Assembly: GCA_963734155.1 (NCBI GenBank)
Contig: CAVTGG010000002.1
Coordinates: 86,615-150,614 of the forward strand
Length of the DNA stretch: 64,000 nucleotides
From: an uncultured Acidobacteriota bacterium
GTDB lineage: Bacteria > Acidobacteriota > Thermoanaerobaculia > Gp7-AA8
Direction: 5' to 3'
The notes under the pieces were generated by a model. It was not told the origin of the DNA, did no database searches, and worked only from the letters and a program-made list of their open reading frames with translations. The translations under genes were made by a program, and so were the position numbers. How positions within the stretch are numbered: position 1 is the first letter of the stretch; each line of letters opens with the position of its first letter. This document shows, in pieces, positions 1 to 64,000 of this stretch.

Positions 1-1
1 G

Positions 2-1132
2 GAAGAGGAACAGGACGCGTGGCTGCGGCAGGCGTGGAGCCTTCGTCCTGTCGAGCGCAAGCGACTGATCCTGTTCGCCAATCGAGCGAGCATCGCGAAG
101 CTGATCCAACTCGGCTCAGCGACGGAGCCGCTCGTCGCATCGCCGAACGCGTCGACACGTCCGGTGCAGTTGCCGCCGAACGCACAGGCGCAAACCTCGG
201 GCGAGTTTCTGCACGTGCAGATCGGCGCGAACGAACTGCTCGTGCCCGGCGGCGCCGCGCTCGCGCCTCCCGGCACTCCCGTCGTTGCGGCATCGCCGAC
301 TGATGATCTTCCGGACCGCGCAGCCGAATTGATGGACCTCGCGGAGCAACTCGCCGCGAAGGATGAATACGACGCGGCCGTGAAGGTCTACGACCGCGCG
401 CAGAAGATCCGCCCGAACGCGATCATCGACGAGCGCGTGCGGCAGATCCGGATGAATCAGCGGCTGGCCACGAAGTACTACGTGACGAAGACGCCGCACT
501 TCCGCATTCACTACCCGCCGGACGTCAGCGCCACCGCCGCTACGCAGCTCGGCGAAGTGCTGGAGCTGGAGCTGCGCCGGCTGCAGGAGTGGATCCCGGT
601 TCCGAATCTCCAGCCGATCGTCGTCAACGTGACGTGGTGGCAGGAGTTCCGCGGCATCTACACCGGCTCCGATTTCATCCTCGGTTTTTACAACGGCAAG
701 ATCACCGTGCCGGTCGCCGGAGTGCGCGAGCTCTCGCCGCCGGTCGTGGCCATCCTCGCGCACGAGCTCGCGCACGCGATGATCGCGCAGGCGACGAACG
801 ACAAGGCGCCGCGCTGGTTTCACGAAGGGCTCGCGCAGCGGATCGAAGAGCGCTCGCATTATGAGAATGCGTTCCGGATGTACGACGAAGACCGCCTGCT
901 CCCGATCGCGCTGCTCGATCCCGTGCTCAAAGAATCGCCCGATCCGCAGATGATCGAGGCCGCCTACACGGTCGCGCAGACAGACGTCCGCTTCATCGAG
1001 TCGCGCTACGGACGCGCGGGGCTGCATCGCATGCTGCGCGCGTATCGCGAAGGCCGGACGACCGAGGACGCGCTGCACGCGCTGTCGCCGCAATTCGATC
1101 GCGAGCTGCGGGCGTGGGGGCTCGCGCAATGA
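2..1132 (+). CDS. HExxH zinc-metallopeptidase-like protein (peptidase MA-type); 5' end probably lies upstream of the window
   Basis: The frame is open from nt 2 with no stop, and the ORF track starts it at an internal GTG (164). It has the zinc-site motif ILAHELAHAM followed by WFHEGLAQRIE. The antisense ORF 116..1129 is an Arg-rich shadow. Confidence 0.55.
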   Translation, partial: EEEQDAWLRQAWSLRPVERKRLILFANRASIAKLIQLGSATEPLVASPNASTRPVQLPPNAQAQTSGEFLHVQIGANELLVPGGAALAPPGTPVVAASPTDDLPDRAAELMDLAEQLAAKDEYDAAVKVYDRAQKIRPNAIIDERVRQIRMNQRLATKYYVTKTPHFRIHYPPDVSATAATQLGEVLELELRRLQEWIPVPNLQPIVVNVTWWQEFRGIYTGSDFILGFYNGKITVPVAGVRELSPPVVAILAHELAHAMIAQATNDKAPRWFHEGLAQRIEERSHYENAFRMYDEDRLLPIALLDPVLKESPDPQMIEAAYTVAQTDVRFIESRYGRAGLHRMLRAYREGRTTEDALHALSPQFDRELRAWGLAQ

Positions 1133-1479
1133 TGGTGCTGATTGCCGCCGCCGCGATCTGGCTCGTGCTTGCGTTCACGCGGAAGCGGACGTTGATGCTC
1201 GCCGCAAGCGCGATTCTCGCCGGTGCATGGCTCTGGAGTGCGGCGACGCCAGTCGCCGCTGTCACTCAAGCGAGAGCGGCGACTGGCGTCGCCGCACTCC
1301 AGACCTGCGCAACCCTCGCGGAAGGGATGAGTGTCGCCGAGGTGCAGTCGCGCGTGGGCGACCCGGACGAAGTGCGCAGCGATGAAGAAACGCGCGGGCC
1401 GGGCGCGTCGATCCTGATCTATCGCGCTTCGCGCTGCGCGGTGCACGTGCTCGACGGCAGGGTCGAGCTCATCGAGTAG
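1129..1479 (+). CDS. Small membrane protein, hypothetical (C-terminal GMSVAEVQSRVGDPDEV resembles BamE/SmpA-type motif)
   Basis: ATGATG at 1129 overlaps the upstream stop (ATGA). There is an N-terminal hydrophobic helix MMVLIAAAAIWLVLAF. No family was confidently recognised. Confidence 0.4.
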   Translation: MMVLIAAAAIWLVLAFTRKRTLMLAASAILAGAWLWSAATPVAAVTQARAATGVAALQTCATLAEGMSVAEVQSRVGDPDEVRSDEETRGPGASILIYRASRCAVHVLDGRVELIE

Positions 1480-3152
1480 CGGCGGCGGCTTTCGCCTCGG
1501 CCACCAGCACGCGCCGCAGCACCTTGCCCACCATCGTCTTCGGCAGTTCCGTGCGGATCTCGACGGTCGACGGCACTTTGTACGGCGCGAGCTTCTCACG
1601 GCACCACGTGCGAATCGCCTCCGGCTCGATCGTCTCTCCGGGCCGCGGCACGATCCACGCCGTGATCGCTTCGCCTTTGCGCGCGTCCGGCAATCCGGCG
1701 ACGCCGACTTCGGCGACGACCGGATGCGCGGCGATCACTTCCTCGATCTCGCGCGGCCACACCTGGAAGCCGCTGGTCTTGATCAGATCTTTCTTGCGGT
1801 CGACGATGAAGAGGTAGCCGTCCTCGTCGAGGTAGCCGAGGTCGCCGGTGTAGAGCCAGCCGTCGCGCAGCATCTGCGCGGTCTCGTCCGGATTGTCCCA
1901 ATAGCCGAGCATCAGCTGCGGCGCGGAGATGGTGATCTCGCCGACTTCGTGCGCCGGAAGCTCTTTCGTTGCGTCGTCGGAGTCGACGATGCGCACGACG
2001 ACGTCCGGCGCCGGCATCCCGACCGAGCCGATCTTGTTCGCGCCGCGATACGGGTTCACACACACCGCCATCGTGGCCTCGGTGAGCGAATAGCCTTCGA
2101 CGATGCGCCCGCCGGTCAGGTCTTCGAAACGCTTCTTCGTCTCCGCCATCAGCGCCGCCGCGCCGGAGAAGCAGGCGCGGATCGAACGGAAGTCGACTTT
2201 GCCCGCGACGACGTCTTTGTGATTCAGCAGCGCGCTGAAGAGCGTCGGCACACCGCAGAAGAGCGCCGGCTTGTCGCGCTGGATCGTCTTCACGACGTCG
2301 TCGACGTCGCGCGGATTCGGCACGAGGATCAGCGGTATGCCGGTGAGGAGCGCGATCGTCTGCGCGCCCGCGCAGCCGTACGTGTGAAAGAGCGGCAGCG
2401 GCAGCATGATCGACGCTTCCCGCCCTTCCAGCGACTCGCGCAGCACCGACTCGACCTGCACGCCGGCCATGATCAGGCTGCGGTGATCGCTGAGCACGCC
2501 CTTCGGCGTGCCGGTGGTTCCGCCGCTCATCAAAACGACCGCGCCTTTGTCGGGCGTCGCCTGCTGACTGCACCGGCGCGCCTTCTTTCATCAGCGACTG
2601 GAACCAGTAGTCGCCTTCGCGCAGCTCGATGCGGTGCCCTTCCTTTTTTTCCTTCACGAGCGTGAAGAGCACGCGCAGCACGCCCGGCAGATACTCTTTG
2701 ATGTTCGTGGCGATGACGCGCTTGAGCGACGTGCTCGATTGGATGCGTTTCACGCGCTCGTAGAACGGCGTGAGCACGATCATCGTCTCGGGTTTGGTTG
2801 CGCCGAGGGAGTCTTGCAGCTCGCGATCGTTATAGATCGGGTTTTGCGGCGCGATCATCGCGCCGAGCTTCCACGCCGCGAGCTCCGCGATCACGAACTG
2901 CGGCGCGTTCGGAAGCACCAGCGCGACGCGGTCGCCCTCTTTGACCCCGATCTCGCGGAGACCGCGCGCGAACGCGTCGCTCGCGCGATCGATCTCCGCG
3001 TACGAGACCCGCTTGCCCTTGAACAACAGCGCCGTGGCGTCAGGCTTTTGCCGCGCGCGCTCCGCGACGACGTCGACGAGCGTCCGGTTCGGATACTCGC
3101 CGATCGTCTGCGGCACGCCGGGGTCGTAATGCGCGAGCCACGGTTTGTTCAT
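1469..3152 (-). CDS. AMP-dependent acyl-CoA synthetase / long-chain-fatty-acid--CoA ligase, interrupted by an apparent +1 frameshift near 2560-2570
   Basis: The N-terminal part (frame of 1596..3152: MNKPWLAHYDPGVPQTIGEYP...) and the C-terminal ORF 1469..2533 (SGGTTGTPKG AMP motif, YTGDLGYLDEDGYLFIVDRKKDLIKTSG) form one enzyme. The sequence reads ..EGAPVQ / QQATPDKGAVVLMSGGTTG.. only if one nt is removed. Confidence 0.8.
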
Positions 3153-3155
3153 CGC

Positions 3156-4412
3156 TCAGGGACAGCCGGTGGTGGTGATCGTATCCGAACCTTGAATGGC
3201 CTGCGCGGAGAACGTTTGTCCCGTCAACGTCGCCGAAGTCGCGCCGCACGGAATGGCCGCGTCCTGCGTGCGGAAGTGCAGCATCAGATCGAGATCACCA
3301 TCTCCATCGACGTCGCTGATATGACCCGTTCCATGCGCTTCCGACGCATTGCCCGGACCGAATCGCACCGTCGCCGGATTGACCGTCGTCGCGTCGAACG
3401 TCGCCGTGGTGAAGATCACGACCGGAATCACGCCCTTGCTGCGCGGATTGATCGTGCTCTTCACGTCGATCGTCACGTTGATCGGTCCCGGCGGCGCCGA
3501 CGGCGCGCTGAACGCGAGGCCGACGAAGAACTGCGACGCGCTGCCGACGATCGTCGGATTGCTCGGCACTGCGCCGGTCACGGTGTCGATGGTGTAGATC
3601 CGAAAATCGGTTTCGGCACTCGGCACGCCGATGAAGAAGAACTTGTTGCCCGCCGCATCGAGCGCGTTGACGCCGCCGGCGATGCCGAGTGGAGGCGAGA
3701 TGTTTCCGCTGACCACAACCGCGGCGCCGGTGGCGGGATCGAGCCGCACGAGCTGCTTGCCGCCGTCGCCGGGATTGCGCAGCGCGTAGAGCACGCCTTC
3801 GCCGGCGTCGTATTCGAGGCCGAGGATCGACGTCGCGGGATCGACGGTCGGATTGCCGAGCACCGCGCCCGTCACGGTGTCGACGGTGTAGATGCGATGC
3901 ACGAACTCGGCGGACGGCGTGCCGATGAAGAAGAAGCGATTCCCCGCCGCGTCGAGCGCGGTGACGCCGCCGGGCACGCCGAGCGACGGCGAAATGCTCG
4001 CGCTGATCGGCGTCGCGACGCCGGTGGCCGGATCGTACGTGACGATCTGCTTGCCGCCGTCGCCGGGATTGCGCATGCCGTAGAGAATGTCGGCCGCGTC
4101 GTCGTATTCGAGTCCGAGAATCGACGTCGCCGGATCGATCGCCGGCGAGCTCACCGGCGCGCCGGTGGCCGTGTCGACCGTGTACAACCGCCAGTCGGTG
4201 CCGGACGACGGCATGCCGACGAAGAAGAACCGCCCGCCGTCCGTATCGAGCGCCACCACGCCCGACGACGTTCCATTCGGCGGATCAATGCTCGCCCCGA
4301 TCGGCGAGACGGCAGCGGTGGCGGGATCGACGGTGACGAGTTGCCGCCCACCATCCCCCGGATTGCGGAGCCCAAACAGCGTCCCCAGGAGCACGAGAAC
4401 TACAGGAGTCAT
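3156..4412 (-). CDS. Secreted repeat protein (beta-propeller-like) with three ~98-aa tandem repeats and a C-terminal DVDGDGDLD calcium-binding-like motif
   Basis: It has an N-terminal hydrophobic leader MTPVVLVLLGTLFG. The unit RNPGDGGKQ(L/I)V..DPATG....ALD..G.(R/K)FFF.G.PS....RIYT.DT.TGA...SILGLEYD..LY recurs at aa 16, 114 and 212. Confidence 0.6.
   Translation of the reverse strand: MTPVVLVLLGTLFGLRNPGDGGRQLVTVDPATAAVSPIGASIDPPNGTSSGVVALDTDGGRFFFVGMPSSGTDWRLYTVDTATGAPVSSPAIDPATSILGLEYDDAADILYGMRNPGDGGKQIVTYDPATGVATPISASISPSLGVPGGVTALDAAGNRFFFIGTPSAEFVHRIYTVDTVTGAVLGNPTVDPATSILGLEYDAGEGVLYALRNPGDGGKQLVRLDPATGAAVVVSGNISPPLGIAGGVNALDAAGNKFFFIGVPSAETDFRIYTIDTVTGAVPSNPTIVGSASQFFVGLAFSAPSAPPGPINVTIDVKSTINPRSKGVIPVVIFTTATFDATTVNPATVRFGPGNASEAHGTGHISDVDGDGDLDLMLHFRTQDAAIPCGATSATLTGQTFSAQAIQGSDTITTTGCP
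3513..4367. repeat. Intragenic tandem repeat, 3 x 294 bp (second and third copies start at 4073 and 3779 reading down the minus strand)
   Basis: The string ccgccgtcgccgggattgcgca recurs with a 294-nt period (about 3760 and 4054, with a variant near 4348). It encodes the RNPGDGG motif on the minus strand. Confidence 0.8.
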
Positions 4413-4528
4413 TCGCGAACCTCCTTATTTGTATGAGAGGCGGGAAGAATACAACGGGGAGGGAGGGGCGCGCTGTCAGGGGATTGCGAACAGTGGTCGC
4501 GTGTTATTTGACATAATGCGCAAACCCG

Positions 4529-6692
4529 ATGCGTCTACTCGCGCTCTTCCTGATCGCCGGAACATTGCACGCTGCGCCTGCCGGTAACCCTCGGCCCCGA
4601 GGTCGCACTCTCGCAGAATCGCGACAGCGGCCCCGCGGCGTTTGCGCAAACGGCAACCTCGCTCGTGACGGACGGCAGCGGGTTCCTCCTGTCCTGGATT
4701 CATCTTCATGAGCTGAATACTCCGCGTTTTGAATTGCGCCTCGATTCACTCGGTCAGCCGGTGGCGCCGTTCGCGCGGCAGGTCGAGGACTACCGGGGAT
4801 ACGCATCCACCGGCGATGGCGATTATCTGGCCATCTGGCAGGACGACCAGTACTTCTGGGTGCAACGCGTCAACGCGGATGGCGAGCCGGCGGGGCCGCC
4901 GAACCCGGTTCTCGGTCACGGCGGTTACTACGGCATCTACGGTCTCTTCGCCAACCGCAATTGCTACCTGCTGCTCGTCAGCGTCGGCGACCCGGCGCAC
5001 TTCATCGCCATTCTCGTGGACCGGATCGGACGAGTGATCCAGCAGCGCGCGCTCGGGATCGCATTCAACCCGGACGCGGCGCCCTACGACGGCGGATTCG
5101 TCATCGCCGGCTGCACCGGCTTTTCGCCCTGCACGCCGCAGCTCTCCACCCTCTCGAATTCCGGCCGATTGACCAGACTCGCGGTTCCAGGTCTTCCGCC
5201 GACGATCCTCTGGGACATGCGTGCCTCCGACGATCGTCTGATGATCACCTGGTGGGAAAAGGTCGGCGTCGCGCGTTTCATGATTCTCGGCTTCGACGGA
5301 AACGTACTGAAGCCGCCGTTCCCCGTTCCCATCCCGGCCGAATCTCTGCCGGCCGGCCTGCTGTGGGATGGACGAGAGTTCCTGTTGCTCCTCCGCGAGA
5401 TGGGCAATCTGATCGGAACGCTGCGGGCGATTCGCGTCAACGGAAACGGGGACCGGCTCAATGAGCCCTATCTGTTGTCGGAGACGGCATCTTCATCGCC
5501 CCTCTTCGCGACCAATGAGACGACGGGATTGCTGATCTGGTCCGACACGCGATTCTCATCGGAGCCCGACGTCGTGGGCTTGCGACTTCGCCATTTCAGC
5601 GAGCTCGCGGATTCGTTGGACCGCGCGACATTGATCTCGCGCTCCCCCACCGCACAGTCGGCAGTGCAGCTCGCGTCGTCCGGCTCCCACCTCGTGGCGG
5701 TGTGGACGAATGAGCCTTCGCACACGATCTCCGGCTCGATCGACGGCACGGAATTCAACGTGACGAACGCCGCGCGGCGGGAAGTCGATCTTCCGGCGGT
5801 CGCGGCGAGCCCGAACGGCTTTGTCGTCGCCTGGAACGAGTTTTCCTCGACGGATGAAGGCTCGCTGTTCGTGCGTCGTTATGCGTGGGACGGCACGCCG
5901 CTGGATGACGAGCCTGTCGAGATCTTCGAACGTGTTCCGAGATCGTCCCTGCGTTCCGGCGGCGCATGGGGATGGTCCACCGTGCATCGAAAACCGTCGC
6001 TGCTGTACGACGGGATCTCCTTCGTCCTCTTCGAAGGAAACGCCTTCACCATGCGCATTGCGCGCATCGATCCGCTCCATGGCGCGGTCACGACGTCGTC
6101 CCTGCCGCTGCCGGCGTACACCTCCGGGATTCTTCGGCCGATCCCCACGCCCGCGGGATGGTATGTCCCGTACACCAGAAAGCTGGGCATTCTCGTGTCC
6201 GGTCAGGACGCGACGATCTCGATTGCGACGATTGACCCCGATGGCGCCATGCGCAATTTCGAGACGCCGTTTTTCTGCGAGCCCGGCACGTGTACCTCCT
6301 TCAGCGCCGCGTACGCGCAGGGCAAGGTCACGCAGCTGTTTACGCCGCACGCGATCTCTCTCTGGCGCAGTACGCCGGCCGGCGAGTCCCTCGGCCAACC
6401 GATCGACATCTCCGATCGCGGCAACGTCGTGGCCAACGACATCGTATGGAACGGCTCGGAGTACGTCGCCGCCTGGATCCTCAACACCGGCCTCGTTCGC
6501 GTACGCCGTTTCGCGGCGGACGGCCAACCGCTGGACTCCGAGCCATTCACGATCGCCACGGATGCCGAAGCACGCGCGCCGTCGATCGCGGTCATCCCCT
6601 CCGGCGTGGTCATCGCGTACAGCCGTCACGACGACGCATCCGCCGGCGTTCCGCGGGCATTCACGCGCACGCTCGCGCGGCTGGGGCGATAG
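4529..6692 (+). CDS. Large secreted repeat protein, hypothetical; the signal-peptide segment (4529..~4575) is out of frame (+1) with the body (ORF 4665..6692)
   Basis: MRLLALFLIAGTLHAAP (frame 2) is a typical signal peptide. The body frame is open from 4554 (..LPVTLGPEVALSQNRDSGPAAFAQTATSLVTDGSGFLLSW..). The body carries recurring hydrophobic-W motifs (FLLSW, YLAIWQD, LMITWWE, LLIWSD, LVAVWTN, FVVAWNE). Confidence 0.5.
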
Positions 6693-6753
6693 GCCCGTGA
6701 TATGTGGGTGCCGCTGCGGTCGCCACATGAATTCCGCGGCGTAGGCTCATCGC

Positions 6754-6963
6754 GTGAAATCACGAAAGCCCAAGAAGCGCGTCAACAACGCTCCGTCGCT
6801 CGTCGAATTTTTTCAATCAGCTCCGGGCGGACATGCTCTTGATCTGAAGCGTAAGCGGGACACAACGAGGATTCTCGCCGAGCTGGAGCAACTGTGGCAT
6901 GACACGCCTGATTCCAGCGGCGAGCTGTGGACGCGCGACGAGATCCACGAACGCTCGCGTTGA
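6754..6963 (+). CDS. Small hypothetical protein (69 aa), coding status uncertain
   Basis: This is an isolated ORF with a GTG start and lower G+C than its neighbours. No family was recognised. Its 3' end abuts a REP-like element. Confidence 0.25.
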   Translation: MKSRKPKKRVNNAPSLVEFFQSAPGGHALDLKRKRDTTRILAELEQLWHDTPDSSGELWTRDEIHERSR

Positions 6964-6970
6964 GAGCCCT

Positions 6971-7066
6971 CGGAACGCCGCCGTCCCGGCGGCTGCAACG
7001 GGCGCCGTCCCGCGCCCGAGGCGGCGAGACGCCGCCTAACCAGCCGGCGAGGACGCCGGCGCTCCG
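6971..7066. repeat. Dispersed GC-rich structured repeat, copy A (inverted arms cggaacgccgccgtcccggcggctg / cagccggcgaggacgccggcgctccg)
   Basis: It shares the core ccagccggcga(g)gacgccggcg(t/c)tcc with the copies at 42519..42614 and 50345..50425. It overlaps the last ~10 codons of the RND pump (..GAPASSPAG*). Confidence 0.55.
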
Positions 7067-10000
7067 TCGAACTCCTCCTCCCGCACCCCCCGCCGCCGGC
7101 GGAACCACTCCTGCACGTCGTCGAAGAGCGAATACGCGACGGGAGTCGCGAGGAGCGTCAACAGCAGCGCGAGCGTCTGGCCGCCGATGATGACCGAGCC
7201 GATGGCGCGGTTCGTCGCGGCGCCGGTGCCGCTGGAGACGACGAGCGGGATCATGCCGGCGACGAAGGCGAGCGTCGTCATCAGGATCGGGCGGAGGCGG
7301 TCGCGGTTCGCTTCGCGGATCGCTTGCGCGCGCGGCAATCCGTGCGCGCGCAGTTGGTTCGTGTGATCGATCTGCAGGATGCCGTTCTTCTTCACGATGC
7401 CGAACAGCACGAGGATGCCGAGCATCGAGAAGATGTTCAGCGACTGATTGAGCACCAGGATCGAGAACAGCGCGAAGGGCACGGTCAGCGGCAGCGCGAG
7501 GAGGATCGTGATCGGATGGATCCAGCTCTCGAACTGCGCGGCGAGGATCAGGTACATGAACACGATCGAGAGCAGGAACGCGAACATGAAGTTCTTGAAC
7601 GCGCGCGTCTGCTCGCGCGAGCGGCCGGTGAATCCTGCCTGATACTCGCTCGGCATGTTCAGCTTCTTCGTCTCCGTGGTCAGCATCTCCATCACGGTCT
7701 GCGCGGAGTGACCGGGAGCCATGTTCGCGATGAGCATCACCTGGCGCTGGCGTGAGATGCGGTTGACCGTCGACGGGCCCGAGCCCGGCGCCATGTTCAC
7801 GACGTCGCGCAGCTGCACGCTGCCGGTCTTCGACGACGGAACCTGCGCCTGCGCGATTCCCTGCGGATCCTTGCGGTACTCGTGCTCGGCGCGCACGTGC
7901 ACTTCGTACTGCTCGCCGCCTTCGTAGTAGTCGGTGATCTTCAGGCCGCCGACGAGCACGTTGAGCGTCGAGGCGATGTCCTGCACGCGCACGCCGAGGT
8001 CCGCGGCTTTTTCGCGATCGATCCGCACGCCGAGCTCCGGCTTGCCGGTGATCAGCGTCGTGTCGGGATCGACGACGCCGTCCTTCTTCATCTCATTCAG
8101 CTTCGCCAGCAGCACGCCCGAATACTTCTCGAGCTGCCTCAGATCGGGCCCGCCGATCCAGTACATGATCTCCGCGTTCACGCCGCCGCCGAACGCGTTG
8201 ACCTGCGCAACGGACGTGCGCAGGTTGAGGCGCCGGTACTGCGGCAGGATGTTGGCGCGCACGTCCGCCATGATGTCGAACTGGCCGCGCTTGCGCTTCT
8301 CCACCGGCACGAGCTTGACGTACACGCTGCCGAGGTTGTGCGTGATCTGCGGATCGTCGCCGATCGTCACCACCGTGGTCTCGACCTCGGGGATCTTGCG
8401 GATCTGCGCGGCGATCGACTCCATGATCGTCGCCGTCGTCTTCAGGCTCGAGCCTTCCGGCGCGCGCGCCGACACCGCGAACTGCGACTCATCGTCCTGC
8501 GGCAGGAAGTTCTTGTTCACCGCCTTCGCCAGCGGTCCCATCGAGAACAGCGCGCCGAGCATCGCCAGCACGATCACCCAGCGGTGGCGCATCGACCAGT
8601 CGAGCATGCGCAGATACGTGCGTTCGATGAGGCCGTACATGCCGTGCTCGCGCGTCGCGGTCTCGTGCTGCAGGTCTTCGCGGCGCAGCCAGCGCGACGA
8701 CATCATCGGCGTCAGCGTGAACGACACCAGCAGCGACACCGCGATGGCGATCGCCATCGTGATGCCGAACGAGTTCATGAACCGGCCGACGATGCCGCCC
8801 ATGAACGCCACCGGCAGGAACACCGCGATCAGCGACAGCGACGTGGCCATGACCGCGAGACCGACTTCCTTCGTCCCCTCCACCGCCGCTTCGCGCGGCG
8901 TGCGCTTCTTCTCTTCCATGTAGCGGAAGATGTTCTCGAGCACGACGACGGCGTCGTCGATGACGATGCCGACGGCGAGCGTCAGCGCGAGGAGCGTGAT
9001 GACGTTGAGCGTGAAGTTCTCGAACTTCATCGCCGCGAACGTGGCGATGATCGAGCTCGGGATCGCCACCGCGGAGATGATCGTCGGACGCGAGCGGCGG
9101 AAAAATACGTCAGCATGCCGAGGGCGACGAGCACGCCCGCGACGCGAAGCGGAACGGCCATCTTCGGCGAGACATCGTGGAAGCCGAAGAGGAGGAAGTA
9201 GACGGCGAGCGTGGAGATGACGAGCGCCACCGCCGTACGCAGCTTCGGCGAGGAGAGGAAGAACCAGACGATCAGCGCCGCGAAGAGCGAGCCGAGGATC
9301 AGGTGCTCCTTCACCGCGTTCACGGCGGAGATGACGTACTCCGACTGGTCGCGGATGACGCGCATCGACCAGCCCTTCGGCAAGTCTTTCTGCAGCTCCG
9401 CGGTTCGCTCTTTCAGCGCGTTCACGACTTCGACGGTGTTCGTGCCGGACTGCTTGCGGATCTGCAGCACGACGGCCGGCTTGCCGTCGACCGAGGCCAC
9501 CGACTCCGGCTCCGCCACGCTGTCTTCGATGTGGGCGACGTCGCCGACCTTCACCGGATAGCCGTTCTTCGAGAGGATGGTGATGTTCGAAAACTCCGAC
9601 GGCGAGGTGATGCGGCCGTAGGTGCGCAGCGTGAGGTCGTGCAATCCCTGCTCGACCTTGCCGCCCGGAATCTGCACGTTCTGCGACTGCAGCGCGCCGA
9701 TGACCTGCGCGGTCGTGAGTCCGACGGAGGCCAGCTTCTCGGTGTCGACGACGACGTTGACCTGGCGCGGACGGCCGCCGACGATGACCACCTGCCCGAC
9801 GCCGCTCAGCGACTCCAGGCGGCGGCGCAGGCGCTTGTCCGCGAACTCCGTGACGTCGCGGATCGGCGCGGGCGCGCTGAGCGCGATCGAAAGCACGGGG
9901 ATCGAGTCGGGATCGAATTTCTGGATGATCGGCGGATCGGCGTCGGCCGGCAGCTCGCGCAGGATCATGTTGACCTTGTCGCGCACTTCCTGCGCCGCAA

Positions 10001-10310
10001 CGTCGGCGTCCTTCTCGAGGACGAACTGCACGATGACCTGGGAGATGCCTTCCGAGGACGTCGACTGCAACTGATCGATGCCGCTGATCGTGTTGACCGC
10101 TTCCTCGATCTTGTCGGTGATGTCGGTCTCGATCTCTTCCGGCGCCGCGCCCGTGAGCGCAGTGGTGATGGTGATGGTCGGAAAATCGATCTTCGGGAAA
10201 CGATCGACGCCGAGCTGCAGGTACGCAAAGTACCCGACCACGACGAGCGAGAGCACGAGCACGGTCGCGAAGACCGGACGGCGGACGCAGATTTCGGCGA
10301 GTTTATGCAT
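7036..10310 (-). CDS. RND efflux transporter permease (AcrB/HAE1 family), interrupted by an apparent -1 frameshift at the A5 run 9101-9105
   Basis: ORF 9027..10310 ([20 protein letters not shown]...) and ORF 7036..9069 (..[46 protein letters not shown]..) are the two parts of one ~1090-aa RND permease. They rejoin as ..[23 protein letters not shown].. if one T is added to the minus-strand T5 run. Confidence 0.85.
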
Positions 10311-10313
10311 GGG

Positions 10314-11213
10314 TCATCTCACCGCCATTTCCACACGGGCAAACAGCCCCGGCTTCAACTTCCCATCGCGATTCGCGAACTCCGTTTCCACGGCGAGCGA
10401 GCGCGTGGCGGGATCGATGACGCCGCCGATGGTCGTGACACGGCCTTCGAACACCTGGTCGGGATACGGATCGACGCGTGCCTTCACCGCGTCGCCTTTC
10501 TTGATGGTTGCGACATAGCGCTCGGGGACGCGGAAGCGAAGCTTGAGCGGCGAGGTCTGCACGATCACGAGTGCGACGGTGGCCTCGCCGAGGCGCTGGC
10601 CGACGTCGGTGCGTTTCTCGGCGACGACGCCGTTGATCGGCGAGCGGAGCGTCGCGTCGGAGAGCTGCTGGCGCAGCAGCGCGGATTGCGCTTCCGCGGA
10701 CTGCCGCGCCGCCGCGGCCTGATCGTAATTCGCCTGCGAGCGATCGAACGTCGCGCGCGGGATCGAATCCTTCGCGATCAACTCTTTCTTGCGCTCGAGA
10801 TCGCGCGCGGCATCGGCTTCCGCCGCCTTCGCGCGCGCGACGTCCGCATTGGCACGCTGCAGGTTGATGCGCAGGTAATCGGTCTCGAGGTCGAGCACCG
10901 GCTGGCCCTTCGACACGCGCGAGCCTTCTTCGACGTACATGCGCGCGACACGGCCCGGCATCTTCACCGCCAGCTCGGAGCGCGTCGACGCGATGAACTC
11001 GCCGGTGGCGACGAGCGCGTCACCTGCGGTCGCTTCGCTCACCGCTGCGACGCCGCTCTTCGTCGCGGTGTCGGTGGTCGCCGCGGTCGCGCTCACGGAT
11101 GCCACATCCGCAGGCAGTGGCGGCGCTTCGCCGGTAGTCGTCGTCGCCTGCGTCGAGGTTTTTTCGGAGCAGGCAACAGTGAGAAGGATCAAGGCAAGTA
11201 CGCGTTTCATCAA
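10314..11213 (-). CDS. RND efflux periplasmic adaptor (membrane fusion protein, HlyD family)
   Basis: It has a lipoprotein-like leader MMKRVLALILLTVACSE and coiled-coil and beta-barrel segments typical of MFPs. Its stop lies 4 nt upstream of the RND permease start. Confidence 0.8.
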   Translation of the reverse strand: MMKRVLALILLTVACSEKTSTQATTTTGEAPPLPADVASVSATAATTDTATKSGVAAVSEATAGDALVATGEFIASTRSELAVKMPGRVARMYVEEGSRVSKGQPVLDLETDYLRINLQRANADVARAKAAEADAARDLERKKELIAKDSIPRATFDRSQANYDQAAAARQSAEAQSALLRQQLSDATLRSPINGVVAEKRTDVGQRLGEATVALVIVQTSPLKLRFRVPERYVATIKKGDAVKARVDPYPDQVFEGRVTTIGGVIDPATRSLAVETEFANRDGKLKPGLFARVEMAVR

Positions 11214-12493
11214 TTCACTCCAACGGCATCTTTCATCGCACCGGCGGCGAACCAGACGCGCAGCTCGGCGAGATCACGGTTGAGGGTTTCTTCGGCCACG
11301 GCGCGGCGCGCCTCGGCGAGCGACGTTTCGGACGCGGCGACGTCGAGCGACGTGGCCTCTTGCGCGCGATAAAGCTCGAATGCCTGGTCATACTCGGCCT
11401 GCGCCGCCTGCAACTGCTCCTCGGCGAGCTGCAGACTCGTTCGCGTCGCGCGCAAGTCGGTGATCGCGGTGTGCACGTCTTCGCGCGCCGCCGCCTTCAC
11501 GGTCTCGACCTGCAGCTTCACCGCGTTGGCCTGATGCTTCGCCACCGCGATGCGGGCCTGCACTTCGCCCGACTGGAACAGCGGGACGTTGAAATGCAGC
11601 GTGCCGTATTTGTATTGATCGGCAGGGAACGAGCTGCGCTGATTGATCCAGCCGCCTTCGAACGTGACGACCGGCAGCCAGAACCCGCGCTGCTTCTGAA
11701 TTTCGAGGTTCGCGATGCGGAGGTTGTTCTCCGCGAATACGACGTCGGCGCGCGACTCCGTCGCCTTCGCGATCAGCTGCGCCTCGTCCGGCATCGGCGG
11801 CACGGTGTGCGCCGGCGCCTCGACGACGAGCGGTCCCTGCAGATCGAGATCTTCGCGCAGCTGCGCCGCGGCGTGCTCGCGATTCTGCATCGCCGCTTCC
11901 ATCTGCCGCTGCGCCGCTTTCATCGCCGTCTCCGCGCGCAGCACGTCGACCTTCGTCACTTCACCGGCGTCGTAAAACGCCTGGGCCTGTTTCTGCCGGC
12001 GATCCGCCAGCTCGACGTTGCGCTTTTCGATGTCGATGCGGCGATCGGCATTGACGACCGCGAGATAGCTCGAGGCGACGCGCAAAAGCGTCGCATCCTC
12101 GGTGAGGCGCGTGTTCTCGCGTGCGTTGGCGATGTTGATCTTCGCCTGCGAGTACGCACGCTGCTCGCGCAGTCCCGCGAAGATCGGCTGCTGCAGGATG
12201 ACGCGATAGCCCCAGTTGTTCTGCGGCAGGATCGTGACTTCATCGCCGGTGCTGCCGAACGTGCGCTGGATCGAGTTGCGGGTGAGATCGCCGACGAGGT
12301 TGATGCGCGGCATGACCGCCGAGAACAGCTGCGATCGCTGGGCCTCGGCGACGGCGACGCTTTCGCGCGACTGCTCGACGCCGTTGTTCACTTCGAGCGC
12401 GCGGCGCAGCGCGCCGTCGAACGTCAGCGTCGTCTGTGCAAAAACGGGTGCCACGCAGAGCGCGGCGAGGAGAGAGAGTGTGATGCGTTTCAA
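11210..12493 (-). CDS. TolC-family outer-membrane efflux protein
   Basis: It has a signal peptide MKRITLSLLAALCVAPVFAQ and two internally repeated helical halves typical of OEP/TolC. It has 4-nt overlaps with both tetR and the MFP gene. Confidence 0.8.
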   Translation of the reverse strand: MKRITLSLLAALCVAPVFAQTTLTFDGALRRALEVNNGVEQSRESVAVAEAQRSQLFSAVMPRINLVGDLTRNSIQRTFGSTGDEVTILPQNNWGYRVILQQPIFAGLREQRAYSQAKINIANARENTRLTEDATLLRVASSYLAVVNADRRIDIEKRNVELADRRQKQAQAFYDAGEVTKVDVLRAETAMKAAQRQMEAAMQNREHAAAQLREDLDLQGPLVVEAPAHTVPPMPDEAQLIAKATESRADVVFAENNLRIANLEIQKQRGFWLPVVTFEGGWINQRSSFPADQYKYGTLHFNVPLFQSGEVQARIAVAKHQANAVKLQVETVKAAAREDVHTAITDLRATRTSLQLAEEQLQAAQAEYDQAFELYRAQEATSLDVAASETSLAEARRAVAEETLNRDLAELRVWFAAGAMKDAVGVN

Positions 12494-13101
12494 CGTTTGC
12501 GAACTCCATCGAGGATCAGCCGGGCCATGAGCTCGACGTCCTCTTCTTCCGGCGGCGGTGCTTCTTCATTCAGCCGCTCGAGAATCACGGCGGTACTTCC
12601 TTCGATGACGAACAGGGCCAGCCGATATTGTTCGACGTCGCGGATTTCTCCGCGCGCCATCGATTCTTTCAACACGTCGGCGAATTTCTGTACGCGCGCG
12701 CGGTACTGCGGATGGCAGGTGCGCTTGTGGCGGCGCTGCTGCTGCGGCGTGCCCTCGGGCATGCGCAGCGAGAGGTAGAGGCGGAAGAACTCGCGGTTCT
12801 CGCGGAAGAACGCCAGCCGCACGCGCAGCGCCTCGCGCAGCTTCTCTTCGAACGAAAGCGCTTTCTCCAGCGCGGCGTCGATGCGGTCCCCGAGCTGCGA
12901 GATCGCGGTCTCGAACGTCTTCTCGACCAGCTCGTCGCGGTCGCGGAAGTAAAGGTAGATCGTTCCCTTGGCGACGCCCGCCTCTTCGGCGATCTCCTGC
13001 ATCGTCGCCGCGGACATCCCCTTGCGGGCGATGACCCGCATCGTTGCTTCCTGGATCGACTGGATCCTGAATTCCTGAACGACTTCTTCCTTTGACTTCA
13101 T
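12490..13101 (-). CDS. TetR/AcrR family transcriptional regulator
   Basis: The N-terminal HTH reads IQEATMRVIARKGMSAATMQEIAEEAGVAKGTIYLYFRDRDELV. It is the first gene of the efflux operon. Confidence 0.85.
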   Translation of the reverse strand: MKSKEEVVQEFRIQSIQEATMRVIARKGMSAATMQEIAEEAGVAKGTIYLYFRDRDELVEKTFETAISQLGDRIDAALEKALSFEEKLREALRVRLAFFRENREFFRLYLSLRMPEGTPQQQRRHKRTCHPQYRARVQKFADVLKESMARGEIRDVEQYRLALFVIEGSTAVILERLNEEAPPPEEEDVELMARLILDGVRKR

Positions 13102-13178
13102 CGATCAGTCCACTGAACGCGCGGTCAGTCAATCAGAATTTCGGGTCAGATTCAAGTTACGGAATCGTTGCGATCGAT

Positions 13179-13198
13179 GGGCAGGCTGAAGCCTGCCC
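13179..13198. promoter_or_regulatory. Perfect 8-bp-stem palindrome gggcaggc-tgaa-gcctgccc in the divergent tetR/kinase intergenic region
   Basis: Seen directly in the sequence, 24 nt upstream of kinase ATG 13222. The function (operator, 5'-UTR hairpin or REP) is unknown. Confidence 0.3.
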
Positions 13199-13221
13199 TC
13201 CACTAGAATCACTGCGTTCGC

Positions 13222-16194
13222 ATGCTCCAACCCGGCTCGCGGCATGGCCGCTACGAGATCCGTTCGCTCCTCGGCGCGGGAGGGATGGGCGAGGTCTACC
13301 TCGCGCACGACGCGCAGTTGCAGCGGCCGGTGGCGCTGAAAGTGCTCGCCGGCGAGATGCGCGACAACGAGGATCTGCGCAAGCGTCTCGAGAACGAGGC
13401 GCGCGCGGCGTCGGCGCTGAATCACCCGAACATCCTCACCGTCTACGACGTCGGCCTTCTCGGCGAGGATCACTTCATCGCCACGGAGTACGTCGACGGC
13501 GTGACGCTGCGCCAGCGAATGCAGCGCGGCGAGATGACGCTCGCCGACGTGCTGCACATCGCGACGCAGATCGCGTCGGCGCTCGCGGCCGCGGAAGCGA
13601 TCGGGCTCGTGCACCGCGACATCAAGCCGGACAACATCATGCTGCGCGCCGACGGCTACCTGAAGCTGCTCGACTTCGGCCTCGCGCGCACGGCCAGCAA
13701 CAAGCGCCGCGACAACGAGCCGCTGCGCGGCACGGTCTTCTACATGTCGCCCGAACAACTGCGCGGCGTCGCGCTCGACACGCGCAGCGACATCTTCAGC
13801 ATGGGCGTGGTGCTGTACGAGCTGATCAGCGGCCGGCTGCCGTTCGAAGGACTGAACGCCGCCGACATCGCGGCGAACATCATCCGCACCGATCCGCCGC
13901 CGCTCACGCGCCGCGGCGGCGGCGCGGTTCCGCCACGTCTTGCCGCGATCGTGCAGCGGGCGATGGCGAAGGATCGCGAGCAGCGCTACGCGCATGCGCA
14001 GCACCTGCTCGACGACCTGCAGCAGCTGCGCGTCGATCTCGAGCGTGACGCGGCGCTGATCGTCGGCACCGAGGAATCGCAGACGACAACGACGGAGACG
14101 CTCAATCTCGAGGTGCTGCCGCCGACGAATCTGCCGCATCACCTGACGCCGCTCCTCGGACGCGACGCGGAGCGCGACGATGTTCTCAGCCTGCTGCGCC
14201 GCGACGAGGTGCGTCTGGTCACGCTCACCGGACCGGGCGGCACGGGCAAGACGCGGCTCAGCCTCGCCATCGCCGCGGAGCTGCTCCGCGAATACGACGA
14301 CGGCGTCTGGTGGGTGTCGCTCGGCGAGATCTCCGATCCGCGGCTCGTGCTCTCGGAGATCGCCGTGGCGCTGGAAGTGCACGAAGGGGGCGTGTCGCTG
14401 CTCGACGGCGTGAAGAACGCGCTGCGCGGCCGCTCGATGCTGCTCGTCCTCGACAACTTCGAGCAGGTGCTCGACGCTTCGCCGGTGGTCGCGCAGATCC
14501 TCAGCTCCGCGCCGCGCGTGAAAGCGCTGGCCACCAGCCGCTCGCCGCTGCACATCCGCGGCGAGCGCGAATACGCCGTGCCGCCGCTGCTCCTGCCGCC
14601 GCTCGATCTGCCGCTCGCGCCGGAAGCGCTGACGAATTACGCCGCGGTGGCGCTGTTCGTCGACCGCGCCACGGCGGTGAAGAGCGACTTCGCGCTGACG
14701 CCGGAGAACGCGCGCGCGATCGCGGAGATCTGCGTGCACCTCGACGGCCTGCCGCTCGCCATCGAGCTCGCCGCCGCGCGCATCAAATTGCTCTCGCCGC
14801 AGGCGATGCTCGCGCGCGTCGGCAGCCGCTTCAAACTCCTCGCGTCCGGACCGAGCGATCTTCCCGAGCGCCATCAGACGATGCGCGCCGCGATTTCGTG
14901 GGGCTACAACCTGCTCGAAGACGCGGACAAGCATCTCTTCGCGACGCTGTCCGTGTTCCGCGGAAGTTTCTCGCTCGAAGAAGCGGAGCGGCTCGTCGAA
15001 GAAGACGTGTTCGACGGCGTATCGTCGCTGCTCGACAAGGCGTTCCTGCGCCGCGACGCCGCCGCGCGCGACGACGAGCCGCGCTTCGTGATGCTGGAGA
15101 CGATCCGCGACTTCGGCCTCGAATGCCTCATGGCCACGGGGCGGCAGTCGGAGGTGCGCGTCGCGCACGCGCGGCTGATGGCGAGCATCGCCGAGGAAAA
15201 TGAGCTCGATCCCGATCGCCTCATTCCCGATGAGGACAACTTCCGCACCGCGCTCGAATGGGCCGTCTCCGCGGGCGACGGCGACCTGTCGCTGCGCCTC
15301 GGCGCGGCGCTGTGGTGGTTCTGGTACGTCCGCGGCGCGTACAGCGAAGGGCGGCGCTGGCTGAACCAACTGATCGACATCCCGGGCGGCGCCGAGGTGC
15401 CGATCCGCGCGAAAGCGATGTGCGGCGCGGGCGCGCTCGCGTTCCTGCAATGCGACTACGACCACGCCACCGAACTTCTCGACACGGCGATCGAGCTCGC
15501 GCGTGCGCACGGCGATCCGATGAGCCTCGCGCGCTCGCTCCAGTTCCGCGGCAGCATCGCCCGCGAGCGCGGCGAATACGATCACGCCATCGATCTGCAT
15601 CAGCTCTCGCGCACGTTGTGGGTCGAGCTCGAAGACCGCGCGAACGTCGGCCGCTCGCTCAATTACATCGGCTTCGCGTCGTGGCTGAAGCGCGACTTCG
15701 CGCGCACGTTCGAATTGTGCGAAGGAACGCTGCAGCTCTTCCGCGACCGCCGCGAGACGGAAGGCGTGGCGTGGTCGCTGCTGAATCTCGCCGCCGCGCT
15801 GCTCTACTCCGGCAAACTGGAGCTCGCCGAGCAGCGACTCGAAGAATGCCTTTCGTGGTCGCGCGCCGGCGGTTTCAAAGAAGGAATCGCCTGGTCGCTG
15901 AATCTCCTCGGCTGCGTCCTCCGCGCCCGCGGCGAAGCGATGGCCATCAGCCTGCTCAAAGACAGTTTGCGATTACACGGAGAGCTCGGCGACCGCTGGC
16001 GCAGCGCGAGCGTCCTCGAAGCCCTCGGCGGCGCCTGCCGCGAGCCACGCTTCTTCGGCGCCGCCGCCGCCCTGCGCGCGCAACTCCGCGCGCCCGTCCC
16101 GCCCGCCGAGCGCGCGCAGTACGAGCTCGACGTGGCGGACGTGGGGGTCGTGGAGTGTGCGGTGGATGAGGCGATCGCGCTGGCGTTGGACTAG
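13222..16194 (+). CDS. Ser/Thr protein kinase fused to an NB-ARC/AAA P-loop NTPase and a TPR array (PknK-like STAND protein)
   Basis: The kinase motifs are GAGGMGEVY, VALK, HRDIKPDNIML, DFGLA and MSPEQ. The P-loop is LTGPGGTGKTRLSLAIA with Walker B LLVLDNFEQV. The C-terminal ~350 aa are TPR-like helical repeats. Confidence 0.85.
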   Translation: MLQPGSRHGRYEIRSLLGAGGMGEVYLAHDAQLQRPVALKVLAGEMRDNEDLRKRLENEARAASALNHPNILTVYDVGLLGEDHFIATEYVDGVTLRQRMQRGEMTLADVLHIATQIASALAAAEAIGLVHRDIKPDNIMLRADGYLKLLDFGLARTASNKRRDNEPLRGTVFYMSPEQLRGVALDTRSDIFSMGVVLYELISGRLPFEGLNAADIAANIIRTDPPPLTRRGGGAVPPRLAAIVQRAMAKDREQRYAHAQHLLDDLQQLRVDLERDAALIVGTEESQTTTTETLNLEVLPPTNLPHHLTPLLGRDAERDDVLSLLRRDEVRLVTLTGPGGTGKTRLSLAIAAELLREYDDGVWWVSLGEISDPRLVLSEIAVALEVHEGGVSLLDGVKNALRGRSMLLVLDNFEQVLDASPVVAQILSSAPRVKALATSRSPLHIRGEREYAVPPLLLPPLDLPLAPEALTNYAAVALFVDRATAVKSDFALTPENARAIAEICVHLDGLPLAIELAAARIKLLSPQAMLARVGSRFKLLASGPSDLPERHQTMRAAISWGYNLLEDADKHLFATLSVFRGSFSLEEAERLVEEDVFDGVSSLLDKAFLRRDAAARDDEPRFVMLETIRDFGLECLMATGRQSEVRVAHARLMASIAEENELDPDRLIPDEDNFRTALEWAVSAGDGDLSLRLGAALWWFWYVRGAYSEGRRWLNQLIDIPGGAEVPIRAKAMCGAGALAFLQCDYDHATELLDTAIELARAHGDPMSLARSLQFRGSIARERGEYDHAIDLHQLSRTLWVELEDRANVGRSLNYIGFASWLKRDFARTFELCEGTLQLFRDRRETEGVAWSLLNLAAALLYSGKLELAEQRLEECLSWSRAGGFKEGIAWSLNLLGCVLRARGEAMAISLLKDSLRLHGELGDRWRSASVLEALGGACREPRFFGAAAALRAQLRAPVPPAERAQYELDVADVGVVECAVDEAIALALD

Positions 16195-16204
16195 TACAAC
16201 CGAT

Positions 16205-16232
16205 GGACTGCGGCGGCTTGCTGCCGCAGTCC
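16205..16232. repeat. REP-like GC-rich hairpin (10-bp perfect stem ggactgcggc/gccgcagtcc, 8-nt loop) just 3' of the kinase gene; possible terminator
   Basis: Seen directly. No U tract follows. It marks the left edge of the R-M island. Confidence 0.5.
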
Positions 16233-16385
16233 AAATTAATACAACAAGTCGACGAACCGGCATTTTCAGACGTCAGCGAAGGTGTGCCCCCGATGCTCCG
16301 GTTCGTTACACTGTGGGCCGCCACGCCGGCTTACGGTAGGACTCGGATCGCAGATGAAGCCAGACAGACGCGCGGAAGTTCTTTC

Positions 16386-19300
16386 ATGACTTCGTCCGAA
16401 ACCCATCTTGAAGAGCACCTGATCGAAAAGCTCCGCGAACTCAAGTACGAGTACCGCGACGACATCCGGGACCGTGCCGCCTTGGAGAGGAACTTCCGCG
16501 AAAGGTTCCAGGCGCTCAACCGCGTCACCCTTACCGACGGCGAGTTCCAGCGCCTGCTCGACGAGATCATCACCCCCGACGTCTTCACCGCCGCGAAGAC
16601 CGTCCGCGGCATCAACAGCTTCACCCGCGACGACGGCACGCCGCTGAACTACACGCTGGTCAACATCAAGGACTGGTGCAAGAACAGTTTCGAGGCCGTC
16701 AACCAGCTCCGCATCAACACCGACAACAGCCACCACCGGTACGACGTGATGCTGCTCATCAACGGCGTGCCCGCCGTGCAGATTGAGCTCAAGACGCTCG
16801 GCATCAACCCCCGCCGGGCCATGGAGCAGATCGTCGATTACAAGAACGACCCGGGGAACGGCTACACCCGAACGCTGCTCTGCTTCGTCCAGCTCTTTGT
16901 CGTCAGCAACCGTGACAGCACCTGGTACTTCGCCAACAACAACGCGCGGCACTTCAGCCTTCAACGCCGACGAGCAGTTCCTCCCCCTCTACCAGCACGC
17001 GGCCGAAGACAACACCAAGATCACCCACCTCGACAACTTCGCCGAGAAGTTTCTCGCCAAGTGCACGCTCGGGCAGATGATCAGCCGCTACATGGTCCTC
17101 ATCGCCAGTGAGCAGAAGCTGATGATGATGCGGCCGTACCAGATATACGCGGTCAAGCACATCGTTGACGTGCATCGAGCAGAACGACGGCAACGGCTAC
17201 GTCTGGCACACCACCGGTAGCGGAAAGACTCTCACCAGCTTCAAGGCCTCCACGCTCCTGAAGGACAACGCGACAATCGAAAAGTGCCTGTTTGTCGTCG
17301 ACCGTAAGGACCTCGACCGCCAGACCCGCGAGGAGTTCAATCGCTTCCAGGAAGGGTGCGTCGAGGAGAACACCAACACCGGCGCGTTGGTTCGCCGCCT
17401 CTTGTCGGACGACTACGCCGACAAGGTGATCGTTACGCACCATTCAAAAGCTCGGCCTCGCACTCGATGAGGGTAGCAAGCGCAACGTTCAGCGCAAGGC
17501 CGACGGCAAGAAAAGCTACGCCGAGCTGCTCGAACCTCTGCGCGACAAGCGGATGGTCTTCATCTTCGACGAGTGCCACCGCTCGCAGTTCGGCGAGAAC
17601 CACAAGGCCATCAAGGCATTCTTCCCGAAGGCACAGCTATTCGGCTTCACCGGTACGCCGATCTTTGAAGAGAACGCCACCGTCAGGCAGATCGAGGGTG
17701 ACATCGCCACGCTACGCACCACCACGGACCTCTTCCAGCGCCCGCTGCACGAGTACACGATCACCCACGCCATCGAGGACAGGAATGTCCTGCGCTTCCA
17801 CGTCGACTACTACAAGCTTCCCGACGGCACGCCCATCAAGCCTGGCGAGACGCTCGCAAAGCGCGCCGTCGTCGACGCGATCCTCGCGAAGCACGACGCC
17901 GCCACCGGCGACCGCAGATTCAACGCGATCCTCGCCACCGCGTCGATCAACGAGGCCATCGAGTACTACGAGCTGTTCAAGACGACTGCAGGCGGAACGG
18001 CAGGCTGCCGATCCCGAATTCGTCCCGCTCAACGTCGCCGCCGTCTTCTCGCCGCCCGGCGACGTCAGCGCCGACGTCCGCCAGATCCAGGAAGATCTGC
18101 CCCAGGAGCGGGACGACAACCAGCAGGACCCGGAGGAGAAGAAGAAGGCCCTCACGGCCATCATCGCCGACTACAACGGGCGGTTCGGCACCAACCACTC
18201 GCATCGGCGAGTTCGATCTCTACTACCAGGACGTGCAGAAGCGCATCAAGGACCAGCAGTTCCCCAATGCCGATCTGCCGAAGAAGGGCCGCGAGAAGAT
18301 TGACCTGACCATCGTCGTCGACATGCTGCTGACAGGCTTCGACTCCAAGTACCTCAACACGCTCTACGTCGACAAGAACCTCAAGCACCACGGCCTGATC
18401 CAGGCGTTCAGCCGCACGAACCGCGTGCTGAACGCCACCAAGCCTTACGGCCACATCCTCGACTTCCGCAACCAGCAGGCCGCCGTCGACGAGGCCATCG
18501 CGCTCTTCTCCGGCGCCAAGGGCGACCGCGCCCGCGAAATCTGGCTCGTGGACAAGGCCCCCAAGGTCATCGAGAAGCTCAAGGCCGCTGTCCAGAAGCC
18601 TCGACGACTTCATGAAGTCGCAGGGGCTGCGAAGCCAGGCCTGACGGCCGTCCTCAAGCTCAAGGGCGACGACGCCCGCGTCGCGTTCGTCAAGCAGTTC
18701 AAGGAAGTGCAGAGGCTCCAGACCCAGCTCGACCAGTACACCGACCTCACGGAGGAGGAGAAGCAGACCATCGAGCAGGTGCTGCCCGAGGAGCAGCTCA
18801 AGGGTTTCCGCGGGGCGTACCTCGAAACGGCACAGCGGCTGCGCGAGCAGCAGCGGAAGCCCGGGAGGGACGGCGAGAAAACGAGCCCGGAAGTCGACCA
18901 GCTCGATTTCGAGTTCGTCCTCTTCGCCTCCGGCCTTGATCGACTACGACTACATCATGAACCTGATCGCCCGCTTCACCGGGCAGGACCCGAAGAAGAA
19001 GCTGAAGATCAGCCGGGAGCAGCTCATCGGGCTGATCGAGTCGGACGCGAAGTTCATGGACGAGCGGGAGGCGATCACCGACTACGTCAAGACGCTGGAG
19101 GCCGGCCGTCCGATGGATGAGGCCGCAGTCCGCGCGGGCTACGGCGCGTTCAAGGCCGAGCGCTACGGTAAGGAGCTTGCCGGAGTCGCCGACAAGCACG
19201 GCGTACCCGTCGAGTCGCTACAGGTGTTCGTCGAGCTCATCCTCGCCCGGATGATTTTTGATGCCGAACAACTCACGATCCTGCTCGCCCCGCTCGACCT

Positions 19301-19415
19301 CGGCTGGCGCGCCCGCACACAGAAGGAACTGGCCCTCATGGAAGACCTCGTGCCCCTGCTCAAGAAGCGCGCCGACGGGCGGGAGATCTCGGGACTCAAC
19401 GCGTACGAGGGGTGA
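16386..19415 (+). pseudogene. hsdR: Type I restriction enzyme R subunit (HsdR), broken by at least six successive +1 frameshifts
   Basis: The pieces lie in frames 0,1,2,0,1,2,0 (ORFs 16203.., 16783.., 17165.., 17553.., 17356.., 18233.., 18936..). Joined, they give a colinear HsdR: an N-terminal nuclease domain, a DEAD-box helicase ([51 protein letters not shown]) and a C-terminal helical domain. Breaks are near 16959, 17170, 17439, 17986, 18201 and 18932, plus a possible in/out pair at 18598-18650. Confidence 0.85.
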
Positions 19416-19424
19416 GGCGAGCCG

Positions 19425-20621
19425 ATGAAGGACGAGAGTAAGCGAACATCGACGCCGAAGCTGCGGTTTCCGGAGTTTCGGGCGTGGCCCGGGTGGGAGA
19501 ACACAAGGTTAGGGCAAGTCGTCGATTTCCAGTCGGGAGGTACGCCCTCGAAGGATACGTCTGCGTTCTGGAACGGCTCGATTCCATGGGTCACAGCCAA
19601 GGACATGAAGCAGCTGTTCTTGCACGATACCGAGGATCACATCACGCCGGCCGCGGTCGATGACGGAGCGAAGCAGGTACCCACCGGTACGGTTCTGATC
19701 CTGACGCGCGGGATGACACTGCTCAAAGACTTGCCCACTTGCGTTCTGCGTCGCCCGATGAGCTTCAACCAAGACGTGAAGGCTCTCCTCCCGAAAGGAG
19801 ATCTCGATGGGCGTTTCTTGCCGTGGTTGCTGCTGGGAAACAAAGAGCGGCTGCTCCGCATGGTCGACGTGGCCGGCCACGGTACAGGCAAGCTGGACAC
19901 TGAGAAGTTGAGGGTGTTCGACGTGACGCTCCCGCGGCCCATCGAGCAGCAAAAGATCGCCGACTGCCTGACGTCGCTCGACGAGTTGATCGCCGCCCAC
20001 GGCAGGAAGCTGGAGGCGTTGCGGGCCCACAAGAAAGGGCTGATGCAGCAGCTCTTCCCCCGCGAAGGCGAAACCCTCCCCCGCCTGCGCTTCCCCCAGT
20101 TCCGCGGCCCTTGGAAAAACAGCACGTTAGGCACTGTGAGTGAAAGTATCTCGTCAGGGAAAGACAAGATCGACCCGGCGGGTCGGATCGATTTGTACGG
20201 TTCCACGGGAGTCATCGGAAAGACCTCAAGTGGGTCCTACAGCGGGACATTCCTTCTCGCGGCGAGAGTTGGCGCGAATGCTGGTTTGTTGACAAAAGCA
20301 ACTGGTAGCTTTGGCGTCACGGACAATACGCTTGTAATCATTCTGAAGGACCGAAGCTGCATCGACTTCATCTTTCACTACTTGGACAACCTTGACCTCA
20401 ACCAACTCATCTTCGGTTCCGGCCAACCATTGATCACGGGAGGACAGTTGAAGGGGTTGCCTGTCTACCTTCCGGAGGAGCCAGAACGAAACCGCGTCGC
20501 TGGGTGCCTCTCATCGCTCGATGCCCTTGTTGCCGCAGAGGTCGGCAATCTCGCCGCCCTCAAGACCCACAAGGACGGCCTCATGCAACAGCTTTTTCCC
20601 TCGGCCGAGGAGGGTTCTTGA
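19425..20621 (+). CDS. hsdS: Type I R-M specificity subunit (HsdS), two target-recognition domains, intact
   Basis: The two TRDs are each followed by the conserved helix (LDELIAAHGRKLEALRAHKKGLMQQLFP and LDALVAAEVGNLAALKTHKDGLMQQLFP). It starts 9 nt after the hsdR stop. Confidence 0.85.
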   Translation: MKDESKRTSTPKLRFPEFRAWPGWENTRLGQVVDFQSGGTPSKDTSAFWNGSIPWVTAKDMKQLFLHDTEDHITPAAVDDGAKQVPTGTVLILTRGMTLLKDLPTCVLRRPMSFNQDVKALLPKGDLDGRFLPWLLLGNKERLLRMVDVAGHGTGKLDTEKLRVFDVTLPRPIEQQKIADCLTSLDELIAAHGRKLEALRAHKKGLMQQLFPREGETLPRLRFPQFRGPWKNSTLGTVSESISSGKDKIDPAGRIDLYGSTGVIGKTSSGSYSGTFLLAARVGANAGLLTKATGSFGVTDNTLVIILKDRSCIDFIFHYLDNLDLNQLIFGSGQPLITGGQLKGLPVYLPEEPERNRVAGCLSSLDALVAAEVGNLAALKTHKDGLMQQLFPSAEEGS

Positions 20622-21691
20622 CAGTTGATGAGATAGCCGCGTCACTGAAGGATGACCAGGCCAAAATCATTCTCACCTACGGATTCAACTCGACCGGAAA
20701 GACGAAACTCTCTGTCGCGTACAAGAACGCCACTAAGTCGGCGGCCGGGGTGCATGCCGGCGTGTACTACAACGCGTATAGTGAAGATCTTTTTGTGTGG
20801 GACAACGACACGGAGAATGGCGAAGCCAACATTCGCTTGACCGTTCAGTACTGCAGTCTAAATCGACTTCATGCACTGCTCAACGAGGAGAACGTCCGCG
20901 CGAAGCTCAAGGCTTTCAAGCCTAAATACGATTTCGCCTTCAAACTACACGAGAATACCGAACGGGGGATCGATTCGATTTCGTTCTATGTACCCAATGC
21001 GGGCGACAATGCTCCAACGATCAAGATTTCACGCGGCGAGGAACGAATCTTCGTTTGGTGTTTCTTCCTCGCGCTCTTCGACGTGGACGGATGGGCCGAC
21101 AAGCAGTCTAGCCACTTCTTCATCGATGATCCGGTTTCAAGCTTAGACGATCACAACATCTTTGTTACCGCGTCCACGCTACTCGACCTAATCGAAGCTC
21201 AGCACGAGAGCCGAAAGGTCATCGTGACCACGCACCACATTGGGCTGTTCTCGATCTTGGCGGACTGGCTTACGAAGGGTGAGAAGGCCGAGAAGTACAG
21301 AAAGCTGACGAAGCTGTTTATTTTGAGCGACAAGTCCGGCGAACTTGCGCTTGAAAGCTGCCGTAACAACGTCCTGCTCTATCACCTCCGCTTGCTGCAG
21401 GTGTTGGACAATGCACAGAAAGCCAAAGATATCCGCGCCTATCACCTCGCCCTCTTACGGCAAGTTCTTGAGAATGTCGCGTCGTTCCTTGGTGTGGGTC
21501 AGTTCAAGTATGTGCTTGAACAGATTGGGATCGAAGACACCGCGGAGGTTGCGAACATCATCAATGTGCTTTCGCACAAGAAGGTTTATTACTACGAGTC
21601 CGACATGCTGATACCGGATAGCGAAAAGATTTTCGAAGAGGTCTTCAACAGATTGAAGTCCAAATACAATTTCGTGCTTCACGCCGAGTGA
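20618..21691 (+). CDS. PrrC-like protein: ABC-type NTPase N-domain plus candidate anticodon-nuclease C-domain (AAA_13-type), embedded between hsdS and hsdM
   Basis: TTG 20618 is preceded by GAGGAGG and overlaps the hsdS stop (TTGA). Walker A is GFNSTGKT (20681..20704), Walker B is HFFIDDPVSSLD and the H-loop is VIVTTHH. The C-terminal region has R281-x3-E285...H320. The stop lies 3 nt before the hsdM ATG. G+C is visibly lower (67/120 and 61/120 in two hand-counted samples). Confidence 0.5.
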   Translation: MTVDEIAASLKDDQAKIILTYGFNSTGKTKLSVAYKNATKSAAGVHAGVYYNAYSEDLFVWDNDTENGEANIRLTVQYCSLNRLHALLNEENVRAKLKAFKPKYDFAFKLHENTERGIDSISFYVPNAGDNAPTIKISRGEERIFVWCFFLALFDVDGWADKQSSHFFIDDPVSSLDDHNIFVTASTLLDLIEAQHESRKVIVTTHHIGLFSILADWLTKGEKAEKYRKLTKLFILSDKSGELALESCRNNVLLYHLRLLQVLDNAQKAKDIRAYHLALLRQVLENVASFLGVGQFKYVLEQIGIEDTAEVANIINVLSHKKVYYYESDMLIPDSEKIFEEVFNRLKSKYNFVLHAE

Positions 21692-21694
21692 TCC

Positions 21695-23330
21695 ATGACC
21701 GAAGGCGAACAGAAACAACTCGGGAAGACCCTCTGGAACATCGCGGACGATCTGCGCGGGTCGATGAACGCGGACGACTTCCGCGACTACATGCTCGCGT
21801 TCCTATTCCTACGCTACCTTTCTGACAACTACGAGGCCGCGGCCAAGCGGGAACTGGGGCGAGACTACCCCGACACGAACGCGGTGGGCAACGGGGGGCG
21901 CACACCACTATCGGTGTGGTACGCGAACAATCCCGGGGACGTGGCGGTGTTCGAGAAGCAGATGCGCCTGAAGGTGCATTACGTCATCAAGCCCGAGCAC
22001 CTGTGGACGAACATCGCGTACATGGCTCGCACGCAGAATGAGGAACTGCTGGACACGCTACAGGCGGGCTTCAAGTACATCGAGAATGAGTCGTTCGAGA
22101 GCACATTTCAGGGGCTCTTTTCAGAGATCAACCTTGCATCGGAGAAGCTGGGGCGCAATTACGGGGCCCGCAACGCGAAGCTCTGCACGATCATCCAGCG
22201 GATCGCCGAAGGGCTGGCCGAGTTCTCGACCGACTTGGACACGCTCGGCGACGCGTACGAGTACTTGATCGGGCAGTTCGCCGCCGGGTCGGGCAAGAAG
22301 GCGGGCGAGTTCTACACGCCACAGCGGATCTCGGACATCCTCTCGGCGATCGTCACCCTCGACAGCCAGGAGCCGGCGACCGGCAAGAAGGCCCGGCTCG
22401 AAACCGTCTTCGATTTTGCCTGCGGCTCCGGCTCGCTGCTGCTCAACGTGCGCAAGCGCATGGGTGCGCACAGAATCGGGAAGATCTACGGACAGGAGCA
22501 AGAACATCACGACCTACAACCTCGCGCGCATGAACATGCTGCTGCACGGGGTGAAGGACACCGAGTTCGAGATCTACCACGGCGACACGCTGACCAACGA
22601 CTGGGACATGCTCCGCGAGAACAACCCCGCGAAGATGCCCAAGTTCGACGCGGTGGTAGCCAATCCCCCGTTCAGCTACCGCTGGGAGCCTAGCGAGGCG
22701 ATGAGCGAGGACGTGCGGTTCAAGAATTACGGCCTGGCGCCCAAGTCCGCCGCCGACTTCGCATTTCTCCTCCACGGTTTTCACTACTTGAAGGACGAGG
22801 GAGTGATGGCGATCATCCTGCCCCACGGCGTGCTATTCCGCGGCGGCAAGGAAGCCGACATTCGCACGAAGCTCCTGAACGACGGCCACATCGACACGGT
22901 GATCGGGCTGCCGGCGAACCTGTTCTACTCGACGGGTATCCCAGTGTGCATTCTGGTGCTCAAGCGGTGCAAGAAGCCCGACGACGTGCTGTTCATCAAC
23001 GCGGCCGAGCATTTCGAGAAAGGTAAGCGGCAGAACTACCTGACCGACGCCCACATCCACAAGATCATCGAGACGTACCGGAAGCGCCCGAGCGAAGTCG
23101 AGCGCTACGCCCGGCGCGTCGAGATGAAGGAGATCATCGAGAACGACTACAACCTGAACATCTCTCGCTATGTCAGCACCGCCGAACAAGAAGCGGAGGT
23201 GGACCTGGCGGCGACTCACGCTAATCTCGCCACGATCGAAGACGAGGTACGGAGTGCGACGCGCGCGCACAATCGCTTCTTGAGGGAGCTCGGCCTACCT
23301 CTCATACCACCCGGCGATGTTGGTTCGTAG
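21695..23330 (+). pseudogene. hsdM: Type I R-M N6-adenine DNA methyltransferase (HsdM) with one apparent +1 frameshift near 22497-22501
   Basis: ORF 21695..22693 (HsdM N-domain, FDFACGSGSLLL SAM motif) and ORF 22416..23330 (NITTYNLARMNMLLHG, VVANPPFS catalytic motif) rejoin as ..KIYGQE/KNITTYNL.. after removing one nt. Confidence 0.85.
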
Positions 23331-23548
23331 AGAACTCGAGCGCACGGTCGTAGTCTCTGCCGCCGCAACCATCGAGCGCGATACCTCAAGGGGTTTATCG
23401 AGACCTTACCGAACGCCATCGGACGCCGCGACGCTCAGCGTGTTCGGCGAAGTTTGGTAAGCGCCGACACCCTTTTCGGCGCCTAACGAATCAGCACTCG
23501 GCCGCGCCACAATAATCGTTGACCGTAGAGCAGCAGCTCGTCAGTTCG

Positions 23549-24096
23549 TCAGCCGATGAGACGGAGCCGGCGATCATCACCTACCGGCAGTTCGGTGTCG
23601 ACTAAAGCTGCTCGATCGCTGCGATATTCGGCTAAACCCGCATACCGCCCTCCCGATGTCTCGTTCACGAACGGGGGCGAGCGTTCAAGCCCGCCCACAT
23701 TCGCGCGGTATCGGGAGACAACAAACCCTGGTCGTTCATCGGTCCGCCGTAATTCAGTGGACGCGCGAGGAGCCCGCCGGCCATGAATACGTTCCGTCCT
23801 TGAGAAACGTATGACCGCTGCAGAAGAGGTTGTTGACTTCATTCCGCGACAACAAGGTATTGGACCCATTGGCAGGGTTGTAGATATACGCGTCGGTTTT
23901 CAGGATCGGGGCGTTGCGCTCCCCACGTGACCACGCGGCCATCCGGCATGACGTACGCGTGAATGGCCACGACGGGCCAGTTGAAAAGAGTCTCCCAGCG
24001 GCCGATGTAGATCGGATCGGTCGGGCTGTACTGAGCGGAGAGAGGAACGGCAGCGAAGCACAGCAACTGCAGGATCAGGGCGACTCTGAACAGCAT
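23549..24096 (-). pseudogene. Truncated, frameshifted N-terminal remnant of a secreted glyoxal/galactose-oxidase-like protein
   Basis: It has a signal peptide MLFRVALILQLLCFAAVPLSAQ, then GRWETLFNWPVVAIHAYVMPDGRVVTWG. The next frame gives YIYNPANGSNTLLSRNEVNNLFCSGHTFLKDG, and a third frame gives (N)VFMAGG. Only ~180 aa of an expected much longer protein are present, so the family call is tentative. Confidence 0.35.
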
Positions 24097-24266
24097 TCGA
24101 ACTCTCGTGGAATGTCTCCTGTGGATGGGTCCTCAGGCTGTCACCCACGCGGTCGGGGGCCGCTGCTTGGGAATCGGGATGTGGGTGAAGTCGTGGGGAA
24201 GGAGTGATTGGACCGATGAGTTCCCGCCCCCCCGCCCCAAGGCGCGCCGGAGGCGCGCGCTACTCC

Positions 24267-25337
24267 TCAATACATCAAATACTTCGCCCGTCGTTTCATG
24301 AACTCGCGCAAATCCCACACCGGAACCTTCCCGCTCTTGATCGCGTCGATCGTCGGCTGATGGCGAAGCAGTGGCTGGAGCTCATCGAGCTTGAACTGTT
24401 GCGGATAGAGCGTCGCGAGCGTGCTGGCGAGGGTGATGCCGGCGTCGACGGCGCGGAATGTCTTGCGATCGGTGATGGTCAGGCGCACGCCGCCGCATTC
24501 CTGGCCGGCGAAGATGCTCGACGTCGGAGTGAAGCGCACGGGCGTGAACGTGATGCCGGGCAACGAGACGAGCTGTTTGGCGAGGCGCGCGCCGTCGATG
24601 TAGGGCGCGCCGATGATCTCGAACGGGGTGTCGGTGCCGCGGCCGACGGAGATCGCGCGCTCGAGGAGGCCGATGCCGGGATAGAGCGCGGCGGCGTTGA
24701 GGGAGCGCATGTTCGGCGAGGTGTTGATCCACGGCAGCCCCGCGTCGTCCTGCCACTGCGCGCGCGTCCACTCGCGAATCGGCACGACGGTGAGCTCGAC
24801 GTCGATCGAGCGCTCGTCGCGGAACATCTGCGCGAGCTCGCCCACCGTCATCCCGTGGCGCACCGGCAGCGAGTGCCACGCCGTGAACGACGCCTCGTCA
24901 TCACGCAGCGGTCCTTCGACGAGCTCGCCGCCGATCGGGTTCACGCGATCGAGCACGACGAACTTGATCTTCGCGTCCGCCGCCGCTTCCATGGCCAGGC
25001 CCATCGTGGAGATGTAGGTGTAGAAGCGCGTGCCGATGTCCTGGATGTCGAAGACGAGCGCGTCGAGGTTCGCGAGCTGTTCGCGCGACGGCTTGCGCCG
25101 TTCGCCGTAGAGGCTGTAGACCGGCAGGCCGCTGATCGGATCGGTGTCGTCGCCGACCTTCGCATCCACGTCGCCGCGAATGCCGTGCTCGGGACTGAAG
25201 AGCGCGACGAGACTGACGCCGGGCGCGCTGCGCAGCACATCGATCGTCGGATTGCCGGCCTTGTCGATGCCGCTCTGATTCGTGATCAATCCGATGCGCA
25301 GGCCGTTCAGCGTTTCGTATTCATTCGACTCCAGCAC
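24267..25337 (-). CDS. DUF1343 family protein (exo-beta-N-acetylmuramidase NamZ-like)
   Basis: Recognised motifs are GIDVLESNEYETLNGLRIGLITNQSGI, LFSPEHGIRGD, VFDIQDIGTRFYTYISTM and VLDRVNP. It has no N-terminal signal of its own, and its frame is open upstream into the preceding hydrolase gene. Confidence 0.7.
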   Translation of the reverse strand: MLESNEYETLNGLRIGLITNQSGIDKAGNPTIDVLRSAPGVSLVALFSPEHGIRGDVDAKVGDDTDPISGLPVYSLYGERRKPSREQLANLDALVFDIQDIGTRFYTYISTMGLAMEAAADAKIKFVVLDRVNPIGGELVEGPLRDDEASFTAWHSLPVRHGMTVGELAQMFRDERSIDVELTVVPIREWTRAQWQDDAGLPWINTSPNMRSLNAAALYPGIGLLERAISVGRGTDTPFEIIGAPYIDGARLAKQLVSLPGITFTPVRFTPTSSIFAGQECGGVRLTITDRKTFRAVDAGITLASTLATLYPQQFKLDELQPLLRHQPTIDAIKSGKVPVWDLREFMKRRAKYLMY

Positions 25338-26523
25338 GTCGATGCCGTTCTGCGCAGCTGCCGCCGCCGTTCGTGACGACGCCGACGCGCGGATGCTGCT
25401 TCGGCCACGTCGCGCCGCGAATCGACTCCGCGACCAGCGTGCCGAGCTGCCGCTGCAGCGTGATCACGCTGCCCGTGCCGTCGGGATGCACGCGGTTCGA
25501 GAGGAAGATGTAGAACGTGCGCGAGCCGGGATCGATCCAGAGAAATCCGCCGGTCCAGCCGGTGTGGCCGAACGACGTGCCGATCGGGAAATGCTCGCCG
25601 CGCGGGCGGCTGTACTGCGAGTCGACGTCGAATCCGGCCGCGCGTTTCACCGCAACGTTCGCCGGCGTCGCGACCTCGGTCATCGCGCGCGGGAAGAAGT
25701 TGCCGCGCAGGACGGCGCGCGCGAATTTCGCGAGATCCTCGGCCGTCGTGAACACGCCCGCGTGTCCGGCGACGCCGCCCATGCGCCGCGCGGTCGGGTC
25801 GTGCACGACGCCGCGGAGCACGAGCGGCTCGGGCGAGAGCGGATCGTCGAACACGCGCTCGGTTGGCGCGATGCGCGGGCTGCCGTTCGGCCAGAAACCG
25901 GTGTCGCGCATCTCCAGCGGCTCGAAGATGTTCGTGCGCGCGAACTCCTCGAGCGGCTTGCCGGAGACGCGGCGAACGATCTCGCCGAGGAGAATGTAGT
26001 TGATGTCGGAGTAGCGGAAGAGCATGCCGGGCGTGCTGCGCGGCTTCTCCGCGAGCGCGCGGCGGATGCCTTCCTCGTAGCCGCTCCACGGCTCGTGCAG
26101 ACCGAGGCTCGGCCGCAGCCCGGACGTGTGCGTCATCAGATGGCGGATCGTGACGCGGCCGTCGCTGTACTCATCGAGATACGTCTTCACCGGCGCGTCG
26201 AGCGCGATCTTGCCCTGCTGCATGAGCAGCCAGGCCGACGGCGCGGTGGCGATCACTTTCGTGATCGACGCGCCGTCGAAGATCGTGTCCCTCGTCATCG
26301 CCTCCAGCTCCGGCTCGATGGCGCGGTAGCCGTATTGGCGGTGATAGATCGAGTCGTCGTGCTCGATCCAGATCACGCCGCCGGGGATGCGCTTCTGCTG
26401 GACAGCGCTCCGCACCGCGGCATCGATCTCGCGCAGCTTCTCCGAATCGAATGCCTTGATGTTCGGCTGCGACGTCGATGCGCAGCCGGCGAATGCGAGG
26501 ATGAGAAGGAGGCGCCTGATCAC
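25321..26523 (-). CDS. Serine hydrolase, beta-lactamase fold, lipoprotein (position analogous to AmiE-type MurNAc-L-Ala amidase)
   Basis: The lipobox is MIRRLLLILAFAGCAST and the SxxK motif is ASITKVIAT. It lies between the nagZ-like and namZ-like genes. Confidence 0.7.
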   Translation of the reverse strand: MIRRLLLILAFAGCASTSQPNIKAFDSEKLREIDAAVRSAVQQKRIPGGVIWIEHDDSIYHRQYGYRAIEPELEAMTRDTIFDGASITKVIATAPSAWLLMQQGKIALDAPVKTYLDEYSDGRVTIRHLMTHTSGLRPSLGLHEPWSGYEEGIRRALAEKPRSTPGMLFRYSDINYILLGEIVRRVSGKPLEEFARTNIFEPLEMRDTGFWPNGSPRIAPTERVFDDPLSPEPLVLRGVVHDPTARRMGGVAGHAGVFTTAEDLAKFARAVLRGNFFPRAMTEVATPANVAVKRAAGFDVDSQYSRPRGEHFPIGTSFGHTGWTGGFLWIDPGSRTFYIFLSNRVHPDGTGSVITLQRQLGTLVAESIRGATWPKQHPRVGVVTNGGGSCAERHRRAGVE

Positions 26524-27897
26524 AAAGTTATCGGCAGTTTGCCAGAGATCGGCACTTTACCTCGAATCGCCTGAATCGCGGCCCGCTGCATGATGGGCTG
26601 GATTCCGTATGCGCAGACGGCGGTGCGGAATGGGTGAAGGACGTACGGACTGCCGAAGGAGATGGCGATCACGCGTTTTTCGGACAGTTTCTGGGCGGCT
26701 CTCGGGAGCGCGATTCGTCCCGCGCCCGAGATGGGTCGAAGAGCGAGCAGCAGAACGACGTCGCCGTCGATGTCCACGTCTTCGGAATCTGAATTGATCG
26801 TGATCACACGCTGCGCGCCGAGCTCGCGGACGGCGTCTTCGACGGGGTTGGGCTCGGGGAGGTCGGTCACGACGACGGCGGTGACGTCCCGGTTCAACGG
26901 CAACAGCTGATCATCGTCGCGGATGAGAGTGATCGCGCGTTGGGCAATCGTCTCCACACTTCGCTTCCCGATCTTTCGCTTCGCCTCCATGATCCGCTCG
27001 ACTGACTCATCGATCCGCGCTTCACTGATTCGTCCGCTCCGTACTGCCGCTTTCACCGCTGCGATCGCAGCATCCGTGTCCGCGGAAAACAGAATCTGAT
27101 CTTCGCCGGCTTCGATGGCCAGCACCGCGGCTTCGCCTGGGTCGAAGAGCTCGATGAGCGCGCCCATCTCGAACGAGTCGGTGATCACGAGTCCGTCGAA
27201 GCCGAGGTCTTCGCGGAGGAGGTGAATCATCTTCGGCGAGAGAGTCGCGGGCGTGTCGTCGCCGACGGCGAGGTGGCCCATCATCACCGTGGCCACGCCG
27301 GCTTCGATCGCGGCCCGGAAGGGAACCAATTCAACGGCGTCCAACCGCTCAGCGCGTCACGTCGAGCCGCGGGAGCGTGAGGTGCGAGTCGATGTGCGTG
27401 TCGCCGTGGCCGGGAAAGTGTTTCGCGGTGGCGAGGCAGCCTTCGCTCTGCACGCCGCGCACGAACGCCGCGACATAACGCGCGACGTCGTGCGGGTCTT
27501 CGCCGAAGCTGCGCGTGTTGATGACGGGATTCTGCGGATCGACGTTCACGTCGGCGACCGGCGCGAGGATGTGATTGATGCCGATCGCGAGCGCTTCTCG
27601 CGCGGTCACCCGTCCTTCTTCCTCGGCGAACGACGGATCGCCGGTCGCGGCGATGGCCATCGCGGAGGGCCACCATGTCGCATCCGTGAAGCGCATGCCC
27701 ATGCCCGATTCGAGGTCGGCGCTGATGAGCAGCGGCGTCTTCGCGAGTGACTGCAGGTGCGCATTCATCTTCGCAACCTCGCCCGTCGTCGACTGAAACC
27801 AGATCACGCCGCCGACGTGGTTGTCGCGGACGTGGCGGACTACGTCGCCGTTTGCGGGGACGACGAAGAGCTGGCCGATTTTTTCGTTGAGATCCAC
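26520..27897 (-). CDS. nagZ: Glycoside hydrolase family 3 beta-N-acetylhexosaminidase (NagZ-like), apparent +1 frameshift near 27349-27356
   Basis: From GTG 27897 it reads (M)DLNEKIGQLFVV..., ..LISADLESG.., ..KHFPGHGDTHIDSHLTLPRLDVTR*. ORF 26520..27344 then continues as LDAVELVPFRAAIEAGVATVMMGH... The two rejoin if one nt is removed. Confidence 0.75.
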
Positions 27898-29273
27898 GAC
27901 GCGATCATACCGATCGCGAACGTCGCCATCGATCCGACGACGGTGTACCACGGCCAGGCCACGCGCGTGAGGAAGGCAACGGAGAGCACGGCGCCGAGTC
28001 CGGCGAGCATGCCGGTGAGCGCCGCGCCGGTGCCGCCGCGCTTCGTCGCGCCGAGGAAAAACACGCCGAGGATCGGACCGTTGATGAGCGAGGCGATGGA
28101 GAGCGCGGTGCTCAGCGCGGAGCGTTGCGTGTGCTGCAGGCCGAGGCCGACCGCGATCTGCGCGAGGCCGGCCACGACGACGATGAGACGCGAGGTACGC
28201 ATCGAGCGGAAGCGCGGGATCAGGTCGGACACTACCGTCGCCGCGATCGCGCTCAGCGACGACGACATCGCCGCGGCGAGGATCGCGGCGACGACGAGTC
28301 CCGACAGTCCCGGCGGCAGATGATTGGCGATGAAGTGCGGGAAGACCTGATCGGGCGCGGAGACCGGCGCTTGTGCGCCGTAGAAGGCGAACAGCAGCAC
28401 GCCGATGAAGAGGAAGCCCGCGAACTGCACGAACACGACCGCGCCGGAGACGAGCAGCGCCTTCGCCGCGCTGCGCGGGCGGTCGGTGCACAAGTATCGC
28501 TGCACCAGATATTGATCCGTACCGTGCGTGGAGAGCGTGAGGAACGTGCCGCCGATGACGCCCGACCAGAACGTGAAGGTCTTCGTCAGATCGAACGAGA
28601 AATCGAAGAGCCGGAATTTGTGGAATTGCCTTCCGGCCTCCATGGCTTCGGCCAGCCCGACGTCGCGAATCAGAATCACCGCCACAGCGATCGCGCCGCC
28701 GACATAGATCGCGAGCTGCACGACTTCGATCCAGACCACGGCCTCGATGCCGCCTAACAGCGTGAAAAGGATCATCACCACGCCGAGGGCGAGGATCGAG
28801 GTGCTGATACCGGCGCTCTTCAGGACGGCGGCGATCACGAATGCGGTGAGCAGCAGCCGCACGCCGTCCGCGATCGTGCGCATGATCACGAACAACGTCG
28901 CGGCGAGTGCCTTCACCGGCGCGCCGAAGCGCGTCTGCAGCAGCTCGTACACCGTGACCAGCTCGCCGCGGAAGTACCACGGCATGAACACCGTCGAGAT
29001 CACGACGCGCGCGATGCAGTAGCCGATGACCAGCTGCAGAAAACGAAAGTCGCCGCCCTGCGCCCACGCCATTCCGGGAACGGAGATGAACGTGATCGTC
29101 GACGTCTCCGTCGCCACGATCGACGCCGCAATCGCCCACCACGGCACCGCCTGCCCGGCCGTGAAATAGCGCTCGGTGTTCTTCTGCCGCCGCGCGAACA
29201 CGAAGCCGGAGGCGATCACGGCGGAGAGGTAGAGGACGATGATGGCGAGGTCGATAGAATGCACTGCGCGCAT
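27840..29273 (-). CDS. Sodium:solute symporter (SSS) family transporter
   Basis: It is 477 aa with ~13 hydrophobic segments and a typical SSS N-terminus, SIDLAIIVLYLSAVIASGFVFARRQKNTERYFTAGQAVPWW. Confidence 0.8.
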   Translation of the reverse strand: MRAVHSIDLAIIVLYLSAVIASGFVFARRQKNTERYFTAGQAVPWWAIAASIVATETSTITFISVPGMAWAQGGDFRFLQLVIGYCIARVVISTVFMPWYFRGELVTVYELLQTRFGAPVKALAATLFVIMRTIADGVRLLLTAFVIAAVLKSAGISTSILALGVVMILFTLLGGIEAVVWIEVVQLAIYVGGAIAVAVILIRDVGLAEAMEAGRQFHKFRLFDFSFDLTKTFTFWSGVIGGTFLTLSTHGTDQYLVQRYLCTDRPRSAAKALLVSGAVVFVQFAGFLFIGVLLFAFYGAQAPVSAPDQVFPHFIANHLPPGLSGLVVAAILAAAMSSSLSAIAATVVSDLIPRFRSMRTSRLIVVVAGLAQIAVGLGLQHTQRSALSTALSIASLINGPILGVFFLGATKRGGTGAALTGMLAGLGAVLSVAFLTRVAWPWYTVVGSMATFAIGMIASWISTKKSASSSSSPQTAT

Positions 29274-29983
29274 GCTACCGATTGTTTGGGTCCACGGCTT
29301 CCCTCTCTCTTCGCAGATTTTCGAGCACCAACGTTCCCTCGGCGGTTCGTTTCCCGACCTTCCCGGCTTCGGCAGCGCCGCGCCACCGACATCCGAGCTG
29401 ACAATGGATGACTACGCGCGGCACGTGCTCGCCACCGCGCCGGAACGAGCAATCTTCGCCGGCCTCTCGATGGGCGGCTACGTCTGCTTCGCAATCGCGC
29501 GGCTCGCGCCGGAGCGCGTCGGCGGATTGATTCTCATCGACACACGCGAAACGGCGGATACGGACGAAGGTCGCAAAGGCCGTTTCGAATCGATCGAGAA
29601 GGTGAAGCAGCACGGCGTGCAAGCGGTGGTCGACGCGATGCTGCCGAAGATGGTGAAAGCGGAGCAGTACAAAGCACGCGTGCGCGAGATCATGATGTCG
29701 TCTTCGCAGGAAGGTGTGATCGCCGCGCTGCGCGCGATGGCCAACCGCCCCGACTTCGTCAGCGCTGCTGCCCACGCTGCGCGTGCCGGCGCTCGTCATC
29801 GTCGGCGAAGAAGACGCCATCACGCCGCCGGCGGATGCGGAGCGGATGGCGAAGGCGATCCCGAACGCGACGCTCGTGCGCATTCCGGACGCGGCGCATT
29901 TGTCGAATTATGAGCAGGCAGAGATTTTTAATGAGGCGAGATACGAGATCGAAAGGTTCAAAACCACCGATAGTGCCCCGTGA
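29272..29983 (+). CDS. Alpha/beta hydrolase, apparent +1 frameshift near 29770-29776
   Basis: It reads MLPIVWVHGFPLSS.., with the nucleophile elbow GLSMGG, then (next frame, ORF 29783..29983) LLPTLRVPALVIVGEEDAITPP...IPDAAHLSN. An alternative start is 29239. Confidence 0.7.
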
Positions 29984-30518
29984 TCTCGTAGTCGAACAGC
30001 ATGTCCTCGATCCTCGCGCCCGAGCCGATGTTGTGCACGATGAGGTAGCGGTTGCCGCGCTTCACATCCGAGACGATGCCGATGTGCGGGAGGGTGGGCG
30101 TGAGGTTCCAGGTCACGATGTCGCCGGGTTTGTAGTCGCCGGTGACGGCGCGGCCCTTGCGGCGGAAGAAGGTGCCGAGGTTGAGGACGCGGCGGTGATC
30201 GATGTTCGTGTCGGTCCGGCGCAGTCCCCACTTCTTCGGATAGGCGGAGAAGTTGCGCTTCATGTCTTCGTGCACGAGCACCTGCAGGTCGATGCCGGCG
30301 TTGCGGAAGGCGCGGATGATGACGTCGCTGCAGACGCCGGTCTCGAGCGGCACGTCGCCGTTCGGATAGGGAATGCTGCGATACGACGAGTCGTACGTGC
30401 GCGTCTTTCCGACCTGCTCTTTCGCGCCGGTGAGCATTTTCTGCAGTGGCACCTGCGCCTGCAGCGGAACGACCGCGAGGAGAACGAGCAGCAGCCAGCT
30501 ACGTGATCGGATTGTCAT
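29958..30518 (-). CDS. DUF1287 domain-containing secreted protein
   Basis: It has a signal peptide and the conserved stretch YDSSYRSIPYPNGDVPLETGVCSDVIIRAFRNAGIDLQ...PGDIVTW...PHIGIV. Confidence 0.65.
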   Translation of the reverse strand: MTIRSRSWLLLVLLAVVPLQAQVPLQKMLTGAKEQVGKTRTYDSSYRSIPYPNGDVPLETGVCSDVIIRAFRNAGIDLQVLVHEDMKRNFSAYPKKWGLRRTDTNIDHRRVLNLGTFFRRKGRAVTGDYKPGDIVTWNLTPTLPHIGIVSDVKRGNRYLIVHNIGSGARIEDMLFDYEITGHYRWF

Positions 30519-31956
30519 TCTGCGTCGCGTCCATCTTGCCGCCGGGCGCGGTGGGATCGTGCGGAAGGCTGCCGCGCGGGGCGCGCAGGAACGCGAACGG
30601 CGTGACCTGCATGAAGTTCGACACGCGGGACGTGTAGATGTCGGCGTAGCGCTCCATCTGATTCGCGAGGTGGCTCTTGTCGTTGCCGGCGCGCATCAGA
30701 GGGCCCCAGTTCGGATTGAAGACCGTGCTCGCGGCGCGCGCGAGCGGCGCGATCTCTTCGTCGAGCTGTTCGATCAGCAGGCGGATCTCGCCGAGGCGCT
30801 TGCTGAGGTCGCGCAGGGCCGGACCGCCGCGCGCGGATCGCACGTAGCGAATGCGCCTCCGCTGGAGATCCAACCGGATCGCACACCCCTCGGCTTCGAG
30901 ATCATGTTTCTGCGACATCAGATATCCGAGCCGCTGCTCCGACTCGTTGAAGCTTCGCTGCGCGAGGATCTCGTCCTCGAGCTCGCGCAGGATCAGCGCC
31001 GTGCGCCAGCGCAGGACGTCCTTCGTCACGTGCACGTCGCCGAACATATGATCGCCGACGTAGAGAATCTCGTAGCCCGAAACGCCGAGGTACTGCTCCA
31101 CGTGCGCGGCGCTCCCGCCGAGAAAGACGGCGTTCTCGCGGAGACCGGTGACGATCGGTTTCAGCAGGCCTTCGTCCGTGACGACTTCGAAGAGCGGGCT
31201 TTTCGTCGTGAAGAACTCCGGCTTGCGCGCGCCGACGATGACGACGTCGAAGAGCGCGCGCCAGCCGCCGGCGGGCAGGAACGGATCGAACGTGCACGCC
31301 ATCATCGCCGACGTGTACGCCCACTCGGAGTTCGTGATCAGCAGCAGCTTCTTGCCGGCGTGTTTCTGATCGAGCAGCGCGGCCACGACGTCGGGATCGC
31401 GCATGACGAAGCGCTCCGGCGAGGTGAGGATCTCCGCTTTCAACCGCCCCTCGGCGTGCACGGAATCCATCGCCAACTTCAGCTGGCGATAGAGATCCTC
31501 GTAGCCGAGAACGCCGGGGATGAGATGCTGATCGAGCAGATCGACGAGCTGCGCAAACATGCACCCTTCGGAGAGCGAGAAGAGCGTGTTGAGAAAGACC
31601 CAGCGGCGATCGTTGAGATCGACGACGGTGCGCGCGTAGGTTTTGCGCTGCTCGTCCCACGAGATCGGACGCGTGCCGTGGATCGCTTTTTTCACGAAGC
31701 CGAAGCGATTGGCCTTGACGAGGTTGCCGAGCTGCATGTCGACGACGAGGCCGCGGGTGACGCTGTGGTGATCGAACGTGAGGTCGGCCACGGGCCAGTT
31801 CTTGCCGAGGAAAAAATCCTTCGCGTACTGATAGGCCAGCTGCTCCCAGATCGCGGAGTCGTACTGGATCAGCGTGTAATCCATGTCGTAGCCGATGGCG
31901 CGGATCGAACGCATGTTCAGCGTTCGATTGCAGAAGACGCCGCGCTCGCCGTTCAC
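30499..31956 (-). CDS. HAD-superfamily 5'-nucleotidase (HAD-IG / cN-II-like)
   Basis: Recognised motifs are VFCNRTLNMRSIRAIGYDMDYTLIQY (DxDxT), LLLITNSEWAYT and YVGDHMFGDV. Confidence 0.7.
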   Translation of the reverse strand: MNGERGVFCNRTLNMRSIRAIGYDMDYTLIQYDSAIWEQLAYQYAKDFFLGKNWPVADLTFDHHSVTRGLVVDMQLGNLVKANRFGFVKKAIHGTRPISWDEQRKTYARTVVDLNDRRWVFLNTLFSLSEGCMFAQLVDLLDQHLIPGVLGYEDLYRQLKLAMDSVHAEGRLKAEILTSPERFVMRDPDVVAALLDQKHAGKKLLLITNSEWAYTSAMMACTFDPFLPAGGWRALFDVVIVGARKPEFFTTKSPLFEVVTDEGLLKPIVTGLRENAVFLGGSAAHVEQYLGVSGYEILYVGDHMFGDVHVTKDVLRWRTALILRELEDEILAQRSFNESEQRLGYLMSQKHDLEAEGCAIRLDLQRRRIRYVRSARGGPALRDLSKRLGEIRLLIEQLDEEIAPLARAASTVFNPNWGPLMRAGNDKSHLANQMERYADIYTSRVSNFMQVTPFAFLRAPRGSLPHDPTAPGGKMDATQNDNPIT

Positions 31957-32696
31957 TGGATGTTCGCCGTGACCTGGAACGACGTCTCGACGCTCGGGTC
32001 GTTCTTCTTCGTCACCTTCACGGTCTCCTGCAGCGGCCCGACTTTCGCGCGCGCGCCGTCGATCGTCACCGTGACGGTCTCTTTTCCCTTCGGCGGCACG
32101 GCGCTGCGGTATTCGTAGAAGAGGCAGCGGCAGGCGGAGCGGGCGACGCTGATGGTGACCGGCGCGTCGCTCGCGTTGCGCACTTCGAACTGCCGCGTCG
32201 CGCGCGTGCCTTTGCGGATCGTGCCGTAGTCGTGCGACGTGGGCGTCGCGCTGATGATGTCGGCGACCACGGGTGGTTCCGCGACGGTTTCCGGCGCGGC
32301 GGTGGTGGTCGTGCTGGTGGTCGTGGTCGTTTGCTCGACGACCTCGCCCGGCTCGTTGCGATCGCGGCTCGCCATCCAGATCAAACCGCCGATGATGCCG
32401 AGGGCGATCAGCGCGGCGACGACGATGAGCGCGACGCGCGCGCCGGATCCGCTGCGCGGGGCTTCGTCGTACGCGAAGCTCTCCTCGGCCGCGGGCGTGG
32501 TGACGAGAGGACGCAAGCCGGCATCGGTGCGGCTCGGCTCGACGTTCAGCATCGCCGCATCGATCTCGCCGAGGAGGCGGCGGTATTCGTTGCCCAGATG
32601 CTCGGTCGGCGCGTCCGCGGCGAGTTTCTGCAGCGCCTCGCGATGCCGCGCGAACTTTGCGCGGTTGATGCTGATGGTGCCGAAGTCGTCGGACAT
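31953..32696 (-). CDS. Membrane-anchored DUF1573-like protein
   Basis: I prefer ATG 32696 (MSDDFGTISINR..) over the ORF-track start 32756, which lies inside a palindrome. It has a central TM (VALIVVAALIALGIIGGLIWM) and a C-terminal HDYGTIRKGTRATRQFEVRNASDAPVTIS. Confidence 0.5.
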   Translation of the reverse strand: MSDDFGTISINRAKFARHREALQKLAADAPTEHLGNEYRRLLGEIDAAMLNVEPSRTDAGLRPLVTTPAAEESFAYDEAPRSGSGARVALIVVAALIALGIIGGLIWMASRDRNEPGEVVEQTTTTTSTTTTAAPETVAEPPVVADIISATPTSHDYGTIRKGTRATRQFEVRNASDAPVTISVARSACRCLFYEYRSAVPPKGKETVTVTIDGARAKVGPLQETVKVTKKNDPSVETSFQVTANIQ

Positions 32697-32706
32697 GGGG
32701 GAATTA

Positions 32707-32766
32707 TAGGAGTGCGGCGGCGTAGCCGCCGCTTTGAAAGCGGTGGCTACGCCCACCGCACTCCTA
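32707..32766. repeat. Long imperfect palindrome (about 26 paired positions, 1-2 nt bulge) filling the spacer between two minus-strand genes
   Basis: The outer stem is taggagtgcgg (32707..32717) / ccgcactccta (32756..32766). The inner stem is ggcgtagccgccgcttt / aaagcggtggctacgcc. It contains the TAG stop (32764..32766) of the upstream gene. Confidence 0.7.
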
Positions 32767-35379
32767 AATCGGCAGCCAGTACGAGAACTTCACCAGGAAC
32801 ACATCCTCGCTCGGGGCGTTGGGGAGCGCGGAGAAGTCGCGGCGGAAGCGGAAGTCGCCCACGGAGGCAACGTCGGAGCGGTTCTCATTCCAGACCACGT
32901 ACAGCGCGGAGCCCGGCCGGAACTCCCAGCGCACGACGGCGCTGCCGCGGATGCTGCGGAAGTTGAAGTCGGGATTGAACGCGATCTCGCTCGCCGGGAT
33001 TGGCGTGTATTCGTCATCGCGCGGGCGCGTCAGATGCTTGTAGTCGTAATAGTGCCCGCTGGCGACGAACGGCTGCAGATAAAGCTGCGCCGACAGCCGC
33101 GAGTTGATCGTCCACTCCGCGCGCACGCCGAGCTCGAACGACTCCTGATCGAGCGTCGCGAAGATGTACTTGTCGCCGTACGTCGGCGTGTAGCCCGCGC
33201 CCGTCTGGCGTGTCACGTACTGCGCAAAGGTGCGGCTGTCGCCGTACGTCGGCGAGAGCGAGAGACGCAGCGACGGCGACGGGCGGTACGTGAACGACGT
33301 CCAGACAGAATTCGAGTGCCCGCCGTCATCGATCGGCACGACCTCGCCGCCGACATAGAAGTAATACTTCTTGCGGCTGTCCGATCCGAACTCTCCGCCG
33401 GCGAAATGCGAGCCCGGCGAGATCGCCGCGGGACCGCCGCGCGTCCTCTGATCGTCGGTCGCCGACGTCCGGGCGCCCGCCCACGCGGAGACCCAGAGGT
33501 AGTTCTTGAACTGCATGTACAGACTGGTATTCAGACCGTTGCCGGTCATATCGCCGTCGAAGTTGAAGTTCTGCCACTTCCCGACCCACGCGCTGATCTC
33601 GCGGGTGTGCTTCGTCAGGTCCGTGTTCAGGTAGTGCAGGACCGCGTGCGACGTGATCGCGTCGACGCGCGGCAGGAAGCCGACGTCGTTCAATTCGAAG
33701 CCCGGCGAGAGCGCCTGGATCTGCAGATTCGGGCGCCACTTCCCTTTCTGCTTCGCGAACATCACCCGGCTCATCCAGCCGTTCAGCGACGTGCGCGACG
33801 GGTCGTATTCGACGTGGCTCGCATCGGGGCGCTGGAAGTAGCGCGCGGAGTTGAGCTGCGTCGACGCGATCGATTCCTGCGAGCCTTCGACCATCGACGA
33901 GCCGCCGAGCCATTCGAGAATCCAGGTCTTGTCCTTGAACAGCGTGTAGCCGTCGACGCCGGCGAAGTAGCTGTTCTGGCGCAGGCGCGGCTCGAGGTTG
34001 TCGGTCAGCTTGCGATTCGTCGACGTGAGGATGAAGCCGGCGCGCGAGTCTTTGCCGTACTCCTTCATCGCCCGCGCGACGAAGTAATTGGTCATCGGCT
34101 CGACGGTCTGCTGCCCGACGAAGTCGCCGGCGCGATACCACGCCTTCTCGTTGTCGGTGAGCGCGTCGAGCACGCCGATGGTCCAGCCGTTGCCGATCTT
34201 GCCGGTGACCTTCGCCGCGCCGAGGATGGTGGTGGAGCCGGGATTGTCGACGAACTCGACCTCGCTGACGCCGTTCGCGCGCAACCCTTCGACGTATTGC
34301 GGATCGACGAAGCCCTGCGGCGCGCGTCCGATGCGGCGCGAGTAGAAGAACGTCGGGAACGTCATGTTGAAGCCCCAGCGGCTGTTCGCGGGACCGCTGC
34401 CGAAGTTGAACGTGTTCGCGCCTTCGGTGAAGAACGGACGCTTCTCGGGGAAGAACGTCTCGAACTGCGAGAGATTGATGACCGCGGGATCGACTTCGAC
34501 CTGGCCGAAGTCGGGATTGACCGTGCCGGTGAGGGTGAGGCTCGAGGTCAGTCCGTACTTCACGTCGACGCCGGCATCCATCGCCTGCGACGACGATTGG
34601 ATGAAGGGATTGTCGAACTTCGAGTGGAGGTCGTTGCGGGCGACGCCGTACGGCACGATCTCGAAGGCGCGCTTCGGCTTGATGCCTTCGATGCCGGTGA
34701 GGTCGGCGAACTTCGAGATGAATCCGCTTTCTGTCTTCGGCGAGAAGACGAGGCGCGAGCTCTCGAGCAGGCGCGCGTTCCAGCGGCTGACGTTGAAGCC
34801 CCACATGTGCACGGGCTTGTCGGGGAAGCGCAGCTGCGAGTACGGGATCCGCACTTCGGCGATCCATCCCTGCGGCACGATCTTCGCGGCCGAGTCCCAC
34901 ACCGCGTCCCAGCTGGTGTCGTCGTAGATGTCGTTGTACAGCGTCATGTCCATCTGCACGTTCGACGCGTTGATGACGAACGCCGCGCCGTTCTTGCGGT
35001 CGTGCTGCGAGTCGATGCTGATGCGGATGTAGTCGCCGTTATTGAGGTCCGCGTCGCGGCGCGCCAGCAGCGGCGTGGCCTTGCCGGCGTCTTCCATCAG
35101 CGCGCCGAAGTAGATCGCGTCGTCGTCGTAGACGATGCGGATCTTCGTCTGCTGCGTGGCCGGCTGCCCTTCGTTCGGATCGCGCTGCGTGAAGCCGGTG
35201 ATCTCCGGCGCGCTCTGCCACGCTTCGTCGGAGAGATCGCCGTCGAGCACCGGCGGCTTCGCCGCGCGCACGGCCTGATACGTCGGACGAGGCTTGGTTT
35301 CCTGCGCGCGAACAACTGCAGCAACGTTGATGTTTAAAAGGATGAGGATGAAGGCGAGGCGATGGCGTTTGTGCTGCAT
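32764..35379 (-). CDS. Large secreted CBM9-like / DUF5916-type protein (outer-membrane beta-barrel-like C-terminal part)
   Basis: The signal peptide is MQHKRHRLAFILILLNINVAAVVRAQE (the ORF track start 35421 is an alternative). The N-terminal domain reads PPVLDGDLSDEAWQSAPEITGFTQRDPNEGQPATQQTKIRIVYDDDAIYFGA. The protein ends in aromatic residues (..FSYWLPI). Confidence 0.6.
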   Translation of the reverse strand: MQHKRHRLAFILILLNINVAAVVRAQETKPRPTYQAVRAAKPPVLDGDLSDEAWQSAPEITGFTQRDPNEGQPATQQTKIRIVYDDDAIYFGALMEDAGKATPLLARRDADLNNGDYIRISIDSQHDRKNGAAFVINASNVQMDMTLYNDIYDDTSWDAVWDSAAKIVPQGWIAEVRIPYSQLRFPDKPVHMWGFNVSRWNARLLESSRLVFSPKTESGFISKFADLTGIEGIKPKRAFEIVPYGVARNDLHSKFDNPFIQSSSQAMDAGVDVKYGLTSSLTLTGTVNPDFGQVEVDPAVINLSQFETFFPEKRPFFTEGANTFNFGSGPANSRWGFNMTFPTFFYSRRIGRAPQGFVDPQYVEGLRANGVSEVEFVDNPGSTTILGAAKVTGKIGNGWTIGVLDALTDNEKAWYRAGDFVGQQTVEPMTNYFVARAMKEYGKDSRAGFILTSTNRKLTDNLEPRLRQNSYFAGVDGYTLFKDKTWILEWLGGSSMVEGSQESIASTQLNSARYFQRPDASHVEYDPSRTSLNGWMSRVMFAKQKGKWRPNLQIQALSPGFELNDVGFLPRVDAITSHAVLHYLNTDLTKHTREISAWVGKWQNFNFDGDMTGNGLNTSLYMQFKNYLWVSAWAGARTSATDDQRTRGGPAAISPGSHFAGGEFGSDSRKKYYFYVGGEVVPIDDGGHSNSVWTSFTYRPSPSLRLSLSPTYGDSRTFAQYVTRQTGAGYTPTYGDKYIFATLDQESFELGVRAEWTINSRLSAQLYLQPFVASGHYYDYKHLTRPRDDEYTPIPASEIAFNPDFNFRSIRGSAVVRWEFRPGSALYVVWNENRSDVASVGDFRFRRDFSALPNAPSEDVFLVKFSYWLPI

Positions 35380-35495
35380 CTGTTTCCTCTCGCACCGAAG
35401 TGAGATAGCTTGTCGTTTCAATGGCTAAAGACGCAGCATGCACGCGGAAGTTAGCCTGGGTTAACAAAAATAGTTGTGAACGCATGTGACAACCA

Positions 35496-37151
35496 ATGAA
35501 GGTCTACATCGGACAAATCAACCCCACCGTCGGCGCGCTGGCAGCGAATGCCGAGTTGATCCGTGGCGCGTACGACGACGGCGTACGCGCGGGCGCGGAC
35601 GTGGTGCTGGTGCCGGAGCTCGCGGTCACCGGCTATCCGCCGCGTGATCTGCTCGACCGCACGTACTTCGTCGATGCCATGACCGGGGTGAAAGAGGCGC
35701 TCGCGGCGATGACGGGCGAGACGACGCTCATCTTCGGATGTCCGGTGCGCAACACGATGTGGTGCGGGAAGCCGCTGCACAACGCGGCGATCGTCGCGCG
35801 CAACGGCAAGATCATCCTCGAGCAGCACAAGAACCTGCTGCCGACGTACGACGTGTTCGATGAGCTGCGCTACTTCGAGCCCGCGCATCACGTGTCGATC
35901 GTCGAGATCGCCGGCAAGAAAGTCGGCGTGTCGATCTGCGAGGACTACTGGTACGACGACGAGATCTTCGAGAAGAAGCTGTACTGCCGCAATCCGGTGG
36001 AAGAGCTGGCGCGCCAGGGCGCGGAGGTGCTGCTGAACATTTCGGCGTCGCCGTTCAACGCCGGCAAGCGCCGCTCGCGCTGGGAGATCTTCTCGCGCAT
36101 CGCCGCGCACTATCGCGTTCCGCTGGTGTACGTGAATCAGATCGGCGGCAACGACGAGCTGCTGTTCGACGGTTCGTCGATCGTGTTCGACGCCGGCGGG
36201 CAGACGATTTTCTGCGCGCCGGCGTTCGAGGAGTACGCGTCGCTCGTGCCGCTCACCGGCGCGCCGTGCGATTCGATCGCGGCGATGGAAGTGGATGAGG
36301 AGATCGCCCGCGGGCTGATCCTCGGCCTGCGCGACTACCTCCGCAAATGCGGCTTCTCCGACGTCGTGATCGGCCTCTCCGGCGGCATCGACTCCGCCGT
36401 CACCGCGGCGATCGCGGTCGAGGCCCTCGGCGCGCAGCACGTGATCGGCATCGCCATGCCGTCGCAGTTTTCGTCGCAGCACTCCGTCGATGACGCGCGC
36501 TCACTCGCGAAGAACCTCGGCATCGCCTTCCACATCGTGCCGATCGCCGGCATCTACTCGCCGTACGAGCGCGCGCTCGACAAATTGTTCAACGAGAGCA
36601 AATTCGACACGACGAACGAGAACGTGCAGGCGCGCATCCGCGGCAACATCCTGATGGCGTGGTCGAACCGCACCGGCGCGATGGTGCTGTCGACCGGCAA
36701 CAAGTCCGAGCTCGCCGTCGGCTACTGCACGCTCTACGGCGACATGTGCGGCGGTCTCGCGCTCCTCGGCGATGTGTACAAGACGATGGTCTACCGCGTC
36801 GCGCAGTGGCTGAACCGTGAGCGGGAAATGATTCCGCGCTCGACGATCACGAAGCCTCCCTCGGCGGAGCTGCGCCCGAATCAAACGGATCAGGACACGC
36901 TCCCGCCCTACGACGTGCTCGACGGGATCCTGAAGCTGTACATCGAGGAGTGGAAGGAAGTCGACGAGATCGTCGCCGCCGGCTTCGATCAGAAACTCGT
37001 CGAGCGCATTCTGAAAATGGTCGACACCTCCGAATTCAAACGCCGCCAGGCCGCGCCGACCATCCGCGTGTCGGAGAAAGCATTCGGCAGCGGACGAGAC
37101 ATGCCGATCGCGCAGCGGTGGCGAAGAGAGCCCGCGAAATTCATACGATGA
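35496..37151 (+). CDS. nadE: Glutamine-dependent NAD+ synthetase
   Basis: It has an N-terminal CN-hydrolase domain (..VLVPELAVTGYPPRDLL.., VSICEDYW) and a C-terminal NAD synthase domain (VIGLSGGIDSAV, TGNKSELAVGY). Confidence 0.9.
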   Translation: MKVYIGQINPTVGALAANAELIRGAYDDGVRAGADVVLVPELAVTGYPPRDLLDRTYFVDAMTGVKEALAAMTGETTLIFGCPVRNTMWCGKPLHNAAIVARNGKIILEQHKNLLPTYDVFDELRYFEPAHHVSIVEIAGKKVGVSICEDYWYDDEIFEKKLYCRNPVEELARQGAEVLLNISASPFNAGKRRSRWEIFSRIAAHYRVPLVYVNQIGGNDELLFDGSSIVFDAGGQTIFCAPAFEEYASLVPLTGAPCDSIAAMEVDEEIARGLILGLRDYLRKCGFSDVVIGLSGGIDSAVTAAIAVEALGAQHVIGIAMPSQFSSQHSVDDARSLAKNLGIAFHIVPIAGIYSPYERALDKLFNESKFDTTNENVQARIRGNILMAWSNRTGAMVLSTGNKSELAVGYCTLYGDMCGGLALLGDVYKTMVYRVAQWLNREREMIPRSTITKPPSAELRPNQTDQDTLPPYDVLDGILKLYIEEWKEVDEIVAAGFDQKLVERILKMVDTSEFKRRQAAPTIRVSEKAFGSGRDMPIAQRWRREPAKFIR

Positions 37152-37183
37152 AAATGACAAACCCCTCATCCGCCCTTCGGGCA

Positions 37184-37263
37184 CCTTCTCCCCGCACGCG
37201 GGGAGAAGGGCTCTCGAACTACGCTTGCCGCGAGTGCCCCTCTCCCCGCCTGCGGGGAGAGGG
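37184..37263. repeat. Two adjacent REP-like palindromes (c)cttctccccgc-ac-gcggggagaagg and ccctctccccgc-ct-gcggggagaggg
   Basis: Hairpin 1 is 37184..37209 and hairpin 2 is 37238..37263, each with a 12-bp stem. They lie between the nadE stop and the methyltransferase start. Confidence 0.7.
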
Positions 37264-37293
37264 TGGCCGAAGGCCGGGTGAGGGGCGACCCGC

Positions 37294-38014
37294 ATGAAAC
37301 CAGTCGAGCCCCATCCCCCACTCTCCAAGTACTACGGCGACCCTTCTCGTCGCGAGGAGTACGTCCGCGAAATCTTCGACGAGACCGCGCCGTGGTACGA
37401 CTGGGCCGTTCGGTTCATGTCCTTCGGCTCCGGCGACTGGTATCGCCGCGAAGCGCTGAAACGCATCGGCTTGAAACCCGGGCATGCGCCTCCTCGATCT
37501 CGCCACCGGCACGGGCGTCGTTGCGCGCGCTGCGGCAGCGATCACACAAGACGTCGTCGGCATCGACGCGAGCATCGGCATGCTGGCCTCGGGACGCGCG
37601 CGAGGTCCGAAAGTCCAGGGCACGGCGGAGCGCATTCCCGTTCGCGCGAATGCGTTCGATGCCGTGAGCATCGGATTCGCGCTGCGCCACTTCGCCGACT
37701 TGCGCGGCGTGTTCGAAGAATGCCATCGCGCGCTTCGTCCCGGCGGACGCATTCTCATCCTCGAGATCACCGCGCCCGAGCGGCGCATCCCGCGCGCGCT
37801 CCTCGGCATGTACATGGGCACGATCGTTCCGGCGGCGATGCGCATCCGCTCGCGCAACGCCCGCGCCGCGGAAATGCTCCGCTATTACTGGGACACGACC
37901 CGCGACTGCGTGCGCCCCGAGGTCATCCTGGATGCGTTGCGCGCGGCGGGATTCACGGACGTGAAGCGGCGGGTGGAGATGGGGATTTTCAGCGAGTATT
38001 CTGGGCGGAGTTGA
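37294..38014 (+). CDS. UbiE/MenG-type class I SAM-dependent methyltransferase, apparent +1 frameshift near 37477-37484
   Basis: It reads ..REIFDETAPWYDWAVRFMSFGSGDWYRREALKRIGLKPG / MRLLDLATGTGVV.. (SAM motif I), then ..LRPGGRILILEI... The pieces are ORFs 37294.. and 37484..38014. Confidence 0.7.
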
Positions 38015-38020
38015 CGCATG

Positions 38021-38120
38021 TCATCCCGAGCGTAGCGAGGGACCTGGGCGGGCGGGGATGCGTTGCATGAGCCTCGTGCCGCCACCCGAGCCCCAGGTCC
38101 CTCGCTCACGCTCGGGATGA
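38021..38120. repeat. Inverted repeat with ~27-nt arms (tcatcccgagcgtagcgagggacctgg ... ccaggtccctcgctcacgctcgggatga), REP/MITE-like, between convergent genes
   Basis: The arms are 38021..38047 and 38093..38120 and differ by one extra c. The right arm overlaps the last codons of the PilZ gene. Confidence 0.7.
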
Positions 38121-38477
38121 CACTTCTTTCTGCACATCCTCCAGACGCTTGATCTGAATCTGGAGAAACTCTTTCAGCTGCTGCTCCTGATCGGCGGGAA
38201 TGGCGTTGAACTCGATCGCGGTGCGGAAGACGTACTCGGAGCCTTTCTCGCCGCGGCGCACCTGCACGATCGAGCGGAGCACTTCGCACGGGATGTAGAT
38301 GCCGCCGTAGCTCGGGAAAATCAGCGTCGCCGACGATCCCGCTTTCACCGGCGAGCGATGAATGACCGCGGCGCCATGCAGGCTGAGATCGATGAGCTCT
38401 CCGTTCACGTCGGAGAGCTGCACCGGAATCGATGCAGTCGGAGTGCGCTCGGATTTGCGCCGATCTTTCGCCGACAT
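38106..38477 (-). CDS. PilZ domain protein (c-di-GMP binding candidate)
   Basis: It has the RxxxR motif (RRKSER) and the D/NxSxxG motif (DLSLHGA) at the expected spacing, and is 123 aa. Confidence 0.7.
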   Translation of the reverse strand: MSAKDRRKSERTPTASIPVQLSDVNGELIDLSLHGAAVIHRSPVKAGSSATLIFPSYGGIYIPCEVLRSIVQVRRGEKGSEYVFRTAIEFNAIPADQEQQLKEFLQIQIKRLEDVQKEVSSRA

Positions 38478-39635
38478 CTATTTGATTATAGATGCGACGA
38501 AATCGTGCGCGACCTTCGCGGCCGCGAATTCGGCGGAGCCGGCGTTCGGCAACACGATCGCGAATGCGATCCTCGGCTGCTCTGCGGGCGCGAACGCGAT
38601 GAGGATCGCGTCGTAGCCCGCTTCGCGCGTTCCCGCGGTTCCGGTCTTCAGCGCGAGCGTGATTCCGTCGACCGCGGCGCGGCGTCCCGTCCCCTTCTCG
38701 CGCGTGACGACGGCCTGCATCGCGGTGACGACGCGCTCCGCGATCTCGCGCGGCACGAGCTGCTTCGCCGGCGGCTGCGGCGGTGGACCGAGCGGATTGC
38801 CGAGGAACGTGCGGCGCTCGACGAAAAGCCGCGGCGTCGTGGTGAAAGCGCCGCGGTTGGCGAGCATCGACGTGAGCATGGCGAGATGGAACGGCGTTGC
38901 GGACTCGTGAACGAGACCGATCGAGTAGAAGCCGGTCTCGAAGTCGTTGAAGATCGGACCGATCGTTTTTCCGAGCGGCACTTTGAAGAAGCCGAAGTCC
39001 GCTTCGCCGTCGAAGCCGGCGCTTTTGTGAAACGCAGTGAGTCGATCGAGTCCGGTTTTCAATCCGAGGTCGGCGAAGACGACGTTGCATGATTGCGCGA
39101 GCGCTTCGTCGAGGTCGGCGAGCTTGCCGTGGCCGCCGGGATGCCAGTCGCCGAAGTGGCGGCCGTCGATGTCGAGCCATCCTTTGCATTCGTAGGGAAA
39201 CTGCTCGTTCACGCCGCTCGACAGCGCGGCGAGGAGCGTGAGCGTCTTGATCACCGAGCCGGGCTCGTACTGATGCGTGAGCGCATCGGACGAGGTGATC
39301 GCGAGCAGCTCGTTCGTGCGCGGATCGATGGCGACGAGCGAGCCTTTGAGATCGCCGAGCGCCGTGAGCGCCGCGCGCTGCACGCGCGGGTCGAGCGTGG
39401 TCTTGATTCGCTCGTGGAGGCCGACGCGTTTCGATGCGAGGAACGCGTTGATCGATGCAAAGTCCGCGTTCTTCGAAAGCGGCGCGCCGTCGCGGTCGTA
39501 GACGAACGGATAGACGCCGCTGCGCCGTTCGATCGCGGCGGCGCGGTACTCCGCCACGTGATCGGGCGCAGGCGATTCAGCGGAATGACAGGCGGCAGCA
39601 ATCAGGCATGCGATGACCCACTGTCGCTTCTCCAT
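38478..39635 (-). CDS. Penicillin-binding-protein transpeptidase-domain lipoprotein
   Basis: The leader is MEKRQWVIACLIAAACHS, with the motifs SVIK (SxxK), SCN (SxN) and KTGT. Confidence 0.75.
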   Translation of the reverse strand: MEKRQWVIACLIAAACHSAESPAPDHVAEYRAAAIERRSGVYPFVYDRDGAPLSKNADFASINAFLASKRVGLHERIKTTLDPRVQRAALTALGDLKGSLVAIDPRTNELLAITSSDALTHQYEPGSVIKTLTLLAALSSGVNEQFPYECKGWLDIDGRHFGDWHPGGHGKLADLDEALAQSCNVVFADLGLKTGLDRLTAFHKSAGFDGEADFGFFKVPLGKTIGPIFNDFETGFYSIGLVHESATPFHLAMLTSMLANRGAFTTTPRLFVERRTFLGNPLGPPPQPPAKQLVPREIAERVVTAMQAVVTREKGTGRRAAVDGITLALKTGTAGTREAGYDAILIAFAPAEQPRIAFAIVLPNAGSAEFAAAKVAHDFVASIIK

Positions 39636-40381
39636 AGCTCCACTCGCTCGAGCCGGCGAAGCTGCAAGCGCTCTGCCGCGCTCTCGCCGGCGACCGAGAT
39701 CTCGACGCAGCCCGTCGAGCCGACGATGAGAAACGGCCCCGGTCCCGCGTCGCCGTAGTTGGTCTCGATGCGATCAATGACGATGCCGTGCACGTGCAGC
39801 ACGAACGCGCCGTACGGCATGCGCGCGCGTTCGACATCGGTGATCGCGTTGCCGAAGCGATCGATGCCGACGATCGTGCCGTACGTCCTCTCGCCGTACT
39901 CGGGCGGCGTGTAGACCAGCGTGCGGATGCGATCGAGACGCGGGCCAACCTCCGCGAGCGGCAACCCGTTCGCGAGCGCCGCGGCCACGGGAGCGAAGCG
40001 ATCGCGCCCGTGGAAGGTGTTGCTGCTGTTTGGGAGGAAGAGGGACTCGTTTTCGACGGAGTAGTGCGCGCCTCCGGCGCGCCTCACAAACGTCAGCAAT
40101 CCATTATCCGGCGTCAGAAAAATCTTCCCGCCGCTTTCGAGCGCCACGATCTTCCGATCCGTCCCCACGCCCGGATCGATCACGCAGACGAAGATCGTCC
40201 CCTCCGGCCAGTACGCCGCGGCCGTCTTCAGAAACCACGCCGCCTCGGCGACGTCATACGGCGCGATCTCGTGCGTGAGATCGAAGAGCGGCGCGCTCGT
40301 GCGCGACGCGATCACGCCCTTCATCACCGCGACGTACGGATCGCGCGTGCCGAAGTCCGTCATCAGGGCGATCGCGCGCAT
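39602..40381 (-). CDS. SAM hydroxide adenosyltransferase family protein (DUF62, chlorinase/fluorinase-like)
   Basis: It reads MRAIALMTDFGTRDPYVAVMKGVI.. from ATG 40381. The ORF-track start 40429 adds an unlikely Arg-rich leader. Confidence 0.75.
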   Translation of the reverse strand: MRAIALMTDFGTRDPYVAVMKGVIASRTSAPLFDLTHEIAPYDVAEAAWFLKTAAAYWPEGTIFVCVIDPGVGTDRKIVALESGGKIFLTPDNGLLTFVRRAGGAHYSVENESLFLPNSSNTFHGRDRFAPVAAALANGLPLAEVGPRLDRIRTLVYTPPEYGERTYGTIVGIDRFGNAITDVERARMPYGAFVLHVHGIVIDRIETNYGDAGPGPFLIVGSTGCVEISVAGESAAERLQLRRLERVELWRSDSGSSHA

Positions 40382-40404
40382 GGCGCGAACTATACTCGGC
40401 GCTC

Positions 40405-41055
40405 GTGTTCGCGATCGTCCCACCGCCAACGCAACGACTGCTCGTCTTCGCGCGACTGCCGGAGCTCGGCCAGGTGAAGACGCGCCTCGCCGCGGCGATC
40501 GGCGACGAGCGCGCGCTCGCGGTCTACGAGGCCATGCTGCGCGAGCTGATCGGCTCGATCGGCGACTCGACGCCCGACACCGAGATCGAGTTCCTCTGGG
40601 CGCCGACGCCGGGCGCGAACGGCGAAGCGCTGCGGCGCGCGTTCGCGCATCACGCCGTTGCGATGCAGACTGGCCGCGATCTCAGCGAGCGGTTGTCGAT
40701 GGCGTTCTCCGAGCGCTTCTTTTTTCACCGCACCGAAAAAATCATCGCCATCGGCGTCGACGATCCGGCACTGCCGCGCGAGCTGATCGATCACGCGTTC
40801 GCGTTGCTCGACTCGTGCGAGTACGTGATCGGCCCCGCGGCCGACGGCGGCTACTACCTCATCGGTTGCCGCGCCGGCGTATTCGACCCCGAGGTCTTTG
40901 AGGGGATCGAGTGGGGCACGGCGAGCGTGCTGCCGAGCACGCTCGAGAAAATCCGCGCGACGGGCCGCTCGCTCGCGGTGCTGCCGGAGCGATACGACAT
41001 TGATACAGTGGAGGACCTCGAGCGATTCGAAGCGGAGGGTCATTCGCTGCGATGA
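40405..41055 (+). CDS. DUF2064 / TIGR04282-type glycosyltransferase-like protein
   Basis: It has a GTG start and reads LLVFARLPELGQVKTRLAAAIGDERALAVYEAML..., ..GPAADGGYYLIG... It has a 4-nt overlap with nnr. Confidence 0.65.
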   Translation: MFAIVPPPTQRLLVFARLPELGQVKTRLAAAIGDERALAVYEAMLRELIGSIGDSTPDTEIEFLWAPTPGANGEALRRAFAHHAVAMQTGRDLSERLSMAFSERFFFHRTEKIIAIGVDDPALPRELIDHAFALLDSCEYVIGPAADGGYYLIGCRAGVFDPEVFEGIEWGTASVLPSTLEKIRATGRSLAVLPERYDIDTVEDLERFEAEGHSLR

Positions 41056-42518
41056 AAATCCTGACCGCCGAGCAGATGCGCAACATCGACCGCCGCGCCA
41101 TCGAGCGCTTCGGCGTGCCGTCGATCGTGCTGATGGAGAACGCCGCGATCGCGGTGGTCGACGCGATCTTCGCGCACTATCCGAACAGCGAGCGGGTAGC
41201 GATCGTCTGCGGCATCGGGCAGAACGGCGGCGACGGCTTCGCGGTGGCGCGCCATCTCGAGAATCGCGGCGTCGTGCCGGTCGTGATCCTGATCGGCGAC
41301 CGCGCGAAGATTTCCGGCGACTCGCTGACCAATCTCCTCATCTGCGAGCGCCTCGGCATCCCGATCTACGACGAGCTCGCCCACGCCGCGGACGCCGATC
41401 TCCTCGTCGACGCCCTCTTCGGCACCGGCCTCAATCGCGCGCCGTCCGGCGTCTATGCGGACGTCCTCCGCGACATCGCCGAGCTGCGCATCCCGGTCCT
41501 CGCAATCGATCTTCCGAGCGGCGCGAACGCATCCTCGGGCGTGCCGTTCGAGCCGTGCGTGCAGGCGGAAGTGACCGTCACGTTCGCCGCGCCGAAGGTC
41601 TGCCACATCTTCGAGCCGGCCGCGCTCTACTGCGGCGAAGTGATCGTGGCCGACATTTCGATTCCCGACGTCGCCGTCGACGAAGAAGCGGTGACGCTCG
41701 CGCTGATCACGCCGAAGAGCATCCAGCCGCACATCGCGCCGCGGCTCGCCGCGACGCACAAAGGGACATACGGCCACGTCGCCGCCATCGCCGGCTCACC
41801 GGGACGCAGCGGCGCGGCGGTGATGTGCGCGCGCGGCGCGATCCGCGCGGGCGCGGGGCTCGTGACCGTGATCACGGATGAGATGACGGCGAAGCTGGTG
41901 CATGTCGGGTGCATCGAGGCGATGACGGATTCAACGCTCCCGGCGCAATCGAAGGCAGTTCTCATTGGTCCCGGTCTGGCCGACAACGACGAGTCCTACG
42001 CGAACATCCGCGAGCAAATCGCGTCGATCGACCTCCCGATGATCATCGACGCCTCGGCGCTCAACGCGTTTGCGTCTCGCGCAAACGAGCTCAATCCGCG
42101 CGGGCTGCCGCGCGTCATCACGCCGCATCCCGGCGAGCTGGCGCGCATCATGGGCAGCGACACGACCTCGATCAACGCCGATCGCATCACCGCCGCGCGC
42201 GACGCGGCGCGCACGTGCAACTGCGTCGTCGTGCTCAAGGGACATCAGACGCTCGTCGCCGAGCCGGACGGGCACGTCTGGGTCAATCCCACCGGCAATC
42301 CCGGCATGGCCACGGGCGGCATGGGCGACGTGCTCTCCGGCGTCGTCGCCGCGCTGCTCGCGCGCGGCACCGATCCGCTCGATGCCGCGTGCACGGCCGT
42401 CTATCTGCACGGCCTCGCGGGCGATCTGCTCAAGGAGGAGATCGGCGACATCGGCCTCGCTGCCACCGAAGTCGCCGACCGGATTCCTCGCGCGATTCAG
42501 CGCGCACGGGCGCTGTAG
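41052..42518 (+). CDS. nnr: Bifunctional NAD(P)H-hydrate repair enzyme (epimerase/dehydratase)
   Basis: It has an N-terminal YjeF_N domain (GIGQNGGDGFAVARHL) and a C-terminal carbohydrate-kinase-like domain (THKGTYGHVAAIAGS, GNPGMATGGMGDVLSG). Confidence 0.85.
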   Translation: MKILTAEQMRNIDRRAIERFGVPSIVLMENAAIAVVDAIFAHYPNSERVAIVCGIGQNGGDGFAVARHLENRGVVPVVILIGDRAKISGDSLTNLLICERLGIPIYDELAHAADADLLVDALFGTGLNRAPSGVYADVLRDIAELRIPVLAIDLPSGANASSGVPFEPCVQAEVTVTFAAPKVCHIFEPAALYCGEVIVADISIPDVAVDEEAVTLALITPKSIQPHIAPRLAATHKGTYGHVAAIAGSPGRSGAAVMCARGAIRAGAGLVTVITDEMTAKLVHVGCIEAMTDSTLPAQSKAVLIGPGLADNDESYANIREQIASIDLPMIIDASALNAFASRANELNPRGLPRVITPHPGELARIMGSDTTSINADRITAARDAARTCNCVVVLKGHQTLVAEPDGHVWVNPTGNPGMATGGMGDVLSGVVAALLARGTDPLDAACTAVYLHGLAGDLLKEEIGDIGLAATEVADRIPRAIQRARAL

Positions 42519-42614
42519 CGGAACGCCGGCATCCTCGCCGGCTGATCAGGCGGCGTCCCGCCACCTCGGGAAGCGAGACGCTTCCCGACCAGCCGGCGAG
42601 ACGCCGGCGTTCCG
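42519..42614. repeat. Dispersed GC-rich structured repeat, copy B (26/25-nt inverted arms flanking an inner 8-bp hairpin 42568..42586)
   Basis: The arms are cggaacgccggcatcctcgccggctg (42519..42544) and cagccggcgagacgccggcgttccg (42590..42614). It fills the convergent nnr/metallopeptidase spacer exactly. Confidence 0.7.
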
Positions 42615-42620
42615 AAATGC

Positions 42621-43544
42621 TCAGCGCGCGCGCAGCTTCTGAATCTGCTTCGCCGCCTCGCGGAACTGATCGATGCCGAAGTACGCCGGCGGACGCGGCG
42701 CCGCCATCGCCGACTCCAGCGGGCTCGCGACTTCGAGCGCCGCCGCCTTGACGGCCTGCTGCTTCGGATACATCTCGGCGATGAACTTCTTGTCCTGCTC
42801 CGAGAGATCGGTGTTGTTCCGCGTCGCTCGTCCGGTCGCGATCAACGCGGCCGGGAACGCGTAGAGCATGATCGACTTCGCGTCGAAGTCGGTGGCGTTG
42901 AGCTGATCGACGCTGTACTTCTGCACGATGTTGAAGTCGATCGTGGCCTTGCTCCAGGAGTTCGGCGGACCGCTGAACACGCGATAGACCTCAGCGAGAT
43001 TCCACTTGATGCCGCTCTTCGGATTCTGATGCTCGTGAATCGCGCTGAGCGCGTGCCCGAACTCGTGCAGCACGACGCGGCGCCACTCGGTTTCCGCCGA
43101 GTCGTCGCGCAGCCAGCCGTAATTCATGGTCGGCTGAGTTTTCGGAAACGCGTTCGTGAGCAGGCTGTCCGTGCCGAGGGCTGACCAGGAGCCGGGCTGG
43201 CGGAAAGAGACGCGGATCTCCGCGTCCGCGCCGCCGTTGAAGTCGAGGCCGACGTTCGCGTACGGCAGCCACTGCTCGGCGTATTTCTGCACCAGCTTCT
43301 TCTGCTTCGCCGTGCCGTCGACGAATTTGATGCGCAGCTTGCGTCCGTTGTTCCAGCGCTTCGGAGTGGCCAGGGCCATCTCCAGCGGATGCACCGGCGC
43401 GCCGGGACGCATGATCAGCGGCGGCGGCTCGTTGTCGTTGTTCTCGCTCATCGCCAGCACCGCCGCGTCCATCGCGTTCTCGGTCGGAACAGTACGATCC
43501 ACACACAACCTCAAGTCATTGAGATCCGGTTTTTTGCGCGCCAT
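42621..43544 (-). CDS. Metzincin zinc metallopeptidase (astacin-like M12 type)
   Basis: It has VVLHEFGHALSAIHEHQNP (HExxHxxxxxH) and a downstream Met-turn AKSIMLY. No obvious signal peptide was seen. Confidence 0.7.
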   Translation of the reverse strand: MARKKPDLNDLRLCVDRTVPTENAMDAAVLAMSENNDNEPPPLIMRPGAPVHPLEMALATPKRWNNGRKLRIKFVDGTAKQKKLVQKYAEQWLPYANVGLDFNGGADAEIRVSFRQPGSWSALGTDSLLTNAFPKTQPTMNYGWLRDDSAETEWRRVVLHEFGHALSAIHEHQNPKSGIKWNLAEVYRVFSGPPNSWSKATIDFNIVQKYSVDQLNATDFDAKSIMLYAFPAALIATGRATRNNTDLSEQDKKFIAEMYPKQQAVKAAALEVASPLESAMAAPRPPAYFGIDQFREAAKQIQKLRAR

Positions 43545-43596
43545 GCAACGCCTCCTTGTTGGTTAGGGACTGGATTGTGCGCCTAAAATCCGCGCC

Positions 43597-44028
43597 ATGC
43601 ATTACGTTTGTGCGGCCGAGATTGATACCGAGCACGCCGGGCGCGAGATCGCGCGAACGCTCGCTCCCGATGCCGTCGTGCACCTGGTCGGAGACCTCGG
43701 CGCGGGCAAGACATTTCTCGCCCGTGCCATCGCCGCGGAGCTCGGCGCCGACCCGCACGAAGTCGCCTCGCCGACGTTCGCCATCGTGCACGAATACCCG
43801 CGCCGCGGCGCCCCGCCCATCATTCACATCGACGGCTATCGCCTCTCCGAAAGCCGCCGCGAGTGGCTGGAGATCGGCATCCCCGAGCTCCTCGCCGGCC
43901 CGGGCGTGAAGCTGATCGAATGGCCGAAGCGCGCGTTCGAAGAGTTCGAAGACGCGCACGTCGAGGTGGCGATTCGCGTGCGCGAGGACGGAGCGCGCGA
44001 GATCGACGTCGATCATGGCCACCTCTGA
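43597..44028 (+). CDS. tsaE: tRNA t6A37 biosynthesis ATPase TsaE
   Basis: It is 143 aa with GDLGAGKTFLARAIAAELG, SPTFAIVHEY and HIDGYRL. Confidence 0.85.
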   Translation: MHYVCAAEIDTEHAGREIARTLAPDAVVHLVGDLGAGKTFLARAIAAELGADPHEVASPTFAIVHEYPRRGAPPIIHIDGYRLSESRREWLEIGIPELLAGPGVKLIEWPKRAFEEFEDAHVEVAIRVREDGAREIDVDHGHL

Positions 44029-45562
44029 ACGCGGAATGTGTTGCGCGCCGGCAGGCCCGCCCAGCTCGGCGCCTCGAACGCGGGAATCGTTCCGGCGCTG
44101 TTGCTGACATTCGTGATGTGAAACGAGTGCTCGTTCCAGCAGCTCGCGACGTTTCCGATGTCGGGATCGTCGAAGATGCGCACGCCCTTCTGCAGTCCAC
44201 CCCAGATGTTGTTCGAGACCACGATCAGGCTTCCCCGTGACATCAGACACGTCGGTGTCGGAAGAGGACCGGTATCGAAGGACGCGATGACGGGGCCTTC
44301 GATCGCGGTCGCGCTGCTTTGAGGAAGGGTCTGAATCACGGCGCCGGTCGTGGCATTGAAGACGCGGATCAGCACCTGATCGGCGTACACGATGCGCGGG
44401 CCGCCCGGACCGTTGTAGAGCGTCGACGTCGTCTGGCCGCCGGCATCGGCTGTCGGCATGGACCAGACTTGCGTGATCGTGCCGGCGTTGTATTTGAAGA
44501 GCGTGTAGCGGTTGCAGCTCGCCACACCGATCTCCGGTCCCGGAAGACCGCCCGCGTCTCCGATCATCGGCGGGCCGCCGCATTCGGGTTCGGAAGGCCG
44601 GGGCTGGGAATCGCCGTGGACGGCCAGCACCGCGCCGTTGTTGCGCAACACGAAAAGCGTCGAAGTCATCGTGTCGGTCACGACGATCTCGGGTCCGAAC
44701 GAATTCGGATCGAGCTCCGCGACCGCGGGGTAGACGAGCGGCGCGCTGAGATTGCTGATCTGCGGCACGATGATCGGCGCGACAGGTCCCGTCCAGTTGT
44801 TCGGCGTGCTGGACGCATAAATGCCGCGGCCGGTGATCACCTGCGGAAGCTGCTGGCCGAGCACGTTCGCGACGATCGCCGTGCGCGAGCGCGGCGCGGA
44901 CACGCCGCCTGTATAGCGAAGCGACCCGTTCGCGTTGAAGACCTTGTTGTCGATGACGATCTCGGACGGATTGACGATCGAAGACGCATCGAGTTGCGCG
45001 ATGGCGGAAGCGGAGGTCGGGATGAAATCCGCGGCCGGCAGCGCCGTCGCGCTGCTCACCCATTTCGGCATGATGCAATTTCCGGCGAGATTGAACGCCG
45101 CGAGCTGTTTGTGATTCGGCGATCCGCCGCCGATGACGGCGATGATCTCCGCGGTGCCGGCGTTGTCGATGTTCCCCGCGGCGATACCGGACAGCGGCGC
45201 AAGATCCGGTACGACGACCGAAATTCCGGCGGCGCGTTCGCGATCGGCGAAAACGCACACGCGGAATTGCCGGGATCGGAAATCGCGCGATCTCTACGCA
45301 TTGCCGGATTGATGATGCGCAGGACGCCGCCACTGTCCTGATTGCTCTGATTGTTGTTCTCGAAACTGATGAACGCGACCTGCGCAAATCCGCCTGGCGC
45401 TCCGAAATTGAGCACGACCGGTGTGGCCATCACCTGCACGGAGCTCGGAAAAACAGCCGGCGGCAACGCTCCCCAGTTGCAGCGCAACGTGAGCGCGCCG
45501 TGTGCCGGCGAAGCCGCCGCAAGGCTCGCGAAGAGAACAACCCAAAGGACGATCGAGCGCAT
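44013..45562 (-). CDS. Secreted FG-GAP/beta-propeller-like repeat protein, apparent -1 frameshift near 45255-45265
   Basis: The signal peptide MRSIVLWVVLFASLAAASPAHG lies in ORF 45056..45562 and the body in ORF 44013..45260. FG-GAP-like motifs are AAGNIDNAGTAEIIAV, VAELDPNSFGPEIVV and GDAGGLPGPEIGV. The junction is not resolved precisely. Confidence 0.5.
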
Positions 45563-45609
45563 ACTGCCTCCCTCGTCCTGATAGTGATGTTCGGGTCGCG
45601 ATCGTTACA

Positions 45610-47103
45610 CTATTTCTCTGCTCGCGCGCTCAGCGCCATCGCGTTCTTCCGTCCCGGCGCGTCGTGCAGCACGCGCTTCGCCTCCGCGAGCGCGTCGTCG
45701 CGCTTGCCGGCGTCGAACAGCATCTCCGACAGCAGCTCGCGCGCGGGGATCAGCGCGCCCGGCGTCACGGGATGCTTTTCCGTCGACGACTCGAGATCGG
45801 CACTCGCGCGCATCAGCTTCAGCGCGTCTTCGTCCTTGCTCTCCGCGTGCGCGATCCATGCGGCGACCGAGAGGCGCTGAATCTCGACGCGATCGGCCCA
45901 CTCGGCATTCTTCTGCTCGACGAGCGTCTTCTGAATCGCCGCCAGCCGCGCCAGCGCGTCGCGCGCGATATCGAGCTGGTTCGAGCGCGCCGCGCCGATG
46001 CCGCGCGCGAAGTGAATGTTCGCCTCCGCGTACGGGACTTTGCTCCAGTCGATGATCGCCGGCACCTTCAACGCCGCCGCTTCTTTCCACTGGCGCCGCT
46101 CCAGCGCGTAGCGCGCCGGCGCCGCGCTGATGGCGTGCGCCGCCGCGAACTGATTCGGGTTGTCGACTTGTGTCACGGCGTTGACCTGATCGACGAGCTT
46201 CTTCGCCGCGGCGAGGTCGCCTTTCTGGAGATAGGCGTAGACGAGGTAATCGACGGCGTGCAGCTCATCGAATGCGGTCGTGCCCTTCGGCGCGTGCGCG
46301 TGCGCTTTCGCGGCCGAGGCGAGGTTGGATGTGATCGACTCGTCCCAGAGACCGAGGCGCGTGAAGATGTGCGACGGCATGTGCAGCGCGTGCGGCGAGC
46401 CGGGCGCGAGCTTCGCGTAGACGCGCGCCGCCGGCAGCGCGAGCTCGGCGAGATCGGGATAGTCGAAGCTGTGAATCAGATAGTGGGCGATGCCCGGATG
46501 CTCGGGCTCCTCGGGCAGGATGCGATTCAGAATCGCCGCCGCCTCTTTCTGCTTCGCGTACGTTTTGTCCTTCGGCGACGCGATGCCGAGGAGCGAGAGC
46601 GCGTGGAAGATCTGCGCCTCGCGGTCTTTCGGATAGTCGCTCGCGAGCTTCGCCATCGCGCTCTCGTACGCGCGCATGCGCGCCGGGTGGTCGCCGGTAT
46701 CGGAGTAATACGTGCGGATCGCGGCGATGTACGCCTTCTCGCGATCTGTCTTCGCGCTGGCTTTTTCCGCCGCCTCTTTGCCGCGCTGGAACTCGTCCGG
46801 CGTCGGCGGCGCCCAGATCGGATGCAGGTTCGCCATCGCCGCGCCCCACCACGCCATCCCGCAATCGGCGTTCGCTTCCGCCGTGGCGCGGAACACCTTC
46901 TCCGCCGGCGCGTACCAGAACGAATGCATCAGCGCGAGCCCGCGATCGACTTCCTTCTGCGCGGCCTCGCCGCACGAGGTCTCGATGTGCGCCTTGCCGG
47001 TGTTGCCGAGGTCGTGATGGGCGTGGTCGTGATCGGCGTGGTCGTGATCGGCGTGGTCGTGATCGGCGAAAGCAAGGAACGCGAGCAATGCGAGCGTTTG
47101 CAT
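45610..47103 (-). CDS. Secreted His-rich protein with helical (TPR-like) body
   Basis: The signal peptide MQTLALLAFLAF is followed by ADHDH ADHDH ADHDH AHHDL. The rest is helical repeat-like, and no family was recognised. Confidence 0.55.
   Translation of the reverse strand: MQTLALLAFLAFADHDHADHDHADHDHAHHDLGNTGKAHIETSCGEAAQKEVDRGLALMHSFWYAPAEKVFRATAEANADCGMAWWGAAMANLHPIWAPPTPDEFQRGKEAAEKASAKTDREKAYIAAIRTYYSDTGDHPARMRAYESAMAKLASDYPKDREAQIFHALSLLGIASPKDKTYAKQKEAAAILNRILPEEPEHPGIAHYLIHSFDYPDLAELALPAARVYAKLAPGSPHALHMPSHIFTRLGLWDESITSNLASAAKAHAHAPKGTTAFDELHAVDYLVYAYLQKGDLAAAKKLVDQVNAVTQVDNPNQFAAAHAISAAPARYALERRQWKEAAALKVPAIIDWSKVPYAEANIHFARGIGAARSNQLDIARDALARLAAIQKTLVEQKNAEWADRVEIQRLSVAAWIAHAESKDEDALKLMRASADLESSTEKHPVTPGALIPARELLSEMLFDAGKRDDALAEAKRVLHDAPGRKNAMALSARAEK
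47008..47067. repeat. 15-bp tandem repeat gtggtcgtgatcggc x3 perfect (47023..47067) plus one degenerate copy (47008..47022)
   Basis: Seen directly. It encodes (ADHDH)3 on the minus strand. Confidence 0.9.
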
Positions 47104-47121
47104 GGCGTTAGCGTACTCCCG

Positions 47122-48057
47122 TTAGATCGCGCGGGAGCCCTTCTGATAGACCGCGGACACTTTGCCGTCCGTGAAAAAGACGTCGATCTTCAGCTCGGGA
47201 TACGACCAGCGCTCCTTGCCGTCCTTGTTCGAGATTTCCGGCTCGAGCGGCTCCAGATGCTTGCGTACCTGATCGGGGGTCATGCCGAGTTTCATGGTCA
47301 TGGCGAGGACGATTGAATTCATCCCTTCGGCCGGGTTCGCGACGGTGGCGTCGGCATTGAGCGGAGAACCGGTGAGCGCATACCGGGCGACGATCGCGCC
47401 GGTGCTGCTGTCCCAAACCCAGATGCCGCGCACCTTGCCGGAGACGGCGTGCTCGACCACGCGATGCTCGGCGGGATTGTCGATCGTGGCCGTGCTGGTC
47501 TTCACGCCGGTCGCGTTGCGGAGCGACTCGAGGTCGTCTTTCATCAGTTTCGGCGCGCTGTTCGGTCCGAGCTCCACCACGGCGAAGGACCGAAGCCGAT
47601 CCTTCGCCTCGGCGGCGACCGGCACGGTGAGCTCCAGCGTTCTCCCCAGAGTCTTATTCGGCACGCGAATGCCCCAGCGGTGCGTTTCGGTCGTGTTCAC
47701 GGTCACGACCGCGCCGAACGCCGTCTGGCCGAGAAACGAGCCCTTTCCTTCGGAGTCGGACGCGAGCGTCAACAGCGACTCGTCGCGCAGGTCGGTCCTC
47801 CCCTCGCGCATCGATTCGAGCACGAACGTCAGCTTCGTTCCTCCCTTTGCTTCATCAGGGCGCACCATCAGCGGATCGATCGAGAAAACATACAGACCCG
47901 CGGCCGGCGGCGTGCTTGAAGAAAGCGCCTTGTACACCTCGCCGAAGTTGGCGGGCTTGAAGTCCTTCGGCAGCGACTGCACCTTGACGTCGAACTGTTG
48001 TGCGAACAGAGGGAGGGCGAGGAGAGCGGCCGCCGCCGCGGTGAGGAACGTGCGCAT
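47122..48057 (-). CDS. Secreted hypothetical protein
   Basis: I prefer ATG 48057, which gives the signal peptide [21 protein letters not shown]. The ORF-track start 48180 would overlap the purL start region. Confidence 0.5.
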
Positions 48058-48100
48058 GATGGCGCGTAGAACCTTCGCCGCCGCCGATACAATCCACGCC

Positions 48101-50332
48101 ATGCAGGAGCCGCAAATCACGCCCGAGCTCATCGCTTCCCACGGTCTCACGCCCGACGAATACCAGCGCATCGTCGGCATCCTCGGCCGCGCGCCGAATT
48201 ACACCGAGCTCGGCATCTTTTCGGTGATGTGGTCGGAGCACTGTTCGTACAAATCGTCGCGCGTGCATCTGCGCAACTTCCCGACGAGCGGGCCGCGCCA
48301 GGCGGGCTCGCCGGGGTCAGTGGTGCAGGGCCCGGGCGAGAACGCGGGCGTGATCGACATCGGCGACGGGTGGGTGGCGGCGTTCAAGATGGAGTCGCAC
48401 AACCATCCGTCGTTCATCGAGCCGTACCAGGGCGCGGCGACGGGCGTCGGCGGAATCCTGCGCGACATTTTCACGATGGGCGCGCGCCCGATCGCCTGCC
48501 TCGACTCGCTCCGCTTCGGCGAGCTCGACGCGCCGCGCATGAAGTACCTCGTCGACGGCGTCGTGCGCGGCATCGGCGGCTACGGCAACTGCATCGGCAT
48601 CCCCACCGTCGGCGGCGAGACGTCGTTTCACTCGTCGTACAACGGCAACATCCTCGTCAACGTGTTCGCGTTGGGCGTGACGAAGCGCGAGAAGATTTTC
48701 AAAGGCACGGCGAGCGGCGTCGGCAATCCCGTGATCTACGTCGGCTCGAAGACGGGCCGCGACGGCATTCACGGCGCGACGATGGCCTCCGCGGAGTTCG
48801 ACGAAGCGTCGGAAGAAAAACGCCCGACCGTGCAGGTCGGCGATCCGTTCACGGAGAAGCTGCTGCTCGAGGCGTGTCTCGAGATCATGGACTCCGACGC
48901 AATCGTCGGCATCCAGGACATGGGCGCCGCGGGACTCACGTCGTCGTCGTTCGAGATGGCCGGCCGCGCGGGCACGGGGATCCGGCTGCAGCTCGACCGC
49001 GTGCCGGTGCGCGAGAGCGGCATGACGCCGTACGAGATCATGCTCAGCGAGTCGCAGGAGCGGATGCTGATCGTGGCCAAGCGCGGGCGCGAAGACGAGG
49101 TCGTGCGGACGTTCGAGAAGTGGGACCTCAACGCGTCGGTGATCGGCGAAGTGACGGAGACAGGCTTCGTCGGCGTGTACTGGGAAGAAGTGGAGATGGC
49201 GATGATTCCGGTCGATCCGGTGTCGACGCAGGCGCCGCTGTACGAGCGGCCGCTGGCGCGGCCTTCGATCACCCTCGAATCGACCGTTCCACGAGTGGAG
49301 AATCTCGATCATACCGACGCGCTCATGCGCCTCGTCGCCTCGCCGAATCTCTGCTCGAAGCATTGGATTTTCGAGCAGTACGACACGACCGTGCGCACGA
49401 ACACGGTCGCCGGTCCGGAGAAGCGCGACGCGGCGGTGATCCGCGTGAAGGAGATCGGACGCGCGCTCGCGATCACGTCGGATGTGAATCCGATCTATTG
49501 CTCGCTCGATCCGTACGAGGGCGGAAAACAGGCGGTCGCCGAAGCGGCGCGCAATGTCGCCGTTTCGGGCGCGAGGCCGGTGGCCATCACCGATTGTTTG
49601 AACTTCGGCTCGCCCGAGCGGCCGGAGATCATGTGGCAGTTCGCGGAGTGCATTCGCGGGATCAGCGACGCGTGCCGCGCGCTGGAAACGCCCGTCGTCT
49701 CCGGCAACGTTTCGTTCTACAACGAGACCGACGGACGCGCGATCCTTCCCACGCCGACCGTCGGCATGGTGGGCCTGATGGAGAGCGATCGCGATGGCTG
49801 CGGTCTTCACTTCGCCGACGCCGATCTCGACGTGATTCTCCTCGGCGAATCGCACGACGAGCTGGGCGGCTCCGAGTGGCAACAGCTGTTCGCGCCGAAC
49901 GTGACCGCCGCGCCGCCGCGCGTCGATCTCGCCCGCGAGAAATCACTGATCGAGCTGCTGCTGGCGCTGCACGACGCGAAGCTGCTGCGGAGCGCGCACG
50001 ACATTTCGAACGGCGGCCTCGCCGTCGCGCTCGCGGAGATGTCGGCGGGCGGCATCGGATGTCATGTCAACCTCGCCGTCGATTTGGACGCCGTTGCGCT
50101 GCTCTTCGGCGAGTCGCAGGGCCGCGCCGTCGTCGCGTGCAACGACGCGGCGCGTGTTCTCGAGCTTGCGAACCAGCACGGCGTTCCTGCGCAACGCATC
50201 GGCCACACCGCACACGGCGTGTTTCTCATCGAGCGCAACGGCGTTCCGCTCGTGCGCGCGACCGCACAGGAGCTGACGCGAATCTGGCGCAGCGCGTTCG
50301 AGCTGCTCCTCGGCGGGGTGGTGGCGCACTAG
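48101..50332 (+). CDS. purL: Phosphoribosylformylglycinamidine synthase subunit PurL
   Basis: It starts [53 protein letters not shown] at ATG 48101 and is 743 aa. The 1016-aa ORF-track call is a 5' run-on. Confidence 0.9.
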
Positions 50333-50344
50333 CTAGCGCGTCCC

Positions 50345-50425
50345 TCGGCGCCGAGGACGGCGGCGTTCCGACCACTTGGGAACGCCGGCGTCTCGCCGGC
50401 TGGCCCGGCGGCGTCCTCGCCGCCG
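50345..50425. repeat. Dispersed GC-rich structured repeat, copy C
   Basis: ggaacgccggcgtctcgccggctgg (50379..50403) is the exact reverse complement of 42589..42613. The adjacent arm ccgaggacggcggcgttccg forms a hairpin with it. It lies between the convergent purL and serine-hydrolase genes. Confidence 0.7.
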
Positions 50426-50432
50426 CGTCCAA

Positions 50433-51854
50433 TCACCGCGTGAAAATTCGATCTCCCCATTCGAAGCGCACCGGCTCGCCTTTATCGTCGAAGACGAACT
50501 GCACGGCCTGCGGCTCGTCATCGAGAAAGTCGGCGATGAAAGCGTCGCCGCCCGTCGGGATGAGCTCGGCCTTCACCACGCCGAGCTGCGCGTACAAGCG
50601 TCCGCCGCTTTCCGTCACGTCGAGGCGTCCGAGGCGATCGTAGTGGAACGTGCCGGCGTAACGCGCGAGCGGACGTCCGGCCGTTTTGCGATCGGCGAGA
50701 CGCGCGTCCCATGGCGCGCGTTGCTCGCGCGACTTCTGCGCCGCAACGACGGCTTTCGCGATCGCGTCGTTCCACTTCGCGTCGAGGTTCGGCTTGCCGA
50801 GGAGGAGATCGTAGGCGTACATCGCCACGGCGTCGGCGACGGCGGCGCCGCCGTTGGAGAAGACGGCCACGCCGATGCGGCGATCGGGCATGAAGGAGAT
50901 GAACGAGTACGCGCCGCCGATGCCGCCGGGGCGATGCACGATCAGGTCGCCTTCGTAATCGCCGAGGTCCTCGCCGAGTCCCCACGCCCACCGATCGAGA
51001 TAGCGGAACCGCGCCTTGCGCGTCGTCTGCGCGGACTGCACCATGCGCACCGCTTTCTTCGGCAGGATGCCGTTGCCGTCGTTGATCATCGCGATGAGCC
51101 ACTTCGCGGTGTCGGCGCTCGTCGTGAACGTGCCGCCGGCCGGGCCCATCGTCTCGGGAAATTTCCCCTCGGTGCGCACGAACACGTTCGGCGCGGTGGA
51201 GCGATAAAAGCGTACGTACGGCGCACCCGCGGGCGGGAACGCGCTCGTCGTCGCGCTCATCCCGAGCGGCGCGAAGACTTTTGCCTCCGTGAGGTCCTGC
51301 CACTGCTGGCCGGTGACGCGGCGGATGACACGCGCAGCGATGTCGTAGCTCATGTTCGAGTAGGTCGAAGACTTGCGGGGCAGTTCGCGTGAGTACGTCG
51401 CGAGCAGGCGAAGCGCTTCCGCATCATCGACGTTGCCGAGCGCGCCGGCGCGAAAGTTCAGCGTGTTGTTGTCGAGGCCTGGACGCATGGCCAGAAAGTC
51501 GCGCAGCGAAAACCGTTTCGGATCGAGCGGCGGCGTCAGTTTCAATTCCGGCCAGAGCTCGCTCAGCGGTGCGTCGAGATCGATCTTCCCCTCGGTGGCG
51601 AGGATCGCGGCCATCATCGCCGTGAAGGCTTTCGTCGACGAGCCGATGTAGAAACGCGTGTCGGGCGTGACCGGCAGCTTCGCTTCGACGTCGCGCACTC
51701 CGAAGTCGCCGCGATAGATGACCTTGTCGTCTTTCACGACGACGACGGTCAGGCCGGGCGTCGTGCCGAGCTCGCGCATCGCTTTCTGCGCGAAGGCTTC
51801 GATCTGATTTGCGCGGACGTCGGCGAGGAGAAGAAGCGTGAGCAGGAGGTTCAT
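50433..51854 (-). CDS. Serine hydrolase (beta-lactamase family), secreted
   Basis: ATG 51854 gives MNLLLTLLLLADVRA.., with the SxxK motif IGSSTKAF. The 635-aa ORF-track call is a 5' run-on across the AraC gene. Confidence 0.75.
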   Translation of the reverse strand: MNLLLTLLLLADVRANQIEAFAQKAMRELGTTPGLTVVVVKDDKVIYRGDFGVRDVEAKLPVTPDTRFYIGSSTKAFTAMMAAILATEGKIDLDAPLSELWPELKLTPPLDPKRFSLRDFLAMRPGLDNNTLNFRAGALGNVDDAEALRLLATYSRELPRKSSTYSNMSYDIAARVIRRVTGQQWQDLTEAKVFAPLGMSATTSAFPPAGAPYVRFYRSTAPNVFVRTEGKFPETMGPAGGTFTTSADTAKWLIAMINDGNGILPKKAVRMVQSAQTTRKARFRYLDRWAWGLGEDLGDYEGDLIVHRPGGIGGAYSFISFMPDRRIGVAVFSNGGAAVADAVAMYAYDLLLGKPNLDAKWNDAIAKAVVAAQKSREQRAPWDARLADRKTAGRPLARYAGTFHYDRLGRLDVTESGGRLYAQLGVVKAELIPTGGDAFIADFLDDEPQAVQFVFDDKGEPVRFEWGDRIFTR

Positions 51855-51901
51855 GCGCGCATCATCGGTCGGCGGCGCGCGGATTTCTTGAACGTTTGAA
51901 A

Positions 51902-52594
51902 CTACGCGCGGGCCATGCGCCGGAACGCCGCGGGCGTGAGGCCCATGCAGCGGAGGAAGACGCGGTTCATGTGCGGCTGATCGCTGAATCCGCTGTCGAG
52001 CGCGATGTCGGCGAGCGGCGCGGCGGTCGAGCCGAGGCGGTGCGCGGCGGCGCGGACGCGCAGCTGCTGCACGTACTCGCGCGGACTGCAGCCCCATTGC
52101 AGGCGGAAGACACGCGCGAGGTAGACGCGATGCACGCCCAGCTCGCGCGCGACCTGCGGGACCGCGGGAAACGCCTCTTCGAGCATGCGCGCCGCGCGCG
52201 TGGCGATCACGCGATCGGTCGTGATCGGCGAGGGCAACGCGCCGACGAGATCGTCGACATCTTCTGCAACGTCCTCGCCGCCGAGAAAGCGCTTCGCGAC
52301 GCGCATCGCCGCGTTCGTCGCCGCGCCGAGGCGATGCCATGCGTAGCCGCGCAAGGGCAAGTCATCGCCGGCGGTTGTGTCGAGACAAATGATGCGCGCG
52401 GCGCCGAAGGCATTCGCGTGCATCACGCCCGCGGGCTTGACGATGATGTCGCCCGCGCAGCCCTCGTACGAAACGCCGCCCGACTCCTCGCGCATCGTCC
52501 CGCGCAAGAGGACGCTGATCTGCAGCTCGTCGTGCGCGTGACGCGGCATCAGCTCGCCCACGTCATAGCGCATGTCGCGAATGCGGAAGGTCAC
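51902..52594 (-). CDS. AraC family transcriptional regulator (cupin-like N-domain plus HTH)
   Basis: The C-terminal region reads ..YVQQLRVRAAAHRLGSTAAPLADIALDSGFSDQPHMNRVFLRCMGLTPAAFRR. Confidence 0.8.
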   Translation of the reverse strand: MTFRIRDMRYDVGELMPRHAHDELQISVLLRGTMREESGGVSYEGCAGDIIVKPAGVMHANAFGAARIICLDTTAGDDLPLRGYAWHRLGAATNAAMRVAKRFLGGEDVAEDVDDLVGALPSPITTDRVIATRAARMLEEAFPAVPQVARELGVHRVYLARVFRLQWGCSPREYVQQLRVRAAAHRLGSTAAPLADIALDSGFSDQPHMNRVFLRCMGLTPAAFRRMARA

Positions 52595-52669
52595 ACTCTT
52601 TGTACGTCGGAAAGGGGGGTGACGTTAACGGAGGGGTAGGGATTTCGGACGGATTGCAACTCCCGGAGT

Positions 52670-54241
52670 ATGAGCACACCGCCGCTACCGGTGATTCTCG
52701 AGATGCATCAGGCGGGGAAAGGAGACCTGCTCCGCATCGTCGGCGGCGGGCAGAGCATCATCATCGATTCCGGAACCGCGGATCGCAGCGAAAGACTTCG
52801 CCGGCTGCTGGCGGAAATGCCGTGTGAGCTGCTCGTGCTGACTCACCTCGACGCCGATCACTTCGGCGGCCTTCAGCAGCTGGTCCAGGAGCACTTCGAC
52901 GGCAAGGCCAACGAGGTCCGGTGGCCCGCGGAGATCGTGGTCAACGATTTCGAGCCGCGCGAGGCGGTGGAGTCGGTGCGCGCAGTCGTCGGTGCCGATG
53001 ACCCGATCAATCTCGATTCGTTGATCGCTCAGGCTCGCGAATGGCAGGCGGCGGGGCGCGAGTCGACGTCGGTGGTTACGTCGACGCGTGAACGGCGGCC
53101 ATGCCATCGACACGGACGACTCCGGCGATCATCGAAGCGGATGACGCGGCATTCGAGTATCTCGCTGCATCATCTCCGGAACAACCGCGACGATGGTTTG
53201 TCGAAGACGCATACGTCGTTGCGGACCTTCGACAAGCTTTCTCACGAATACGGCGATGAGGCAGCTCATCGACATGGTTCATCAGTTCGCAGAGGATGGT
53301 TCTTCAGAGAAGGCGGCAACGCATATCGCCAAAACGAACGCGTGTTTTTGCTCGACAGCGGCGCCGTACTGGTCACGCGGCGTTCTCAGACACGACGGCC
53401 CGGCATCTCCGTCTTCATCAACGATCCGTCGCTCGTCGATGGGACCGAAGGCACCATTCCAGCCGGCCTTCCGCCGCCGGTGCGCGGCCTTCTTCACCTG
53501 GCGCAGGAAGGGCCGCAGATTCTCGAATCCGTGAAGCTCGCGTCCGAAACCATGACTCTCATCGAAGCCCTCCGCAAGATCGTGGGGAAAGACAAGGTCA
53601 CATTCGCGCAGGTGGAAAAACGACCGCGAATCTCTGCGCTACACGACGCATTGATGCTGCATGTCGTGGGACCGGACGAACCGGAGCTGCGCGGGCTGCG
53701 AGAGAAGTGGCGAGAGATTCGCGAGCGCGGCCAAATTCATGTGGGCATGCGGCACACGGCATTCCTCGAGGCAACGTTTTTCGCCGCCGATGCAGGACGG
53801 TTCCGGATGGATACGTCGGTGACGAATCGATCGAGCATTCAGCTCATCGCGGATACGGCGCTCGGAAGAGCGGTCCTCACCGGAGATGGGCGCCCCGATA
53901 CGCTGGATCGCGTCGTCGAGACCCTGAGCTCGTTGCCGTCGCGGCGTTGCCTTGTATTCAAAGCCGCCCATCACGGGAGTGACCACAACATCGATCTCCG
54001 CCAGGATCCGAACAAGATTCTGAACCGGTTCCAGCCGAAGCAAATCTGGGTCAGCGGCGGCGACAAGTTCCATCCGGCGCGCGAATTCCTGCGTTACCTT
54101 CATGAGCAACGGCAGCATGTCCCATTCGAGATCGCGGTGACGAACGCGAATGAGAATGTGCGGGCGATGCAGCCGCGCCTGCCGATTCGACTCATGGAAG
54201 ACGACGCACCGTTCACCTGCGATCTCAATTCGCCGGCTTGA
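52670..54241 (+). CDS. MBL-fold (ComEC/Rec2-type) metallo-hydrolase-like protein with a long unrecognised insert; centre possibly frame-corrupted
   Basis: The N-terminal region reads ILEMHQAGKGDLLRIVGGGQSIIIDSG ... LLVLTHLDADHFGG (HxDxDH) and the C-terminal region reads VFKAAHHGSDHN. G+C is lower than in the neighbours. The 53090-53340 segment translates as an Arg/His/Ser-rich stretch in the open frame. Confidence 0.5.
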   Translation: MSTPPLPVILEMHQAGKGDLLRIVGGGQSIIIDSGTADRSERLRRLLAEMPCELLVLTHLDADHFGGLQQLVQEHFDGKANEVRWPAEIVVNDFEPREAVESVRAVVGADDPINLDSLIAQAREWQAAGRESTSVVTSTRERRPCHRHGRLRRSSKRMTRHSSISLHHLRNNRDDGLSKTHTSLRTFDKLSHEYGDEAAHRHGSSVRRGWFFREGGNAYRQNERVFLLDSGAVLVTRRSQTRRPGISVFINDPSLVDGTEGTIPAGLPPPVRGLLHLAQEGPQILESVKLASETMTLIEALRKIVGKDKVTFAQVEKRPRISALHDALMLHVVGPDEPELRGLREKWREIRERGQIHVGMRHTAFLEATFFAADAGRFRMDTSVTNRSSIQLIADTALGRAVLTGDGRPDTLDRVVETLSSLPSRRCLVFKAAHHGSDHNIDLRQDPNKILNRFQPKQIWVSGGDKFHPAREFLRYLHEQRQHVPFEIAVTNANENVRAMQPRLPIRLMEDDAPFTCDLNSPA

Positions 54242-55295
54242 TCACGCCGCGACACTCGCCGAAGCCGATCCGCGGCAGGCCTTCGCGCTCGCAGTACGCA
54301 CGCAGGATCACCTCGTCGCCGTCTTCGAGAAACTTCTGCCCCAGCTCGAGCAGGCATCCGGCCGACTCTTTCTCCGGGCCGGAGATCGTGCCGCTGGCGA
54401 GGAGGTCGGCGGGGCGCAGGTTGCAGCCGTTCGACGTGTGATGGGCGACGAGCTGGGCGACCGTCCAGTACATGTCGCGGAAGTTGCCGCGGCTGATTCG
54501 GGCGCCGTTCAGCCAGACTTCCACGGTGATGTCGAAGGCAACGTCGTCTTCGAGATACGGCAGCACCGGATCTTCGCGCTCCGACTTCACGCGATACGGC
54601 TCGAGCGCGTCGAGCGTGACGATCCATGGAGAGATGGACGTCGCAAAGTTTTTGGCGAGGAAGGGGCCGAGAGGCTGGTACTCCCACGCCTGGATGTCGC
54701 GCGCGGACCAGTCGTTGACGAGGCAGAAGCCGAAGACGTGCTCGAGCGCGTTTTTGACGCCGACCGGCTCGCCGAGCGAATTGCCGCGGCCGATGAACAT
54801 GCCCATTTCCAGTTCGTAGTCGAGCCGCTTCGATGGACCGAAGACGGGCGGCGCATTGGCGTCGTCGCGCGTTTGTCCGCTCGGACGTTTCACCGGCGTG
54901 CCGCTGACGACGATCGACGACGAGCGGCCGTGATAGCCGATCGGGATCCATTTGTAATTCGGCAGCAGCGGATTGTCGGGGCGGAACTTCGCGCCGACGC
55001 GCGTGGCGTGATGGATCGAGGCGTAGAAGTCGGTGTAGTCGCCGATCGCCGCAGGCAGCAGCATCGTCGCGTTGCGCATCGGGATCAGCTCGACGTTCGT
55101 ATCGAGCAGCTTGCGGATGCGCTGCTTCATTTCCAACGTCCTGCCGCTCGCCATGAACGTGTTGAGCGTCGGCTCACCGATCCACGGATGGAGGTCAAGG
55201 ATGTTGTCCTCGATGGCGGTGCAGACATGCGGCTCGCCGCCGGCGTCGAAGACGCCGAATGGCAGGTTCTCGATCGGAAAGTCGGTCACAGCCAT
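54225..55295 (-). CDS. fahA: Fumarylacetoacetase
   Basis: Recognised motifs are FPIENLPFGVF, GDYTDFYASIHHATRVG, IGYHGRSSSIVVSG and DYELEMG. Confidence 0.8.
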   Translation of the reverse strand: MAVTDFPIENLPFGVFDAGGEPHVCTAIEDNILDLHPWIGEPTLNTFMASGRTLEMKQRIRKLLDTNVELIPMRNATMLLPAAIGDYTDFYASIHHATRVGAKFRPDNPLLPNYKWIPIGYHGRSSSIVVSGTPVKRPSGQTRDDANAPPVFGPSKRLDYELEMGMFIGRGNSLGEPVGVKNALEHVFGFCLVNDWSARDIQAWEYQPLGPFLAKNFATSISPWIVTLDALEPYRVKSEREDPVLPYLEDDVAFDITVEVWLNGARISRGNFRDMYWTVAQLVAHHTSNGCNLRPADLLASGTISGPEKESAGCLLELGQKFLEDGDEVILRAYCEREGLPRIGFGECRGVIKPAN

Positions 55296-55954
55296 CCCAA
55301 CTCTTTCAAATCATCGATCGGCTCTTCGAACGAGCACGAGCCGAACGAGAGCGCGAATTCTCTTCGCGTCTTCGCCAGATCTTCGGTGGTGATTTCCTTT
55401 CCGCGCCAGCTCACGGTTTCGTCCGTGAACGTGAATGCGTTCGCGTCTTCTTCGCGAAGGATTTCTTCGGCGTGATGGATCATCGCCGCGGCGATGAAGA
55501 CGTTCACGAAGCCATGCATCGCGCCGTTGCGAATCGGATGGTGCAGGCCGGCTGTCGCCTTGAAGGCTACGCCCGCTTCTTTGCACGCACGGAGAAATCC
55601 GCGACTTGTTCGACTCGAGGGAACGGCATCCCCACCGGTACGGATCTTCGCGCGGAGTCCGCGCTTCGCGAGCTCCGCGATCAGCGCGAAGTCTGTGATC
55701 TCGACGAACGCGTGCTCGCGCGCCTGCTCGAGACTCTTCACCTCGTCGACGCCGAGGACAGTCAACGGAAAGTCCGATGGCACTTCGTGCGCGCGTTCTT
55801 TGGGAACGACGAAAGGGCCGAGCGCCCACGCGTACTCGCCGTCGCGATAGCGCGCGTAATTGCGCACCGCGTCCGGCATCGACAGCGCCGCGGGCGGAAA
55901 GAGGCCGGCGTAGTCGATGAGATGGTCTAGCAGGACACGAATCGAGTTGGTCAT
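55286..55954 (-). CDS. Conserved-looking hypothetical protein embedded in the homogentisate operon (222 aa)
   Basis: ATG 55954 overlaps the hmgA stop (ATGA), and the 3' end overlaps the fahA start by 10 nt. It reads [24 protein letters not shown]... No GST-like or other family motif was recognised. Confidence 0.55.
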
Positions 55955-57205
55955 TCGGGTCGGAACTGTTTGCTCAGCCCCTGCCAGCATTGCCAGTAGT
56001 CGCGCTGCAGCGCCGGCGTCTCCATGGCGAAGCGCGTCGGATGGATGATGAAGCGGCTCTCGAACATGAACGCGAGCGTCTCGCCGAGGTAGCGAGGCTC
56101 GAGGTCGGCGCAGGACGCGGCATCGAATGTTGTGGAATCGGGACCGTGGCCGGACATGCAGTTGTGCAGGCTCGCGCCGCCGGGCACGAAGCCTTCCGCC
56201 TTCGCGTCGTAGGTTCCGAAAATCAATCCCATATATTCATTCATGATATTGCGATGAAAATAGGGCGGCCTAAATGTGTCCTCGGCGACCATCCAGCGCG
56301 GCGGGAAGATCACGAAGTCGCAGTTCGCGGTGCCGGGGAACTCGCTCGGCGACGTCAGCACGGTGAAAATCGACGGATCGGGATGATCGAACGAGACCGT
56401 GTTGATGACGTTGAAGTTGCCGAGATCGTACTTGTATGGGGCGTAATTGCCGTGCCAGCCGACGACGTCAAGCGGCGAGTGATCGATCTTCGCCGCCCAG
56501 AGGCGTCCGCCGAACTTCGCGAGCAGCGTGAAGTCGCCTTCGCGGTCTTCGTAGGCGGCGACGGGCGTGAGGAAGTCGCGCGGATTCGCGAGTCCGTTGG
56601 AGCCGATCGGGCCGAGGTCGGGCAAACGAAACGGCAATCCGAAGTTTTCGCAGACATAGCCGCGAGCGACGTCGAGCTCGACGCGGAACTTCATGCCGCG
56701 CGGGATGACCGCGATCTCGCCCGGCTTCGCCTCGATGACGCCGAGCTCCGTCTCTGATCGATCAACTCGCCGCGCTCGGGAACGATGAGCAACTCGCCAT
56801 CGGCGTCATAGAAGAAGCGGTCGGTCATCGAGCGATTCGCGCTGTAGATATGAATGCCGATTCCCGCGTTGCCGCCGATCGTGATCAGTCCTTCGACGAA
56901 ATCGCGCGGCTCGTCCGGCAACGGCATCGGATCCCATCGCAACTGCGTCGGCGGCGTCGGGACTTCATCGAACGCGCCGCGCAACCATCCCGGATCCGCT
57001 TCCGCAAACGGCTCGTGCAGCACGCTCGGACGAATGCGATACAGCCACGAGCGCTTCTGCAGGTGCCGCGGCGCGGTGAACGGCGATCCCGAAAATTGCT
57101 CCGCGTACAGCCCGTGCTTCACACGCTGCGGCGAATTTCCCCGCGCGGGCAGCACGCCCGGCAGCGCCTCGGTGGCGAATTCGTTGTTGAAGCCCGACTG
57201 ATACA

Positions 57206-57206
<1 letters not shown>
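55951..57206 (-). CDS. hmgA: Homogentisate 1,2-dioxygenase, apparent -1 frameshift near 56750-56760
   Basis: The N-terminal part is [27 protein letters not shown]... (within ORF 56691..57530). The C-terminal ORF 55951..56694 reads ..[24 protein letters not shown]... The junction reads ..VPERGELI / [23 protein letters not shown]. Confidence 0.85.
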
Positions 57207-58366
<1,160 letters not shown>

Positions 58367-58456
58367 AGGTGAAACGTGTCTTCCGAATCGCGATCGACGG
58401 GTGTAGGCTGAGAATTAGATCCTCAGGTCCATCTAGCCATTTCAGAGGCCAAAAGC

Positions 58457-61400
58457 ATGCCGTGCCTGCCGACACGCGTGATTGGTATTGCGTTTGTGGC
58501 AACCGCAGCCGCAACGCTGGGGTGCTGCCGGCATGAACAAAAATCGCCGACAGCAGAACTATTGTCCGCTTATGCCGCGCAGACCTCGCGGCCATTCACG
58601 TTGCGCCTCAGCGAGCTTCCCTATGCACCACCGCCACGCGTGACGCGCGGCGGCGACTCGAGCGTCGCGCTGTCTCTTCAGTCGGCGGCGCACGCCGTTC
58701 TAGCTGCGCCTCTCACCAATCGCCACGATGTCGACTCCGCCAAAGTTCGCGCCTCTGCGTCGATGATCCTCGGTCAGCCGGCCAGTGCCGTATCCGCGCT
58801 GAAGAAAGAATTGGAGACACATTCGAAGGACGGTGGACTCTGGAACGATTACGCGGTCGCACTATATGAGGTTGGGAGGCGGGACAACGACCCGCAGAGT
58901 CTACCCGCCGCTCTGGCAGCCGCAGACCGGGCCGCTGCACTCTCCGGAGGTTCGGCCGACGCAGCGTTCAATCGTGCTTCGATTCTCGACGCCCTTGCAC
59001 TGCGCGCCGCGGCGTCCGTCGCCTGGAAACACTATCTCGATCTCGATCCGGGCTCACAGTGGGCCGATGAGGCGCGTCGAGCGCTTGCCGACAATCAACG
59101 ACCGGATCAGACAAAGCGTTGGCGTACCGAACTACCGGCGCTCGAAGGCGCCGTGGCGGCGGGCGATACGAGAGCAGTGGACGCGGCGATCGTAATGTTT
59201 CCTCAACAAATCAGAACATGGGGCGAGGGCGAGTATTTGTCGCGATGGGCGGAACTTCGTCTCAGTGGCAAGGACGCCGAAGCACGACAGGCATTGAACA
59301 TCGCCCGTATGTTTGGAGATCGGCTTGCTGCAAAAAAGGGCGAGATGCTCTTGCAGAACGCGGTTGCGGCCATCGATCGCGAATCACCGGTCGGTATGGA
59401 TGCACTAGCACGCGCACATATTCTTTATAAACGCGCGCGGCTCCTCGTAAGAGACCGGAAGCCTTCAGAAGCGGACCCGATTTTCACTGAGGCAGAACGT
59501 GCATTCGCAGGCGCCGGAAGTCCGATGGAGCTGGTGACGCTCTACTATCACGCCGTCGCCGTGTTCGACCAGAGGAGCGCGGAGCGTGCCATCGAATATC
59601 TCGACAGAATCGAAGCGCGAATTCGCCGCGATTTCCTGGTACTGAATGCCCAAGTGTTAGGGGAACGCGCCCGCATCATGGGTCGCCGCGACGATCCCTA
59701 TGGAATGCTGGCAACTGCCACCAAGGCCAGCGAAATCTTCGCACGCCTCGGCGAAACTGAAAATGCGGCATGGAACCGTATCGCCGTCGCGTCCATGCTG
59801 TTCTCGCTCGGACGGCCGAAAGAAGCGTGGCGCGTTCGGAGAGAAACATTCGAAGTGGCTCGCGAAACCGGATCCGCGGCTCTTCTTCAGCAGTCCCTCC
59901 ACAATACCGTGGGCGCGGAAATGGCCGAAGGGCATCTTGACGCCGCGCAGTCGCTGCTCGATGTCCTGATCCAGACAGAAGGACCCTCGCCCTTGCTCCG
60001 TTTCAGTACGCATCTTTCGCGGGCGTTCGTGGCCTATCGTCTTGGTGAGAAACAGAGCGCCACAATATTCGCCCAATTACAGACGGCCACCGAGGCGGTG
60101 GAGGATCCGGCCCTACGCGATGAGGCGCGCGATCGTCTCCGATTTTTCGAAGCAGTCGCCAACGGCAATACAGAGCCCGATCGCGCAATACGTCTTCTCG
60201 ACGAGACCATCGCGTTTCGGCGGCAAACGCGGCGACTCTCCCAGCTTGCAACCGCACAATTCGAGCGGGCGCGTACGCTGCGTTCCGACGGAATGCTGGA
60301 TGAAGCCGCCGCCACGTTGAATGCCGCTCTTGAAACACTGGAGACTCAACGAGAACGGGTTCCCGGTGAGGATTTTCGCGATTCGTATTTCGCGTCGGCA
60401 GAGGACGTTTGCAGTGAGCTGGCTGAAGTACACCTATCGCGTGGAAGACCGGAGCAGGCGTTCAGCGCCATCGATCGTTGCCGGGCACGCACACTTCTCG
60501 ATCTCATGAAGCACCCCCCGGGCACTTCGCCTGCGGTTACGCTCGACGAAGTCCAGCAGAAGATCCCCGACGGCACAGCACTCGTCCTGTACGCGCCGCT
60601 CGCGGACCAGCTCATGATTTGGTGCGTAACACGGACGAAGCGTGAATTCCGAAGCATCTCCGTACCACGGCTGGCGATCGAGTCCGGTCTTGAGGGTTTG
60701 CGAACGGCGATGCAGCAACGCGACGGCAATCGTATCGACGCGACGGTCGAACGACTGAGCGATCTGCTCACGAAGCCGATTGATACAATGGTTGGCATCC
60801 CGGAGCGACTCGTGATCGTTCCGGATGCGTTGCTGGCAGCAGTGCCTTTCTCGATTCTTCAGGACCGGGCCGGCCACGCGCTCGTCGAGCGATCCACGAT
60901 CTCGCTGGTACCGAGTGCAGCAGTCTTCACACGCGCGCACCCTCGGCACGAACCGCCGCGCTCAGCACTGGTCTTGGGAGATCCCTCATTCCTCGCCGAT
61001 GTTGCCGGCCCGCTGGAACGCCTGGTCGCGGCGCGGGACGAAGCGCGCGGAATCGGCGCCATGTACCGGCAATCAGTCGTATTGACGGATGACGCCGCGA
61101 CCGCCGTGCGCTTTCTCGAGCTCGCGCCTCAGCAGCAGATGATTCACCTCGCGACGCACGCGTTGTTATCGGCGCGCGACGCGCGAGACTCTGCGTTGGC
61201 ACTTGCACCATCCGGCTCCGACAACGGGATGCTCACTCTTCAACGCATTGCCTTGATGAAGCTGCAGCCGAATTCGATCGTGGTGCTGGCGGGCTGTAAG
61301 ACAGGCGCATTCGGCGGCGGCCGTGGCTCCATTCGAAGCCTCTCGTACGCCTTTCTTGCGGCAGGCAGCTATGCTTCCGTTGGAAGCCTCTGGGACATCG

Positions 61401-61570
61401 ACGATGAAACGAGTCGCTCATTTTCATTCGCGTTTCACCAGCGGATCCTTCGCGCAATGACGCCTGCAAGCGCGCTGCGCGATACACAACTGCAAATGCG
61501 AAGATCCCACGATCCACGCCTGAGCCACCCCGCCGCGTGGGCTGGTTATCAATTGTACGCGATCCAATAA
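58457..61570 (+). CDS. TPR-repeat CHAT-domain (caspase-like) protease, possible lipoprotein
   Basis: It is 1037 aa. The N-terminal MPCLPTRVIGIAFVATAAATLGCC is signal/lipobox-like, followed by ~700 aa of TPR-like helices. The C-terminal CHAT domain has MIHLATHA (61139..61162) and VVLAGCKTG (Cys codon 61295..61297). Confidence 0.8.
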   Translation: MPCLPTRVIGIAFVATAAATLGCCRHEQKSPTAELLSAYAAQTSRPFTLRLSELPYAPPPRVTRGGDSSVALSLQSAAHAVLAAPLTNRHDVDSAKVRASASMILGQPASAVSALKKELETHSKDGGLWNDYAVALYEVGRRDNDPQSLPAALAAADRAAALSGGSADAAFNRASILDALALRAAASVAWKHYLDLDPGSQWADEARRALADNQRPDQTKRWRTELPALEGAVAAGDTRAVDAAIVMFPQQIRTWGEGEYLSRWAELRLSGKDAEARQALNIARMFGDRLAAKKGEMLLQNAVAAIDRESPVGMDALARAHILYKRARLLVRDRKPSEADPIFTEAERAFAGAGSPMELVTLYYHAVAVFDQRSAERAIEYLDRIEARIRRDFLVLNAQVLGERARIMGRRDDPYGMLATATKASEIFARLGETENAAWNRIAVASMLFSLGRPKEAWRVRRETFEVARETGSAALLQQSLHNTVGAEMAEGHLDAAQSLLDVLIQTEGPSPLLRFSTHLSRAFVAYRLGEKQSATIFAQLQTATEAVEDPALRDEARDRLRFFEAVANGNTEPDRAIRLLDETIAFRRQTRRLSQLATAQFERARTLRSDGMLDEAAATLNAALETLETQRERVPGEDFRDSYFASAEDVCSELAEVHLSRGRPEQAFSAIDRCRARTLLDLMKHPPGTSPAVTLDEVQQKIPDGTALVLYAPLADQLMIWCVTRTKREFRSISVPRLAIESGLEGLRTAMQQRDGNRIDATVERLSDLLTKPIDTMVGIPERLVIVPDALLAAVPFSILQDRAGHALVERSTISLVPSAAVFTRAHPRHEPPRSALVLGDPSFLADVAGPLERLVAARDEARGIGAMYRQSVVLTDDAATAVRFLELAPQQQMIHLATHALLSARDARDSALALAPSGSDNGMLTLQRIALMKLQPNSIVVLAGCKTGAFGGGRGSIRSLSYAFLAAGSYASVGSLWDIDDETSRSFSFAFHQRILRAMTPASALRDTQLQMRRSHDPRLSHPAAWAGYQLYAIQ

Positions 61571-61582
61571 GGAGGAGGAGTC

Positions 61583-62341
61583 ATGCTGCCCACTGCCACG
61601 ACCTACGATTACAACATCTATTTCTATGGCCTGATCTGCCACATGGGCGACGACAAACTTTATAAGCATTTCGCAGCCATGGTACGCGACAAGGAGCACA
61701 CACCGAAGATCTACGACAAACAAAGCGAGACGCCAATTAAAGACTCCAACGGCGTCAAATTCAGCTTCGAATATCCGCCGACGACATTCTCGATCTCCGA
61801 TGCGGTGACTAGCGGCGAATTTCGCCGGTTTGTACCGTCGCTTCATGAACTCATGGGTGGACATCCGCGACTCAACATTCAAGAATTTGCAATTCCAGTC
61901 TACTATCCTGCCTCAGGCGATCACCAGCACAGCGTGCTCACTATTACAGATTTCTATCCCCACCAAGGATATTACCTGCGTGGCGGTCAGCGCGTCTGGG
62001 GTCCCGATTGTGTTGCCTGCATGACGCAGCTTACGCTGACCACGACCAACAACACCGTCTACATAGTCAATATCAAGAAGGATGGGTCTTATGACAAACT
62101 TGCGACCCTAACGGCCGCCGATAATAATTATGCCATCATCTCCAACGAAGCACCCCTAGGGCACCACCACGGCCACGTAGCAAAGTACGGCAGTCTCTTG
62201 CTTGAAGAAGACAGCAACCTGACGATCCTGAAGACGGGTTGTCCGCTCTACTCTGACCGGTCCTGCCGCGCGATTTTGGAGGTCTGCCAGTACGCTCACC
62301 GCGATGACGACCTCGAGTGCAGCAATAATCAGTGGCCCTGA
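61583..62341 (+). CDS. Hypothetical Cys/His-rich protein (252 aa), translationally coupled to the CHAT gene
   Basis: The ATG lies 12 nt after the CHAT TAA stop and is preceded by AAGGAGGAGG. The first 120 nt are 60/120 G+C by hand count. Motifs are ICHMGDD, CVAC, GHHHGH and a C-terminal C-x7-C-x6-C-x10-C. No family was recognised. Confidence 0.55.
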   Translation: MLPTATTYDYNIYFYGLICHMGDDKLYKHFAAMVRDKEHTPKIYDKQSETPIKDSNGVKFSFEYPPTTFSISDAVTSGEFRRFVPSLHELMGGHPRLNIQEFAIPVYYPASGDHQHSVLTITDFYPHQGYYLRGGQRVWGPDCVACMTQLTLTTTNNTVYIVNIKKDGSYDKLATLTAADNNYAIISNEAPLGHHHGHVAKYGSLLLEEDSNLTILKTGCPLYSDRSCRAILEVCQYAHRDDDLECSNNQWP

Positions 62342-62375
62342 CATTTCCCCCGTACAATCCCCGTTAACGAACCCA

Positions 62376-63788
62376 ATGCCCAACGACAAGCTCCACGAAG
62401 AATGCGGCGTCTTCGGCGTCCTCGGCCGCGCGGACGCCGCAAACCTCGTCTACCTCGGGCTATACGCGCTCCAGCACCGGGGCCAGGAGAGTGCGGGGAT
62501 CGCGTCCGTGGGCGAGGACAAAAGGATCCTTTCCGAGAAGGAGATGGGGTACGTCGCGGACGTGTTTACGCAGGAGCGGCTGGCGCGGTTGCCGGGGGAT
62601 GTGGCGATTGGGCATGTGCGGTACTCCACCGCCGGCGGGTCGATGCTTTGCAACGCGCAGCCGATTGTGGCGATGACGTCCAAGGGGCAGATTGCGGTGG
62701 CGCACAACGGGAACCTCACGAACGGCAATGAGTTGCGCAAGCAGCTCGAGGATGAAGGGGCGATTTTCAACTCGACGGCGGACAGCGAGCTGTTCGTGCA
62801 TTTGATCGCGCGGTCGAAGGCGACGGATCTCGAGGGGGCGCTCATCGATGCGCTCTCGCGCGTGCAGGGGGCGTATGCGATTGCGTTGCTCGCCCCCGGC
62901 AAGATCTTCGCGGCGCGCGATCCGTATGGGTTCCGGCCGCTGGTGCTCGGGAAGTTGGACGATGTGCACACGATTTCGTCGGAGACGTGTGCGTTCGATC
63001 TGATCGGTGCGGAGACGGTGCGGGAGATTGGCGCGGGAGAGATCATCGCCATCGACCACAGCGGTGTCAGTGTGGTGAGGCATGCGCGTGCGGAGCGCGA
63101 GGCGCGGTGCATTTTCGAGCATGTGTACTTCGCGCGGCCGGACTCCGTCGTCTTCGGCAACAGCGTCGCGGACGTGCGGCAGCGCTTCGGCGCGCAGCTG
63201 GCGCGCGAGCACCCGGTGCCCGCCGACATCGTCGTGCCCGTTCCGGACTCCGGCGTCTTCGCGGCGCTGGGCTACGCGCAGCAGGCGGGGCTGCCGTTTC
63301 AATATGGGCTCGTACGCAATCACTACGTCGGGCGGACGTTCATCGAGCCGAAGCAGACCATTCGCAGCTTCGGGGTGAAGGTGAAGTTGAATCCTGTCCG
63401 CGAGCTCGTAAACGGCAAGCGCATCGTGCTGATCGACGACTCGATCGTGCGCGGCACGACGTCGAAGAAGATCGTGCGCATGCTGAAAGACTCCGGCGCC
63501 TCCGAGGTGCACATGCGCATCTCGTCGCCGCCGACGTCGTGGCCGTGTTACTACGGCATCGACACGCCGGAGCGGAAAGACTTGATCGCGAGCACGCAGT
63601 CGCTCGACGAGATTCGCTCGTTCATCGAGGCGGACTCGCTCGGCTATCTGAGCGAAGATGGTCTCCTCGAAGCGGTGCGCAACGGCGACGATCCGCGCTC
63701 GCTATACTGCACGGCATGCTTCACCGGGAAGTACCTGAAAGCCGGATCACTCGGTTCCGCCGCCTCCATGAATCCGGCTGTTTCGTGA
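62376..63788 (+). CDS. purF: Amidophosphoribosyltransferase
   Basis: It reads MPNDKLHEECGVFGV (the N-terminal Cys nucleophile after processing), with a Ntn glutaminase domain and a PRTase motif VLIDDSIVRGTT. The ORF-track start 62304 is a run-on. Confidence 0.9.
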   Translation: MPNDKLHEECGVFGVLGRADAANLVYLGLYALQHRGQESAGIASVGEDKRILSEKEMGYVADVFTQERLARLPGDVAIGHVRYSTAGGSMLCNAQPIVAMTSKGQIAVAHNGNLTNGNELRKQLEDEGAIFNSTADSELFVHLIARSKATDLEGALIDALSRVQGAYAIALLAPGKIFAARDPYGFRPLVLGKLDDVHTISSETCAFDLIGAETVREIGAGEIIAIDHSGVSVVRHARAEREARCIFEHVYFARPDSVVFGNSVADVRQRFGAQLAREHPVPADIVVPVPDSGVFAALGYAQQAGLPFQYGLVRNHYVGRTFIEPKQTIRSFGVKVKLNPVRELVNGKRIVLIDDSIVRGTTSKKIVRMLKDSGASEVHMRISSPPTSWPCYYGIDTPERKDLIASTQSLDEIRSFIEADSLGYLSEDGLLEAVRNGDDPRSLYCTACFTGKYLKAGSLGSAASMNPAVS

Positions 63789-64000
63789 TGCCGAATCCGT
63801 GGGATGCCGGCAGCGCGCGGCTGCTGGCTAACTTCGGCTTCCTTGCACTAGCCACGACGAGCGCCGGCTTCGCCTGGTCGATCGGCAAGCAGGACAACCA
63901 CATCACGCTCGAGGAAGCGCTCGCGCATTTGCGCGCGATGAGCGCGGCCGTCGATCTGCCGATCAACGCCGACTTCGAGGGCGCGTTCGCGATCGATGCG
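63716..64000 (+). CDS. Isocitrate lyase / PEP mutase family protein, 5' part only (runs off the window)
   Basis: The frame is open to the window end and reads MLHREVPESRITRFRRLHESGCFVMPNPWDAGSARLLANFGFLALATTSAGFAWSIG... The FRRLHESG..PNPWDAGSA pattern favours ATG 63716 (a 73-nt overlap with purF) over ATG 63788. Confidence 0.55.
   Translation, partial: MLHREVPESRITRFRRLHESGCFVMPNPWDAGSARLLANFGFLALATTSAGFAWSIGKQDNHITLEEALAHLRAMSAAVDLPINADFEGAFAIDA

Follow-up and report, generated by a model that had tools for sequence, protein, structure and literature searches.

A putatively exported, DdvA-like TPR-CHAT protease and its leaderless all-beta neighbour form a conserved gene pair in Acidobacteriota

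The window, a 64,000-nucleotide stretch of DNA from an uncultured Acidobacteriota bacterium, carries two adjoining forward-strand genes: one (58457-61570) for a TPR-CHAT caspase-fold protease of 1037 amino acids, classified from its ORF, Pfam and PDB sequence matches and orthologues as DdvA-like and exported, and another (61583-62341) for a leaderless protein of 252 amino acids. The reading that we favour, with a probability of about 0.42, is that of a DdvA-like envelope sensor-protease and its cytoplasmic cognate protein. Both genes are real, with homologues whose protein sequences are conserved in at least 20 further loci, and the pair is a fixed chromosomal feature, situated between purL or hppD and purF, not a recently inserted defence island.

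The two reading frames and the 12 nt between the TAA stop codon of the CHAT gene (61568-61570) and the ATG of the partner at 61583, with its AGGAGG site, are present in the sequence as the earlier note had them. The stop codon overlaps this strong Shine-Dalgarno site (61568-61582), the junction reading TAAGGAGGAGGAGTC-ATG, and the overlap is predicted to couple translation of the partner to that of the CHAT gene. No terminator-like site was found between the two. In 20/20 other independent loci, namely those recovered with a partner homologue and each checked for an adjoining CHAT gene, that homologue comes immediately after a CHAT orthologue; in one of them (L003) the CHAT gene is present as a 3′ remnant only, with the partner after it. 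The two genes are between −4 and +88 nt apart, tandem partner paralogues occur in five loci (L006, L009, L011, L012 and L017), and the pair is so far confined to Acidobacteriota. Partner homologues thus consistently adjoin TPR-CHAT genes, and the supposition that the two form an obligate unit, predicted to be co-expressed, was borne out. The pair evolves much faster than its flanks, with identities between loci of 74-95% for PurF, 32-71% for CHAT and 26-57% for the partner. Partner and CHAT both diverge rapidly and in parallel (Pearson 0.71), a parallel suggestive of co-adaptation.

The CHAT domain was assigned by Pfam (PF12770, 176.9 bits, E=8e-52) to residues 763-1034 (60743-61558), and matches to TPR were weak. 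The codons at 61145-61147, 61157-61159 and 61295-61297, from which a His/Cys dyad had been read, specify H897, H901 and C947. Of these, H901 and C947 are shared by all 12 full-length orthologues and align to the dyad H862/C907 of DdvA, with a His-Cys spacing of 46 versus 45 residues, but H897 is not invariant; the catalytic pair stands as H901 and C947, and its invariance predicts an active protease.

A signal peptide or membrane anchor, possibly a lipoprotein signal (MPCLPTR-VIGIAFVATAAATLGCC-R; 58457-58531), was predicted from hydropathy and charge. The 15-residue Kyte-Doolittle (KD) window of this segment is 2.05, and an equivalent hydrophobic N-terminal segment exists in all 12 full-length orthologues (KD 1.95-3.4); across orthologues the flanking charge mostly favours an N-in orientation, and in about half of them a Cys ends the segment. 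Downstream of the anchor, phmmer homology and motif alignment delimit an N-domain (58574-59089) with the motif RPxxxRLxxxPYAPxxxxxRG and TPR-like helices. It is homologous to the extracytoplasmic domain of zf-HC2 anti-sigma factors encoded next to the CHAT gene in five loci (L007, L009, L017, L022 and L024): three anti-sigma queries matched the window protein with E=6e-16, 4e-17 and 2.5e-7, and other orthologues down to 1e-28. The sole sequence relative of the CHAT protein in the PDB is DdvA (8rot_B, E=4e-8), with a collinear match of residues 13-211 to DdvA 81-278, the latter being a weak alignment of the N-domain to the DdvA linker/scaffold, and of residues 874-1014 to DdvA 835-974. DdvA is a ZAS anti-sigma factor of Myxococcus xanthus, the TPR-CHAT domain of which was localised to the periplasm by cryo-EM (PMC11506125). 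Since every full-length orthologue has the N-terminal signal or anchor, and given the collinearity with the periplasmic part of DdvA and the homology to the anti-sigma domain, the CHAT protease is very probably exported.

The resemblance to DdvA extends from the TM helix to the C-terminus: in both proteins a single N-terminal TM segment or anchor is followed by scaffold, TPR and CHAT, with the dyad aligned, and related acidobacterial loci have genes for an ECF-like sigma factor and a zf-HC2 anti-sigma factor. In the five loci named above, a pair of ZAS anti-sigma (zf-HC2/TM/TPR) and ECF-like sigma genes adjoins CHAT; the anti-sigma products share the CHAT N-domain and align to DdvA residues 6-278, and sigma, anti-sigma, CHAT and partner genes are on one strand with stops and starts overlapping. 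The sequence relation is distant, however, and the window protein lacks the cytoplasmic zinc-binding, sigma-binding domain, beginning instead at the anchor; the acidobacterial anti-sigma factor, where present, is a separate gene duplicating the scaffold domain only (a ‘split DdvA’), and no CBASS or CRISPR regulon is near the pair. No sigma or anti-sigma homologue was found within the 64 kb of the window, and such neighbours occur in 5 of about 13 informative loci, so a signalling role is an extrapolation here. In the single DdvA-like locus inspected (L025; 65% identity to the DdvA fragment that served as query), CHAT is followed by a protein of about 104 aa of unknown nature and an ORF of 286 or more aa, an order agreeing with the described ddvA operon (an unknown protein followed by a C25-type peptidase); the partner HMM matched neither ORF (E about 0.8).

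The partner belongs to a family of at least 118 representative clusters, for which searches of Pfam, NCBIfam, PADLOC, PHROGs and PDB sequences gave no match. The AlphaFold (AF2) model is confident (pLDDT 92.9, pTM 0.91), and Foldseek found no neighbour of it in the PDB (best E 0.03, TM < 0.2) or BFVD. In agreement with the earlier view that the protein is of no named family, we regard it, on the basis of this model, as a representative of an undescribed, probably all-beta family of about 250 aa and no recognisable fold. The motifs ICHMGDD, CVAC, GHHHGH and C220-x7-C228-x6-C235-x10-C246 singled out earlier are all present, but family-wide conservation within them is limited to H20, C143, H198, C220 and C246. 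Across the family G16, H39 (61697-61699; 90/90 members), C246 and P252 are invariant, N188 is nearly so, and H20, H198 and E245 are conserved at strand ends. The protein always terminates exactly at Pro252, in the motif E-C-[GS]-N-[TS]-x-[WY]-P-COOH (here ECSNNQWP; 62315-62338), and this C-terminus is packed into the fold in the model. It is preceded by a low-confidence loop of variable length (221-240, pLDDT 66-67), and a long β-hairpin spans residues 117-154. Two Cys pairs co-vary, C143-C220 (phi 0.86) and C183-C228 (phi 0.78), ranking 7 and 1 among 23,084 pairs by mutual-information covariation (MI-APC), and at least one of them is kept in almost every member. No signal peptide, leader, TM or hydrophobic segment was detected in any of 90 family members, and there is no room for an upstream start extending the window protein. 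The caution, voiced in the earlier note, that the protease would be outside the cytoplasm and the partner within it has therefore gained in weight.

If so, the CHAT protein would act outside the cytoplasm as the sensor-protease in a pathway of envelope signalling. Where a lineage has adjacent genes for the ECF-like sigma and ZAS anti-sigma factors, the periplasmic domain of the latter would be a paralogue of the CHAT N-domain; the two proteins would probably pair through it as a ‘split DdvA’, with CHAT clipping the anti-sigma factor in trans, in the manner of the site-1-type cleavage that has been proposed for DdvA. The partner would remain in the cytoplasm, metal-stapled by His39/Cys246 and one of the two alternative Cys pairs, and bind its cognate protease stoichiometrically.

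The gene order of an exported cysteine protease, then a co-transcribed, leaderless, beta-rich cytoplasmic protein, is shared with staphopain-staphostatin (scpAB, sspBC) and SpeB-Spi, where the staphopain and SpeB genes each have, as their immediate 3′ neighbour, the gene of a leaderless staphostatin or of Spi; to our knowledge it is the only arrangement that naturally explains the topology of the acidobacterial pair. By this analogy our single best guess for the partner, itself a doubtful one, would be a safety catch or chaperone dedicated to the protease before its export. Staphostatins are lipocalin-like barrels of about 110 aa without metal sites, which partner papain-fold proteases in Firmicutes, and the partner has no fold match; thus, the analogy is one of organisation only. 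Some features count against the favoured reading. Strictly invariant His, Cys and Asn residues are more in keeping with the active site of an enzyme than with an inhibitor under co-evolution, and the paired gain and loss of cysteines, a classic disulfide signature, would point to an extracytoplasmic partner, which would favour the alternative in which the protease cuts it.

That alternative goes back to the earlier note. CHAT would cut the partner, for instance in the loop 221-240, and thereby trigger some activity, pore formation being one example. We regard this as unlikely, although obligate adjacency, predicted translational coupling, the intact dyad, the loop ahead of the conserved C-terminus, the long hairpin and the disulfide-like covariation, which would place the partner with the protease, are all compatible with it. 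It is topologically awkward: cleavage demands that both proteins share a compartment, and the signal or anchor of 12/12 CHAT orthologues is set against the lack of a leader or TM segment in all 90 partners. The proposal of a cytoplasmic protease cutting a neighbour-encoded effector, like Craspase or gasdermin systems, was consequently not supported. As with bacterial gasdermins and their adjacent caspase-like or CHAT proteases, a beta-rich protein of about 250 aa with a flexible loop before a conserved C-terminal segment stands beside a caspase-fold protease; bacterial gasdermin structures exist in the PDB, but the Foldseek comparison, with no neighbour in the PDB or BFVD, gave no gasdermin-, Csx30- or Pepco-like match, and the acidobacterial protease is predicted to be extracytoplasmic and encoded at a fixed chromosomal locus, not in a defence island. 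Precedents for substrates encoded beside their protease are on record (PMC12642450, PMC10028731), among them type III-E Craspase (Csx29 cutting Csx30), which likewise combines a TPR-CHAT protease with a protein of otherwise unknown family (PMC10028731), the logic of protease and neighbour-encoded cognate being common to both. Csx29, however, is cytoplasmic and bound to gRAMP/Cas7-11, and is absent from the PDB sequence matches of the window protease; no cas genes or CRISPR repeats are present here, and the partner resembles no PDB chain in sequence or fold. Protease-effector modules with Pepco, EACC1, MBL or alpha/beta-hydrolase also join a protease to a small uncharacterised neighbour, and Pepco itself is small and beta-rich, its C-terminal tail being critical for function (Evans et al. 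2025 preprint, PMC12642450). Yet Pepco has 117 aa and its proteases, from Actinobacteria and cyanobacteria, are fused to STAND or other sensors (PMC12642450), whereas the acidobacterial pair has no NTPase sensor and no match to PADLOC defence models above noise, and its partner has 252 aa, a C-terminus packed into the modelled fold and a compartment apparently different from that of the protease.

We consider it similarly improbable that the partner, although co-transcribed with the sensor-protease, neither binds it nor is cut by it and works on its own as a metallo- or thiol-enzyme, or as the effector of the same regulon, with His39/Cys246/Asn188 as its active or metal site. Its compact, confidently predicted single domain, with His, Cys and Asn positions that vary little or not at all and the conserved H20, H198 and E245, would suit such a function, and output genes are common in ECF sigma operons, as the co-oriented genes of the five loci recall. 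On the other hand, the partner was away from a CHAT gene in 0/20 loci, is never fused to another domain among the members and loci examined, resembles no enzyme family or fold, and diverges in parallel with CHAT.

The chromosomal setting bears on two further explanations. Upstream lies hppD (57206-58366, reverse strand, Pfam), the first gene of a divergent homogentisate operon, and downstream purF (62376-63788, forward strand; amidophosphoribosyltransferase, Pfam GATase_6/7 and Pribosyltran); purL (47282-50332, forward strand; 80% identical to purL of L007 by phmmer) is the ancestral upstream neighbour in other lineages. The order hppD operon/CHAT/partner/purF or purL...CHAT/partner/purF recurs in lineages with 26-57% partner identity. 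The hppD/CHAT junction is seen again in L011 and L027/L028, purL lies 5′ of CHAT in both L007 (directly) and L009 (at about 3 kb), and purF follows the partner directly in 10 other independent loci, with no terminator-like site found between the two in the window. A functional tie to purine biosynthesis, such as control of PurF, is nevertheless very improbable: the pair persists without adjacent purF in L001, L002, L003, L007, L013 and L021, an exported protease would hardly regulate a cytoplasmic enzyme, GC3 sets the pair apart from purF by about 0.2 in every lineage, and purF identity does not track that of the partner (r=0.09). The lower G+C noted before was confirmed (CHAT 0.611 and partner 0.526 vs 0.642 for the window; GC3 0.64 and 0.65 vs 0.84-0.87 in purF, hppD and purL), and the deficit recurs in every related locus, so that it is intrinsic to the pair and no mark of recent transfer. 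A recently acquired, mobile anti-phage island, to which this composition, toxin-antitoxin neighbours (HepT in L002, PIN in L009 and L027) and an Avs1a/LmuA-like MBL gene 4 kb upstream in the window might hint, is largely refuted by synteny: site and GC3 offset are the same in lineages with only about 30-40% module protein identity, the MBL gene is absent from all other loci, the module is not seen to be bounded by an integrase, repeat or tRNA, and IMG/VR viral contigs and PLSDB plasmids yielded no copy of it. The earlier idea of horizontal insertion was not supported. The purF reading frame is alternatively readable from position 62304.

The gene pair near the 3' end of the window consists of a 1037-aa ORF (58457-61570, plus strand) and a 252-aa ORF (61583-62341, plus strand), both placed as in the earlier note, the observations of which are confirmed while its interpretation, a horizontally inserted protease with a cognate substrate or effector, is only partly supported. 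Direct reading of the sequence confirmed the 12-nt gap between the stop of the CHAT gene and the ATG of its partner: the TAA is embedded in TAAGGAGGAGGAGTC-ATG, and a strong ribosome-binding site precedes the start codon of the partner. No terminator-like site was found between CHAT, partner and purF, and an Rfam search of the window for a riboswitch or leader RNA gave no match. Ten regions upstream of CHAT genes were compared for a conserved promoter and yielded no robust motif. A weak GGTCC(N2)TC(C/T)A element precedes the CHAT start in the window (58430-58445) and, at ~25-35 nt upstream, in three related loci (L001, L010 and L024); present in four loci and lacking a robust alignment across the ten upstream regions, it may be a chance match.

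Pfam assigns residues 763-1034 of the larger protein to the CHAT family PF12770 (E=8e-52; score 176.9 bits, cutoff 24) and also gives weak TPR matches, in line with the TPR-CHAT assignment proposed at first reading. The codons then named as a His/Cys dyad encode H897, H901 and C947. H901 and C947 are invariant in 12 of 12 full-length orthologues and align with H862 and C907 of DdvA, the Myxococcus xanthus anti-sigma factor with a TPR-CHAT domain, whereas H897 is not invariant. By both domain and dyad, the window protease is a member of the CHAT family. All 12 orthologues open with a positively charged stretch followed by a 15-21-residue hydrophobic segment (Kyte-Doolittle (KD) 1.95-3.4). This segment ends with a Cys in about half of them (...ATLGCC in the window protein), which could be a lipoprotein mark; those without the terminal Cys look like signal anchors.

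The sole PDB sequence match of the window CHAT protein is DdvA itself (8rot_B, E=4e-8). The alignment is collinear, with query residues 13-211 corresponding to DdvA 81-278 (TM helix and linker/scaffold) and 874-1014 to 835-974 (CHAT core). Together with hydropathy and flanking charge, it points to a single TM helix followed by a predicted extracytoplasmic scaffold, TPR and CHAT region. DdvA is a ZAS anti-sigma factor with a ~900-residue TPR-CHAT domain that is periplasmic and dimeric by cryo-EM, and it has been proposed to act as a site-1 protease, cutting its own linker in trans (PMC11506125). Pfam detected no zf-HC2 domain (the zinc-binding anti-sigma domain, ZASD) on our CHAT polypeptide, in which the hydrophobic segment is preceded by just 7 residues.

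In five related loci, zf-HC2 is carried by a separate protein: a zf-HC2/TM/TPR anti-sigma gene accompanies the CHAT gene in L007, L009/L010, L017, L022 and L024. Those three with long enough contigs also encode an ECF-like sigma of 272-282 aa, translationally coupled to the anti-sigma (L009, 3183-4771; L024, 2147-3759; L007, 13192-14927); the 64-kb window was searched for sigma and anti-sigma homologues and contains none. These sigma proteins are unusually long, barely match Sigma70_r2 and are highly alike (phmmer E about 1e-130 to 1e-140), and a conserved leader, TTCGTCTAGAATC(G)C..CACCG, lies ~60 nt upstream of their start codons. The post-TM domain of the anti-sigma is homologous to the post-anchor N-domain of the CHAT proteins (E=6e-16, 4e-17 and 2.5e-7 with the window protein, and down to 1e-28 with other orthologues); the two have the motif RPxExRLxGFPYAP..RG in common, and the anti-sigma aligns with DdvA residues 6-278 in one stretch. 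The anti-sigma loci thus resemble a split DdvA, one protein having the order ZASD-TM-scaffold and the other anchor-scaffold-TPR-CHAT. A zf-HC2 domain has to lie in the cytoplasm, which places the shared domain outside it and is independent support for export of the CHAT protein. The earlier caveat that a signal at the CHAT N-terminus would place the protease outside the cytoplasm is thus borne out by hydropathy, flanking charge, DdvA collinearity and the domain shared with the anti-sigma. The window protein resembles DdvA in its dyad and TM-scaffold-TPR-CHAT order but differs in having no ZASD and no adjacent sigma gene in the window; it probably works like DdvA, yet does not belong to the DdvA-type anti-sigma factors. 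Judged by L025, a locus with a 65%-identical DdvA-like fragment, the gene that follows ddvA (MXAN_7287), considered as a homologue of the partner, is none: the 104-aa and 286-aa neighbour ORFs in L025 did not match the partner HMM.

The partner had been described as belonging to no recognisable family, and the 252-aa sequence indeed has no match in Pfam, NCBIfam, PADLOC or PHROGs. An exhaustive profile/HMM search of 1.84 billion representatives recovered a family of at least 118 clusters (53 at E<=1e-10). Members are nearly all 236-315 aa long, and in none of the 118 clusters is there a fusion to another domain. A word-index search of 5.8 billion clusters under-reported the family (four relatives, or 5 and later 12 matches, against 118 clusters), a first metagenome scan for relatives gave no match, and an alignment of 83 sequences was too diverse for deriving search patterns. 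No Pfam domain was found in 83 scanned members, family profiles retrieved only noise from PDB sequences, and 10 of 10 members checked are metagenomic and either unnamed or annotated as 'hypothetical protein'; the companion family is previously undescribed. Every member starts with M-x(2-5)-[IV][YF]FxGLICH and ends with E-C-[GS]-N-[TS]-x-[WY]-P-stop. G16, H39, C246 and the terminal P252 are invariant, and N188 (98%), N248, E245, H20 and H198 are highly conserved. H198 is the part of the previously noted GHHHGH motif that is conserved, the remainder being mostly peculiar to the window partner.

With a 90-sequence alignment, AlphaFold2 gave a confident model of the partner (pLDDT 92.9, pTM 0.91), uncertain at residues 221-240 only; a run with 5 sequences was unusable (pLDDT 36). 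The predicted structure consists almost wholly of beta strands, among them a long hairpin (117-133/136-154) and a C-terminal strand; there are two short helices besides. Residue pairs consistent with the hairpin are among the top couplings in the alignment and are thus independent evidence for the model. Two Cys pairs are gained and lost jointly, C143-C220 (phi 0.86) and C183-C228 (phi 0.78), ranking 7th and 1st, respectively, among 23,084 column pairs by mutual-information covariation (MI-APC), and at least one of the two is kept in almost every member. As reported for the window protein in the earlier note, there is no signal peptide or TM segment: no leader or hydrophobic segment was found in 90 family members (best 15-residue KD value 0.89 in the window partner), and there is no room for an upstream start that would supply a signal peptide, the extended ORFs being hydrophilic. 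Protease and obligate companion therefore appear, as judged from their sequences, to reside on opposite sides of the membrane.

Foldseek comparison of the partner model with 350,542 PDB chains and BFVD returned no neighbour (best E about 0.03-0.05, TM <0.2), and thus no gasdermin-, Csx30- or Pepco-like match, nor one to any other solved fold, was detected; the idea that the partner might have a gasdermin, Csx30 or toxin fold found no support. The pair is not Craspase, since neither cas/CRISPR features nor a Csx30-like partner was detected: the window has no match to the CRISPR-DR or any other Rfam family, the gene lists of related loci contain no cas genes, and Csx30, the partner of Csx29, has no counterpart here, as the companion matches nothing in the PDB by sequence or by Foldseek. 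Nor is it, by its predicted fold, a gasdermin system: among the 350,542 PDB chains there was no match at E<=1e-3. Against PADLOC-DB v2 defence models, the CHAT protein gave only noise-level BovA matches (E 0.018) and the partner none; paralogue B and the DdvA-operon neighbours were likewise without match. We found no literature on CHAT proteins in Acidobacteriota.

In the reading that we favour, with a probability of about 0.4 as a whole, the CHAT protein would be an envelope sensor-protease of the DdvA kind and the partner a cytoplasmic, metal-stapled protein that binds its cognate protease. Two of the metal ligands would come from the invariant H39 and C246 and the other two from one of the two alternative Cys pairs, which would explain why at least one pair is kept in nearly every member. 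Staphostatins and Spi are leaderless and encoded directly downstream of exported cysteine proteases. Our pair resembles theirs in gene order, the leaderless partner and the predicted exported protease, a likeness read from sequence, and on this precedent we tentatively suggest that the partner might be a safety catch or chaperone for unexported protease.

A true protease-substrate or protease-effector pair seems unlikely: the disulfide-like Cys covariation of the partner and its flexible 221-240 loop would suit a cleaved protein, whereas the missing leader would keep it from the protease. We also doubt that the conserved His, Cys and Asn residues belong to an autonomous enzyme that merely shares a regulon with the protease. 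There is, further, a rather small chance that the partner is the first member of a new protein fold and at the same time the real output of a periplasmic caspase-like protease. It could be a leaderless, disulfide-stapled protein that reaches the envelope by an unknown path and, once cleaved, becomes active, and so a new class of protease-gated effector, or it could be the cytoplasmic half of a new trans-membrane relay replacing the DdvA anti-sigma domain. In both cases, the pair would be a signalling or defence module that has gone unrecognised, at a locus that throughout Acidobacteriota is hypervariable yet fixed in position.

The genomic setting was examined in 20 further independent loci from contigs with homologues, GTDB genomes (two Thermoanaerobaculia MAGs and one Acidobacteriota MAG) and JGI metagenomes, all ORFs of which were scored with the partner HMM and the window CHAT, purF and purL. 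In 20 of 20, the partner lies directly downstream, on the same strand, of an orthologous ~1030-aa CHAT gene (of which L003, a short soil contig, retains a 3' remnant only), with gaps of -4 to +88 nt, and the adjacency seen in the window is thus conserved. Five loci have two tandem partner paralogues (29-48% identity in the four pairs compared). The window's junction between the hppD (homogentisate) operon and CHAT recurs in L011 and L027/L028. A purine-related function is very improbable for the pair, which has purF immediately 3' in the window and 10 other loci, and purL adjoining upstream in L007, nearby in L009 and 8 kb upstream in the window (47282-50332).

The lower G+C noticed originally is real (CHAT 0.611 and partner 0.526 against 0.642 for the window), and GC3 is 0.64 and 0.65, respectively, against 0.84-0.87 for purF, hppD and purL. 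The deficit relative to purF (0.08-0.25) is seen in every lineage examined; it is therefore a standing property of the two genes and no trace of recent transfer, and plausibly stems from low expression and weak codon bias. No relatives were found in IMG/VR or PLSDB, searched for phage or plasmid carriage. Given the recurrent synteny and the GC3 deficit across lineages, the proposed horizontal insertion is not supported, and a recent mobile defence island, largely refuted by the synteny, is hardly credible. Window purF is 76-88% identical to purF of other loci, Acidobacteriota MAGs included, which makes an acidobacterial origin of the window the most likely one. Identities between loci are 74-95% for purF, 32-71% for CHAT and 26-57% for the partner; those of CHAT and partner correlate (Pearson 0.71, Spearman 0.30), those of purF and partner do not (r=0.09). 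As a module, then, the pair evolves fast yet keeps its place in the chromosome.

To our knowledge, TPR-CHAT proteases, widespread as they are, are barely understood beyond separase, Craspase and the single DdvA structure. The locus described here represents a stand-alone or split DdvA-like TPR-CHAT protein, predicted to be periplasmic and coupled to a companion family without recognisable fold. A DdvA-like, predicted periplasmic TPR-CHAT protein thus occurs on its own across a major soil phylum, and in some lineages the anti-sigma function appears to be split onto a separate protein sharing the scaffold domain by which DdvA dimerises, a natural test for the site-1 cleavage in trans that has been proposed. 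From this locus, too, an obligate companion family of 118 or more clusters can be defined, and its confident predicted structure has no PDB or BFVD neighbour. Finally, low G+C and a protease/unknown pair between core operons need not mean a mobile defence island.

Some loci deviate in their surroundings. L003 (= L015) is a 1.2-kb soil contig on which (positions 1-285) the 5' end of purF, over ~110 nt with 83% identity to window 62383-62493, runs straight into the final ~160 nt of CHAT; a complete partner gene and then an ORF other than purF come next. Either the contig is an assembly chimera, or the locus has been rearranged, with loss of most of CHAT. Directly 3' of purF, L027 (12328-13735) and L028 (5698-7105) encode an uncharacterised 231-aa protein and a 235-aa YEATS/pYEATS-TIR_2 protein, the latter gene being defence-like and beside the module. 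Some loci also have toxin-antitoxin genes beside the module (PIN in L009 and L027, HepT in L002).

Elsewhere in the window, a 523-aa MBL-fold ORF (52670-54241, plus strand) partly matches MBL proteins of anti-phage systems, namely Avs1a in NCBIfam (E=4.5e-17, well short of the family cutoff) and LmuA (E=7e-22), RTasMBL and Avs1a in PADLOC. Its GC3 is 0.72, it has no protease, STAND or SMC neighbour and it is missing from all related loci; it may be a defence-type nuclease that stands alone or is a remnant. It was considered as the protease substrate, as in MBL-protease modules, and rejected because of this absence and of the opposite-strand operon between it and the pair. Between purL and the MBL ORF lies a gene for a 635-aa serine beta-lactamase/PBP-like protein (PF00144 and DUF3471; 50433-52340, minus strand), and the 247-aa and 338-aa plus-strand ORFs overlapping it look like spurious antisense frames. 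The homogentisate pathway operon has a further, uncharacterised member (55286-55990, minus strand), a 234-aa ORF without Pfam domain that is flanked by the fumarylacetoacetase and homogentisate dioxygenase genes and is kept at the same position in L027 with 69% identity.
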